The notes under the pieces: generated by a model
What the model was told of the DNA's origin: nothing
The model's database searches: none
Seen by the model: the letters and a program-made list of their open reading frames with translations, nothing else
Translations under genes and position numbers: made by a program
Shown here: in pieces, positions 1-51,661 of the stretch
How positions within the stretch are numbered: the stretch's first letter is position 1
Layout: each line of letters starts with the position of its first letter
Assembly (NCBI GenBank): GCA_022824545.1
Contig: JAJDZR010000117.1
Coordinates: 1 to 51,661, forward strand
Direction: 5' to 3'
DNA: 51,661 nucleotides
From: Chloroflexota bacterium
GTDB taxonomy: Bacteria; Chloroflexota; UBA11872; UBA12225; JAJDUF01

Positions 1-58
1 ACCACTCGGCCCTAACCCCCGGCCTATGAGTAGTCGGTACTCCCCGTGGACGTATGCC

Positions 59-622
59 CTATGTGTCGAAGATGTCGCTGATCGCGCAGTTGAAGCCGGG
101 CAGCACGTCCAGGCCGTCGAGCGTGTCGTGTTCGGTGAGCGTCATCACTGCGCGGCCTGGCACGTGTACGTCCACGGTCCGCGTGTCCGGCTGCACGACC
201 CACACCAGGTCCACACCGTAATGCAGCCACGTCTCCGCCTTCTCGCGGACCTCGCGCCGGCTATCGTTGGGAGAGGCGATCTCCACTACCAGGTCGGGAG
301 GCACCTCGGCATAGCCGGTATCCAGCGCGTCTAGCAGGATTTTCGCTGCTGAGAAATAGGCGATGTCCGGCTCGCGTACCGTGTCGGGGTTGCGCTCCAG
401 CCATACACCCGAGTCCGCGGCCGTCAAGCTCCCCAGCTTCCGATCCTTGACGAAATACCTCAGTTCGGCACTCAGATTTACGACGATCTTGCCGTGTGCA
501 TATCCCGTTGGCATGGTCTCGTGCAATACCCCCCGGATCAGTTCGCCGCGAACGCCCTGACTATGCAGCCGCAATAGGTCGTCGGCCGTCAGCAGCCTTG
601 TCGCGGTTATCATCAAGTCCAT
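59..622 (-). CDS. Uma2 family (DUF820) PD-(D/E)xK endonuclease-like protein
   Basis: Motifs ELIRG, VREPDIAY, PDLVVEIASPND and GVDLVWVVQP are typical of Uma2. Confidence 0.9.
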   Translation of the reverse strand: MDLMITATRLLTADDLLRLHSQGVRGELIRGVLHETMPTGYAHGKIVVNLSAELRYFVKDRKLGSLTAADSGVWLERNPDTVREPDIAYFSAAKILLDALDTGYAEVPPDLVVEIASPNDSRREVREKAETWLHYGVDLVWVVQPDTRTVDVHVPGRAVMTLTEHDTLDGLDVLPGFNCAISDIFDT

Positions 623-649
623 CTCCTTCTCGGTCCGCCTGACCCTCTA

Positions 650-705
650 TCCCTCCCCCGTCGCAACGGGGGAGGGTCAGGGTGGGGGCCACTAGCCACT
701 AGCCA
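650..705 (+). repeat. Palindromic intergenic repeat (family C, CCCTCCCC-GTCGCAAC-GGGGAGGG plus G-rich tail) with heptamer duplication
   Basis: Related copies at about 1742-1780, 40179-40218 and 24250-24288, and a degenerate one at about 47081-47100. Confidence 0.8.
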
Positions 706-1135
706 TCACCCAGCCCGTCCCGCTGCCGACCACGACGTGCTCCCCGTGCTGGTTCTCGCACCAGACCTGCAAGTCAAATCTGGTCGCGCCCGCCTCCAGG
801 TGCCGCGCGGACACCCGCGCTCGCGCCGTGATCGTATCCCCCACGTCCACGATGCGGATGAACTTCAGGCTCAGCAGTCCCCGCTCCAGCCAGCGCGCCC
901 CGAAGAGGTCAATCATCAGTTCGTATAGATAGCCCTGCATCATCGCACCCGAAGCAGCCCGCGTCGGCAGCCCACTCTGCTGGGCAGCTGCCAGGTCCGT
1001 ATGCACGTTCTTCGCCGGCCAGCCGTCGAACCGCGGCCAGCCGCCGGAGAACAGCCACGTCCGGTACGAGGTCATCGTTTTCGGTGCCCCGGCCACCTCG
1101 CATCCCACCGCCGTGTCTTGCGTGAATGGTTGCAT
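692..1135 (-). CDS. MaoC-like dehydratase / hot-dog fold protein
   Basis: NVHTD...AASG hydratase-like motif and FIRIVDVGDTI...CENQHGE pattern. Confidence 0.75.
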   Translation of the reverse strand: MQPFTQDTAVGCEVAGAPKTMTSYRTWLFSGGWPRFDGWPAKNVHTDLAAAQQSGLPTRAASGAMMQGYLYELMIDLFGARWLERGLLSLKFIRIVDVGDTITARARVSARHLEAGATRFDLQVWCENQHGEHVVVGSGTGWVMASG

Positions 1136-1149
1136 AATCCGGCTCCGCT

Positions 1150-1605
1150 CTACTCCGTCGGCCCGTCCGCCCCGCGGTGTGGCCCGCCCGTGTACGTGTA
1201 CGTGGTCCGCCGCGTAAGCACCAGCACGCCGTCCTCGTCAAAAATCGGCGCTTCCACCACCTGATACTCCCGCCCCCGTCGCTCGTACCGGCCCGTCACC
1301 TTCCACGACACGCGGAACCGCTTCCCCACCCGCGCCGGGCCGCTGTGCTCCACGTCCTCGTGCGTATGGATGGCCGCCATGCCCGGTGGCAGATAGAACG
1401 AGGGGCTGCGGGTGTTGTTGCTGAAGTTGATGAGCAGCGCCGGATGCACCAGCGCCGCGCCGCCCGCCGTCGTCTCCATATACCGCGCGTGCAAGTCCTC
1501 GACCGCGTGCAGAAAGTTCTCGTTCATCTCCTCCGACACGTGAAACTCCAGCGGCGCAAACTCCTCACCCACCTCTAGCTCATCCGCCCGTCTACTACCC
1601 ATCAT
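1150..1605 (-). CDS. MaoC-like hot-dog fold protein (probable partner of the downstream gene)
   Basis: ELEVGEEF start and IHTHEDVEHSGPARVG...YERRGREY pattern. Start moved to the ATG at 1605 because the upstream extension is repeat DNA. Confidence 0.7.
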   Translation of the reverse strand: MMGSRRADELEVGEEFAPLEFHVSEEMNENFLHAVEDLHARYMETTAGGAALVHPALLINFSNNTRSPSFYLPPGMAAIHTHEDVEHSGPARVGKRFRVSWKVTGRYERRGREYQVVEAPIFDEDGVLVLTRRTTYTYTGGPHRGADGPTE

Positions 1606-1671
1606 AGCCCTCGGCCAATCGTCATATTCGTGCGTGGCACCAACCTCATTCTTGCCGTTGCCCCTTATTCT

Positions 1672-1803
1672 CGTCATTGTGGCGGAAGCCGCAATCCAGG
1701 CGTCCCGGCCTGCCCCCCCGCTCCGCCGGGGGACGGCGTGTTCCCTCCCCTGTCGCAACGGGGGAGGGTTGGGGTGGGGGTCACTCGCCCCTCCCCTCCC
1801 CCC
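1672..1803 (+). repeat. Composite palindromic repeat cluster (families F and C)
   Basis: GTCATTGTGGCGGAAGCCGCAATCCAG followed by CCCCCGCTCCGCCGGGGG-ACGGCGTGTT and a family C hairpin, closely matching 40151-40218. Confidence 0.8.
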
Positions 1804-3156
1804 TCACCGCTCGTCCACGAACCGGCTGAACTTATAGCTCCCCGCAATCTCCGCAAACCCGTCCGCCGGCAGGAACTCCACGCTCGGCGTCACTTCCACC
1901 GCCTGCTTCACCAAGCGCGGCACCGCCACGGCCGCGCGCTCCCGCGCCGCCTCCTCGCAGGCCACCCGCACAATGAGCTTATCCTGCGAGAACGGATCCC
2001 CCCGGTCCTCGCGCGTCACGGCCACCTGGTACTCCGCGATACCTTGCCGCAGCAGCTGCGCCAGCTGCTCGTGCAGCGCCGCCGGATCAATCAACGTCCC
2101 CCGCACTTTCGTCAGCCCGTCTGCGCGGTGCGGCCCGCTCAAAAATCGCGGCTCCCACCGTCCGCAGTGGGGACACCGCTCGTGGGTCAGCGCCACCACG
2201 TCACCCGGCGCATACCGCAGCAGCACCGTCCCCCGCCGGTTGAGGTGGCTAATCAGCAACAACCCCGGCTCGCCGTCGCCGACGGGGCTGCCCGTATCGG
2301 GGTCAACGATCTCCGTATAAAACTGATCGGGCACCGCTTGGTGCCGCCCCCCTTCTTCCACGCACTCGATAGCCGGCCCCTGCACTTCCGTAAATCCGTA
2401 CCCGTTGTTGATGATCGGCGCCGCGCTGCCCAGCGCCCGCAACCGCTGGCGCAGGTCCTCCCGCATCGGCCGCGGACACGGCTCGCCCATCACCATCGCC
2501 AGCCGCACTGCACCGAAGTCGCTCCCCAGGGCTTGGGCGCGCAGCACCACCCGCCGGACGTAAGTCGTAATGCCCCACAGCACCGTGGCCCGCTCCCGCT
2601 CGATCATCTCGATAGCGTCGTCCATCCGCTTGTGAACCGGATAGTCGGCGTAGGCGCTGCCAGTCATGCCGGTGAGCAGCTTGCTTCCGACCGCCATCGC
2701 GCCCCACATCGCACTCAAAAACCCCTGGTGCGGCACCGCGCTCAACGGAAAGAGGTTCATCACCGTGTCCTGCGGCCCGACTCCGGCAATCGTGGCCACC
2801 CGCCCCAGATGATGAATACGGGCAAAGCGGTCATGCACCGTATCGTAGAACGGCGTCGGCTTGCCGGAAGACCCCGACGTGTAGATCACCTCCGCCAGCG
2901 TCGTCTCCTCCGGCGCCAGGCCGGCAACGCCCTCCAACCGCAGCCGGAACCGCTCCGGGTCCTGCACGTACTCCCGTTTGTGCAGGATCGGCAACCAGCG
3001 CAGGTCCTCTACCGTCCGGAAGTCGTCGGCCGTCAGTCCCTGCTCCCGCAGCACGCGCCGGTAGTGCGGATGCGCCCGCGCACACAAGCGCATCATCCGC
3101 GGCAGTTGCTCATTCTGCCGCTCCCGCAGCCACACCCCGTACTCACCCCCGGTCAT
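1804..3156 (-). CDS. Phenylacetate-CoA ligase (PaaK)-like AMP-binding enzyme
   Basis: YTSGSSGKPT P-loop, GYGFTE, EIVDP, LLRY and RADGLTKVRG adenylation motifs. Start estimated at MTGGEY. Confidence 0.8.
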   Translation of the reverse strand: MTGGEYGVWLRERQNEQLPRMMRLCARAHPHYRRVLREQGLTADDFRTVEDLRWLPILHKREYVQDPERFRLRLEGVAGLAPEETTLAEVIYTSGSSGKPTPFYDTVHDRFARIHHLGRVATIAGVGPQDTVMNLFPLSAVPHQGFLSAMWGAMAVGSKLLTGMTGSAYADYPVHKRMDDAIEMIERERATVLWGITTYVRRVVLRAQALGSDFGAVRLAMVMGEPCPRPMREDLRQRLRALGSAAPIINNGYGFTEVQGPAIECVEEGGRHQAVPDQFYTEIVDPDTGSPVGDGEPGLLLISHLNRRGTVLLRYAPGDVVALTHERCPHCGRWEPRFLSGPHRADGLTKVRGTLIDPAALHEQLAQLLRQGIAEYQVAVTREDRGDPFSQDKLIVRVACEEAARERAAVAVPRLVKQAVEVTPSVEFLPADGFAEIAGSYKFSRFVDER

Positions 3157-3199
3157 CCCCCGACCTTCCCCGCCACCACTCCGAAAATAACCGCCATCC

Positions 3200-3420
3200 G
3201 TCATCGCCGCGCCAGCCGCAATCCAGCCCCGCCACACCCCAGTCACCCCCCATGACCTGACTGGAGTAGGTACAGACCAAGCCGTAGGGGCGCAGCACGC
3301 TGCGCCCGTCCCCCCGCCGCGCGGGGGGACCATAGGGGGGCCAGTCTCCACCTCCGCCTTCTGCCCACCTCCACCTTCCACCCCCTCTCCAACATTTGGA
3401 GAGGGGGCCGGGGGGTGAGG
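3200..3420 (+). repeat. Composite repeat cluster (family F, GTAG-type REP-like hairpin, family D, family A)
   Basis: GTAGGGGCGCAGCACGCTGCGCCC at about 3283, GGGGGACCATAGGGGGG at about 3324, CCCCCTCTCCAACATTTGGAGAGGGGG-CCGGGGGGTGAGG at 3381-3420. Confidence 0.8.
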
Positions 3421-3440
3421 CCCGGCAGCCTCAGCCTCCC

Positions 3441-4403
3441 CTACACCACCAGCTCATCCAGCCTCGGCCCGAACACCTGCTTGAACTTCAGCAGCCGCTC
3501 CACCATCCACGCCCGGATTTCCGCCAGCGTCTCCTCGTCGTCATCAATGCTTCCCCGGCGCACTACCGCTATACGCGGATTGCCCAAGCGATCCCATTGA
3601 AGAGGTTCTCCCAGTTCGGATTGAATGTCAGCCTGGTACTCGGACAACTGGTCGAACAACTCTCTACCGCTGGCGATGTACAGCTCGACTCTGGCCCTTC
3701 CTTCCGAATCGAAACGAGCCTCGTACTGGAAATCCTGTCCGAATCCCGTTGAGAGGCGGCAGCGGTTTCTGTCTGGTGCCTTACGAGCATTTGTGAAGTT
3801 GTGCTTCTCCCTCAGTGTGTCTATAAGCTCTTGGAAAAATGCTCGGTATCGCTCTCTTCCTCCTGCCACACTGCTTGCCGCACGCGCACGGCTGATGGTC
3901 TGTTTGCGCCAATCGTTGGGCGTAGCGACGGGGTTAAATTTGACGGCGGGCCGCGAGTCGTCAATCGTCCACAACTCAACCTCGACGCCGAAGAAGGCCG
4001 TGTCTTCCCCGGTACGCCGGTTGAGCAAGTCCAACGCTTCTCGGTGCTCGTCCCGGAACTTCTTGGCAATCCAGACGATTACGTTGGCGTCAAACCCGGC
4101 CGCGTAGGTGAGCAGCTTGCCGAGATGTTCGTGGTCGGTTCCTTCCAACTGGTTCTCGATGACTACCTGGCGGTTGTTCTCCACATCCCGTGCCAGGATG
4201 TCCAGCGAGTAGCTGCCAACGGGGGCTTCCTGTGCCTCCACTTCGAGACCCATGCCCAGCGCATTGCTCAGTCTCTCGATGTTCTCCGCCAGCCAGGGCG
4301 TGAAGTCCGCCGCCTCGTGCTCCCAGACACTACGGAGGTCGTCCTCCCTCTTGATGGTCCCCAAATCCGGCCCGCTGCCGCCCTCTCCCTCGGAATTGCT
4401 CAT
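3441..4403 (-). CDS. DUF4268 domain protein with N-terminal PD-(D/E)xK (NucS-like) domain
   Basis: VWEHEAADFTPWL, LDILA, VIENQL, DHEHLGKLLTYAAG. C-terminal IQSELGEPLQW is DUF4268-like. Confidence 0.8.
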   Translation of the reverse strand: MSNSEGEGGSGPDLGTIKREDDLRSVWEHEAADFTPWLAENIERLSNALGMGLEVEAQEAPVGSYSLDILARDVENNRQVVIENQLEGTDHEHLGKLLTYAAGFDANVIVWIAKKFRDEHREALDLLNRRTGEDTAFFGVEVELWTIDDSRPAVKFNPVATPNDWRKQTISRARAASSVAGGRERYRAFFQELIDTLREKHNFTNARKAPDRNRCRLSTGFGQDFQYEARFDSEGRARVELYIASGRELFDQLSEYQADIQSELGEPLQWDRLGNPRIAVVRRGSIDDDEETLAEIRAWMVERLLKFKQVFGPRLDELVV

Positions 4404-4504
4404 CACCCGCCCCTCAATCCCCGTCGGCACGTATCAGTCGCCGATAGCCCGCGGTCAGTATAGAGCAAGTCCCCGGCCCTCACCCTCACCCCGCCAACCT
4501 CCAG

Positions 4505-4588
4505 CCCCTTCCCTTCAGGGAGGGGGTTTGGGGGTAGGTCCGCCCTCCACCCCTCTCCAAATGTTGGAGAGGGGGCCGGGGGGTGAGG
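4505..4588 (+). repeat. Repeat cluster (families B and A)
   Basis: CCCCTTCCCTTCAGGGAGGGGG plus G tail, then CCCCTCTCCAAATGTTGGAGAGGGGG plus tail. Confidence 0.8.
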
Positions 4589-4738
4589 AATGCCGCCCTC
4601 TCCACCAAGGCCGTTGTCTTCCCCCACCTCTCCGCAATATACCCTCGCGTTGGGAACTGGCAGATGCAAGACCATCCTGGAGCACCGGGCACCGCCCGGC
4701 AGGAAAGTACACGTACTACCGTGTCAACTTACGACGGT

Positions 4739-5050
4739 GGCACCGCCACCCAGCCGAGGGCACCGGGTCATGAGCGACCCCACGCCGCCCTGCGCGCGGC
4801 GCGGCATGGCCGCCTGAGTGCCGCTTCTACGGCACCGGGTGCTGACGTACCCCCGGCCACCACGGCCGAGGCGCCGGGTCAGTACTGTCTGAGTGCCGCC
4901 CCGAGGGCACCGGGTCACGGCCGCCCCCTCGCCACTACGGCGGGAGTGCTAGGCCATGACCGTCTGAGTGCCGCCTTGCTGGTACCGGATGACGACGCAG
5001 CGCCGGCCATTATGGCCATCGTGCCACGTCATCATCGTCCGAGTGCCGCA
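4739..5050 (+). repeat. Degenerate 75-bp tandem repeat (about 4 units)
   Basis: C(T/C)GAGTGCCGC at 4814, 4889, 4964 and 5039 (exact 75-bp spacing), with a recurring GCACCGGGT-like sub-motif. Confidence 0.8.
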
Positions 5051-5169
5051 CCCATCGCCACCGTCGCCTTGCCGGCCGGCGCACACCGGCTGCGCCAGGA
5101 GAGCTTGCCCCACACCCCTGCCAATCCCCGCATTCTGACTTACTCGTATTCCCACCACACCGTCTCTTT

Positions 5170-5670
5170 ATTGCGGCGCAAGCCGCAATCCAGCCCCCGG
5201 CCCGCTGCCCGTCGCTACGCGGACTCCCCTTCCCTGCCAGGGAAGGGGCCGGGGGTTAGGTCCGCCTCGTTCCCCACTCCACCCCCTCTCCAACATTTGG
5301 AGAGGGGGCCGGGGGGTGAGGCTCGCCCCACCACCCATCAAGTGCATCCTGCCATCCAGGTTCCGCCCTACCCGCGGTCTTGCTCCACCGCGGCCACGGG
5401 CCGCCTCCGCCAGCACCCCTCCCGCGCCCCGCCGCCCGCCGCCGCGTCACTGCGGCAGAAGCCGCAATCCAGCCGCACAATTGAAGAGCGTAGGCAGCGT
5501 CTCCGTGTCGCCGCCGCCCGCTATTCCCCTTCCCTTTAGGGAGGGGGCCAGGGGGTAGGTCTGCCGTACTCCCCCTCGCCACATGGTGGAGAGAGGGCCG
5601 GGTGACAGGCCAAAGGCGCACCACACCTGGCACTTTCCGTGCGGCTTTGGCCCGTCAATGGGTGAGGCCC
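5170..5670 (+). repeat. Large mosaic of palindromic repeats (F, B, A, F, B, A-variant with nested hairpin)
   Basis: Copies at about 5170, 5226, 5282, 5446, 5526 and 5571. Confidence 0.8.
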
Positions 5671-5679
5671 AAACCCCAT

Positions 5680-7539
5680 CTACCGATACCACGCCGCCTG
5701 GAGGCGGTACAGCTCCGCGTAGGCGCCGCCGTGCGCCATCAGCTCACCGTGCGTGCCGGCCTCGATCAGTTGCCCCGCCTGCAAGACCAGCACGCGGTCC
5801 GCTATCCGGCACGACCCGAGCCGGTGCGAGATCAACACCACCGTCCGTTCCGCGGCCATCCGCGCGAAGTGCTCGTACACCGCCGCCTCCGCCTGGGCAT
5901 CCAGCGCCGAGGCCGGCTCATCCAGAATGAGCATCTCCGCCGGGCGGAAGTAGGCCCGCGCAATCGCCAGCTTCTGCCACTGCCCCACGGACAGCTCCTG
6001 TCCTTCATGGAACTCCCTGCCCAGCAGCGTGTCCAGTCCCTGCGGCAGCGTCTTTGCCACCTCGTCGGCCCCACTGCGCCCGACCGCCGCGTGCAGGGCG
6101 GCCGCATCGCCGGCGCCGTCCACCCACCCGACCGTGATGTTGTCCCGCACACTGCTCTGATACCGCTGGAAGTCCTGAAAGACCGTCCCAAACCGGCGGT
6201 ACCAGTCGGCCGGCGCCATGTCGCGCAGATCAACGCCGTCCACCAAAATCCGCCCCGCCGTAGGCTGGTACAGCCCCATCAGCAGCTTGACCAGCGTGGA
6301 CTTGCCCGCTCCGTTCTCCCCGACCAGCGCCAGCCGTTCTCCCGGCCGGATGGTCAGGTTGAGATCGGCCAGCGCCGGCTCGTCACTCCCCGGATACGTG
6401 AACGACACGCCCTCGAACGTGATCCCTTGCGCCACCGGGCCGGGCCGGCGCCGCCCGCCGGTGAGGTCTACCCGGGGACCGTCGGTGAACTCGAAGAAGT
6501 CCCGGATGTAGCGCATGCTGTTCTCGATCCCGCCGAGGATACTGAGGGTCAGGTCGAAGTAGTGACTCTGAAAGGATTGGATGGCGAAGAAGAAGGCCGC
6601 GTAGGCCCCCAAGCTGGCGCTGCCGCTAATCAGCAGCCACACGCTGAAGGTGATCGCGGCCAGGTAGACCAGCGCGTTCAACCCGTCGGTCCAGATGCTC
6701 ACCCGCGCGCCGGCCGCCGAGAGCTGCAGCCGTCGCCGCATCGTCCGCAGCCAGAGGCGCTGGATGCCGTCAACCAGCCACGGCCCCAGGTTGAACAACC
6801 GCACCTCGGCCGCCGCGTCGCGCTTCCAGAGCAGATCAATCCACACGCCCAGCCGCCGCGTTTCCGGGGTCAGCTCGTTGTTCAACTCGTACCACTTGCG
6901 CTCGAAGCGCATCCGAGTAATCAAGCCGGGCGCGGTCCCGACGACCAGCAGCAGCGGCAGCCCCCAGTGGAACTGACCGAGATAGACTGCCAGGGAAACC
7001 AGCGCCACCAGGCTGGCGAGACCTCGCCACGCCACCTCCACCGTTTCATACAAATGCTGTTCCATCGCCAGCGTGGCGCGTTGCAGCCGGTCGTAGTACG
7101 CGGCGTATTCCAGCCCTTCGAGCGGAGTCGTCTGCGCCTGTCGGTAGCAGCGTGCCTCGATCTCCCGGCGCAGTAGTTCTTGCTGCCGCCCCGCGAGTGT
7201 CTGCCGCACGCTGAACTGCCCACTGAACAGCCCTCCGACCAAGGCTAATCCCGCGAGCGCGCTCGCCCAGAGCAATCCCATGCCGAGCGACGCCGTGCCG
7301 GCCACCACCTCCTGCGCCGTGTCAATCAGCTGGCGCAGCACATGTACCTCGGCAACGGCGAACAGCCCACTCCCGATTTCGAGCACGGCGACCAACGTCG
7401 CCAGCACCGGATTGACCGCCCAGAACAGGCGGAGCAGCCGCGGGAAGTAGCGCACCTGGCTCCAGACCGATGCCTCGTCCGGCCGGTCGAACAGGTCCGC
7501 CACCGACCAGTGTGACCCTCGCGCGTGGTAGGTTCTCAT
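5680..7539 (-). CDS. ABC exporter, fused TMD-NBD
   Basis: N-terminal TM helices, GENGAGKS, LSVGQWQ, ILDEP, ISHRL. Confidence 0.92.
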   Translation of the reverse strand: MRTYHARGSHWSVADLFDRPDEASVWSQVRYFPRLLRLFWAVNPVLATLVAVLEIGSGLFAVAEVHVLRQLIDTAQEVVAGTASLGMGLLWASALAGLALVGGLFSGQFSVRQTLAGRQQELLRREIEARCYRQAQTTPLEGLEYAAYYDRLQRATLAMEQHLYETVEVAWRGLASLVALVSLAVYLGQFHWGLPLLLVVGTAPGLITRMRFERKWYELNNELTPETRRLGVWIDLLWKRDAAAEVRLFNLGPWLVDGIQRLWLRTMRRRLQLSAAGARVSIWTDGLNALVYLAAITFSVWLLISGSASLGAYAAFFFAIQSFQSHYFDLTLSILGGIENSMRYIRDFFEFTDGPRVDLTGGRRRPGPVAQGITFEGVSFTYPGSDEPALADLNLTIRPGERLALVGENGAGKSTLVKLLMGLYQPTAGRILVDGVDLRDMAPADWYRRFGTVFQDFQRYQSSVRDNITVGWVDGAGDAAALHAAVGRSGADEVAKTLPQGLDTLLGREFHEGQELSVGQWQKLAIARAYFRPAEMLILDEPASALDAQAEAAVYEHFARMAAERTVVLISHRLGSCRIADRVLVLQAGQLIEAGTHGELMAHGGAYAELYRLQAAWYR

Positions 7540-7591
7540 CGCCCTCCTGCCCCGCGCCCTCCGACCAACTGGGGGCGGTACGGGTTAAGCC

Positions 7592-7616
7592 GTAGGGGCA
7601 CAACATGTTGCGCCCG
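7592..7616 (+). repeat. GTAG-type REP-like hairpin
   Basis: GTAGGGGCACAACATGTTGCGCCC, same architecture as the copies at about 3283 and 15731. Confidence 0.6.
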
Positions 7617-7665
7617 CCTCCTTCCCCATCCTGTTCATCCTGTCCATCCATGTAAAAATCTACCC

Positions 7666-9546
7666 CTACCCCGCGCCCTCCGGCCCGTCATCCGCCGCGT
7701 ACCAGCTCGCCTGCAAGCCGTACAGCCGCGCATACGCGCCGCTGCCCTGCACCAGGCTGGCGTGCTCGCCCTCCTCCACGATCTGCCCGCCCTGCAGGAC
7801 GATGATCCGGTCGGCCAGCCGTGCCGAGCCGAGCCGATGGGAAATGAAGACCGCGCACCGCCCGGCCGCCGCCGCGCGGAATTGCCGGTAGACGGCCACC
7901 TCGGCCCGCGGGTCGAGCGCTGCCGTCGGCTCGTCGAGCACGATGATCTGCGCGTCCCGCACGTAGGCACGGGCAATCGCCAGCCGTTGCCACTGCCCGG
8001 TGGACAGATCCATCCCGCCGACGAACTCCTTGCGGAGCAGCGTGGCGTATCCGTCGGGCAAGCTGGCAATGAAGCCGTCCGCGCCACTCTGCGCCGCCGC
8101 CCGCTTGATGGCCGCCGGCACCATCGTCGCTGCCTGCGGCGTGTCCGACAGCAGCGTCGTATCGCCGTATCCGATGTTTTCGAGCGCCGTGGCCGGATAG
8201 CGCATGAAGTCCTGGAAGATCGCGGTGGCCTCGCGGCGCCACGCCGCCGGATCGAGGTCGTTCAAGTCAATCCCGTCTACCGTAATCCTCCCCCGCGATG
8301 GGCGATACAGCCCGAGCAGCAGCCGGACGAGCGTGGTCTTGCCCGCGCCGTTTTCGCCGACGAGCGCGATGCGCTCCTGCGGCCGCAGCGTCAGGCTTAC
8401 GTCCTGCAACGCCGGTCGCGCCGCTCCCGGGTACGTAAAGCTCACCCCGTGAAACTGCACCCCTTCCCGCAGTGGCCGCGGCGGCGCCGGATGGTCACTG
8501 GCCGGCCGCGGCTCCGGAGCAACGGCGAGGAAGTCCCGCAGATGCTCCCAGCGCGAGTAGTAATCCACCACGGCAATGGCGTTATAGGACAGCAGTTGGA
8601 TGAGGTTGCGGAACGGCCCCAGCGCGTACAGCAGCGCCACCAGGCTCCCGAGCGTGATCTGGCCCTGGCTCGCCAGCACCAGGAGCGCCACCGCCGTTCC
8701 CCAGCGGGTCAGCTCCTGGAGGGCAGTGTTCCCCCAGCTCTCCCAGGCCAGTCTCCAGTGGGCAGCGGTCAGGGCGTCGAGATGCCGGTTGAAGGCGGCC
8801 CGCCAACGGTCGAGCAGCGCCGCGCCGAGGCCGAACAGCCGCAGCTCAGGGGCCGCCCCCCGGTCAGCCAGGAGTTGCGCCCAGTAGCGCTCCTCGCGGC
8901 GCAGCGGTGAGCGCGCGTAGCTCGCCGCGACAAACCGCCGTCCCTGCCGTCCCCCGATCACCACGCTGGCAATACTGGTCGCGGCGAGCACCACGGGCAG
9001 CAGCCAGTGGGCTTGCGCGTAGAGCGCCAGCAAACCGGCCGTGCCCAGGAGCGCGCTGAGCTGCCCGGCTACCCTCTCAAGCTCCGAGGAGACCCTGCGA
9101 CTCAGAGCCGTCCACCCGTTCTCCAGCTTGTGATAGTACTCCGGCTGCTCGTAGTAGGTCAGCGGCACCGCCGCCATGTGCTCCAGCAACCGGCGCTGGA
9201 GCGCAACCTTCAGCCGCTCGCGGACCAGTCCGCCACAGTAGAGCGTCAGCGTGTTGCGGATGTCGGGTACGACATACGCCGCAAACAGTACCCCCAGCCA
9301 GGGCACAACCTCCCGCCAGGGGTTGGCCGGCAAGGCGGCCAGCACGTTGATGAGGCCCGTCATGGACCAGACGAGCAAGGGCTGGGCCACGCCGCCCACC
9401 AGACTCAACGCCACGATGATGATGGCCAGGAACCGGGCATGACGCCAGATCATCCCGCCGGCGAAGGCCATCGCGCCCCCGGTCCGCCGAGCTTGTGCCG
9501 TCAGCTCGCGCCAGCGCTGTGCGCGCGAGTGTCCCTGCTCCATCAC
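7666..9546 (-). CDS. ABC exporter, fused TMD-NBD (paralogue and probable heterodimer partner)
   Basis: GENGAGKT, LSTGQWQ, VLDEP, ISHRL. Shares the C-terminal LQAxWY with 5680-7539. Confidence 0.92.
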   Translation of the reverse strand: MMEQGHSRAQRWRELTAQARRTGGAMAFAGGMIWRHARFLAIIIVALSLVGGVAQPLLVWSMTGLINVLAALPANPWREVVPWLGVLFAAYVVPDIRNTLTLYCGGLVRERLKVALQRRLLEHMAAVPLTYYEQPEYYHKLENGWTALSRRVSSELERVAGQLSALLGTAGLLALYAQAHWLLPVVLAATSIASVVIGGRQGRRFVAASYARSPLRREERYWAQLLADRGAAPELRLFGLGAALLDRWRAAFNRHLDALTAAHWRLAWESWGNTALQELTRWGTAVALLVLASQGQITLGSLVALLYALGPFRNLIQLLSYNAIAVVDYYSRWEHLRDFLAVAPEPRPASDHPAPPRPLREGVQFHGVSFTYPGAARPALQDVSLTLRPQERIALVGENGAGKTTLVRLLLGLYRPSRGRITVDGIDLNDLDPAAWRREATAIFQDFMRYPATALENIGYGDTTLLSDTPQAATMVPAAIKRAAAQSGADGFIASLPDGYATLLRKEFVGGMDLSTGQWQRLAIARAYVRDAQIIVLDEPTAALDPRAEVAVYRQFRAAAAGRCAVFISHRLGSARLADRIIVLQGGQIVEEGEHASLVQGSGAYARLYGLQASWYAADDGPEGAG

Positions 9547-9634
9547 GTCTTTCCCTCGCGGAAGCCACTTCCCCGCTGCGCCTCGGCTCGACAGCGTCCA
9601 ATCGTCGCACAGCCCCCCGTCTCACTGCCAAGCG

Positions 9635-9663
9635 TTGACAAACCCGCACAGGAACCGTAGGCT
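9635..9663 (+). promoter_or_regulatory. Sigma70-type promoter of the XRE regulator
   Basis: TTGACA-17 bp-TAGGCT. Confidence 0.65.
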
Positions 9664-9718
9664 CGACACGAGCAGGTTGGGCGGCGGCGGCGATTTCGGC
9701 TGGGTCGTGGGATCAGTG

Positions 9719-10153
9719 ATGGCACAAGCGTCGGATACGAGCCGGGTCAAGCCGCGAGCATCCCCCTTACGCACCAGACCTACCAATGCCTTCGGGGTAA
9801 CGTTACGGGCATTGCGCGAGCAGACCGCCCTCAGTCAGAGCGCGCTCGGCCGCCGCGCCCAGGTCCACGCCAGCATTGTCAGCCGCCTGGAAAGCGGTGA
9901 CCGCACGCCGAGCAGCCCGGGGCTGGTGGAAGCGCTCGCCCGCGGCCTCCGGCTCTCTCCCGACGATACCGACCGGCTGCTCGCCGCTGGCGGATTCGTG
10001 CCCTCCGTTATCACGCGCCTCGGCCCCGGCGATCCCACACTGCTGCTCGTGGCGCAGGTGCTCACCGATAGCCGTGTGTCGGACGATGAGCAGCAACGCC
10101 TGCGCGATGTGGTCGAGGCCGCCGCGCGTTGGTGCCGTGCCGCCAGCCGCTAA
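9719..10153 (+). CDS. XRE-family HTH transcriptional regulator
   Basis: FGVTLRALRE..LSQSALG....SIVSRLESGDRTPS HTH_3 pattern. Divergent from the ABC pair. Confidence 0.85.
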   Translation: MAQASDTSRVKPRASPLRTRPTNAFGVTLRALREQTALSQSALGRRAQVHASIVSRLESGDRTPSSPGLVEALARGLRLSPDDTDRLLAAGGFVPSVITRLGPGDPTLLLVAQVLTDSRVSDDEQQRLRDVVEAAARWCRAASR

Positions 10154-10189
10154 CCGCTGGCCCCTCCCTCGCCCTATCTCCCATCGCTC

Positions 10190-10334
10190 GTCATTGCGGC
10201 GGGAGCCGCAATCCAGCCCCCATCGCCCGTCATTGCGGCGGAAGCCGCAATCCAGCCCCCATGTCCGTCATTCTCGCGCAAGCGGGAATCTACTCCCCCT
10301 CTCCAAATGTTGGAGAGGGGGCCGGGGGGTGAGG
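10190..10334 (+). repeat. Repeat cluster (three family F copies plus one family A copy overlapping the npdG 3' end)
   Basis: GTCATTGCGGCGG(G/A)AGCCGCAATCCAG twice, GTCATTCTCGCGCAAGCGGGAATC, family A at 10295-10334. Confidence 0.8.
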
Positions 10335-11033
10335 CTTGGCCTCCGGCAGTCCGGTGATGCGGATGCCGGCCCCCGGTACTTTGTACCGCACATTGATCCC
10401 GATCAGCAGCGCCGTCAGCGGCTCCAGCAGCCGCGCCCGCCGCAGCGGCCCCACGTCCACCGGCCGCAGCCGCGGGATTGCCTCCACCAATTCCCGCACG
10501 GCCGCCCGCGCCGCGCGGTCGTTTCCACACAGCAGCACATCGCCATCCAAGGCGTGATCGAGGTCGCGCAGATGGGCCGCGCTGATGTGGTGAAACGCCG
10601 CGCAGACCCGCACGTGCTGCGGAGTCAGTTGGGCTGCTTGCTCCGCTGCCGAGCCGGCCGGCAGCCCCAGCATGTCCGTTGGCCGTCCGCCGACCGCGAC
10701 CGCCAGCGGTACGGTCACGTCCACCAGCACGCTGCCGTCTCGCCACGCCGACCGTAGCCCCTGGAGCGTCCTCGCGTGCGCCGCGAACGGCACGCAGAGC
10801 GCGACCGTGCTCGCCGCCCCCACGGCCTCGGCATTGGTGGCACCTTCAATCAACGCCGCGGCGCCCAGCGTCTCGCGAATACCGGCCGCCGCCACCGCGG
10901 CCCGCTCGGCATTGCGTGAGCCGAGTACGATCCGATAGCCCGCCCGCGCCCACCGCAAGGCCAGGCCGTGCCCCATCGGGCCGGTCCCGCCGACAATGGC
11001 AATCGTCTGCCGCTCAGTCTGCGCTTCAGTCAT
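10290..11033 (-). CDS. npdG: NADPH-dependent F420 reductase
   Basis: GGTGPMGHGLALRWARAG, GSRNAERA, VDVTVPL, GSAAE, AAFHHISA, E.LTALLIGINVRYK. Confidence 0.88.
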   Translation of the reverse strand: MTEAQTERQTIAIVGGTGPMGHGLALRWARAGYRIVLGSRNAERAAVAAAGIRETLGAAALIEGATNAEAVGAASTVALCVPFAAHARTLQGLRSAWRDGSVLVDVTVPLAVAVGGRPTDMLGLPAGSAAEQAAQLTPQHVRVCAAFHHISAAHLRDLDHALDGDVLLCGNDRAARAAVRELVEAIPRLRPVDVGPLRRARLLEPLTALLIGINVRYKVPGAGIRITGLPEAKPHPPAPSPTFGEGE

Positions 11034-11146
11034 CGTGCTGCTCTACCTATGACCTTTGCGAAAAGGGGAGCGCTGGCGGCGCCGGCCCACCGCTGCCGGC
11101 CAGAGAACATGCGCTGCCTACGACCGATAGCCCCTACCCCCGTCCC

Positions 11147-12112
11147 TCAGACGCTACTGCGCGGCGGTTGATCCTCTTCCCCGTCCGGGTCGCCCTCCTC
11201 CCGACGCCGGCGCAGGAAGTCTTCCAGCTCCTCCACCAGTTCCTCCGGGTCTACGGACAGCGGACCGCTCGATTCCGCCTCCGCCTCGCCCGGCTCGGTC
11301 TGGCCCGGCGCCAAGGGTGCCTTCGATTCGTCGTATTGGTCTTCGAGTTGCTGCAAGTAGGCCGCCAGCTCCGGCCGCTCGGCGACGGCCTCGTCCGCTT
11401 GCTCCAGGAGTTGCCGCCCGGCCTGACGCAGCTGGTCCAGGTCGAACGACCAGCCCACCAGCCGCCCCGCCTGCTCCAGCAGCGCCGCGCTCACGGCCGG
11501 ATTCGGCACCTGGAGATAGTGCGGCACGCTGCCGAACAGGCTCGCGCTCGGTACCTGGTGAACCCGCAGCGACTCGATCACCGCCGAGTGAACGCTGGAT
11601 GGCCCCTCGTACTGCGAGAACGGAATGCCCAGTTGGTTCAGCGCCACGCGCAGCTCCGGCGCCGTCGCCCACCCGGTCAGGACGGTGCTGCGCGTGTGCG
11701 GCACGTCCGCCGGCACGCTCGCCAGCAGGATCGCCGCTCCCACTCCCCACTCCACGCACGCTTCCGCCAGTTCCGCAGCGAACGCCCGCCACCGCAGCTG
11801 TGGTTCCGGGATCAAGTAGAAGATCAGATCGTGCGTCGTCTCGTCCGCCGCCGGGTGGTGGGCGTACCAGAACTCGCCGTGCGGCCACTCCAGCACCCGA
11901 TCCTGGGACCCGGTCAGCCGGGAGATGGGCCGCAGTTCGCTATAGTCGTAGTAGTCGTCCGAATCTTGGACCGCCAGCGGCTCGGCGTCGAACGCGGCGA
12001 CCAGATGGCGAATGGCCAGCGAAGCGGCCAGCCCGGCGTCGGGCAAGCCCTCGAACGCCCCGATCAAGATGGGGCGCCGCAGGGTGGGCTGTGCGGTATG
12101 CGTCAGCGGCAT
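11147..12112 (-). CDS. PAC2 (proteasome assembly chaperone) family protein
   Basis: AFEG..DAG, YYDY...RP, EPQLRW, DVPHTR, YEGP, VPHY motifs. Confidence 0.88.
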   Translation of the reverse strand: MPLTHTAQPTLRRPILIGAFEGLPDAGLAASLAIRHLVAAFDAEPLAVQDSDDYYDYSELRPISRLTGSQDRVLEWPHGEFWYAHHPAADETTHDLIFYLIPEPQLRWRAFAAELAEACVEWGVGAAILLASVPADVPHTRSTVLTGWATAPELRVALNQLGIPFSQYEGPSSVHSAVIESLRVHQVPSASLFGSVPHYLQVPNPAVSAALLEQAGRLVGWSFDLDQLRQAGRQLLEQADEAVAERPELAAYLQQLEDQYDESKAPLAPGQTEPGEAEAESSGPLSVDPEELVEELEDFLRRRREEGDPDGEEDQPPRSSV

Positions 12113-12239
12113 GAGCCTTCCTCAATTCGTGTCGGATTCGTAGCGGAATCGTAGCAGCGCGGCGGGAGTATTGCGTTCATACTAACCGATGAGCCGTGGT
12201 CGGCCGGCGCGGTAGAATCCGGCCGCGGGCCCGAGCACC

Positions 12240-13523
12240 ATGCGTTGTCGCCACCTCAGCCTGACGAATTTTCGCACCTACGATCGGCTTGAGTTGGACC
12301 TGCCACCCGGGGTATCCGTACTCTGCGGAAACAATGCCCAGGGCAAGTCCAACCTGCTCGAAGCCCTCTATATGCTCGCCACGATCAAATCGTTCCGGAC
12401 CACCAGCGAGCGCGAGTTGGTCTCGTGGCACGCCGGCGCCGACGAGCGCTTTGCCCGCGTCAGCGCCGAGATCGAGCGCCAGGGGAGCACGTCGCGGCTC
12501 GATATTATCCTGGTCGAGCCAGCAAGTGGCAATGCGGCCAACGCTGCGGCTGGTGCCCGTACCCGCGCCATCCAGAAGCGCGTCCGCCTCAACCAGCAAC
12601 CCCGGCGGGCACTGGACGCGCTCGGTCAGCTCAATAGCGTCCTCTTTACCCCCGCCGATGTCGAGCTAATCACCGGCTCGCCGGCCCAGCGCCGCCGCTA
12701 CCTCGACATCATGCTCTGTCAGGTTGATCCCCACTACGCGCGCGTCCTCAGCCGGTACCAGCGCGTCCTGACCCAGCGCAACGCCCTCTTGCGCCAGCTC
12801 CGTGACCGCCGGTTGCCGCCCGACCAGCTCGGGTATTGGACCGAGCAGGTGGTCGCTTTGGGCAGCGAGTTGATCGTCGGCCGCGGCCAGGCCGTTACCA
12901 CCCTCAACTCGTCCCTCGCCGACGTCCACCCCCGGCTGGTGGATGGCCGCACCTCCCTCGGCATCGTCTACCGCAGCAGCGTCACCGAGCTACCGTCCGC
13001 GTTGGCGGAGGAGTCGGGTGCCGTCCCCCATGCGGATGACGTGCGGCCTGCCGTTGCCGCGCAGTTCGCCGCCCAGCTTGACGCCCAGCAGGAGCGGGAG
13101 CGGCGCCAGGGCATGACCGTCGTCGGCCCCCACCGCGACGATCTGGCCTTCACCGTTGATGGAATGGACCTCAACCGTTTCGGCTCCCGCGGCCAGCAGC
13201 GCACGGCGGCGCTCGCGGTCAAGCTGGCCGAGGCCGCTGTAATGGAGCAGCGCACCGGCGAGCGGCCGCTCCTCCTGCTCGACGACGTGCTTTCCGAGTT
13301 GGACCCGCAGCGCCGCCTGCTGCTGCAGGAGATACTCACCAGTGAAGGACTGCCCGCACCATCCGCACCATCTGACGGGAGTCGCAGCCGTACCGACCGC
13401 GGCGGGCAGGTGCTCCTCACCACGACCGAGCTACGCCCCTTCACCGCCGCCTTCCTCGCCGCAGCCACCGTCTTCGAGGTCGCCAACGGCACACTACGCC
13501 CTCGTGAGGCGAGTGCGGCCTAA
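12240..13523 (+). CDS. recF: DNA replication/repair protein RecF
   Basis: NFRTY, GNNAQGKSNLLEA, RRRYLD, QRNALL, GPHRDDL, GSRGQQRT, LLLDDVLSELD. Confidence 0.97.
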   Translation: MRCRHLSLTNFRTYDRLELDLPPGVSVLCGNNAQGKSNLLEALYMLATIKSFRTTSERELVSWHAGADERFARVSAEIERQGSTSRLDIILVEPASGNAANAAAGARTRAIQKRVRLNQQPRRALDALGQLNSVLFTPADVELITGSPAQRRRYLDIMLCQVDPHYARVLSRYQRVLTQRNALLRQLRDRRLPPDQLGYWTEQVVALGSELIVGRGQAVTTLNSSLADVHPRLVDGRTSLGIVYRSSVTELPSALAEESGAVPHADDVRPAVAAQFAAQLDAQQERERRQGMTVVGPHRDDLAFTVDGMDLNRFGSRGQQRTAALAVKLAEAAVMEQRTGERPLLLLDDVLSELDPQRRLLLQEILTSEGLPAPSAPSDGSRSRTDRGGQVLLTTTELRPFTAAFLAAATVFEVANGTLRPREASAA

Positions 13524-13537
13524 CTACCAGCCTCTAG

Positions 13538-13570
13538 TCCCTTCCCTTCAGGGAGGGGGTGGGGGGTAGG
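13538..13570 (+). repeat. Family B palindromic repeat
   Basis: CCCTTCCCTTCAGGGAGGGGG-TGGGGGGTAGG. Sibling at 14076-14108. Confidence 0.75.
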
Positions 13571-13638
13571 TGCGATCCGGCCCCTCGGCCATCCATCTAG
13601 CACGACCGAGTGACCACGATCCTTCGACACTCCGTCCG

Positions 13639-14022
13639 CTAGTCTGAGCGCAAGTCGCGGATACTTCTTCTCGCAGCGTAGAGAGACAGTAAGCCTGCCA
13701 AGACTAAGAAAACTCCCGCCGCGAATGCACCTACGCCATAGCCGCGGTCAATGTCCAGCCAGAACAGAGCTACCCCACCGATGGTCAGTATGAGACCTAA
13801 GATCAAGAACCAGACCGACCATCCGAGATTGGACGTGCGGTTGACCGCGAGTTGCTGGCCTAGTTTGGCAGTGTACCCCATCACTGCCGCTACCTCATCC
13901 TCGCATCTGTCCTTGCAGGCAATGCCCTTCTCTACCTCGGCGGCACATTCGGTGCATACGCCCCGATGGCAGTACATGCATACCGCGACTGCGTCGCTCG
14001 CAGTGTGGTAGTAGCATCTCAT
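13639..14022 (-). CDS. Small membrane protein with N-terminal B-box-like Zn finger
   Basis: CxxH...CxxC...CxxC...CxxxC followed by two TM helices. Confidence 0.7.
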   Translation of the reverse strand: MRCYYHTASDAVAVCMYCHRGVCTECAAEVEKGIACKDRCEDEVAAVMGYTAKLGQQLAVNRTSNLGWSVWFLILGLILTIGGVALFWLDIDRGYGVGAFAAGVFLVLAGLLSLYAARRSIRDLRSD

Positions 14023-14122
14023 CGGATGAGTTCCGGCATTGCCCTCGGCGAGCGATTCAGCGCGGCGACTTGCGGCCCCTTCCCTTCAGGGAGGGGGTTG
14101 GGGGTAGGTACGCTCCGGCCCT

Positions 14123-15538
14123 CTAGGGCATGTGGAAGACGACCATCTTCGTCTCGGTCATCTCTTCGACCGCGTACTTCGGCCCTTCCTTGCCCATCCC
14201 GCTGTCTTTCAGACCCCCGTAGGGCATCAGGTCGGCCCGCCATTGCGTGCCCCAGTTGAGGTGAATGTTTCCGGCCTCCGCCTCCAGCGCGAACTTCATC
14301 GCCCAATCCAGGTTCTCGGTGAAGATCGCCGTGCTCAGGCCGTAGTTCGTGCTGTTCGCCTGGGCAATCGCCTCGTCAATGTCGTCCACCGGCGTCACCC
14401 CGACGGCCGGGCCGAACACCTCGTCGCAGGAAATACGCATCTCCGGCTTCACGTCCGCCAGCAGCGTTGGCGCCATCAGCGTGCCGTTGCGCTGACCACC
14501 GGCCACCAGGCGCGCTCCGCCGCTTACCGCCTCCTGCACCCAGGACTCGACACGAGCCGCATCGCTTTCGCGGATCATCGGCCCCATCCGCACGCCTTCC
14601 TGGCGTGGATCACCCGTCGTGATCCCCTTCACGCTCTCCGCGAAAGCGTCCAGGAAGTCGCCGTAAATCTCGCGGTTGGCATAGACCCGCTGCGTGGAAA
14701 TACAGACCTGTCCGGCGTGCGCGTAGCCGGTGGAGGCCAGCGCTGTCGTGACCTTGTTCATATCCGCGTCGGGCATGATGATGACCGGCGAGTTGGACCC
14801 CAGCTCCATGGTCACCTTCTTCAGCCCGGCCGTGCGGCAGATGTGTTCGCCCACGTCGCGGCTGCCGGTGAAGGTGATCTTGCGGACGCGCGGATCGCTG
14901 ACCAGCGCATCCCCGATCTCGGCCCCGGAGCCGGTCAGACACTGGAGTGCTTCCGGCGGACACCCGGCCTCCAACATGACCTCAACCACCCGCAAACCCG
15001 AGAGCGGCGTGTCGGTGGCCGGCTTCAGCACGACGGCATTTCCCGCGGCGATGCCGGGCCCGACCTTGTGACAGACCAGGTGCAGCGGGAAGTTGAAAGG
15101 CGAGATCGCCGCCACCACCCCGCACGGCACGCGAATCGTGAAGCCGAATTTGCCCGTAACCCCCGGCGCCCCGTCCAGCGGAATGACCTCGCTGCCCAGC
15201 CGCTTGGCCTCCTCCGCCGACAGGTAGATGATCTCGGCCGCCCGCTCCACCTCGATCATCGCTTCCGCCTTGACCTTGCCACCCTCCAGCGTGATCGTCT
15301 CGGCAAAGCTCTCGGCCCGCTCGCTAATCAGGTCCGCGGCCTTGTGCAGAATCTTGTAGCGCTCGTAGCCGGTCAGCCCCCGCATGATCTCTGCACCCCG
15401 CACCGCCGTCGCCAGCGCGCGATCAATGTCGCTGGCCTCCGCTCTGGGCACCGTGTCCACGACGCTGCCATCGTAGGGATTGTGTACTTCAATGCGCTCG
15501 TCTTTGTCTACCCACGAACTACCGATGTGCATCTTCAT
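14123..15538 (-). CDS. Aldehyde dehydrogenase family protein
   Basis: ISPFNFP, FTGS, MELGSN, GQVCIS, EVFGP, PYGGLKDSG.GKEG. Confidence 0.95.
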   Translation of the reverse strand: MKMHIGSSWVDKDERIEVHNPYDGSVVDTVPRAEASDIDRALATAVRGAEIMRGLTGYERYKILHKAADLISERAESFAETITLEGGKVKAEAMIEVERAAEIIYLSAEEAKRLGSEVIPLDGAPGVTGKFGFTIRVPCGVVAAISPFNFPLHLVCHKVGPGIAAGNAVVLKPATDTPLSGLRVVEVMLEAGCPPEALQCLTGSGAEIGDALVSDPRVRKITFTGSRDVGEHICRTAGLKKVTMELGSNSPVIIMPDADMNKVTTALASTGYAHAGQVCISTQRVYANREIYGDFLDAFAESVKGITTGDPRQEGVRMGPMIRESDAARVESWVQEAVSGGARLVAGGQRNGTLMAPTLLADVKPEMRISCDEVFGPAVGVTPVDDIDEAIAQANSTNYGLSTAIFTENLDWAMKFALEAEAGNIHLNWGTQWRADLMPYGGLKDSGMGKEGPKYAVEEMTETKMVVFHMP

Positions 15539-15624
15539 GCGCGTCACTCCTTTACCTACCCGCTCCGCTCGCTTGCCGGAGATACTGCCGGATGTTGCCC
15601 GCTCCTGCAACCCACCTCCCCTCA

Positions 15625-15843
15625 ATCATTCCCTAGCAAGCGGGAATCCAGTCCCTCTCCCCCTGCTAACAGGGGTAGGTAACAGGTAGGGGCGTCATTC
15701 ATGGCGCCCAGCTGGGCACGCCCCCTCCCTGGGCGCGATCAATCGCGCCCCTACGGCACGGCCAATACCTACCCTTGTCAGTGAGAGGGGGCCGGGGGTG
15801 AGGTCCGTCTCCCCGTCCGCAGCGGGGCGGACCATAGGGGGGC
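15625..15843 (+). repeat. Composite repeat cluster (F, REP-like, A-tail, D)
   Basis: TCATTCCCTAGCAAGCGGGAATCCAG, GGGCGCGATCAATCGCGCCCCTAC, GGGGGCCGGGGGTGAGG, GGACCATAGGGGGG. Confidence 0.75.
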
Positions 15844-15904
15844 CAGCCCGCTACACTATCATCACGAAGCACCGCACACTCCTTCTCGGAGGCGACTACC
15901 AACC

Positions 15905-17803
15905 ATGCCCAGCCGGCAGACCGACGGACGGGATCAGTGGTCCCGAGCCAACATGAAGGAAATCCTGCCCGAGCTTCCGTCACCCCTCTTCATGTTCCAG
16001 CTCGAAATGTCCAGCGGGCCGCGGATGCTCGCTGCGTTCGAGATCGGCGGCTATCGCTTCCCCGACGGCGCCATGCTCTTCCGCGCCGCTGCCGGGCGTC
16101 CCTATTTCAATACCGGCCTGTTCCGGAGCATGTTGGCCGACCTTGGCGCGCCGCCGGAGCTGAACGATCAGGCTATCGGCAGCGGCGTGGAGTTGGACCG
16201 GCCAGCCCTGCAATGGAATTGGCCCCGTGTCGCGCGGCGCTTGCCCGTCGTGCTCAGCAACCTCGTTCGCCAGTTGCGAGCGGTGCCGGCGACCGAGCGT
16301 TGGTTCGGCCACGTCGAAGGCACCCTCGCCGAGTTGTCCTTGGCCACGGACCGCGTGCTGCGCCGCGCTGACGACGCCGATATGCTCTCGGATTTCGAGC
16401 GCATTGCGCCGGAGATGGGACGGTTCTTCTACCACACCGGCTACCTGACCGCCGCTGCCACCACCCATTTCCACGAGCTTGCCCGCGTCCTGCACGGTCG
16501 TCTCGAGGCGCCCGCGGCGGCGATCAACCAGGCGGTCGCCGGCGAGGGCAACGTCAGCGCCGACCTGCCGCTCGCGCTCATGCGCGTCGCGGCCATCGCG
16601 CGCACGGAGCCACCGGCCCGGAGCGCGCTCATCTCGTCGAGCGACCTCGGGGCCGATTTCCGAGACACGCTCCGCGGCACCCGCACGCTCACCCACTTCG
16701 AGCGTATCCTCGACTGGTTCGGTGATCGCGGGCTGTTCGAGTCCGACAGCGCCAGCCCCCGCTTTCGGGAAGCGCCGGGTTACCTGCTCGCTGTTGTCGC
16801 GCAATACGTCCGCGCCCCCACGGCTCCCGACGCCGACGGTGCGGTTGCCCGCCAGCGGCGGCAGGCGCAGCAGGCGCGAGCGACCATCAAGCAAGCCGTG
16901 GGCCGCAACTGGCCGTATGTGCGTTGGCGCCTCGGAGCCTTGCGCCAAGTCCTCGCCCTGCGCGAGGCCAACCGCTTTCGGGGTGTGCGGATCGCCGCCC
17001 AAGTGCGCCGGCGCGAGTTGGAGTTGGGACGGCGGATGGTCGAGCGCGGCTGGCTCGACCATCCGGACGACTACTTCTGGCTCACCATGGTGGAGATTCT
17101 GCGCGTGTTGGCGCCGGGCACCGCCCCACCGCTACGAGCACAGGCCGGCGGCGTGCGGGCGGGCCTGCTGCCGCACCGCAGTGGGGTCGCCGCACCGGGA
17201 GAGATGGCCCGCGAGCCAGGCCATTTGCGGGCCGTCATCGCCGCGCGCCGTGCCCGCTACGCCCGCTACTGTGCCATCACCGTGCCCGACGAATGTGCCG
17301 ACCTCGACGCGCTCGAACGGTTTGCCCGCGGTCAGGGCGCCGCCCCGCCGGGTGCCGCGTACCGTCCCCCGCCGTCCCTGACCGGCTTTGGCGCCGCCGT
17401 CTCCGGCCAGCCGGCAGCCGCGCCGGCCCCACCACCTGCTCAGGATAATAGCGCGCCCGCTCCGGGGCAGCTGATCTTACGCGGGCTGGGCGTCAGCGCC
17501 GGCCAGGCGCAGGGCACCGCGCGAGTAATCCGCCATCCGGAAGAGTTTGGGCTACTGCAACCGGGCGACATCCTCGTCTGCCCCGCCACCGACCCGGCTT
17601 GGTCGCCGCTCTTTCCCTTGGTCCGCGGTCTGGTCGTCGAGATCGGTGGTCAGCTCTCGCACGGCTCCATCGTCGCCCGCGAGTACAGCATCCCGGCGGT
17701 GGTGAATGTCCCCCAAGCAACCGACCGCCTCCCCGACGGGGCCACTATCGAGTTGGACGCCACCGCCGGCACCGTCCGCCTCATAGACACCGGCCAAACC
17801 TGA
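15905..17803 (+). CDS. PEP-utilising enzyme, rifampicin-phosphotransferase-like substrate domain plus His swivel domain, no ATP-grasp domain
   Basis: N-terminal WSRANMKEILP..SPL and C-terminal GDILV..TDPAWSP..GGQLSHGSIVAREYSIPAVV. Confidence 0.8.
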   Translation: MPSRQTDGRDQWSRANMKEILPELPSPLFMFQLEMSSGPRMLAAFEIGGYRFPDGAMLFRAAAGRPYFNTGLFRSMLADLGAPPELNDQAIGSGVELDRPALQWNWPRVARRLPVVLSNLVRQLRAVPATERWFGHVEGTLAELSLATDRVLRRADDADMLSDFERIAPEMGRFFYHTGYLTAAATTHFHELARVLHGRLEAPAAAINQAVAGEGNVSADLPLALMRVAAIARTEPPARSALISSSDLGADFRDTLRGTRTLTHFERILDWFGDRGLFESDSASPRFREAPGYLLAVVAQYVRAPTAPDADGAVARQRRQAQQARATIKQAVGRNWPYVRWRLGALRQVLALREANRFRGVRIAAQVRRRELELGRRMVERGWLDHPDDYFWLTMVEILRVLAPGTAPPLRAQAGGVRAGLLPHRSGVAAPGEMAREPGHLRAVIAARRARYARYCAITVPDECADLDALERFARGQGAAPPGAAYRPPPSLTGFGAAVSGQPAAAPAPPPAQDNSAPAPGQLILRGLGVSAGQAQGTARVIRHPEEFGLLQPGDILVCPATDPAWSPLFPLVRGLVVEIGGQLSHGSIVAREYSIPAVVNVPQATDRLPDGATIELDATAGTVRLIDTGQT

Positions 17804-17965
17804 GGCGGCTGGTCGACGTACAGGTCCGGCCTCTCCCCTGGCACCCCTATGGCCCCCCGCTCCGCATGGGGACAGTACGTTCCCTCCCTTGGAGCTTGCT
17901 CCGGGGGAGGGTTAGGGAGGGGGCGAGAGAAGGGGCCGGAGGTGAGTCCCGCCCCACCCCCACCA

Positions 17966-18874
17966 TCAGAGCAGATCCGCCAAGCTAGCGGCAATGAGAC
18001 CCACTGCGGCGGCGAATGTGACGATAGCGGCGCGCAGGAGTTGCTCCCCGATGCCGCCCATGATGCCGCCGACGAGGGCCAGGCTGGCCTGCGTCAATCC
18101 GGCGGACGTCGTGACGTCCGGCGGTGGCCATGCTGGCACCAGCGTCTCGGTCAATCCATCGAGCGAGAGGGTCAGCATCAGTCCCACCACACCCACTGCC
18201 GCCGCTGCCGGGAGCAGCGCCACGCCTAGCCCTCGCAGCCGGGAGCCAAATCCGCTGCCCAAGGTCAGGATCAGCAGGGCGGTCAGGAAGACGGCTGCGG
18301 CCAGCAGCCACGTGAGAATGGGCAGTCGCCGCATGGTCGTGCGGACCCGCTCGACCACGTGCAGCGTATCCGGGTCGTCAGCCCACAGGGAGGTGAGTAA
18401 GAAGGGTTCCTCCGGGACGGCGCGACCGATGAAGAGCCGTAGCAGCGCCTGTGTCTGGGGAGTGAGTGCATCCCGTCGCGTCAACTCGGCCTCGATAGGC
18501 TCACCCACCTGTCCGAGGTCCGTCAGATCGAGCACCGGCGCCGGCGCGTCTACCACCTCCAGCCAGCGGTACAGATCGGTAATGAAGCCCTCGATCTTGT
18601 CGGATAGATAGATGGTTACGGGGTACCGCCCGGCTTCCAGCATCGCCACCACAGACGGCTCTACCGCCTCGGTATCATCCTGCCCCTCGTCCCTCAGCAC
18701 GGTGTCCATCATCTCGTCGTAGAGGCGGTCGTAGAGCTGCACGGTGGCGAGCTGCCCCGTGATGAACTCCGGCATGAGCACCGTCGTGCGTAAGGTGTAT
18801 ACGCCAGCCAGCGCAGACACCAGCAAGAATAGCGGCAGGGTCAGCAACCCCCGCAGGAAGATGCGGATAATCAC
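17966..18874 (-). CDS. Hypothetical membrane protein
   Basis: 302-aa ORF with an N-terminal and three C-terminal hydrophobic segments, co-oriented after the hydantoinase genes. Confidence 0.65.
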   Translation of the reverse strand: MIIRIFLRGLLTLPLFLLVSALAGVYTLRTTVLMPEFITGQLATVQLYDRLYDEMMDTVLRDEGQDDTEAVEPSVVAMLEAGRYPVTIYLSDKIEGFITDLYRWLEVVDAPAPVLDLTDLGQVGEPIEAELTRRDALTPQTQALLRLFIGRAVPEEPFLLTSLWADDPDTLHVVERVRTTMRRLPILTWLLAAAVFLTALLILTLGSGFGSRLRGLGVALLPAAAAVGVVGLMLTLSLDGLTETLVPAWPPPDVTTSAGLTQASLALVGGIMGGIGEQLLRAAIVTFAAAVGLIAASLADLL

Positions 18875-18924
18875 AACCTATGTGCTCCTCGCAGCGGCCG
18901 ATTGGCCGCGCCTTGATGTCTCGC

Positions 18925-21054
18925 CTAAGCGTACCGGCGCAGCAGCAGCGAGCCGTACCGATCCGCCTCGGCCGACCACCCGCCGGGGAGCACCGTTGTC
19001 GCGTCCGCTTGGACGATCAAGGCCGGCCCGACCAGGTGCGTGCCCGGCCCACACTGCTCCCGCTCGAAGATCGGCGCGGTCACCGGTTGCGCGTCGTCCC
19101 AGAGCACGGTCTGCCCGGCCGTTGCCGGCGCACCGCCCGGCTGGTCGCGCGGCGCCTCCGGCAAGGTCATGCCCGGCTGGAGGTGGCGGGCGCGCAGTCG
19201 GATCGTGACGATTTCGACGGCTCGGTCCGCTTGGTCATACCCGTATCGGCGACGGTGTAGGCGGTCGAACGACCGCACAGCCGCCTGGATCGCCTGGAGT
19301 TCCGCCCCGGGCTTGTCCTCCGGCTTGCGGGCCGGACCCCGGCCCGCCCGGACCCGTCGTGTGCGGCCGGCGGTCACCAGTAGCTCGTGCGACTGGCCTT
19401 GATAGCGGCAATCCAATGACCGCCGCAGCTCGAGGCGCACCGGCCCCAAGGCTGCCCGCAGCTCGCTGCTCGCCTGGCGCTCTAGGTCCGCGTAGGCGTC
19501 TGCCAGGGCCGCAGCGACTGCCGCCTGCTCCGCCGCGCCGCGCTCGACGGTGAGCATCACCGTGCGGGAGTAAGACCGCTCTACCTCGGCCAGCGCGGTC
19601 CCCACTGCCGACAGAACGCCGGGGTAGCGCGGCACGATCACCTCGCCGATGTCCAACGCCTCGGCGAGCGCCGCCGCGTGCAAGGGGCCGGCGCCACCGA
19701 AGGCGACCAACGCGCACCGGCGCGGATCGTAGCCGCGCTCGATGGAGATGACGCGCAGGGCGCGGGCCATATGCGCGTTGACCACCCGGATGATCGCGTT
19801 GGCCAGCGGGACGGCCGCCGCGTCGGCGTCCCGCTCCGACCGCGGCGTGTCGTCACCCAGCGACAGTACGGCAGCCCGCGCCGCCGCCCGGTCCAGCCGC
19901 ACCTCGCCACCCAAACGCCAGTCGGGGTGCAGCCGGCCCAAGACCAAGTTGGCGTCAGTCACCGTCGGCGCCGTCCCGCCGCGACCGTAGCAGGCCGGGC
20001 CGGGGCTGGCGCCGGCACTCGCCGGGCCGACGTGCAGCCCCCCGGCAACATCGCGCCGCGCAATAGAGCCGCCGCCGGCCCCGACCGTGTGGATAGCGAG
20101 CATCGGCAGGTTGAGCACGACGCCACCGATCTCGTGCTGCGTCTCCAGCACCAGTGCGCCGGGGCAGAACGCCACGTCGGTCGAGGTACCACCCATATCG
20201 AGCGTCAGGATGTTTCGGCGTCCTCCTGCCCGCGCCACGGCAAGCGCGCCGACGATCCCGCCGGCCGGCCCGCTAAGAACCGCCTGCACCGGCCGGACGG
20301 CCAGCCGGTCGGGCGGTACCGTCGTACCGTCGGATTGCATCACCCACAAGCGCGAGCCGAGCACCGCCGTCAGCTGCTCCAAGTAGGACGCGACCACCGG
20401 GCGTAGGTAGGCGTTCGTTACCGTCGTGCTGGTGCGCTCGAACTCGCGGAACTCCGGCAAGATGTCGGACGAGAGCGATACGTCTATCCCGACCCGCTGC
20501 AAGGCTGCGCCAAGAGCCTGCTCGTGGGCCGGGTTCGCAAAAGAGAAGAGCAGACAGACCGCCGCCGCTGTAGCCTCGGAAGCGACGACTTGGGCTACGA
20601 CCGCCGCAACCTGCTCGTCGGAGAGTGCCCGCTGCGGCCGGCCGTGCCGATCCATGCGCTCGTCCACCTCGAAGCGCAGCGCCCGCGGCACGAGCGCGGG
20701 TGGCCGGGTGGGACGCAGATCGTACAGCTGCGGCCGGGCCTGCCGGCCGATCTCCAGCACGTCGGCAAAGCCCCGCGTCGTGATGAGCGCTACCCGCGCC
20801 CCGCGCCGCTCCAGCAAGGCATTCGTGGCGACCGTCGAGCCGTGCGCGATGGGTACGTCGGTCCCGACGCCGAGGCCCTCAAGGCCGTGCAGCACTGCCT
20901 CTGCCGGATCGTGTGGCGTGGACAGCCGCTTTCGGACGGTCAGCCGTCCCGGTTCCAGCACCACGAAGTCGGTGAACGTGCCGCCCACGTCCACACCGAC
21001 CCGCGCCGCCGGCCCGTAGCTTGTCGTGGCCCATGGCTCGTCGTTCCTAGCCAC
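18925..21054 (-). CDS. Hydantoinase/oxoprolinase subunit A family
   Basis: DVGGTFTD, HGSTVATNALLE, EFERTSTT, SGPAGG, DMGGTSTD, GAGGGS, GPACYG, AFGGAGPLHA. Confidence 0.95.
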   Translation of the reverse strand: MARNDEPWATTSYGPAARVGVDVGGTFTDFVVLEPGRLTVRKRLSTPHDPAEAVLHGLEGLGVGTDVPIAHGSTVATNALLERRGARVALITTRGFADVLEIGRQARPQLYDLRPTRPPALVPRALRFEVDERMDRHGRPQRALSDEQVAAVVAQVVASEATAAAVCLLFSFANPAHEQALGAALQRVGIDVSLSSDILPEFREFERTSTTVTNAYLRPVVASYLEQLTAVLGSRLWVMQSDGTTVPPDRLAVRPVQAVLSGPAGGIVGALAVARAGGRRNILTLDMGGTSTDVAFCPGALVLETQHEIGGVVLNLPMLAIHTVGAGGGSIARRDVAGGLHVGPASAGASPGPACYGRGGTAPTVTDANLVLGRLHPDWRLGGEVRLDRAAARAAVLSLGDDTPRSERDADAAAVPLANAIIRVVNAHMARALRVISIERGYDPRRCALVAFGGAGPLHAAALAEALDIGEVIVPRYPGVLSAVGTALAEVERSYSRTVMLTVERGAAEQAAVAAALADAYADLERQASSELRAALGPVRLELRRSLDCRYQGQSHELLVTAGRTRRVRAGRGPARKPEDKPGAELQAIQAAVRSFDRLHRRRYGYDQADRAVEIVTIRLRARHLQPGMTLPEAPRDQPGGAPATAGQTVLWDDAQPVTAPIFEREQCGPGTHLVGPALIVQADATTVLPGGWSAEADRYGSLLLRRYA

Positions 21055-22696
21055 TGCTCACCGGCTCCTCGCCGCTGGCCGAGGACGTGCCCCATCCACC
21101 GCCGCCCGGCGTCTCGACCACCAGCAGATCGCCGGCCGCCAGGTGACGCTCGCACTTACCGGGCAGCCGCTCGATACCGCCGTCGGCGCGCCGCACGGTA
21201 TTCACCCCCGGTTTGCCCGCCGCGCCGCCGGCCAGTCCCGGCGCACCGCGCTGGCGCCGTTCGGAGAGCAGCGTGATCGTGGCCGGCACGTCGAGCGCCA
21301 CTTCCCGCACCAGCCCATCACCCCCGCGGTGGCGACCGCCCCCCCCGGCCCCCTCCCGTAGCCGATACGCCTGCACCCGCAGTGGATAGGCGTACTCCAA
21401 CGCCTCGGCCGGCGTGTTGAGCGTGTTCGTCATGTGCGCCTGTGCCCCGGACAGCCCCGGCCCTTGCGGTGCGCCGCCATGCCCACCCCCGATAGTTTCG
21501 TAGTAGGTAAAGGATCGCTCCCGTTCGGGATCGTAGCCGCCGATGATCGCGTTATTCATGGTCCCGTAGCTCGACGCCGGGATCACGTCCGGTAGCGCCG
21601 GTGCGAGGGCAGCAAGCACCACGTCCACGATCCGCTGGGCCGTCTCGACGTTGCCGGCGGAAACCGCGTGCGGCCAGCGCGCACTGACGACCGACCCCTC
21701 GGGCGTGATGACGGTCACTGGGCGCATGGTACCGGCATTCAGCGGCAGTGGTGCCGCCGCAGCCGCATCATCGGCACCCACCAGACACCGCACGACGTAG
21801 GAGACCGCCGAGACCGTCACGGCACGCACCGCGTTGACCGAGCCGTGTACCTCGTCGGCGCTCCCGGTAAAGTCCACCCGCAGCTCGCCATCGCGGGCGC
21901 CGATTGTCACCCGAATGGGTACCGGCTCATTATCAACTCCGTCGTCGTCGAGCACGTCCTCGGCGCTGTAGGTGCCGGCCGGGATGCGCCGCAGCGTCGC
22001 CCGGCAAAGCTGCTCGCCGTAGTCCAGCAGCGCGTCCTGGCGCCGTCCGAGCGCCTCCGGCCCAATGGCCTCCGCGAGCGCGATGTAGCGGCGCTCGCCG
22101 ACCCGGTGGGCAGCCCGCTGGGCAAACAGGTCGCCGCGGCGCTCGTCGGGTGTCCGCACGTTGCGAAGGATCAGCGCCAGAATGTCCTCCTGGACCCGCC
22201 CGGCGCGCACCCATTTGATCGGTGGGATAATCAGCCCTTCCTGGAACAGTTCGCGCGCCAGTGGCATCGAGCCGGGACTCATGCCGCCGATGTCGGCTTG
22301 GTGCGCCCGGCTGGCCACAAAGCCGATCAGCGTGCGACTCCGGCGCCCCCCGTTGGCCGCCGTGAACACGGGCGATACCATCGTCACGTCAGGGAGGTGG
22401 GTACCGCCCAAATACGGATCATTGAGAATCACCACGTCACCCGCCCGCCACCTATCGTCCGCGACGGCCTCGCGCGCCGCCTGCACGGCGAGCGGCATGG
22501 CGCCGAGATGGACCGGAATATGCGCCGCTTGCGCCACCATCCGCCCGGCCCGGTCGAAGACCGCACAGGAGAGGTCCTGGCGCTCCTTGATGTTTGGCGA
22601 GTAGGATGTGCGAATGAGCGCCGCGCCCATCTCCTCCGCGATAGCGGCCAGTTGATGGTGCGTGACGGTAATGTCCAGCGTGTCGGTTGCTGTCAT
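21047..22696 (-). CDS. Hydantoinase B/oxoprolinase family
   Basis: SPNIKERQD, HIPVHLG, NDPYLGGTHLPD, HMTNT.NTP.E, TPGGGGWG. Confidence 0.95.
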   Translation of the reverse strand: MTATDTLDITVTHHQLAAIAEEMGAALIRTSYSPNIKERQDLSCAVFDRAGRMVAQAAHIPVHLGAMPLAVQAAREAVADDRWRAGDVVILNDPYLGGTHLPDVTMVSPVFTAANGGRRSRTLIGFVASRAHQADIGGMSPGSMPLARELFQEGLIIPPIKWVRAGRVQEDILALILRNVRTPDERRGDLFAQRAAHRVGERRYIALAEAIGPEALGRRQDALLDYGEQLCRATLRRIPAGTYSAEDVLDDDGVDNEPVPIRVTIGARDGELRVDFTGSADEVHGSVNAVRAVTVSAVSYVVRCLVGADDAAAAAPLPLNAGTMRPVTVITPEGSVVSARWPHAVSAGNVETAQRIVDVVLAALAPALPDVIPASSYGTMNNAIIGGYDPERERSFTYYETIGGGHGGAPQGPGLSGAQAHMTNTLNTPAEALEYAYPLRVQAYRLREGAGGGGRHRGGDGLVREVALDVPATITLLSERRQRGAPGLAGGAAGKPGVNTVRRADGGIERLPGKCERHLAAGDLLVVETPGGGGWGTSSASGEEPVSSG

Positions 22697-22731
22697 AGCC
22701 TCATGCCCGCACGTTCAGAGCGCCTCAACAC

Positions 22732-22767
22732 ACCCCTTCCCTGCCAGGGAAGGGGCCGGGGGTTAGG
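22732..22767 (+). repeat. Family B palindromic repeat
   Basis: CCCCTTCCCTGCCAGGGAAGGGGCCGGGGGTTAGG, matching the copy at about 5226. Confidence 0.75.
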
Positions 22768-22787
22768 CCCCACCCGATGACTCCGCC

Positions 22788-23428
22788 CTAGGGAGACCCT
22801 TCGCCAAACTCCAGCTCGCCGAGCCGGATAAGGCTTTCCAGGTCGTCGCAGTCCGCCGGGGCCTCGCGGGTGACCACAACCTACGCACTGCCTCCCGCGC
22901 GTCTGCGTTTGCCAGCCCGAGCATCCGCGAAATGTCGGCGAGGTCCTGTGTCTGCCCCACTTGCAGCTTGATGTGTACCAGGTACGGCAGCGGCAGCACC
23001 GGGAGGCCCTGCCCATCACGGTTGGCTTGGGCCGCGGCGAGTGCAGCCGGCCACCAGGCTTCCGCTCCCTCAATGACATCTACGTCTTGCCCAGCCGGAC
23101 TGCGCCACGTCGAGCCGCCGATACGTAGCTCGCCGCGGAAAGCGTACCCGGTAGCCTGGAGCTTGGCACGGGCTGCCGCCGCATCCACCTTGGCGACCAC
23201 GACATCAAGGTCTCCGGTCGCTCGCTCCGGCATGTACTGTCGCGTCTCCACCGCGCCCACCACGGCCCAAGCCGGCGGTGCCAAAACTGCGTCGAGGTTG
23301 GGCCACTGCTGCCACGCCGTTCGCTCCCGCACGAAGGCCGCGCCGCTCCCGGTGCCCGGCTGCTGCCGGCGCTGTGCCATGGCGATCAAGACACGCCGCG
23401 CAGTAGTCGGTCCGCCAACGTATGCCAT
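22788..23428 (-). pseudogene. Nucleotidyltransferase-like protein (DUF6036-like), frameshifted near 22880
   Basis: VVGAV...YMPERATGDLD motif and LPYLV.IKL...QDLADI. An alternative frame gives an acidic helical end VTREAPADCDDLESLIRLGELEFGEGSP* (TAG at 22788-22790). Confidence 0.65.
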
Positions 23429-23495
23429 TCGTAGCTCGGCCTCTGCAGGAGTCTACACGAGCACCGGCCTCGGTTGCGGCACAGACCACAACGAC

Positions 23496-23541
23496 GGCTG
23501 ACGGCTGATAGCTGGCGGCTGATGGCTAATAGCTAACAGCT
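23496..23541 (+). repeat. Heptamer short tandem repeat (GCTGA(C/T)(G/A)-like, about 6 copies)
   Basis: ggctgac ggctgat agctggc ggctgat ggctaat agctaac agct. Confidence 0.8.
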
Positions 23542-23542
23542 C

Positions 23543-24133
23543 TTACGGCGCGAGATAGCCCCGCTCGACCGCGTCGCGAATAAGCTGCCTCGCGTAGGCC
23601 CAGAGGTCCGGGGCGCCCGCTGCTATAACCTGGTTAACCTTGATGACTTGCTCGCTGCTGATGCCGTGATGGCGCCACATTTGGCCCTCGGTATGATAGT
23701 TCAGGAGCAGCGGCTGAAGGCGGTCGAGGGCGCCGGCAAATCGCGCCTCTGGCGTCTGCTTGGCCTCGAACTCCTCCCACAGTGTACGTAGCTCGGCCGC
23801 CTGCTGCTTGGGGAGCAAGCCGAAGATGCGTTCCGCTGCCTTCTGCTCGATCCGCGCCTGCGCCTGCCTGGCTTGCTCGTCGTAAATGTAGGTATCCCCT
23901 GCGTCAATCTCGACAATATCGTGGATCAGTGCCATCTTCACGACGCGCACGAGGTCTATGTCCTCAGTGGCGTACTCGGCGAGCACGACCGCCAACATGG
24001 CGAGGTGCCACGAGTGCTCGGCGCTGTTCTCCATCCGGTCGGTGTGAATGAGCCGCGACTGCCGGAAGACGCTCTTGAGCCGGTCTAGCTCCAGGAGAAA
24101 GCAGAGCTGCTGCGTCAGCCGGTCGTCGCTCAT
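23543..24133 (-). CDS. HD-domain hydrolase (HDDC2/YfbR-like 5'-deoxynucleotidase family)
   Basis: ENSAEHSW, HDIVEIDAGD, LWEEFE, DRLQP. Confidence 0.9.
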   Translation of the reverse strand: MSDDRLTQQLCFLLELDRLKSVFRQSRLIHTDRMENSAEHSWHLAMLAVVLAEYATEDIDLVRVVKMALIHDIVEIDAGDTYIYDEQARQAQARIEQKAAERIFGLLPKQQAAELRTLWEEFEAKQTPEARFAGALDRLQPLLLNYHTEGQMWRHHGISSEQVIKVNQVIAAGAPDLWAYARQLIRDAVERGYLAP

Positions 24134-24210
24134 GGCAGTATGGGGGTGGCGGCGAGCGCACGCTGCGCTCCGGCGCCGAGTCGCAGCAGTATACAATCCG
24201 TAGCGATCGC

Positions 24211-24288
24211 CCCCCTATGGTCCCCCGCTGCGGCAGGGGGACAGCGTGTTCCCTCCCCTGCCGGGATGGGGGAGGGGTAGGGTGGGGC
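24211..24288 (+). repeat. Repeat cluster (families D and C)
   Basis: CCCCCTATGGTCCCCC...GGGGGACAGCGTGTTCCCTCCCC...GGGGAGGGG. Confidence 0.7.
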
Positions 24289-24324
24289 CACGACTTCCCT
24301 CTCCACCAGTGGACGCACTGACCG

Positions 24325-25725
24325 ATGCCTACCTTGACGACCACCGACACCATCGTGGCCACGGCGACGCCGGCCGCCGATGGCGCTATCGGCATCGTGC
24401 GCTTGAGCGGGCCGCAAGCACTCCCGCTCCTCCGACAGGTCTTCCGCTCGCAGCATTCTCCCGATGCCTCGCCGGCCTGGCGCTCCCATCGGCTCTATCA
24501 CGGCTGGATCACCGATCCTGCTACCGGGCACCCATTGGACGAGGTGCTGGCCGTCCACATGGCCGCGCCCCACACCTACACCCGTGAAGATATGGTCGAG
24601 GTGCAGGGCCACGGCGGGAGTGCAACCTTGCGCCTCATCGTGGCGCTCTTCACGCGGTTGGGAGCGCGACCGGCCGAGCGCGGCGAATTCACCCTGCGGG
24701 CCTTTCTCAACGGCCGGATAGACCTCGCGCAGGCGGAGGCCGTAGCCAGCCTCGTGACCGCACGCACGCCAGTTGGGGTCCAGCAAGCGCTCGGACAGCT
24801 GGATGGCCGGCTGTCGGGCGAGATCGCGGCCGTGCGCGCCCTGCTCTTCGACCCGCTCGCCCGCATCGAGGCGGTGCTCGACTTTGCCGAGGAGGACGTG
24901 CCGCTGCCGCCCCGTGCGACGCTACGAGACGCCCTCGCCGCGGCCGCAGCCCGCCTCCAAACGATCCTCGCCGGCGCCGCGCGCGGGCTGCTCGTCCACG
25001 AGGGAGCGCGGGCGGTACTGGTGGGCCGCCCGAATGCCGGCAAGTCGAGCTTGCTCAATGCGCTGCTCGAAGCCGACCGCGCCATCGTCACGCCGATTCC
25101 CGGCACCACCCGCGATGTCTTGACGGAATCCCTCAACCTGGATGGTGTCCCCGTCACCCTCGTTGATACGGCCGGTATTGCCGAGCGGACGGACGATGCC
25201 GTAGAGCGGCTCGGGGTAGAGCGTAGCCGTGCGGAGATCGGCCGCGCCGACGTGCTGCTGCTGGTGCTCGACGGCGCTGCTGGCCCATCGTCGGAGGACG
25301 CGGCCATTGCCGCCGCTATCGGCAAGCGCCCCGGTGTGGTGGTGCTGAACAAGGCGGACTTGCCGCCGCGGTACCCACCCGCCGCCGCTCAGAACCTGCT
25401 CACCACCGCCCCGCTCTGCCCCGTCTCCGCGCTGACCGGCTCCGGTATCGCCGCGCTGCGCTCTACCCTGACGCAGCTCGTCGTGCCGACCACCGGCGAC
25501 GCCGGCGACGATCTCCTGCTAGGGAACGTCCGCCACGTGGCGGCCCTGCGCCGCGCCGCCGACCACCTTGCCGCGGCGCAGGCGACGCTCGACTCGGCGT
25601 ATCCGTTGGACATGGTCACGATTGACCTGCGCGGTGCTCTCGACGCCCTCGGCGAGGTCACGGGGCACACGGTCACGGAGGACTTGCTCGACAAGATATT
25701 CAGCACGTTTTGCATCGGCAAGTGA
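24325..25725 (+). CDS. mnmE: tRNA modification GTPase MnmE
   Basis: [47 protein letters not shown]-terminal FCIGK. Confidence 0.97.
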
Positions 25726-25783
25726 GGCCGCTCGTGCTGAGACTCCGAGCAGGTACCGGCATTGGTCCTATCAAGAAAACGAT

Positions 25784-25813
25784 TTGACGAATCGGAGAGT
25801 GCAACGGTATGAT
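25784..25813 (+). promoter_or_regulatory. Sigma70-type promoter
   Basis: TTGACG-18 bp-TATGAT, upstream of a GGAGGA RBS and TTG start. Confidence 0.6.
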
Positions 25814-25845
25814 TGCTGCGTCTGTATCCATGCGGGAGGAATCCA

Positions 25846-26208
25846 TTGGCCCGGCGTAGGTCTGCTCGGAGACGGTCGCGCTCACGAGCGCCGCGGGATG
25901 CCTTCGTCTCAGCGAGCAGTGGTCTCGGTGAAGAAGAGACCAATCTTGGCTCACTGCTCAAGCGCGTGCTCGCCGGCGAGCAGGACGATTCGTCGCGCAA
26001 AACCGCCTCGTCGTCCGAATCTGAGCAAGAGCCGCAGCATTGCGCCGACTGCTGGCACGCGGTCACATTTACCGATGAGCGCGGCAGCACGATGGCGCGC
26101 TGTGAGAAGAACCTTTGGGTGCGGCCCATCTACTCTTACGAGGAGCTTAACCGCGACCGCGTGCGCCGCTGGCACGCCGTCTGCCCAGAGTACGACGACA
26201 GCGACTAA
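25846..26208 (+). CDS. Hypothetical protein with Arg-rich N-terminus and Cys-rich C-terminal domain
   Basis: GGAGGA RBS, TTG start, ARRRSARRRSRSR, CADCWH...C...C. Confidence 0.65.
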   Translation: MARRRSARRRSRSRAPRDAFVSASSGLGEEETNLGSLLKRVLAGEQDDSSRKTASSSESEQEPQHCADCWHAVTFTDERGSTMARCEKNLWVRPIYSYEELNRDRVRRWHAVCPEYDDSD

Positions 26209-26256
26209 TCCCCATCGTCATTCCCTCGCCCCTCCCGAAAGCCCTGCCCCGTCCGC

Positions 26257-27588
26257 TCAGTCGTCCGTGGCGAACTTCCAGGGGCTTGGCTGCGCCTCGC
26301 TGTAGTGGATCGCGGCGTAGTACAGGCCGTGAACGTCCTTCTCCCCCGGCGTGACCGCCAGACCGGTATGGCCGGGGTCGTTCATGCTCTGGTGGACGAT
26401 CCGGTGGGCAATGAGCTGTACGCAGCCTCCTGCGTGTGGCAGCAGCTTGGCCATATCGTGTCGCCACCACCAGCCGGGGGACTTGCCGGCTGTAGCCGGC
26501 CCGTCCGGCGGTGCCGGTAGCCCGGCCTTGACGCTGTCGTAGACCTCCCGCCGGTTGGTGGCGGCGAAGCCGCGCTCCGGGTCAATGTCCCAGAGGTACA
26601 GCGGGTTGCGAGGGTTGTCATACGGTGAGGCCTGCCAATCTCCTCCAAGTAGACGCAGCACGCCGTCGGCACAGGTATACGCCGTCAGCGGCGCGTGGTT
26701 GTCCGGGGCAGCGTACTGCACCGCCGGCAGCGGACCGAAGGGGTCGTCCGCGCGTATCCAGGCCACCTCGCCGCCCGTGCGCGCGCTGATGATCCACTCG
26801 TCTCGGTACCGCGCCAGGCTCGCCTCCGACAGGTGATCTCCGACGAGCGGGCCGGTTTCGACCCATTCGTAGATGCCGCGCTGCGGACTGTAGCGGTACT
26901 TCAGGGCCGCCAGCCGTCCACTGAAGTGGTTGACATCGGCCCATTCGCTCGCATCATCGTTGAACGGCACTGCCTGCACCATGCTCTGATTCATCCAGCG
27001 CACGGCGGCGCTACAGAAGGCTGCACCCTCCTCATACCCGCGTTGGCGCAGCTGCTGGACCGGCTGGACGATCTCAATGTCGTCCTCGGCATCATTCAAG
27101 CGGAACTGCACCCACTCGACGCCCAGCGTGCGCGCGGTGAGCTCGGGGTGTTCTCGCGCCGAGCGCAGGAACCCGGTTGCCGGGTCAACAATCCGCATCG
27201 TGCGATACCACTTGACGACAAAGAGATTGGCGTGCGGTACCGGCTGCCCGCGGATCAGCGCCCCCTTGGGCACCCCGAACCCGGCGACGTGGCTCTGCTG
27301 GCGCACATACGCACTGCCATCGTTGAAAGGGTCCCAATCGTTGCGCGTGCGAACCAGCCGGCCCTCGCTGAGAACCGGGCCGTCGAAACCTCCGTCGCGG
27401 ACTTGATAGATGATGCTGCGCGCATCATCCACGCCGCGATAGCCGCGCGTAGCGAACAACAGCACAAACCGCCGCGCACTGACCTGGATGCCGTTCGGAT
27501 GTCCCGGGTACACGTCGTCGGCGCGGGTGTCGCCGGGTTGCGAGCATTCGTGAACCAGACTACCGCGGTGTTCGATACGTTCGATCAT
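26257..27588 (-). CDS. Hypothetical protein, paralogue 1 (possible beta-propeller)
   Basis: Colinear with 27734-29056 along its whole length (HPNGIQVSARRF, GVEWVQFRLN, EASLARYR, DMAKLLPH). Confidence 0.8.
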   Translation of the reverse strand: MIERIEHRGSLVHECSQPGDTRADDVYPGHPNGIQVSARRFVLLFATRGYRGVDDARSIIYQVRDGGFDGPVLSEGRLVRTRNDWDPFNDGSAYVRQQSHVAGFGVPKGALIRGQPVPHANLFVVKWYRTMRIVDPATGFLRSAREHPELTARTLGVEWVQFRLNDAEDDIEIVQPVQQLRQRGYEEGAAFCSAAVRWMNQSMVQAVPFNDDASEWADVNHFSGRLAALKYRYSPQRGIYEWVETGPLVGDHLSEASLARYRDEWIISARTGGEVAWIRADDPFGPLPAVQYAAPDNHAPLTAYTCADGVLRLLGGDWQASPYDNPRNPLYLWDIDPERGFAATNRREVYDSVKAGLPAPPDGPATAGKSPGWWWRHDMAKLLPHAGGCVQLIAHRIVHQSMNDPGHTGLAVTPGEKDVHGLYYAAIHYSEAQPSPWKFATDD

Positions 27589-27644
27589 GGCCGTTGCCCC
27601 AAGTACCTCACTGACTCCCATTCCCTACGAGAGAAGGGGCCGGG

Positions 27645-27699
27645 TGACAGGTCAAAGCCGCACCACACCTGGCACTATCCGTGCGGCTTGGGCCTGGCA
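27645..27699 (+). repeat. 55-bp hairpin element (second copy; first at 5603-5657)
   Basis: 19-bp imperfect stem with a 17-nt loop CACACCTGGCACT(T/A)TCC, flanked by the split repeat tail. Confidence 0.75.
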
Positions 27700-27733
27700 G
27701 AGGTTAGGTCAAACCTCCGCCCCCGCCGCGCGA

Positions 27734-29056
27734 TCAGGTCGCAAACTGCCAGACGCCAGGGTAGGACTCCGCGTACTGCACCGTGGCGTAGTAGATGCCG
27801 CCCGTCTCTTTCTCCGTCGGCGTGATGACGGCCCCCCTATGGCTGGGATCGTTGTTCATGCCGCTCCGTACCCGGTAGACGATGATCTGCTCCCTACCTC
27901 CGGCGTGCGGCAGGAGCTTGGCCATGTCGCAGGTCGGGCGGCTCTCCACCGGAATCGGCAGCCCGGCGGCAACGATGTCGAATACCGTGCGCCGCTGAGC
28001 CGCCGCAAAGCCGTTGTCGGGGTCAATGTCCCACAGGTAGAGCGGATTGCGGTTGAGGCCATACGGTGAGATCGTGCTGTCTCCCGTCAGCACGCGGAGC
28101 ACGCCGTCGGTGTAGGTGTAGGCGGTCAGCGGCGACGAGTTCACCGGCGACGCGGGACGCGCCGCCGGCGGCACGGCGCCGAACGGGTCCGCGGTGCGAA
28201 ACCAGCCTATCGAGCCACCGCCGCGCGGCCGGCCGCTGATGACCCAGCTACCCCGATAGCGAGCGAGGCTGGCCTCGGAAAGCTGCTCCTCAATCAGCGG
28301 CCCCGTTTCCACCCATTCATACACGCCGCGCTCCGGGTTATAGCGGTACTTCAAGGCGGCCAGCCGGCCGCCGTCGAAGTGGTTTACGTCGGCCCATTCG
28401 CTGGCATCCTCGTTGAACGGAACCGCTTGCACGAACGACTGATTCATCTGACGGACCGGCGCTGTACCGGCGGCGGCGCTACAGAAGGCGTCGCCCTCTT
28501 CATAGCCGCGTTGCCGGAGCGGTTGGGCCGGCTGGACGATCTCCATGTCGTCCTCGGCCTCGTTCAAGCGGAACTGTACCCACTCGACGCCCTGGGTGCG
28601 CGCGCTCAGGTCGGGGTGGGAGCGCGAAGCTACCAGGAAGCCGGTGGCCGGGTCAATGACGCGGGCGCAGACGCGCCACTTGACGACGAATAGATTAGCG
28701 TTGGGCGCCGGCCGTCCCCGGATCAGAGCGCCGCGCGGCACACCGAACGCCACCGGATGCCCGTGCTGTCGCACATACGCGCTGCCGTCGTCGAACGGGT
28801 CCCAATCATTGACGGACTTGGCCAGCATCCCTTCCGCCAGCAGCGGGCCGTCATAGGCCCCGTCGCGTAACTGGTAGACGATGCTCAGGTCGTCATCGCC
28901 GCCGCGATAGGTGCGCGTGGCGTACACGAGCAGGAAGCGCCGCGCGCTGACCTGGATGCCGTTCGGATGCGCGGGAAACACGTCATCGGCGCGAGTCTCT
29001 CCGGGCAGGCCACATTCGTGGATCAGCTTACCGCGATACTCGATCTGTTCGATCAT
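27734..29056 (-). CDS. Hypothetical protein, paralogue 2 (possible beta-propeller)
   Basis: 440-aa ORF with GAGG RBS, tandem duplicate of the downstream gene. Confidence 0.8.
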   Translation of the reverse strand: MIEQIEYRGKLIHECGLPGETRADDVFPAHPNGIQVSARRFLLVYATRTYRGGDDDLSIVYQLRDGAYDGPLLAEGMLAKSVNDWDPFDDGSAYVRQHGHPVAFGVPRGALIRGRPAPNANLFVVKWRVCARVIDPATGFLVASRSHPDLSARTQGVEWVQFRLNEAEDDMEIVQPAQPLRQRGYEEGDAFCSAAAGTAPVRQMNQSFVQAVPFNEDASEWADVNHFDGGRLAALKYRYNPERGVYEWVETGPLIEEQLSEASLARYRGSWVISGRPRGGGSIGWFRTADPFGAVPPAARPASPVNSSPLTAYTYTDGVLRVLTGDSTISPYGLNRNPLYLWDIDPDNGFAAAQRRTVFDIVAAGLPIPVESRPTCDMAKLLPHAGGREQIIVYRVRSGMNNDPSHRGAVITPTEKETGGIYYATVQYAESYPGVWQFAT

Positions 29057-29228
29057 TGGCTTACCTCAGACCCTCTGACCTCGCCCCGCCGTAGCTAGCA
29101 CTGCGCCCGTCCCCCTGCACCGCGGGGGGACCATAGGGGGGCCGGACAACTTCACTTGGCCCCCTCCCTAGCCCCCGGCCAACGCACAGGGGAGGAGTGT
29201 ATCCTCACTGGCCTCCGACCGACTTCCC

Positions 29229-29468
29229 CTACTCCTCGCTGGAGTTCTTGCCCTTCTGGGACAGGCCGGCGCCAAGCGCTACGCCAAGCGCTACGCCCAT
29301 CGCCGTGCCCATGGCAATACCCATTCCCACCCACAAGCCCATGTTGTCGGTCGCCGCGCCGAGCGCGGTGCCGAATGCGACTCCGAGTCCGGCCCCGAGC
29401 GACATCCCTATGCCGATGTAGCTGCCCGTATCGGGGGTGTGTCTGTTGCTGGGTCGTTGCTGGGTCAT
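29229..29468 (-). CDS. Small glycine-zipper membrane protein
   Basis: Two GxxxG-rich helices (GIGMSLGAGLGVAFG, GMGIAMGTAMGVALG). Confidence 0.75.
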   Translation of the reverse strand: MTQQRPSNRHTPDTGSYIGIGMSLGAGLGVAFGTALGAATDNMGLWVGMGIAMGTAMGVALGVALGAGLSQKGKNSSEE

Positions 29469-29511
29469 GTTTCCCTTCCTGGAGCAACACCCCGCGTTGT
29501 GCCGGCGGCGG

Positions 29512-30891
29512 TTAGGCGGTCACGCTATGGGCGATAGCCCCGGCCACAACTGTACACCGTACAGCGCTGGCGCGGACGCCGGTGCAAAGCTGCTTCGCAA
29601 TGTCGGTATCGCCGGGGTGTGGCAGGGCTACCACCGCGAGATCGGCATATTTGCCGACCGTGATGCTGCCCAGCTCCTGCTCAAGACCGAGCGCCTGCGC
29701 GCCCTCGATAGTCAGCCAGCGCAGGACGCGGTCCGCCGCGCGTGGATCGAAGGATGCACCGGCTTGCCGCTGCCACAAGGCGTAGGCCGCGGCGGCCTCG
29801 GCAAACAGGTCCAGGCTTTCGTTGCTCGCCAGGCTGTCCGTCCCCAATCCGAGCCGCACGTCCTGCTCGACGAGCCTCTGAATCGGCGCCTCCCCGCAGC
29901 CCAGCATTGCATTGCTCCGGGGACACAACGCGACGGTCACGCCTCGCGCCGCCAAGCGTGCGATCTCCTCGTCGTCAAAGTGGACCCCATGAGCGACGAC
30001 CGCCGGCCGCCGAAGCGACAAGCCCTCGAACAGGCCACAGCGGTCGGCCAGCAGCGCCGGACCGGTGCCGCAGCCTCCCGCCTCGATGAGGTCGTGTCCG
30101 CCTTTCGTTGCCAAGCCCTCGGCCAGCGATCCCTGCCCGGAGCGCGAAAACTCTACCTCTTCGACGGTTTCGGCCAAGTGGATCGTGAGCGGGAGTTTGC
30201 GGGCCTGAGCCAGATCGCCCAGTCGTTCGAGCGCCACTGTGGACAGCGTGTAGATGGTGTGCGGACCGAGTCCCACGCGCAGTCGCTGCGCCCCGGCCGC
30301 CAGCCGCACGCTCCGGTCCAGTTTCGTCGTTAGTTCGGCCAGTTGCTCGTCCAAGCGCACGCGCTCGCGCATCCCCACCGCCTCGATATAACTGATCCCG
30401 GCGAGGTTGTGCGTCCGGGCGGCCGCCAGCCCCGGCCCGAACGTCACGATGTCACCGACGCAGGTTGTCCCGGCCGCGACCAACTGCCGTACGCCGGCGT
30501 TGGCCGACGCCGGCCAAAAGTCCGCTGGCGCCTGGTGACTGCGCCGAATGAGAGCCGGTATCCACTCCCAGAAGGGCTGCCGTTCCGATAGGGGGCCGAA
30601 GTTCGTGTATTCCAGGTGTGTATGAAGGTTGACGAGACCGGGCAGCATGGCGGCGCCGTCGTAGTGCCGGTGTACGGTGTTGGAGGGCGTCTCGATGGAC
30701 CGCCGCGGTCCTACCGCCCGGATCCGCTCCCCGACAATCAGGACGGCGCCATCTCGGATCGGTGGCTCCGTGATGGGCAGCACCCAATCGGCCGTCAGCA
30801 AGAGCGGCGGCCGGTCGCCACCATGACTCCCCTTCCCTGAAGGGAAGGGGCCGGGGGTTAGGTCCGCCCCGCCACTAGCTTCTAGACTCAA
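29512..30891 (-). CDS. Amidohydrolase, probable aminodeoxyfutalosine deaminase
   Basis: PGLVNLHTHLE, GPHTIY, IHLAE, AHGV, CPRSN, GTDSLASN. Substrate inferred from the mqn context. Confidence 0.8.
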   Translation of the reverse strand: MSLEASGGADLTPGPFPSGKGSHGGDRPPLLLTADWVLPITEPPIRDGAVLIVGERIRAVGPRRSIETPSNTVHRHYDGAAMLPGLVNLHTHLEYTNFGPLSERQPFWEWIPALIRRSHQAPADFWPASANAGVRQLVAAGTTCVGDIVTFGPGLAAARTHNLAGISYIEAVGMRERVRLDEQLAELTTKLDRSVRLAAGAQRLRVGLGPHTIYTLSTVALERLGDLAQARKLPLTIHLAETVEEVEFSRSGQGSLAEGLATKGGHDLIEAGGCGTGPALLADRCGLFEGLSLRRPAVVAHGVHFDDEEIARLAARGVTVALCPRSNAMLGCGEAPIQRLVEQDVRLGLGTDSLASNESLDLFAEAAAAYALWQRQAGASFDPRAADRVLRWLTIEGAQALGLEQELGSITVGKYADLAVVALPHPGDTDIAKQLCTGVRASAVRCTVVAGAIAHSVTA

Positions 30892-31880
30892 AAGGTCTCC
30901 ACCAGGCCGTAGCTTGTGTCGCGCTGTGCCGGTGTCCAGCCGGCAGTACGGATAAGCCGCACAAGCTCATCGCGGGACAACCGCGGCAGCCACTGCCCGG
31001 CCGCGCCGGTGCTGGACGTGTGCGCGGTAGGCGTCGGCGGCTGAATGGTCCCGAGGTCGTCGGCCCCGAAGGACAGACTGAGCTGCGCTACCTCGGCCCC
31101 GACGTGCCCCCACGCGGCGCTGACGTGAGTCGTCGTGTCGAGGCAGAGGCGCAGCACGGCGAGCGTCCGGAGATAGTCGAACGGTGACACCGCACGGTCC
31201 CCGGCCCCCGACGCTGCGATAACGACACACGACCGGTGCGCCGCAGCCGCACCGCGCCGAGGCCGGCGACCGTCTTGCCAATCACGTACTTGCACCAACT
31301 GCGCGGCCCGTTCGGCAACCGTCTCGTGGGCACGCACGACGATAGTCGGGGCTGCATCCAGCCCGAGGTCATACGCCGCGTCCACCACGTCGAGCCAAAC
31401 GGTGCCATCTTGCTGGCTACCGCTATCCTGCACGAGAAAACTCAGACCGGCGTCACGCAGCGCCGCCAGGGCCGCTGCCGTATTCACGTCTCCGGCTGCC
31501 CACCCCGCAGCGTCCACGGCCAAGCCGTAGTGCAGCTGCGGGGTGTGCGCCTTGGCTGCCGCCACAGCGCGAGTCACGGCAGCGAGCGGCGCGGCGCGGA
31601 ACGTGACCTCGCTGCACCCGGCGGCAACCACCGCCGCGAGTTTTTCAGCCAGGTCGGCCTCGCTTCCGAGGTCAGGCACGGCCAGGATATGTCCCAGGGC
31701 GAACGTGACCTGTTCCGTGGGTAGCCGCGCCCGCCGCATCGCCGCGGCGGCTCGCCCCACCGCCAGCAGCGTCTCTCCGTCCGCCAGCAGTGCCGCCGTG
31801 GCCGCGGCGCTCAACCGCTCGCCGGCCACGGTGCGGTCCAGCAGTTCCTGGATGCTTGCCTGTTCTCCGGCGCTCATCAT
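30888..31880 (-). CDS. MqnC/CofH-like protein lacking the radical-SAM CxxxCxxC motif
   Basis: Retains GERLS, QVTF, WLDV, HET..ER, DYLRTLAV.RL, AQLSLSFGADDLG and QRDTSY, but has no Cys triad and no GGGAE motif. Confidence 0.8.
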   Translation of the reverse strand: MMSAGEQASIQELLDRTVAGERLSAAATAALLADGETLLAVGRAAAAMRRARLPTEQVTFALGHILAVPDLGSEADLAEKLAAVVAAGCSEVTFRAAPLAAVTRAVAAAKAHTPQLHYGLAVDAAGWAAGDVNTAAALAALRDAGLSFLVQDSGSQQDGTVWLDVVDAAYDLGLDAAPTIVVRAHETVAERAAQLVQVRDWQDGRRPRRGAAAAHRSCVVIAASGAGDRAVSPFDYLRTLAVLRLCLDTTTHVSAAWGHVGAEVAQLSLSFGADDLGTIQPPTPTAHTSSTGAAGQWLPRLSRDELVRLIRTAGWTPAQRDTSYGLVETF

Positions 31881-32740
31881 CCTGCCTCGTACCGATCAGT
31901 AGGCTGCTCGGCCACCGCCGCGAACTCCAGCGCCGGCACCGCATCGAGCGCCCCCAGCGCCTGCGCGTGCCGCGCATAGGCGTGCAATCCGTCACGATAG
32001 GCGCGGTCGAACGTAAACCGCAAGGTGCGGAAGTACGCCGCCAGCGCCGCCGCCGGGAAAGGCTCCCACTGCGCCGCGTCGGCGGCAATCGCCTCGACGT
32101 TGGTGAGGCTATAGGCCAACGACTGCTGGAAGGCACGGTAGACGACGTTGACGAGTGCCGGCGCTGCGGCGGCGAACGGCCGGCGCACCGCCCAAACTGC
32201 GTAGACCATCGGATGTCCGGTCAGCGCTTTCCACTCCGTCCCCAGATCGTAGATATGCAGGCCGGCCGGCGGTTGCATGTGTACCCGCAGCGCCGGGTCT
32301 CCGATCAGTAGGGCGGCGTCCGCTTCGTCCAACATCCGGCCCAGATCGGGAGGACAGTCAAAGTAGGCCGGATGGGCCGCGTAGCGGTTGGCGAGCAGGA
32401 TTTGGGTGAGCACGTGCGACGTAGCGGAGGTGTTGGTCAACGCCACGGTCCGCCCGTCGAGCGCGGCGGCCGGCACTTTGCTGACCAGGACGATGCTCTT
32501 CACGGCGCCGTCCGAGCTGACCGTCAGGTCCGGCATGAGCAGCAGCTCGTCGGCGTGCCGCAGGTACTCGATGGAGGAGATCGGCGAAACGTCGAGCTGC
32601 CCGCCGATGAGCAGGCGATTCAGCTCGGTCGGCGTGCCTTTATGCAGCTCGATGTCGAGCAGCGCGTCGTGCCGCACCAGCCCGTGGTACAGCGGCAGGC
32701 AGTTGAGGTACTGGATATGCCCGACCCGCGGCCGGTTCAT
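31877..32740 (-). CDS. mqnA: Chorismate dehydratase (futalosine pathway)
   Basis: IQYLNCLP, PTELN, ISSIEY, SATS, LLIGD.AL, DLG.EW..LTG.PMVYAVW. Confidence 0.93.
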   Translation of the reverse strand: MNRPRVGHIQYLNCLPLYHGLVRHDALLDIELHKGTPTELNRLLIGGQLDVSPISSIEYLRHADELLLMPDLTVSSDGAVKSIVLVSKVPAAALDGRTVALTNTSATSHVLTQILLANRYAAHPAYFDCPPDLGRMLDEADAALLIGDPALRVHMQPPAGLHIYDLGTEWKALTGHPMVYAVWAVRRPFAAAAPALVNVVYRAFQQSLAYSLTNVEAIAADAAQWEPFPAAALAAYFRTLRFTFDRAYRDGLHAYARHAQALGALDAVPALEFAAVAEQPTDRYEAG

Positions 32741-32819
32741 AGCGCCCGCCTAGCCACGCCCAACGGCGCCTCGGCCTGGTGTCCGAACATGATGTGCGTG
32801 GGGAAGGAGCGTCGGAGCA

Positions 32820-34049
32820 TCAATTGTCGTAGATTTGCACGACGTTGTAGACCGTATCGCGCTGCACCGGGATGCGGCCCGCCTGGCGGATGCGCCGTAG
32901 CAGGTCGTCCTGGGAGACTTCGTGCGGTGTCTCGGCGCCGGCCATGTGGTAGATGCGCTCCTCCACGACGGTACCGTCGAGGTCGTCCACGCCGAAGTGG
33001 AGCGACAGCTGCGCCAACGGCAGCCCCAGCATGATCCAATAGGCCTTCATATGGTCGAAGTTGTCGAGCAGCAGCCGACTGACCGTAAACACCTTGAGGC
33101 TCTCATACGGTGTTGCCATCGGCAGGTGCGACATCAGATTGTGCTCGTTGTGGAACCGCAGCGGGATGAAGACCTGGAAGCCGCCCGTCTCGTCCTGCAA
33201 GTCCCGCAGCCGCAACACGTGGTCAATCCGCTCCTCGGGCGTTTCGATGTGCCCATAGAGCATCGTCGAGTTGGTACGCAGACCCATGCCGTGTGCAATG
33301 CGATGGATTTCCAGCCAATCCTCGGCGGTGGACTTATAGCCGCAGATGCGCCGGCGCACGCGCGGAGCGAATATCTCGGCGCCGCCGCCCGGCAACGAGC
33401 CGAGTCCCGCCTCGACGCACTGCCGCAGCACCTCCTCATAGGACAGGCCGGTGATCCGCGCAAACCACCAGATTTCGACGGCCGTAAACGCCTTCAGGTG
33501 TACGTCCGGCAGGGCCGCTTGCAGCCGGCGCAGCGCCTCCAGGTAGTAATCGAAGTCCAGCTCGGGGTGCAGCCCATTGACGATGTGTAGCTCGGTGATC
33601 CCCTTCGGCGCGGCCGAGACGGCCGTGCTCACGATCTCGTCGTGGGTCATCGTATAGCCGCCCTCCTTGCCAACGCTGCGTCGGAAGGAGCAGAAGTGGC
33701 AATATGCCTTGCAGATATTCGTCAGGTTGATGTGGCGGTTGATATTGAAGTAGACGTGATCGCCCGACTTCCGGCGCTGGACAAAGCGGGCCAGCTGCCC
33801 CAGCCACGGGAGGTCGTCACAGGCGTAGAGTGCCAGCCCGTCCTCGGCCGACAGCCGCTCGCCGGCATGTACCTTGCGTTCGATGTCTCCCAGCGTGGCT
33901 GCGCTAGGCTTAGGCAGCGACGTTTCCGGTGCTTGCAGCCCGACCAACCCGGTTGGATTGACTAACCCGGTCGCCCGCCGCGGCCCGGGGCCTCGGCGCC
34001 GCTTGGCCCGGCGCGGTGGAGCCGTGATGGTGGGTGCCGTTGTTGCCAT
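32820..34049 (-). CDS. mqnE: Aminofutalosine synthase (radical SAM)
   Basis: NRHINLTNICKAYCHFC, ELHIV.GLHP, KAFTAVE, PGGGAEIF, TMLYGHIE, HMKAYW, DDLDGTVVEERIYH.AG, with an AGGAGG RBS. Confidence 0.93.
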   Translation of the reverse strand: MATTAPTITAPPRRAKRRRGPGPRRATGLVNPTGLVGLQAPETSLPKPSAATLGDIERKVHAGERLSAEDGLALYACDDLPWLGQLARFVQRRKSGDHVYFNINRHINLTNICKAYCHFCSFRRSVGKEGGYTMTHDEIVSTAVSAAPKGITELHIVNGLHPELDFDYYLEALRRLQAALPDVHLKAFTAVEIWWFARITGLSYEEVLRQCVEAGLGSLPGGGAEIFAPRVRRRICGYKSTAEDWLEIHRIAHGMGLRTNSTMLYGHIETPEERIDHVLRLRDLQDETGGFQVFIPLRFHNEHNLMSHLPMATPYESLKVFTVSRLLLDNFDHMKAYWIMLGLPLAQLSLHFGVDDLDGTVVEERIYHMAGAETPHEVSQDDLLRRIRQAGRIPVQRDTVYNVVQIYDN

Positions 34050-34271
34050 CGAGCGTCATCCTCCTGCGGCACGTTGCGGCCCGGCGCGCCTGCCCTGCTG
34101 GCGTCGGGCGAGGGGCGGTACACGCATCCGCACTCCGAGTATAGTAGACCATCTCCCTGCTGCACAGTGCCGGCCGCGCTTGAAACGGCTGATGCCCTGA
34201 GAACTGCATCGGCTACACTTTGCCGGTGGGACATGGCGCCGGGGCGCGCTCGTGAGGTAGACTGGACAGCC

Positions 34272-35751
34272 ATGAAGCGTCAAGCGGTATTGGTCGTCTT
34301 CTTTTTGGCGCTTTTCCTCGCCGCCTGTGACCTCCCCTTGGGGATCGGCTCGACTGCCGAACCGACGGCAACCGCTCCTGCGCCACCGCCACCGCCACCC
34401 ACGCGGGCAGCGCCAGCGCCGACGGCCACGCAGCCACCGCCACCGGCAGCCCCGACCGTGCCCCCGACCGCGGTAGTCACCGTTGTCTCTTCGTTTCCTA
34501 CCTCAACGCCGGTCTCCTCCAGCGCGGTGGCCACGGCGGTAGCCAGGGCCAAGGCCGCGGCTACGGGTACGGCGCTGGCGAGGGCCGGAGCAGCGCCCAC
34601 GACTACGCCCGCGACACCCGTGACCACGGCGGATGTCATCTATGTCGGCAATACCGGCGGCATTGGCGTCTTTCTACGCAGGACGCCCCAGGCTGCGGAT
34701 CGGCTGAAGGCGTACCCGGACAACACGCGCCTCGCCGTCATCGGCCCCGACGTAGGTGCCGAGGGTCGTATCTGGCGGCACGTGCGTGCCCCCGACGGGG
34801 TAGAGGGCTATGTGCCGGCCCAGTACACGTCGGGGCAGCCGGTTCCCACGGTCACGCCGGCGCCAACCCCACAGACTGCCGCAGCGACGCCCACCCCTGC
34901 CCCGGCCACGCCGACGACGTACCGCGATGCCACGGTTACCAACGTTGTGAACGGTGAGTTGGTGGAGGTGTCGCTGCCGAGTGGGGCCACGCGCGTGCGG
35001 CTGATCGGTATTGACGCGCCGGAGGTCGTTGGCCCCGGTGAGCCATTCCAGTGTTATGGCGCCGAGGCCACCAGTCGTGCCGGCGAGCTACTTGCCGGTC
35101 AGCCGGTGCGCTTGGAAGTGGACGCGAGCCAAGGGGAGCGCGATGCCGCCGGGAATCTGCTCGCCTACGTGTGGCTGCTGGACGGTAGCATGTACAACGC
35201 CCGGATGATTGCGGAAGGCTTCGCCCTCGAACGGTCCGGCGCCGCGGCCTACCGCTGGCAGGGGCAGTTCCAGGCCGCCGAGTTGCAGGCGCGTAGCCAG
35301 CAGTTGGGCCTCTGGCATCCCGGTAGCTGCACCGGGGAGGTCCCGACACCGACGCCGGTCGCGCCGCCACCAACCCCGACGCCTCCCCCGGCCCCGACTC
35401 TGGCGGTCTCTCCGCTGACCTTGTCACCGGAACAGCGAGCAGCGCCGGTAGAGGCGATCAAGCAGCAACCGGAAGTCCGCGATGCGGTTGTCAACCAAGG
35501 TGAAGGGCGACGCTTGAGCTTGGTAGTGACCGTGACCCCCGGCACAAGCGAGACGCGCGGACGAGAGCTTGGTGTCAGCTTTATACGGCTGGTCAAGGAT
35601 ATCGGGCCGGATGACGCCCCCCCCGCCCAATGGTATTGGGGCCGGCCGCCATACGTACTTGATACGGGTGCTTGACAGTGATGGGAAGCTTGTTGCCTTG
35701 GGGGAGAAGAGGTGGGATCGGCCGGACATGACCTGGGTCCGCGTGGGCTGA
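34272..35751 (+). CDS. Lipoprotein with SH3-like and thermonuclease (SNase) domains, frameshifted at a C8 tract
   Basis: Lipobox LAAC, Pro/Thr linkers, SH3b-like GVFLR...WRHVRAPDGVEGYVP, SNase VRLIGIDAPE...LAYVW. The current frame stops at 35675, while the +1 frame continues to 35751. Confidence 0.75.
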
Positions 35752-35889
35752 CCCCAGCCTAACTCGTTCCTCGCCCGCCCCGGTTGCTCTACCGGCCGAC
35801 TGCTAGAATCGTTGCTGCCCAGCCGCCCGTCAGCCAGCCATACGGCGGCCTCAGGGCAAGTCCAATTCTATCCCGGCAATACCACTTGA

Positions 35890-35987
35890 GGAGGCGCGAC
35901 TGGTCCGGTGACTGGCGCGGTCTTCAAAACCGTAGAACCGGCGCGAGCGCGTCGGTTGGTGGGTTCGACTCCCATGCGCCTCCGCCA
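35890..35987 (+). tRNA. selC: tRNA-Sec (anticodon TCA)
   Basis: 8-bp acceptor stem GGAGGCGC/GCGCCTCC, G discriminator plus CCA, 6-bp D stem with 4-nt loop, CTTCAAA anticodon loop, long variable arm, 5-bp T stem. Confidence 0.93.
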
Positions 35988-36043
35988 TATACGCTCCGCC
36001 GCACGCCAACCGGCTTCCCAGCCCAGGACAGAGATGACGTAGC

Positions 36044-37105
36044 ATGAGTTGGCGTTCTGCCGCCCTGGGACTTGCCATCAGCGCCATCGCCATCTGGCTG
36101 ACGCTACGCAGCGTCAACCCCGATGAAGTGTGGCAGGCATTTCTGGCCGCGAACCTCTGGCTGTTCCTGCCGACGCTGCTGCTCCACCTGCTCAACATCT
36201 TCCTGCGCTCCTGGCGCTGGAAGCTGCTCTTCCTCCCCCAAGACCGGGTCCGCCTGCCCCAAGCCTACGCGGCGACGCACCTGAGCTATCTGTTCAGTTC
36301 GTTCTTGCCGGGACGCTTGGGTGAGTTGATCCGCGGCTTCTTGGTCGTAGAGAGCGAGGCGGTGAGTCCGGGGCGCGCGTTAGGGACGATTTTCGTCGAG
36401 AAGCTGTTGGATATTGCGATGCTCCTCTTGCTGCTCGCCGGCCTCCTCGGTCTCAGTAGCTGGCGCGATTGGTCGCACGCCACCGGTACGCCACTGCCGG
36501 GCTGGGCGGATGCCAACGCCGTTGCGATCCCGGCTTGGGCGCAGGCCGCCGGCGTCACGGCACTCATCATCTTCGGGGCCATCACCGTGGCTTTCATCGT
36601 CATGAGTTGGGCACGCCAGCGGGCCGTGGCCGTGATACGACGGTGGGTGGACCCCTTGCCCTTGCTAGGACGACTGCATCCGTCGCACCTCGTGCAGACG
36701 GCGCTTGGCTCCGCCGATGGCCTGTCTCGACCACCCCTCCTCGCGGCAGTGCTGCTGCTCTCGGTGGTGATGTGGGTGGGCGGCGGCCTCACATTGGCTG
36801 TTGCCGTGTATGCCTACCACCTACCGGTACCGCTCAGTGCGGCATTTCTCCTATTGGTGGTCACGAATCTGGGTATGACCATCCCCTCCGCGCCAGCGTA
36901 TATCGGGGTGTATCACGCCTTATCGGTAACGACTCTCCTCTTGTTCCCGTCCGTCAGCCGCGATCAGGCCTTGAGCTATGCTGTAGCTGTGCATGCGCTC
37001 GCGTTCGGGGGGGTGAGCCTGACCGGCCTGTTCTTCCTCTGGATCGGACACTACCGCCTCGGTGAGTTGATTCGGCGCAGCCGGGCACGTATGCGTATGT
37101 CGTAG
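36044..37105 (+). CDS. Lysylphosphatidylglycerol synthase TM / UPF0104 flippase-like protein
   Basis: LRSWRWKLL, LPGRLGELIR, EKLLD, PSAPAYIGVYH. Confidence 0.88.
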   Translation: MSWRSAALGLAISAIAIWLTLRSVNPDEVWQAFLAANLWLFLPTLLLHLLNIFLRSWRWKLLFLPQDRVRLPQAYAATHLSYLFSSFLPGRLGELIRGFLVVESEAVSPGRALGTIFVEKLLDIAMLLLLLAGLLGLSSWRDWSHATGTPLPGWADANAVAIPAWAQAAGVTALIIFGAITVAFIVMSWARQRAVAVIRRWVDPLPLLGRLHPSHLVQTALGSADGLSRPPLLAAVLLLSVVMWVGGGLTLAVAVYAYHLPVPLSAAFLLLVVTNLGMTIPSAPAYIGVYHALSVTTLLLFPSVSRDQALSYAVAVHALAFGGVSLTGLFFLWIGHYRLGELIRRSRARMRMS

Positions 37106-37154
37106 CTGGGTGTGGCACGATCCGCGATACAGCACAAAGTCAGGAACACCGGCG

Positions 37155-39290
37155 ATGACTCGCAGTGCCCAGGCGCCCCTTCTCCGCCAGGGTGGCGCGG
37201 TCCAGTTACCACTGGAGCATCGGCCGACGGGCGCCTCCCGCCGCAGCCTTGTCGTCGTACTCGGTTTCCTGGTCGCCGCCGGTCTCGCGTTGGTCGGACA
37301 GCGTTGGCTATCGGAAGGCACGTACTGGGCCGATGGCGTTGCGCTGCTGGTGGCCGGTGGTGTGCTGCTGCTAATCCTGTTGAGCCGGTCGGGGCCGCTC
37401 GCCGCATCGCTCCTCACGCCCGACGACAATAGGCAGGACGACTCCCGGTTCAAACCGGAGGCCGCCGCCGAGCGGTGGAGCGCCGGGCCGGGGCTGCGGC
37501 GCCTGCTGCTGGGAGTGACCGCGGTGGCGGCGGTGGTCGCTTTCGAGCAGGCCGGGGGCAACCTGTTTCGCCCGCTGGGCGTGGTGGCTTGGGTGCTGGC
37601 GGTCGGCAGCTTTGGCCTGGCCTTCGGCGAATTTCGCCGGTTCGACCCATGCGGCTTACGCTCACGCCTGCGGACAGTGCGCGATGCTTGGCGATCCGGT
37701 CCCCGCATCCGGCTCGCTTGGGAGCTGGCCGCGTTCTTGGCGATCTGGCTGCTCGGCTGCTGCCTGCTCTTCTACCGGCTGCCCGCGGTGCCGGCGGAGA
37801 TGATTAGCGACCACGCCGATAAGCTCCACGATGTCCGGAATATACTCGATGGACGGTACCCGGTCTACTTCGGGGAGTTTGGCGGCAGTGAGGCATCGTA
37901 CTTCTATCTGTCTGCGATACTGGCTGCGGCTGGGCTGGGTCTCACGTTTATCACCCTGAAGATGGGTTCGGCTCTCATCGGCATCTTTGCGATCCCGGCG
38001 ATCTATGCCCTCGCGCGGGTGTGGTTCGGCACCTCCGTGGCCCTCAGCGCGACGTTCCTGCTGGCCGTCTCGCGCTGGTACCTGATCGCCTCGCGGGGCG
38101 GCTTCCGCTATTCCTTTTCGCCGGTGATGGCCGCGCTGACCGGGCTGTTTCTGCTGCGCGCGCTACGCTACCGCCGGCGTAACGACTTCTTACTGCTGGG
38201 CTTCATGCTGGGCGTGGGAATGTACACCTATACCGCCTTCCGGATTATTCCCCTCGCCGTCGTCGCCTGTCTGTGGATTGAGTTGATGCTGGATATTACT
38301 CGCCGCCCGGATGGCTGGGAGCGCGTCCGCCGAACCTTCATCAATGCGCTGCTCGCCGCCATGGTCACCCTGCTTGTCATCCTGCCACTGGGCCGTTTTG
38401 CGCTGGACCATCCCGCTGACTTCTGGCGCCGCAGCGTGACACGGATAGCGAGTGCCGAGCGGCCTCTGCCGGGGCATCCCCTCACGATCTTTCTCGACAA
38501 CGTCAAAAATGCCGGCTTGACGTTCAACTACCGCGGCGATATAGCCTGGGTCCAGAATGTGCCACATGCCCCCATGTTCGACTATGTGACCGGTGCCGGC
38601 TTCTTTCTGGGTGCCATCTACGCCCTCTATCGTCTTCTGGTGCATCGTGAGCGGCTCTACGGGTATCTGCTGATCCTCCTCTTTGTGGCCTTGCTTCCCT
38701 CGGCACTGTCGCTCGCCTTTCCCGCAGAGAACCCCAATACCCCACGCATCAGTATGGCGCTGCCCCTGGCCGTCTTGATCGCGGTGCTCCCCGTCGGCTT
38801 GCTCGTGAGCGCTGTCCGCCGCCTACTGCCACCCGGTGCTGCCGCCGCTGCGCTCACGTTGGCCCTCCTGCCCTTGGGGGCACACGCCGGGCAGCTTAAC
38901 TTCCAGCACTACTTCGTGGATTTCGCACGTTCCTATAAGGTCTCGTCGCAGAACAGCCTGGAAGTAGCACGGGCAATCAGCGGCTTTGCCACCAGTGCCG
39001 GCGACACGCAAGACGCCTGGCTGAAAGTCTGGCCGCACTGGGTAGACACACGGCTCGTGGCAATTCAGATCGGTCAACCGCTCTGGCGCAATCACATAGA
39101 CACTATTGCCACCGCGCGCGAGCACGATACGGCCCCAGGACCACGTCTCTACGTCCTAAGTATCAACGATCACGATTCCCAGGCGGCCCTCGCGCTCTGG
39201 TATCCCCACGCCGTCATCCGCGACCATCTTTCGCCGGTGAGTGGCGAGGTGATCTTCCGCACCTATTTCATTCCACCGGTGCAGCAATGA
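37155..39290 (+). CDS. GT-C membrane glycosyltransferase (ArnT/PMT-like)
   Basis: Multi-TM protein with a DHA loop after a TM helix, SRW...SRGG.R and GMYTY..FR. Start uncertain (37110 or 37155). Confidence 0.78.
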   Translation: MTRSAQAPLLRQGGAVQLPLEHRPTGASRRSLVVVLGFLVAAGLALVGQRWLSEGTYWADGVALLVAGGVLLLILLSRSGPLAASLLTPDDNRQDDSRFKPEAAAERWSAGPGLRRLLLGVTAVAAVVAFEQAGGNLFRPLGVVAWVLAVGSFGLAFGEFRRFDPCGLRSRLRTVRDAWRSGPRIRLAWELAAFLAIWLLGCCLLFYRLPAVPAEMISDHADKLHDVRNILDGRYPVYFGEFGGSEASYFYLSAILAAAGLGLTFITLKMGSALIGIFAIPAIYALARVWFGTSVALSATFLLAVSRWYLIASRGGFRYSFSPVMAALTGLFLLRALRYRRRNDFLLLGFMLGVGMYTYTAFRIIPLAVVACLWIELMLDITRRPDGWERVRRTFINALLAAMVTLLVILPLGRFALDHPADFWRRSVTRIASAERPLPGHPLTIFLDNVKNAGLTFNYRGDIAWVQNVPHAPMFDYVTGAGFFLGAIYALYRLLVHRERLYGYLLILLFVALLPSALSLAFPAENPNTPRISMALPLAVLIAVLPVGLLVSAVRRLLPPGAAAAALTLALLPLGAHAGQLNFQHYFVDFARSYKVSSQNSLEVARAISGFATSAGDTQDAWLKVWPHWVDTRLVAIQIGQPLWRNHIDTIATAREHDTAPGPRLYVLSINDHDSQAALALWYPHAVIRDHLSPVSGEVIFRTYFIPPVQQ

Positions 39291-40123
39291 CATTGGGCGA
39301 CAGTGTTGATGCACTCAAGGCCGCGGCGCCTCCGGTGGTGGCTGCTCATCTGCGCGAGCTGCCGGTCCACCGGGCCATGATCCGTGCGGTGGAGTGCCTG
39401 ATCATGCGGACCGTGGACCTGCCCCGGCCACTGCTCGACGTGGGCTGCGGCGACGGTCACTTCGGCGCGGTCGCGCTCGCGCCAGCGGGACCGGTCGACT
39501 CCGGGGTTGATCCTAACCTCGCCAGAGTGCGTGAGGCCGCCGCACGCGGCGTGTATCGGCTGCCGTTGGTAGCCAGCGCGACGCAATTGCCCTATGCCGA
39601 CGCGGCGTTCGCGTCGGTCGTGAGCAATTGCGTGCTAGAGCACATCGAGCACCTCGACGAAGCACTCGGCGAGATCGGCCGGGTGCTTCGACCGGGTGGC
39701 CGGCTGGCGATTACCGTTCCCACCCATCGGTTCGCCACGTCGCTGTTCTGGCCGCGTGTCCTGCGGCGGCTCGGCAGCCCCGCTACTGCCGACGCTTACG
39801 GGCGCTGGTTCAACCGCATTTCCGTGCATCATCACACACTCACTCCCGAGGCGTGGACCGCGCGACTGGCAGAGCACGGCCTGGTTGTGGAGCAGCTACG
39901 GGACTATCTCGGCCCCCGCGCGATGGGCTTCTTCGACCTCAGCCACTACTACGGCGCACCCACGTTGCTGACCAAGCGCCTGACCGGGCGGTGGGTATGG
40001 CGGCGCAACGGCCTCACGCTGCCGTGGGAACGATGGATTGCGGCGCGGCTGGTGGACTTCTGTAGCGAGGTGGATCGCGGCGACGGCGCCTACGTGTTCT
40101 GCGTGGCACGACGGGTCGGCTAG
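39287..40123 (+). CDS. Class I SAM-dependent methyltransferase
   Basis: LDVGCGDG, LPYADAAF, VLEHI, RVLRPGG. ATGA overlap with the upstream gene. Confidence 0.9.
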   Translation: MTLGDSVDALKAAAPPVVAAHLRELPVHRAMIRAVECLIMRTVDLPRPLLDVGCGDGHFGAVALAPAGPVDSGVDPNLARVREAAARGVYRLPLVASATQLPYADAAFASVVSNCVLEHIEHLDEALGEIGRVLRPGGRLAITVPTHRFATSLFWPRVLRRLGSPATADAYGRWFNRISVHHHTLTPEAWTARLAEHGLVVEQLRDYLGPRAMGFFDLSHYYGAPTLLTKRLTGRWVWRRNGLTLPWERWIAARLVDFCSEVDRGDGAYVFCVARRVG

Positions 40124-40142
40124 TCGGCCAGTGGCTACTGGT

Positions 40143-40218
40143 CCCCTATGGCCCCCCGCTCCGCCGGGGGACGGCGTGTTCCCTTCCCTGTCGCAACGGG
40201 AGAGGGTTGGGGTGGGGG
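40143..40218 (+). repeat. Repeat cluster (families D and C)
   Basis: Closely matches 1714-1780. Confidence 0.8.
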
Positions 40219-40238
40219 CTTGCGGGATTGGCGGATGT

Positions 40239-41471
40239 TCAGGGGAAGAAAGCGCGGAGAAAGCGCTGGGTGCGCTCCATCCACGGACCGTAGCGCCGGG
40301 TGACGTAGTGTCGTGGAGGACGGTTGTTCTGGTGGCTGCCCCAGACCAGCAGTCCCAAACCGGTGGCAAACGTGGGGTTCATCAACCGCTCGCTCACCCC
40401 CTCGACCCGGTGGGGCCGCCCTTTGCGTACCGGCATCCCCAGGATGTCCGTAGCCAGCTCGCGGATGCCGCGTTGATCGGCTACCCCGCCGGTCAGGACG
40501 GCCCCACTGCCGATAAGTCCCTGGCATCCGAGGTCGCGTAGCTCGCCCGCCACCAGGCCCAGAATTTCTTCCATGCGAGCTTCGATGATCTCGGCGAGAA
40601 ACTCCTGGGAAACCCGCTGTGGCCGGCTCGACTCGAAGCCCGGTGCCTCCACCGGCTCCAGTCCCGCTACCGCCTCCGGGAGGGTATGGCCATAGATCAG
40701 CTTCAGCCGCTCGGCCACCCCGAACGGCACGTTGAGGCCGATAGCGATGTCATTGGTCACGTTCCGGCCGCCCAGCGGCAGCACCTTGGTGTGCCAGACG
40801 GTGCCATCGAGGTAGACCGCCAAATCCGTCGTACCCCCACCGATGTCCAGCAGGACAACGCCTAGCTGCCGTTCGGACTCGGTCGTAAGCGCTTCCCCGG
40901 AGGCCAACGGCTGCAAGACTAGCTGCTCCGTCTTGACGCCGGCTTTCTCAACACAGTGGATCAGGTTCTGCATGGAGCTGACGGCGCCGGTGACCACGTG
41001 CGCCTCGACTTCAAGCCGCTGGCCGGCCATGCCGCCGGGGTCCTGAATGCCGTCTACACCATCAATCCAGTACCGTCGCGGCTCCGCGTGAATCACCCGG
41101 CGACCGGCCGGTACGGCCAGCGCTTGGGCGGTAATGATGGCACGCTGCACGTCCTCAGCCTGCACCTGGGAGCTATTCCGATGGAGCGCCGTCACACCAC
41201 GGCTGTTCTGCGACTCTATCTGTCCACCCGCGATACTGACGTAAGCGGATCGCACGTTGCGGTTGCACAACTGCTCCAACTCAGCGACGGCGGTGGCGAT
41301 GCATTCGGTCGTAGCGGCCATGTTGGCCACGGCGCCGCGCCGCATCCCGCGCGAGGGGCAGAGACCGGCCCCGAGGACGACGACCGTACCTGTCTCGGTG
41401 ACCTCACCGAGTAAGGCACAGGCTTTTGTTGTCCCGACATCAACAGCCGCGATTAACTGCTGCCGAGGCAC
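40239..41471 (-). CDS. ftsA: Cell division protein FtsA
   Basis: DVGTTK, LEVEAHVVTG, LDIGGGTTD, GG..VTNDIA, IIEARMEEI, VLTGG, C-terminal amphipathic helix. GGAGG RBS with GTG start. Confidence 0.95.
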   Translation of the reverse strand: MPRQQLIAAVDVGTTKACALLGEVTETGTVVVLGAGLCPSRGMRRGAVANMAATTECIATAVAELEQLCNRNVRSAYVSIAGGQIESQNSRGVTALHRNSSQVQAEDVQRAIITAQALAVPAGRRVIHAEPRRYWIDGVDGIQDPGGMAGQRLEVEAHVVTGAVSSMQNLIHCVEKAGVKTEQLVLQPLASGEALTTESERQLGVVLLDIGGGTTDLAVYLDGTVWHTKVLPLGGRNVTNDIAIGLNVPFGVAERLKLIYGHTLPEAVAGLEPVEAPGFESSRPQRVSQEFLAEIIEARMEEILGLVAGELRDLGCQGLIGSGAVLTGGVADQRGIRELATDILGMPVRKGRPHRVEGVSERLMNPTFATGLGLLVWGSHQNNRPPRHYVTRRYGPWMERTQRFLRAFFP

Positions 41472-41622
41472 TCGGGTCCTCCGTAGAAAGAAGAGCGCAC
41501 AAGTGGTGATGTTACGACGCTGGCCGCAATCCCGCCACAGCAAGGAAGTGGGGAGGTTGGATGGCGGGACCTCCTCCGCAGCGGCACGTGCGCGTCAGTG
41601 GTTCCTAGCTGGATTGACCGTC

Positions 41623-41651
41623 ATTATACGGTGCCCTCTGGGTGAATACAA
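41623..41651 (-). promoter_or_regulatory. Sigma70-type promoter of ftsA
   Basis: On the minus strand TTGTAT-17 bp-TATAAT. The -10 lies inside the inverted repeat ACCGT-N6-ACGGT. Confidence 0.6.
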
Positions 41652-41906
41652 TACCCTTGTCGCGCCTCGCCGGTGCAAAGTGACCACCTCGCACAGGTCG
41701 CGGTGGCTGCGCTACGACGGCACTCTTCCTGGCCGACCTGCGCTAGAATGCGCTCGCGCCAGCCTGCGATGATTGGCGCGGGGGTCGTAAGCTGGCCGCA
41801 CAGGCGCCGAATTTGCCTAGAACGCACAGGTGCCGGGGATACCATTAGTGTCCTATACGCCGCCGCACCCCACCGCACCGCCGCTAAACCTGCCGCCCGG
41901 AGATAA

Positions 41907-43103
41907 GTGATGACTGAGTTGACGGCCGCTCCCTTGATCCTCGCCTCGTTGGAGCACCATCCGCAAGGCTTCCTGAGCTGCGCCAAGAATGTGGGCATCC
42001 GCGATGAGACACTCGACTTCACGGTGGTCTTCTCCACGACCCCGGCCGCCGCTGCTGCCATGTTCACCCAGAGCCTATTTGCCGGTGCCCCCATCATCGT
42101 GGGGCGTGAGCACGTCGCCGACCACCACCTCCAGGCGGTCGTCGTCAACAGCAAGAACGCCAATGTCGCTACCGGTGAGGCGGGCATTGCAGCAGCGCGC
42201 GAGACCTGTCGGCTCGTGGCCGATGAGTTGGGTATCCAGCCGGAGGCGGTCTTTCCGTCCTCGACCGGCGTCATCGGCTGGCAGCTGCCCATGGACAGGA
42301 TCAAGGCCGGCATCCCCGGTCTGCGGGCAGAGTTGCGGACCGGCGATCTGGAGACGACGGCTCGCGCCATTATGACCACGGATACGCGGGCGAAGTACCG
42401 CTGTGCCCGCGTCGGAGACGCCGTATTGGTCGGGATGTGCAAAGGCTCCGGGATGATCGCCCCTAACATGGCGACAATGCTGGCGTTCTTCTACACCGAC
42501 GCGGCCGTAGACGCGGCCGATCTGCAACGCCTGCTACGGGAGGCCGTAGCCGTGTCCTTCAACATGGTGAGCGTGGATACCGACACGAGCACCAGCGATA
42601 CCGCGCTGATCCTGGCAAACGGGCAAGCGGGCGCCGTGGACCCGGCAGAGTTCGGCGCCACGCTGCGGGCGATGGCTATCGAACTGGCGCAGGATATCGC
42701 TCGGGACGGCGAGGGCGCGAGCAAGCTCTTGGAGGTGACCGTCACGGGCGCCCGCGACGAGGCCCAAGCCCAGCGCATCGCCAAGGTCATCGCCGATTCG
42801 CCGCTCGTGAAGACGGCCGTGGCCGGCGCCGATCCCAACTGGGGTCGGGTGGCAATGGCTATCGGCAAATGCCATGAGGAGACCGACATTGACCCAGAGC
42901 GCGTGACGATTGCCTTTGGCGATCTTGCGCTCTACCAGGGGCGACCGCTGGGCGATGAGCTACTCCCGCAGCTCGAACGCTACCTGCAAGGCACGGATGT
43001 CGCCATCCGCGTTGATCTCGGTATCGGCAACGGCACTGCCACCGCTTGGGGCTGTGACCTCACAGTCGGATACATCCACATCAACGCCGAGTACACGACC
43101 TAG
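41907..43103 (+). CDS. argJ: Glutamate N-acetyltransferase/ornithine acetyltransferase
   Basis: NSKNAN, STGVIG, AIMTTD, KGSGMIAPNMATML, DTSTSD, DGEGA, DPNWGR, INAEYTT. Confidence 0.96.
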   Translation: MMTELTAAPLILASLEHHPQGFLSCAKNVGIRDETLDFTVVFSTTPAAAAAMFTQSLFAGAPIIVGREHVADHHLQAVVVNSKNANVATGEAGIAAARETCRLVADELGIQPEAVFPSSTGVIGWQLPMDRIKAGIPGLRAELRTGDLETTARAIMTTDTRAKYRCARVGDAVLVGMCKGSGMIAPNMATMLAFFYTDAAVDAADLQRLLREAVAVSFNMVSVDTDTSTSDTALILANGQAGAVDPAEFGATLRAMAIELAQDIARDGEGASKLLEVTVTGARDEAQAQRIAKVIADSPLVKTAVAGADPNWGRVAMAIGKCHEETDIDPERVTIAFGDLALYQGRPLGDELLPQLERYLQGTDVAIRVDLGIGNGTATAWGCDLTVGYIHINAEYTT

Positions 43104-43130
43104 CCTAGCACTGTGATTCCCGCTCTGCTC

Positions 43131-44246
43131 TCAGCTGAGGCTGGCGTAGTGCTGGTTGCCTAGCTCCTGGGCCAGGCCTTTCAGCGTCAGCACCGTCAAC
43201 GTGCTGCCGACCGTGTGTGCCGGAAGCTGGGCGTCGCGGATGATGTCGTCAATGTGGCGTGCCGCTCCTGGCGTGCGCTGGAGGGCCGCGAGGACCTGCG
43301 CTTCCTCGTCGTTGGCCGGCATGGCTATCGCCAGCTGACGGGCCGCCGGCGCCATGTGGAGATTGAGCGCATCCAGAATGTCTTGCGCCGCGCTGACCAG
43401 CCCGGCCCCTTCCTGGATGAGCTGGTGACAGCCCTGGCTCGCGGGTGAGGTGATCGGCCCCGGCACCGCGAACACGTCGCGTCCTTCATCCGCTGCGGCG
43501 CGTGCCGTGATGAGTGCTCCCGAGGCTTCACCGGCCTCGACGACCACCGTCGCCAGCGCCAAGCCACTGATGATCCGGTTGCGGATCGGGAAGTGCTCTG
43601 CCGCCGGTCCGACCCCGAGTGGATACTCGCTCAGAAGTGCCCCTTGCGCGGCCACCTCTGCGGCGAGGGAGCGGTGCTCGGCTGGATAGATCGTGTCGAG
43701 GCCGTGACCGAGCACCGCCAGTGTGCGCCCGCCGTGCTTGAGGGCTGCCCGGTGCGCGTGGCCGTCAATCCCCCGTGCCAGACCACTCACGATGGTCAGC
43801 CCGGCGCTCGCTAGGTCACCGGCCAGTTTCGTGGCGACGCTGCGACCATAGGTTGTGCGTCGCCGGGTGCCGACGATGGCGATGGCGCTGCGATCCTGGG
43901 CGGTAAGCTCACCGCGGACATACAGCACCGGCGGCGGCGCCGCAATGGTACGCAGCAGCGGTGGATAGCACTCTTCATCCATCCAGGTCAGCGCCGTGAT
44001 CGCCGCTGCCGCCAGCCGTTCGGCTTCTCGATCCGGGTCTACCTGCCCGCGCCCCTCGACAATGGCCGCCGTTGTCCGGCGATCAATCCCGGCTTGGCCG
44101 AGTTGAGTCGGGGTCGCGTTCCAGGCAGCCTGGATCGAGCCGAAGTGGTCGAGGAGTTGGCGAAACCGCTTCGGTCCTACGCCGGGCAAGCGATGGAGGG
44201 CCAGCCAAAAGCGCCGCTCGTCGTCGGATGCCGGAGGATGATTCAT
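43131..44246 (-). CDS. dprA: DNA-processing protein DprA
   Basis: AIVGTR, VSGLARGID, FPIRNRIISGL, SGALITA, VFAVPG, C-terminal winged helix. Confidence 0.96.
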   Translation of the reverse strand: MNHPPASDDERRFWLALHRLPGVGPKRFRQLLDHFGSIQAAWNATPTQLGQAGIDRRTTAAIVEGRGQVDPDREAERLAAAAITALTWMDEECYPPLLRTIAAPPPVLYVRGELTAQDRSAIAIVGTRRRTTYGRSVATKLAGDLASAGLTIVSGLARGIDGHAHRAALKHGGRTLAVLGHGLDTIYPAEHRSLAAEVAAQGALLSEYPLGVGPAAEHFPIRNRIISGLALATVVVEAGEASGALITARAAADEGRDVFAVPGPITSPASQGCHQLIQEGAGLVSAAQDILDALNLHMAPAARQLAIAMPANDEEAQVLAALQRTPGAARHIDDIIRDAQLPAHTVGSTLTVLTLKGLAQELGNQHYASLS

Positions 44247-44464
44247 AGGCAGCAACCTGTCATCGGCGGGCCAGGCGTGCAGCGGCAACAGGACCGCGAG
44301 CGCGCTGCCGCTGCCAGCGCACGGGCAGACATATAATAGCATATGTATCTATGTGGGCGGCAAGGAGCTACTGCGGCGTAGACTCGCGCGTACACGGCGG
44401 CATGGCCGGGGACTAGGCCAACGGGGAAACACGCCCCTGCTGGGAACGTGCTTGATCGGCGTGG

Positions 44465-44555
44465 TGGCGGAAGGGGTGGGATTCGAACCCACGACAGGGT
44501 TTCCCCTGTAGCGGTTTAGCAAACCGCCGCACTAGGCCAACTATGCGACCCTTCC
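44465..44555 (-). tRNA. tRNA-Ser (GCT)
   Basis: GGAAGGG...TTGCTAA anticodon loop, long variable arm, GGTTCGAATCCC, encoded CCA. Confidence 0.95.
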
Positions 44556-44785
44556 TTTGGTTGGTTCCTAGCCAGATCGTTGGTAGTTTCTCGCCGCGAC
44601 TGGCGCTTTTCCTTACGATCTGTGCCAGTCAGTTGAACTATCCGCTTCCTGGAGACTCGCCCTCGCACATTCTAGCAAGATACGTCTGCGTCACGCTATG
44701 CGCTGGCGGTGGGTCGTAGCAAGCGCCGCACAACCACAAGAGTGCTCCTGCCTCTGGTCACAGCAGTTTACTTTCACATGCTCTC

Positions 44786-44814
44786 TTGACAGTAAGCACC
44801 CTAGCAGTTAGGAT
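44786..44814 (+). promoter_or_regulatory. Sigma70-type promoter of the microprotein
   Basis: TTGACA-17 bp-TAGGAT. Confidence 0.7.
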
Positions 44815-44859
44815 ACCTTAAGGTTCCGGCAGGGAATCGCAATTAAGGGAGGTGTTGTC

Positions 44860-45000
44860 ATGCCTAAAGGCAAAGGAAGCATGTCTTCGAAAGCTGCGTC
44901 CCGGATACAGAGTTCGACTGCTAAGTCGGGCGGTGGCAAAGTTTCCAAGGGTAGCTTTGCCGCGCGTGCTCAGAGAGCGGCGGCCAAGAACTCAAAGTAA
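44860..45000 (+). CDS. 46-aa basic microprotein (SMP/LEA-like motif)
   Basis: AAGGGAGGT RBS. MPKGKGSMSSKAASRIQSSTAKSGGGKVSKGSFAARAQRAAAKNSK*, with its own promoter and terminator. Confidence 0.8.
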   Translation: MPKGKGSMSSKAASRIQSSTAKSGGGKVSKGSFAARAQRAAAKNSK

Positions 45001-45026
45001 GGTTGTCGGGATTGCCCGTTCTTCAT

Positions 45027-45050
45027 AATCGCCGCAGATGCGGCGATTTA
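45027..45050. terminator. Probable intrinsic terminator (possibly bidirectional)
   Basis: AATCGCCGCA-GA-TGCGGCGATT hairpin between the convergent microprotein and tRNA-Ser(TGA). Confidence 0.7.
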
Positions 45051-45074
45051 ACCTGGTGAGCCGGCTTAGGCGTC

Positions 45075-45160
45075 TGGCGGAGGGAGAGGGATTCGAACCC
45101 CCGGGTCTTTCGACCAACGGTTTTCAAGACCGCCGCTTTCGGCCACTCAGCCATCCCTCC
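45075..45160 (-). tRNA. tRNA-Ser (TGA)
   Basis: GGAGGGA...CTTGAAA anticodon loop, variable arm, GGTTCGAATCCC, CCA. Extended -10 TGGTACAAT at 45191-45199. Confidence 0.95.
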
Positions 45161-45221
45161 TCTGTCCGCGAGTTCTGCGCCAACTCTCCTATTGTACCAC
45201 TGGCGCGCGGCCCGCGTCAGG

Positions 45222-45530
45222 TCAGGCCGGTGGATACCGACCTGCCGGCCATAGGCGCGGCAGTTTCAGGGTGAGTGGCGGCTGCGCGTCGGCAAAGAGC
45301 CGTGGCCGCACTGCCGCTCGCTCGTGCCAGTGCTCAACGTATTCGCCGCGCTCAAGGTCCAACACAAACTCCCCGAACGCTTGCTCCTGTGGGTCGAAGA
45401 CCCAGTAGTGGGGAATGCCGGCCTCGGCGTAGACCGCCCGTTTCTCCACTAGGTCACGCTCCTCGCTCCGGGGTGAGAGCACCTCGACGACCAGCTCCGG
45501 TCGAGTGTCCAGGAGCCGGTAACGATAACC
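45222..45530 (-). pseudogene. Uma2 family endonuclease, 5'-truncated fragment
   Basis: PELVVEVLSP...EKRAVYAEAGIPHYWVFDP is present, but the N-terminal ELIxG/PD half is not recognisable. Confidence 0.65.
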
Positions 45531-45689
45531 CCATCCGTCCCGTCCCCCCGATCCACCGACAATGGCACGGGCCGCATAGTGTTTGGAGGTAGTGTGACCG
45601 CCGTTCCGGGCGCGTCGGGCTACTGTATCCGAGGCGCCGGCCGCTGCGTTAACTATGGGGTGGATGGTGGGGCGACTAAAGGAGCAGGG

Positions 45690-47042
45690 TTGACTACACA
45701 ATCTCGCCGGCTGCGGCTGAGTATAGCGTTCGTGTTAATCTGGCTGGCCCTTGCAGCGGCTGGGCCGCCGGCCGTCGCGACGGCCTGTTCGTATCTGGGG
45801 CCAGGGCACCTCCTGTTCGACCCTGACCTACTCGCCGTCCTCTGCGCCGAAGAATCCTCGATACCCCTAACACAGCCACCGGCAGGCGACCCGGCCGCGC
45901 TCCCGATCCCACCCGAGTTCGCCGATCCCGGATTGCCGTTCGACCTGACGGTCTCCGTCCCGGCGGACGGTAGACCGAGCGCAATACCGACGATGGTCGT
46001 CCACGAAGTGCATGATAGCGAGGTATGCCCCTTGAACGGCATCCGCTACCCGCCGGAATACCGGGCGGCGTGGGAAGCGCGCCGCCCGCTGGGAGTGATG
46101 ATTGAGAATCATCCCGATGCGCGGCCGCAATACGGGCTGGCCTCGGCCGACGTGGTCTACGAGGCCGTCGCCGAGGGCGGGATCACGCGCTTTCTGGCCG
46201 TGTTCTATTGCGACCGTGCCATAGAGCCGGTCCGCGCCGGGCCGGTACGCAGCGCCCGGACATATTTTCTCGACTGGATATCCGAGTACGGCCGCTACCC
46301 GCTCTACGCCCACGTCGGCGCCGCCTATTGCGACCAGCGCACGGGGATCGGTTGCCGCAACGGCGCCCGCGCAGACGCGCTTGGACAGATCAGGAGCTAT
46401 GGCTGGGCGGGCTACAACGATCTCGACGAGTTCCAGATCGGCGCGCCGGTGTATTGGCGCGACTTGAGCCGCAACGTCTCCCTCGAGCATACGATGTTCA
46501 CCGACACCCAGCGGCTCTGGCGCGTCGCCGCCCAGCGCGACCTCACCGCCGTGGACGCGGAAGGGAGAAACTGGATACAGCAGTTCAGGGCCTGGCAGTT
46601 CGCAGATGCGGCGCAACGACCGCCGGCCAACGCGACGCATACGGAGGTCCGGATCGTCTTCTGGCCTGGCGCGGTGGGATTCGAGGTGGAGTGGCGCTAC
46701 GATCCTGCTACGGGGCTGTACCGGCGGGTCATGGGCGGGCTGCCCCACGTGGACCCCGGGACCGGCCAGCAAATCACCGCCGCCACGATTCTGGTGCAGT
46801 TCCAGGAGGAGTCACCAGCGAACGACGGCTACCCCGGCAACGTGCGCCTGCTGTACGGCACGCTTGGTACCGGCCAGGCGAAGATCATTCAGAACGGGCA
46901 GGTCATCGAGGGTACCTGGCGCAAGACGGACCGCTGGTCACGCACCTTGTTCCGTGACCGCTACGGCCGGGAGATATCCTTGCAGCCGGGCAAGATTTGG
47001 GTGGAGACGGTGCCGCTCCACGGCAGCGTCACGGAGTCTTGA
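45690..47042 (+). CDS. DUF3048 (YerB-like) exported protein
   Basis: Signal-like N-terminus, RPLGVMIENHPDARPQYGL..AD.VYE...EGGITRF, GPVRSAR, G.W.K, L.PGKIWVE. Confidence 0.88.
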   Translation: MTTQSRRLRLSIAFVLIWLALAAAGPPAVATACSYLGPGHLLFDPDLLAVLCAEESSIPLTQPPAGDPAALPIPPEFADPGLPFDLTVSVPADGRPSAIPTMVVHEVHDSEVCPLNGIRYPPEYRAAWEARRPLGVMIENHPDARPQYGLASADVVYEAVAEGGITRFLAVFYCDRAIEPVRAGPVRSARTYFLDWISEYGRYPLYAHVGAAYCDQRTGIGCRNGARADALGQIRSYGWAGYNDLDEFQIGAPVYWRDLSRNVSLEHTMFTDTQRLWRVAAQRDLTAVDAEGRNWIQQFRAWQFADAAQRPPANATHTEVRIVFWPGAVGFEVEWRYDPATGLYRRVMGGLPHVDPGTGQQITAATILVQFQEESPANDGYPGNVRLLYGTLGTGQAKIIQNGQVIEGTWRKTDRWSRTLFRDRYGREISLQPGKIWVETVPLHGSVTES

Positions 47043-47114
47043 GGGTGGACGGGCTATTCTCTCACCTGTCGCAACGGAGGATGGGGGCCAGGCGGGGGCC
47101 GCGGCGACGCCAAG

Positions 47115-48443
47115 CTAGGGCAGGAATTCCTGCGGATTGCGTGTCGCCCCGTTCGGTTCGCGCACCTCGAAGTGGAGGTGTGGCCCGCTGGTAATGCCGG
47201 TCATGCCGATTGTTCCCACCACCGTGCCCTGATCAATAATCTCACCTTTCTGGACCTGGGGTGGGCTGACGCGGTCATCCAGGTGCGCGTACAAGGTGAC
47301 CTTTCCGTCGCCGTGCAACAGGGTGACGTACATTCCATACGACGCCCGGCGGTTGCCGGGCACGGCATACCCCACGTGCAGGACGTGGCCGGTCGCGGCT
47401 GCCCGAATCGGCGTCCGCAAGTTGGCAGCAATGTCGAGTCCCGTGTGAAAACGCTGGGCAAACGTGCGTACTCCCCAGCGAGCGGTGATCCGCCCAGAAA
47501 CGGGCCAGATGAAGGAGCCGCTCGGCGGCAGTGTTATCTGGCGGTCGGCTTCGCCCAAAGCCGCTGCCGCTGCCGCCGCGCGGCGCTGCCGTTCTTCTTC
47601 TTGGCGCCGGACTGCTGCCAGGATTTCTTGCAGCCTGGGTAAATTGTCCTGCAGGTACCGGATTTGCTCGGTCAACCTCTCGTCGTACTGATCCATTTCG
47701 GTCAGCTCTTGCTCCTTGCTTGCCTCCTCCGCCTCGATCTGTTCGACCAATTGCTTGTGTTCGGCGCGTTTTTCGACCTGGGTCTGCTCGGCCTTCTCCG
47801 CCTCTTCACGCAGTCTTGTTTGCTCGGCCTTTTCCGCGTCAAGCTCCTGCCGAATCCGTTCCGCCTGATCCTGTTCCCGCCGCACAGCGGCGACTAGGCG
47901 GTTGTCCTCACGGGCGAGGACCGTGAAACCATTGAGCCGCTTCAAGAAATCGTGGAGGTCGGTAGCCCCGAAGATCAGGACCAGCGGCGGGGTCTGCGCC
48001 AGCTTGTAGATCACGCGCAGGCGTTGACCATACATGGCGGTACGTTCGGCGAGTTTCGCGCGGTGCTCTTCCTGTTGCGCTTCGAGGTCGCGGATACGCA
48101 CCTCGGTCTTATCCAGTTTTGTCTGGATTGCTTTCCGATGATCTATGGCCGCGTACAGCTCGCCCTCGACCCGCTGGAGGTCTGCACGCGCCGACTCCCC
48201 TTCTTTTTGGAGTTGCCTAAGCTCCGCTTCCGTCTCTTGCCGCTGCTGCTGGGTCTGCTCCTTTTGCTGAGTCAGCTGCTGTATCCGGTTCTTGGCATTC
48301 TCGATGGCCTGGAGGGCGTCCTCGATGGGGTTAGCGGCAACGGGCACAGCAGCCGGACCGATCAAGGCGGTGAGTAGTAGGAAGACGGTAGCGGCGCGCA
48401 GCGGCCACGACAGGCGTCTGCGCTCGGTGTAGGGGCAGGGCAA
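47115..48443 (-). CDS. Coiled-coil plus M23 peptidase (EnvC/murein hydrolase-like FtsEX partner)
   Basis: Signal peptide, long coiled coil, HTGLD, YAHL and GPHLHFEV with intact Zn ligands. Start approximate. Confidence 0.88.
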   Translation of the reverse strand: MPCPYTERRRLSWPLRAATVFLLLTALIGPAAVPVAANPIEDALQAIENAKNRIQQLTQQKEQTQQQRQETEAELRQLQKEGESARADLQRVEGELYAAIDHRKAIQTKLDKTEVRIRDLEAQQEEHRAKLAERTAMYGQRLRVIYKLAQTPPLVLIFGATDLHDFLKRLNGFTVLAREDNRLVAAVRREQDQAERIRQELDAEKAEQTRLREEAEKAEQTQVEKRAEHKQLVEQIEAEEASKEQELTEMDQYDERLTEQIRYLQDNLPRLQEILAAVRRQEEERQRRAAAAAAALGEADRQITLPPSGSFIWPVSGRITARWGVRTFAQRFHTGLDIAANLRTPIRAAATGHVLHVGYAVPGNRRASYGMYVTLLHGDGKVTLYAHLDDRVSPPQVQKGEIIDQGTVVGTIGMTGITSGPHLHFEVREPNGATRNPQEFLP

Positions 48444-48444
48444 G

Positions 48445-49122
48445 TTAGGCGGCAAAGCGACCTCCGCGCTGATCGCGCACAATGTATCCGTGCGACAACT
48501 CCACAACCCGCCGGCGCATCCGATCAACGACCTCCCGGTCGTGCGTCGCGATGATGGTGGTCACGCCGTGGTAATAGTGGATGTCGGTGAGCACCTGGAG
48601 CACCTGCCAAGCCGTAGCCGGTGGGAGGTTGGCGGTCGGCTCATCGGCCAGCAGCAACTGTGGCTGCCGGACAATCGCCCGCGCGATGGCCGCCCGCTGG
48701 GCCTCGCCGCCCGAAAGCTGCCCCGGGAAGCGTTCGGCATGATCGGCCAACTGCACGACTTCCAGCGCATCCCAAACAAGCTCGCTCGCCCGTCCGTCCC
48801 CCGACACCCGCAGGCTGACGGCGACGTTCTCGTACACGGTTTTGTCCGGGAAGAGGCGGGTGTCTTGGAACACGACCCCGATGCGTTGGCGGAACCTGGA
48901 GACCTCCTGTTCATCGAGGTCCTGCACGTCCTGTCCATTGACGAGAATACAACCGTCGCTTGGCGTCTCGGCGCGGTTCAAGAGCCGGAGCAGGGTCGTT
49001 TTGCCGGCGCCATTCGGTCCCACGAGAAAGACGAAGTCGTCGTGCGGCACCGTGAGGGTGACTCCGCGCAAGGCGACCGTATCGTCGCCGTACCACTTCC
49101 ATACGTTACGCAGTACGATCAT
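48445..49122 (-). CDS. ftsE: Second FtsE-like ATP-binding protein
   Basis: FVFLVGPNGAGKT, IGVVFQD.RL, FP.QLSGGE, ADEPTANLP, ATHD...V..MRRRV. Confidence 0.8.
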   Translation of the reverse strand: MIVLRNVWKWYGDDTVALRGVTLTVPHDDFVFLVGPNGAGKTTLLRLLNRAETPSDGCILVNGQDVQDLDEQEVSRFRQRIGVVFQDTRLFPDKTVYENVAVSLRVSGDGRASELVWDALEVVQLADHAERFPGQLSGGEAQRAAIARAIVRQPQLLLADEPTANLPPATAWQVLQVLTDIHYYHGVTTIIATHDREVVDRMRRRVVELSHGYIVRDQRGGRFAA

Positions 49123-49125
49123 GGC

Positions 49126-50037
49126 CTACACTTCCAGGAACCGGCGTACCGAGATGTAGCTCCCCGCAGCGCCGAGTGCAATTCCCACCACCATCGTCAT
49201 CAGCGCCAACTTGGTGACGAACTGCGGATCGCGCTCTACCGGTAAGAACGACAGAAGCGCCCAGAAGTTCTCCACGACCGGATCGTAGGCCGGGACGACG
49301 ATCAGCAGCGTCAGCAGTGACGCCAACAGCCCGTAGAGCATCCCCTCGAAGACGAAGGGCCAGCGTACAAACCAGTCCGTTGCACCCACCAGCTTCATCA
49401 CTTCGATCTCTTGCCGGCGGGAATACACGGCGATGCGAATGGTGTTGATGACGATAAATAGGCTGACGACCGCCAGCCCCGCGGTCATCGCCACACCGGC
49501 GACGCGCGTCGCCGTAGTGAGACTCAGCAGACGTTCCACTATGTCCTCTTGTAAGGCCACCTCTTCTAACACGGATTCCGGTCCGACCTTTGTCTCCAGT
49601 AGCGAGACGATGTTCTCGAGACTCTCGGGATTGCGAGCACGGATCTCCAGCGACGCCGGCAGCGGATTATCCGACACCATTGCCAATAGCTCTGCCCGGT
49701 CGGCGAAGTGCTCGCGCAGCCGGGCCAGCGCCTCATCTTTCGTCACATAGATCACTTCGAGTACGTCCGAGCGGTTCTGGAGGCTGCTTTGTAATTCGCG
49801 TACCTTGCCAGGCGGGGCATCTTCGCGGATGTACGCAATGACGTTGACGCGATGCTCCAACGCTTCGAGGGCCACGTTCAGGTGCGTGACCAGCACGACA
49901 AAGACATTGAGCATCAGGAGCATCAGCGCGGTCGTCAGCACCGTGGCGCCCGTCATAAAGCGGTGGCGCCAGAGGCCTACTAGCGCCGCCGTCACCGCGT
50001 AGTCGAACACCTCCCACGCCCGGCCGATCCAATTCAT
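49126..50037 (-). CDS. ftsX: Cell division permease FtsX
   Basis: NPLPASL, INTIRIAVYSRRQEIEVMKLVGAT.WF.RWPF.FEG. Confidence 0.95.
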   Translation of the reverse strand: MNWIGRAWEVFDYAVTAALVGLWRHRFMTGATVLTTALMLLMLNVFVVLVTHLNVALEALEHRVNVIAYIREDAPPGKVRELQSSLQNRSDVLEVIYVTKDEALARLREHFADRAELLAMVSDNPLPASLEIRARNPESLENIVSLLETKVGPESVLEEVALQEDIVERLLSLTTATRVAGVAMTAGLAVVSLFIVINTIRIAVYSRRQEIEVMKLVGATDWFVRWPFVFEGMLYGLLASLLTLLIVVPAYDPVVENFWALLSFLPVERDPQFVTKLALMTMVVGIALGAAGSYISVRRFLEV

Positions 50038-50102
50038 GCGCTGATTCCGTTCACGTGCATCGGCCCGACCGACCGGGGGGCTGGGGAAGCGCCGCGCTGC
50101 GG

Positions 50103-50780
50103 CTAGACGTAGCCGGCGCGCTGCTCGTCACGGACGATCCGACCAGCCTCCAGGGCTACCACCCGGCGCTGCATCGTGTCTACCAGGTCGCGGTTGTGCG
50201 TAGCCATCAGCAGCGTTGTGCCCAACGCATTGATCCGTACTAAGAGCTGCACCGTTTCGGCCGCCGTGTCCGGGTCGAGATTACCGGTCGGCTCGTCGGC
50301 TACCAGGACCGGTGGCTTGTGGACGATTGCCCGCGCGATAGCCACGCGCTGCTGCTCACCCCCTGACAGTTGATAGGGGAAGCGGTCCCGGTAGTTGTCC
50401 ATCTTGACAAGCTCAAGCGTCTCCGTTACGCGCTCATCAATCTGCTTGCGCTTATGCCCCGCTACGCGCAGGGCAAAGGCAACGTTCTCGAAGACGGTCA
50501 TCTCAGGCAGCAGGCGGAAGTCCTGGAAGATCACGCTCACCTTCCGACGCAAATGGGGGACCGCTCCGTTGCGTAGGCGGGCAATATCCTGCCCCTCGAC
50601 AAAAACGCGCCCGGATGTTGGGAGTTCTTCCCGGATCAGGAGACGAATGAAGGTGGATTTCCCGGCGCCCGACGGCCCGACGAGGAAGACGAAATCGCGG
50701 TCCGGGATCTCCAGACTCACGTCAGTGAGCGCCGTAGCCCCGTTGGCGTAGACCTTGGATACGTGATGCAAGACGATCAC
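50103..50780 (-). CDS. ftsE: Cell division ATP-binding protein FtsE
   Basis: FVFLVGPSGAGKS, FQDFRLL, LSGGEQQRVAIARA, ADEPTGNLDP, ATHN. Confidence 0.95.
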   Translation of the reverse strand: MIVLHHVSKVYANGATALTDVSLEIPDRDFVFLVGPSGAGKSTFIRLLIREELPTSGRVFVEGQDIARLRNGAVPHLRRKVSVIFQDFRLLPEMTVFENVAFALRVAGHKRKQIDERVTETLELVKMDNYRDRFPYQLSGGEQQRVAIARAIVHKPPVLVADEPTGNLDPDTAAETVQLLVRINALGTTLLMATHNRDLVDTMQRRVVALEAGRIVRDEQRAGYV

Positions 50781-50922
50781 GGAAATGCACCGGTGAACTG
50801 CGCTATCAGGTCGCCTCGGACTCAACTAATACCGGGTAGTGCCTAGCCCGGCAGTATACCAGCGGCGGCCAGGCTTCAGCAGTCGGCGCTGCCGGCAGAG
50901 CCGGCAACCTGAGATCCGCTAA

Positions 50923-51364
50923 GAGGGTGTATGACACTTATGAAGATGGACACAACCAGCGGAGTAACAGCGCACACATAGCCAACGCAATCCAGGTCTC
51001 GCTGGACGCTGGATACTCTTTATAGTCTTTGCTCAAGCGCCGCCAGCGGCCTAACCAGGCAAAGGTCCGCTCCACGACCCAGCGTCGCGGCTGCACCGTG
51101 AAGCCGACCACGGCCGGATCCCGCTGCACCACTGCGATGGTCCAGCCCCAGTGGTCGCGCACCCAGCGGGCAAACGCTCCTCGATAGGCCGTATCTGCCC
51201 ACAGGTGGGTCACCCGCTGCGGCTGGGCCGCCGATGGCGCCAGCCTCGTCCATTGTGCCTCCGTCAAGTCCGAGGCATAGCCTTGCTGAACCATGTTCCT
51301 CCTCGCACGCCGGCTCTGATCCGTTCAGTATACTCTTATCCCAACATACGTATCGTACAGGCTC
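50923..51364 (-). mobile_element. Internally deleted IS5-family element (442 bp, non-autonomous)
   Basis: Imperfect terminal IRs GAGGGTGTATGACA / GAGCCTGTACGATA (10 of 14 match), TAA on both flanks. The ORF at 50938-51294 fuses YASDLTEAQW to WAD.AY...RWVVERTFAWL..RRLSKDY. Confidence 0.85.
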
Positions 51365-51373
51365 TAAGATCCG

Positions 51374-51661
51374 CTAACACTTGCTTCTGTCGCGGTTGGT
51401 GAAGACTAGGTATCTGTAGACCAGGAACTTAATCGTGTTGGAGGTGCCGATCGCCAGCGCCGCCCCAATATAGTAATACAGCGACGTGAATTCGGCGATG
51501 GCGTTGAATAGCAGGAAGTCAAGCGCGCGAAATGCCAGGGCCGAACCGGTGTAGCGTAGGAAGGTGTATCCATCGGCGCCGGATCGGAACACGAAGTATG
51601 AGTTCGATATGAAATGGAACGTGAATACCACGATCAGCGCAATAGCGAACGACTGCCTGGT
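51374..51661 (-). CDS. GtrA family membrane protein (5' end outside the window)
   Basis: Short TM helices with F..N..FVF and KFLVYRYLVF motifs. Confidence 0.7.
   Translation of the reverse strand, partial: TRQSFAIALIVVFTFHFISNSYFVFRSGADGYTFLRYTGSALAFRALDFLLFNAIAEFTSLYYYIGAALAIGTSNTIKFLVYRYLVFTNRDRSKC

Follow-up and report, generated by a model that had tools for sequence, protein, structure and literature searches.

What defines a radical SAM enzyme is its cluster. Two such enzymes, MqnC (TIGR03699, CofH family) and MqnE (TIGR03700), belong to menaquinone synthesis by the futalosine route, which is under study as a target for drugs against Helicobacter and Chlamydia. MqnC carries the motifs CX3CX2C, QGG, GGGAE and EENV, and MqnE, for which structures have been solved from Pedobacter heparinus (6XI9, 6XIG), binds the cluster and SAM. 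To our knowledge, conserved radical SAM homologues without the cluster have hardly been described. Our literature search found no report of a cluster-less MqnC or MqnE, and the passages of PMC3914697 that we read make no mention of one.

We examined a 51,661-nucleotide stretch of DNA (the window) from a sponge-associated Chloroflexota bacterium of one uncultured genus (g1). Four minus-strand ORFs and their profile matches confirmed the gene order mqnE-mqnA-X-amidohydrolase given in a first-pass annotation of this DNA. The first gene (32820–34049; 409 aa; PF04055 and PF19288) encodes aminofutalosine synthase, a radical SAM protein that scored 515.3 bits on TIGR03700 (cut-off 434.55) and has an intact CX3CX2C motif. 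It is followed by an mqnA-type gene of the chorismate dehydratase family (31877–32740; 287 aa; PF02621, 251.8 bits), whose close homologues are named chorismate dehydratase in the source databases, and then by X (30888–31880; 330 aa), which encodes a cluster-less, MqnC-derived barrel. The last gene (nominally 29512–30891) is an amidohydrolase and probable aminofutalosine deaminase. It scored 163 bits on PF01979 and 136 bits on PRK08418 (under the cut-off of 320), and among solved structures its best match is DR_0824 (2imr; E 8.6e-37).

The only Pfam match in X was PF19288 (CofH_C; 43.4 bits over residues 229–326; gathering score 27), and no match to the radical SAM family PF04055 was found at E ≤ 0.01; the precomputed Pfam annotation of 31 X-family protein clusters likewise held PF19288 only. 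On the MqnC model X reached 87.5 bits, with residues 156–326 alone aligned, and on the MqnE model 77.2 bits, in both cases below the cut-off (428.1 and 434.55, respectively). Alignment with MqnC and MqnE showed that about 22 residues bearing the CX3CX2C loop are gone from X, at a site after strand 1 (31665–31703, minus strand; FALGHILAVPDLG), and from all 31 family members. LSFLVQDSGSQ (31413–31445, minus strand) stands in place of the SAM-binding LDSIPGGGAE, so both the missing loop and the replaced GGGAE that had been read from the window are real. QGG, K225 and EENV are lost as well, with Q144, G145, G146 and G207–E211 of MqnC all replaced or deleted. The translation contains no C...C..C pattern and, as first noted, only three cysteines (89, 218 and 246), of which C89 and C218 are invariant (31/31 family members) and position 246 alternates between Cys and Phe. 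Among 97 positions that are ≥95% conserved in 50 MqnC sequences, X keeps 41 and has changed 56, with 11 of 46 kept in the N-terminal part and 30 of 51 in the C-terminal part. With neither its [4Fe-4S] loop nor its SAM-binding motifs left, X cannot make the 5′-deoxyadenosyl radical. The earlier description of the gene as catalytically dead is supported to this extent: canonical radical SAM chemistry is ruled out for X.

The fold appears to have been retained. An AlphaFold2 (AF2) model of X (pLDDT 86.1; pTM 0.87) formed an eight-strand barrel, the TIM-barrel fold of the radical SAM core. Its best structural match was MqnE (6xig, TM 0.77; 6xi9_A, Z 29.1, rmsd 3.8, with 310 of 330 residues aligned at 23% identity), which was also the only sequence match of X in the PDB (E 1.6e-16). 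HydE, ThiH, BioB, HydG and PylB followed at Z 20–22, and beyond the radical SAM enzymes the neighbours were generic barrels (Z ~12–14). The same model puts C89 and C218 at the bottom of the barrel, where strands 2 and 6 begin.

X is intact and syntenic in all nine g1 genomes, with no stops, and its indels are all in frame both in these genomes and across the family clusters, where many fall in loops. A maximum-likelihood (ML) estimate gave ω = 0.295 for X, compared with 0.042 for mqnE and 0.064 for mqnA, and ω = 1 was rejected for X (2ΔlnL = 201). Pairwise NG86 estimates (36 pairs for each gene) gave median dN/dS values of 0.35 for X (0.23–0.56), 0.07 for MqnE, 0.11 for MqnA and 0.27 for the amidohydrolase; a codon bootstrap placed X at 0.29–0.44, with 0.39 in the N-terminal half and 0.32 in the C-terminal half. 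Constraint on X is therefore relaxed relative to its two upstream neighbours, at 5–7 times their ω, and its identity across g1 is 73–83% compared with 95–99.5% for MqnE. The family is narrow, comprising one genus and two deeper metagenomic relatives, and its 31 clusters share 96 invariant columns. One of these relatives is 59% identical to X and its locus tag adjoins that of an MqnA 84% identical to the MqnA of the window (P0034, P0269). The other, P0121, is 44% identical; its own context was not found in genome contigs, where the best match was a g1 genome at 44%, or in metagenome contigs, where none of 77 loci was close. X thus combines lost catalytic residues with a predicted retained fold and purifying selection, as expected of a pseudoenzyme, and shows no stops, no frameshifts and no dN/dS near 1. 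The proposal that the gene reflects selection and not decay is upheld by its ω of 0.30, the rejection of ω = 1 and the open frame in 9/9 genomes, and the cysteine loss is conserved among its orthologues (31/31 members) at dN/dS well under 1. Taken together, X is very probably a selected, non-radical protein.

We then considered the overlaps with both neighbours, which had been offered as a further sign of selection. The ATGA that joins the mqnA stop to the X start (31877–31880, minus strand) is real and occurs in 9/9 g1 genomes; a 4-bp ATGA overlap also joins mqnA to a true mqnC in two of four loci of the sister families described below, and it is inherited from the ancestral mqnA-mqnC junction, not new. 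The letters TTGA are present at 30888–30891, and the amidohydrolase start that they would provide is doubtful. A REP-like palindrome (CCCCTTCCCTTCAGGGAAGGGG; 30829–30850, no strand) follows closely on the end of X, within the 5′ part nominally assigned to the amidohydrolase. The genome matches it 72 times in forward and 68 times in reverse orientation (≤2 mismatches; control, 0), and its read depth is about 100 times that of its flanks in four metagenome runs. In five of eight other genomes the amidohydrolase ORF begins at residues 28–31, about 100 bp after X. On account of the palindrome and these later starts we do not read the TTGA overlap as evidence of coupling: it is probably an over-extended ORF, with the true start near TTG 30799–30801, and translational coupling between X and the amidohydrolase is improbable.

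Neither mqnB nor mqnD lies in the window, as the first-pass annotation had stated, and a search of the rest of the genome for these genes and for a canonical mqnC found all three or candidates for them. A canonical mqnC on another contig scored 459.8 bits on the MqnC model, over its cut-off; an adjoining second PF02621 gene is a candidate mqnD, and an mqnB-like gene on another contig scored at its cut-off. Because canonical mqnC, mqnD-type and mqnB-like genes stand on other contigs, the pathway does not need X as a cyclase. The suggestion that the pathway branches at futalosine was rejected, as every step has a candidate gene in the genome.

To trace the descent of X we built quick trees with SH-aLRT support, in which X grouped with MqnC and not with MqnE, on a stem of 2–3.7 changes per site. 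Two sister families (f5 and f6) carry mqnE-mqnA-mqnC in 4/4 loci, and the two MqnC proteins scored from this slot reached 436 and 437 bits, over the cut-off. A search of eight f5/f6 genomes returned two matches in each, compared with three or four, X included, in g1 genomes. Because the sister families hold a true mqnC at the slot of X, X is probably a disarmed form of the operon's original mqnC. The quick trees did not place X as sister of the f5/f6 operon mqnC; we infer its positional orthology with that gene, which the trees do not prove.

Similar losses were found elsewhere. Members of an Acidobacteriaceae family (Y; ~312–328 aa) are cluster-less MqnC proteins nested within the resident MqnC (support 97–100), at the resident mqnC locus, where the neighbours are ferrochelatase and glycosyltransferase genes and not mqnA. 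Their dN/dS was 0.05–0.17 (15 pairs) and 0.20–0.32 (6 pairs), compared with 0.01–0.13 for true MqnC. No gene passed the MqnC cut-off in five Acidobacteriaceae genomes with family Y, and an extra MqnC-like gene with CX3CX2C was present in all five Y genomes and in none of five genomes with canonical MqnC. In addition, 16 protein clusters (P0133 and 15 others; 887–906 aa) are fusions of MqnE, MqnA and CofH_C modules in operon order, each with a single CX3CX2C and with 0–1 Cys in its last 262 residues. The third module, Cys-poor and conserved at 42–73% identity, is probably another independent loss. Neither family Y nor the fusion modules showed a conserved Cys pattern, and no NCBIfam model covers these cluster-less proteins. 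Cluster loss has arisen independently in at least two phyla. As separate observations, four of four Plantactinospora genomes without any MqnE over the cut-off carry a cluster-less MqnE-like gene, and clusters carrying CofH_C alone are commonest in Acidobacteriota in the ESM Atlas.

The best explanation, which we favor at somewhat short of even confidence, is that a disarmed operon mqnC was kept as a non-radical accessory of the early pathway. X descends from an MqnC-type radical SAM cyclase, most likely that of an ancestral mqnE-mqnA-mqnC operon, and has lost its [4Fe-4S] loop and SAM-binding motifs, with the cyclisation of dehypoxanthine futalosine presumably done by the canonical MqnC encoded on the other contig, beside the mqnD-type gene. 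It is kept by purifying selection as a folded TIM barrel, presumably co-transcribed and translationally coupled with mqnA. A search for expression that covered 24 sequencing runs turned up no RNA run. The accessory role itself, in the first pathway steps, is a more tentative proposal, in which X, acting without radical chemistry, may bind MqnA and/or MqnE, or a benzoate-type intermediate of theirs, perhaps via the C-terminal half of the barrel, which is the better conserved one. Most pocket positions conserved in MqnC are gone in X, which argues against X still binding the ancestral substrate as its ancestor did. We also entertain, as a speculative and on balance unlikely generalization, that barrels of the MqnC/MqnE type without a cluster form a recurring, hitherto undescribed part of the futalosine pathway that works without radicals. 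Wherever a spare radical SAM copy exists, one copy would become a subunit docked on MqnA and MqnE, which might pass on or protect labile enolpyruvyl-benzoate or aminofutalosine or, alternatively, might keep oxygen from a sensitive partner in aerobes. Under this scheme X, family Y and the third module of the fusions would have reached one function independently.

A mis-assembly or a recent pseudogene has a negligible probability. Eight other genomes, including six whose assembly is one chromosome record, show the deletion seen in X, as do 30 more protein clusters, and a contig from an independent metagenome run covers X with no insertion at the loop site, which rules out an assembly error; the open frame in 9/9 genomes, with no stops, and the ω of 0.295 rule out a recent pseudogene. 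A slower decay deserves more weight, and we consider it unlikely but well short of negligible: X would be a relic, functionless after the stand-alone mqnC took over, with its frame open for readthrough and held open by polarity, downstream coupling and the cost of a misfolding product. The higher ω and lower identity of X relative to its neighbors fit such a course, as do the many loop indels, the 41 of 97 conserved MqnC positions left and the Plantactinospora gene, which resembles pathway decay. High G+C also makes long ORFs cheap, and the window holds many spurious ORFs of 100–220 aa. However, ω = 1 is rejected with both halves of X constrained, the 31 clusters keep their 96 invariant columns, and intact forms in the 59% and 44% relatives imply survival through long divergence. 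Family Y, moreover, is as constrained as true MqnC (0.05–0.17 versus 0.01–0.13), and the downstream coupling invoked here is probably absent at the amidohydrolase.

TIM barrels readily switch chemistry, and X might instead be a neofunctionalized enzyme whose remodeled pocket performs non-radical catalysis on a futalosine intermediate or another compound. D152, R183, E186, H259 and Q280-P281-P282, at or near predicted strand ends, show little or no variation within X and mostly differ from MqnC, and selection acts on the whole fold. Yet neither Pfam nor NCBIfam gave a match to a non-radical enzyme family, the structural neighbors outside the radical SAM enzymes are generic, and every known pathway step already has a candidate gene; we regard a new enzyme as distinctly unlikely. 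ThiC and Dph2 are radical enzymes with an unorthodox cluster site, and X could in principle still be one, with C89 and C218 as ligands, joined by a further residue or by a partner protein. The invariance of these two cysteines is what such a site would predict, but the third alternates with Phe, the pair sits at the barrel bottom of the AF2 model, neither SAM motif, QGG or GGGAE, is left, and family Y and the fusion modules share no Cys pattern, making a surviving radical enzyme very improbable.

Returning to the accessory reading, the loss in at least two phyla, the constraint on family Y, like that of a true enzyme, and the fusion to MqnE and MqnA suggest a real role of cluster-less copies in menaquinone (vitamin K2) synthesis. 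Naming such proteins by similarity as ‘cyclic dehypoxanthinyl futalosine synthase’ would mis-score pathway completeness.

Compared with known systems, X is closest in sequence to MqnC, its best-scoring family and on the same side of the tree, with which it shares the N-terminal helices and a CofH_C region bearing ELVRLIR..G..P.QRDT.Y; unlike MqnC, it has none of CX3CX2C, QGG, GGGAE and EENV. Among solved structures the X model most resembles MqnE, which is encoded two genes upstream, and X is without the motifs by which MqnE binds its cluster and SAM. Family Y, like X, lacks the Cys loop, QGG, GGGAE and EENV and is under purifying selection; compared with X, it has diverged less, with 61 of 97 positions kept, and its origin is independent. 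The radical SAM companion also differs, being divergent in Y genomes (292–314 bits, under the cut-off) and a canonical MqnC in the genome of X. The fusions resemble the operon in their first module, 54% identical to the MqnE of the window, but form one polypeptide, and their third module, a reduced barrel of about 250 residues, is 34% identical to X over 89 residues only.

The gene order proposed in the first-pass annotation, mqnE-mqnA-X-amidohydrolase, was confirmed by open reading frames and domain scores, with all four genes on the minus strand of the window, which is contig C218 of a 4.09 Mb assembly (340 contigs, 94.7% complete). The mqnE gene (32820-34049; 409 aa) scored 515.3 bits on the MqnE model TIGR03700 (cut-off 434.55) and carries both a radical SAM (PF04055) and a CofH_C (PF19288) domain, while the MqnA-type gene (31877-32740; 287 aa; PF02621, 251.8 bits) has close homologues named chorismate dehydratase in their source records. 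X (30888-31880; 330 aa) has PF19288 as its sole Pfam match (43.4 bits). The 459-aa amidohydrolase ORF (29512-30891; PF01979, 163 bits) scored 136 bits on PRK08418, the 'aminofutalosine deaminase family', under its cut-off of 320; its nearest solved relative is DR_0824 (2imr, E 8.6e-37), which we take to be one of the characterised aminofutalosine deaminases.

This gene order, along with the ATGA at which mqnA and X overlap, recurs in all genomes compared from g1, the uncultured Chloroflexota genus to which the window's genome belongs (9/9). X had been described as overlapping both of its neighbours, and the overlap with mqnA stood. The second, a TTGA shared with the amidohydrolase, is doubtful: the TTG at 30891 is probably not the true start, since a REP-like 22-base palindrome (CCCCTTCCCTTCAGGGAAGGGG) lies at 30829-30850, the ORF begins at residues 28-31 (~100 bp past X) in 5 of 8 other g1 genomes, and an alternative TTG is present at codon 31 (30799-30801). 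The palindrome also occurs at 4505-4526 and 14076-14097, matches the genome 72 times in forward and 68 times in reverse orientation (≤2 mismatches; control 0), and was ~100x deeper than its flanking sequence in four metagenome runs from sponge or coral. Directly downstream of the operon are two tandem paralogous minus-strand ORFs (26257-27621, 454 aa; 27734-29056, 440 aa), for neither of which a Pfam scan found a match. On the plus strand, a 533-aa gene product (34074-35675) combines a long N-terminal region rich in Pro, Ala and Thr with a staphylococcal-nuclease domain (PF00565); after it comes a gene (36044-37105; PF03706) for a membrane protein of the lysyl-phosphatidylglycerol-synthase type.

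The scores of X, 87.5 bits for the MqnC model and 77.2 bits for the MqnE model, both come from its C-terminal half alone. In two alignments it could be aligned to MqnC and MqnE from the N-terminal helices through the C-terminal motif ELVRLIR..G..P.QRDT.Y. These alignments bore out the reported loss of the CX3CX2C loop and GGGAE with three cysteines remaining: past strand 1 (VTF), the ~22 residues bearing CX3CX2C are missing, and LSFLVQDSGSQ stands where MqnC has LDSIPGGGAE. QGG, K225 and EENV are gone as well. The three cysteines are at 89, 218 and 246, of which C89 and C218 are invariant in 31/31 family members and 246 alternates with Phe. Of 97 positions with conservation of 95% or more across 50 MqnC, 41 are retained in X (11/46 in the N part and 30/51 in the C part). 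An AF2 model of X (pLDDT 86.1, pTM 0.87) has eight strands alternating with helices, then a small C-terminal sheet, and its top solved structural match is MqnE (6xig, TM 0.77; 6xi9_A, Z 29.1, rmsd 3.8 over 310 residues). Because this confidently predicted barrel matches MqnE while the cluster and SAM motifs are gone, the modelled fold is whole and the cofactor sites are not; X is unable to bind a cluster or SAM in the known way.

A search of 5.8 billion proteins with X returned 31 full-coverage clusters (69-100% identity), in each of which PF19288 is the sole Pfam domain, and three fragments; the next matches were canonical MqnC at 24-38% identity. Among 41 genomes compared, the window's own included, a full-length match was present in 9/9 g1 genomes, all of them uncultured Chloroflexota MAGs, and in none from other families of the order or class (f2, 0/14; f3, 0/1; f4, 0/9; f5, 0/3; f6, 0/5). 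Metagenomes containing the window's DNA were mostly from sponge and coral. Two deeper relatives were found. A partial protein 59% identical to X (locus tag CL878_04760) adjoins, by locus tags, an MqnA 84% identical to the window's (CL878_04765), and P0121, 44% identical to X, groups with it at 100 support; there is only a hint that P0121 shares a contig with an MqnA 76% identical to the window's (both contigs 9412 bases).

The claim that X is held by selection rather than decaying agrees with its substitution pattern. NG86 medians of dN/dS (36 pairs per gene) were 0.07 for MqnE, 0.11 for MqnA, 0.35 for X (range 0.23-0.56) and 0.27 for the amidohydrolase, the corresponding ML omega values under GY+F3X4 were 0.042, 0.064, 0.295 and 0.194, and mean dS was 0.26-0.32 across all four genes. 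Fixing omega at 1 for X cost 2dlnL = 201, a codon bootstrap of its dN/dS gave 0.29-0.44, and both halves were below 1 (N half, 0.39; C half, 0.32). X is therefore clearly under constraint along its entire length, yet five to seven times more weakly than MqnE and MqnA.

Elsewhere in the genome, candidates for the genes sought as missing from the window were found: contig C57 carries a canonical MqnC (460 bits, above cut-off) convergent with a second PF02621 gene, an MqnD candidate (232 bits), and C246 carries an MqnB-like gene (124.6 bits against a cut-off of 124.7; 125.1 when its neighbours in the frame are included). With the amidohydrolase counted, candidate genes cover all known steps between chorismate and 1,4-dihydroxy-6-naphthoate, so the suggested branch at futalosine towards a different product is not needed.

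In sister families of the same class (f5 and f6), four loci carry an mqnE-mqnA-mqnC operon, followed in two by an mqnD-type gene, with a 4-bp mqnA/mqnC overlap in 2/4; the two of these four MqnC that were scored reached 436 and 437 bits. CofH-family matches number two per genome in f5 and f6, and three or four in g1, X included. In f2, a family of the same order, the operon ends at mqnA in the one clearly readable locus (L033), and the stand-alone MqnC of one genome shares 68% identity with its g1 counterpart, the two being sisters at 100 support. The simplest history suggested by these comparisons is that the order's ancestor would have had two mqnC genes, one in the operon and one stand-alone, and that the operon copy would have been lost in f2 and retained without its cluster in g1 as X. 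In the trees, X branches among the MqnC sequences with a stem length of 2.0-3.7 changes per site, and its sister stays ambiguous, so X may instead have come from duplication of the stand-alone mqnC into the operon.

A profile of the X family matched 1416 proteins (E ≤ 0.001) among 1.84 billion representatives. Among 147 of the matches listed, 73 were without CX3CX2C, 26 of which align across the loop position and 47 stop short of it; an NCBIfam scan of eight motif-less examples found no family of their own. The matches included double radical SAM proteins (P0122-P0125, P0128), a protein with MqnA and two radical SAM modules (P0129), and a 751-aa protein (P0139) in which a CofH-type radical SAM module precedes an MqnC-like one that lacks the Cys motif and keeps GGGGE. 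In the 906-aa P0133, a module 54% identical to the window's MqnE is followed by an MqnA domain and a Cys-free CofH_C module. A search with this third module returned 16 clusters of the same architecture (887-906 aa, 42-100% identity) and one 532-aa MqnA + CofH_C protein (together P0133 and P0388-P0403); in 16/16 fusion clusters CX3CX2C occurs once and the final 262 residues hold at most one Cys. P0201 of Plantactinospora (371 aa) is MqnE-like, with its loss of CX3CX2C confirmed and GGGAE kept. Shorter loci of this kind occur in Plantactinospora and Micromonospora records (L191-L194), and none of these four genomes has an MqnE above cut-off; such loci look more like decay, possibly of the futalosine pathway.

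Most of the 26 loop-spanning motif-less proteins belong to family Y of Acidobacteriaceae (~300 residues). A seven-member Y alignment found 562 confirmed relatives in a species-genome collection; among the best 80 loci, the motif was present in 66 and missing in 14, with no stops in those 14. These Y genes (312-328 aa; L094:6001-6954, L046:6001-6954, L038:6001-6951 and 11 further loci) occupy the resident mqnC locus, where other Acidobacteriaceae have a canonical 348-aa MqnC, with a CelA-like glycosyltransferase gene downstream. Carriers of Y include cultured Tunturiibacter or Granulicella strains (L094, L046). In the tree, the Y sequences group as a single clade (support 97) within the MqnC of Acidobacteriaceae (99-100), and this loss is therefore independent of that in X. 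No gene passed the MqnC cut-off in 5/5 Y genomes, where the top match to the MqnC model reached 376-381 bits (MqnE in the one case checked, with 500.6 bits on the MqnE model), Y reached 262-283 bits, and an additional protein bearing CX3CX2C scored 292-314 bits; 5/5 genomes with canonical MqnC had solely MqnC (470-481 bits) and a 379-383-bit match. Constraint on Y is strong (dN/dS 0.05-0.17 in 15 pairs and 0.20-0.32 in 6; canonical MqnC, 0.01-0.13 in the 9 of 10 pairs with defined dS). At a Tunturiibacter locus (L124:1465-2637 and 2694-3818, both minus), a gene for an Old-Yellow-Enzyme-type N-ethylmaleimide reductase (NF007899, 395 bits; cut-off 403) immediately precedes the additional MqnC-like radical SAM gene found in Y genomes.

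X folds as its parent barrel, is kept by selection and is co-located with mqnA and mqnE. Tentatively, and with a little less than even confidence, we infer that it would serve the opening steps of the pathway as a non-radical accessory that binds MqnA, MqnE or both, or an intermediate of theirs. The better-kept C-terminal half of X, its stable place beside mqnA across deep divergence, the fusion family with identical module order and the strongly constrained, independent Y all favour such an accessory; most of MqnC's conserved pocket is gone in X, however, Y does not adjoin mqnA, and the mqnA-X coupling is inherited. That X is a slowly decaying relic is unlikely but deserves some weight, given the P0201-type loci in four genomes with no MqnE above cut-off; against it stands the likelihood cost of fixing omega at 1. 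A new non-radical enzyme seems improbable. An unorthodox cluster site is very improbable, two invariant cysteines notwithstanding, and an artefact is hardly credible for a gene recurring in nine genomes.

X is a radical-SAM-derived, cluster-less paralogue that belongs by descent to the CofH_C-bearing lineage and by defining features falls outside MqnC, MqnE and the radical SAM superfamily. No description of a cluster-less MqnC or MqnE was found in the literature searched, which took in few subscription journals, and passages of PMC3914697 treat MqnC as a single family. The MqnE-MqnA-CofH_C fusions resemble the window's operon in that their modules follow its gene order and the third is Cys-poor. 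Y has lost the same motifs as X but retains 61 of the 97 conserved MqnC positions, compared with 41 in X.
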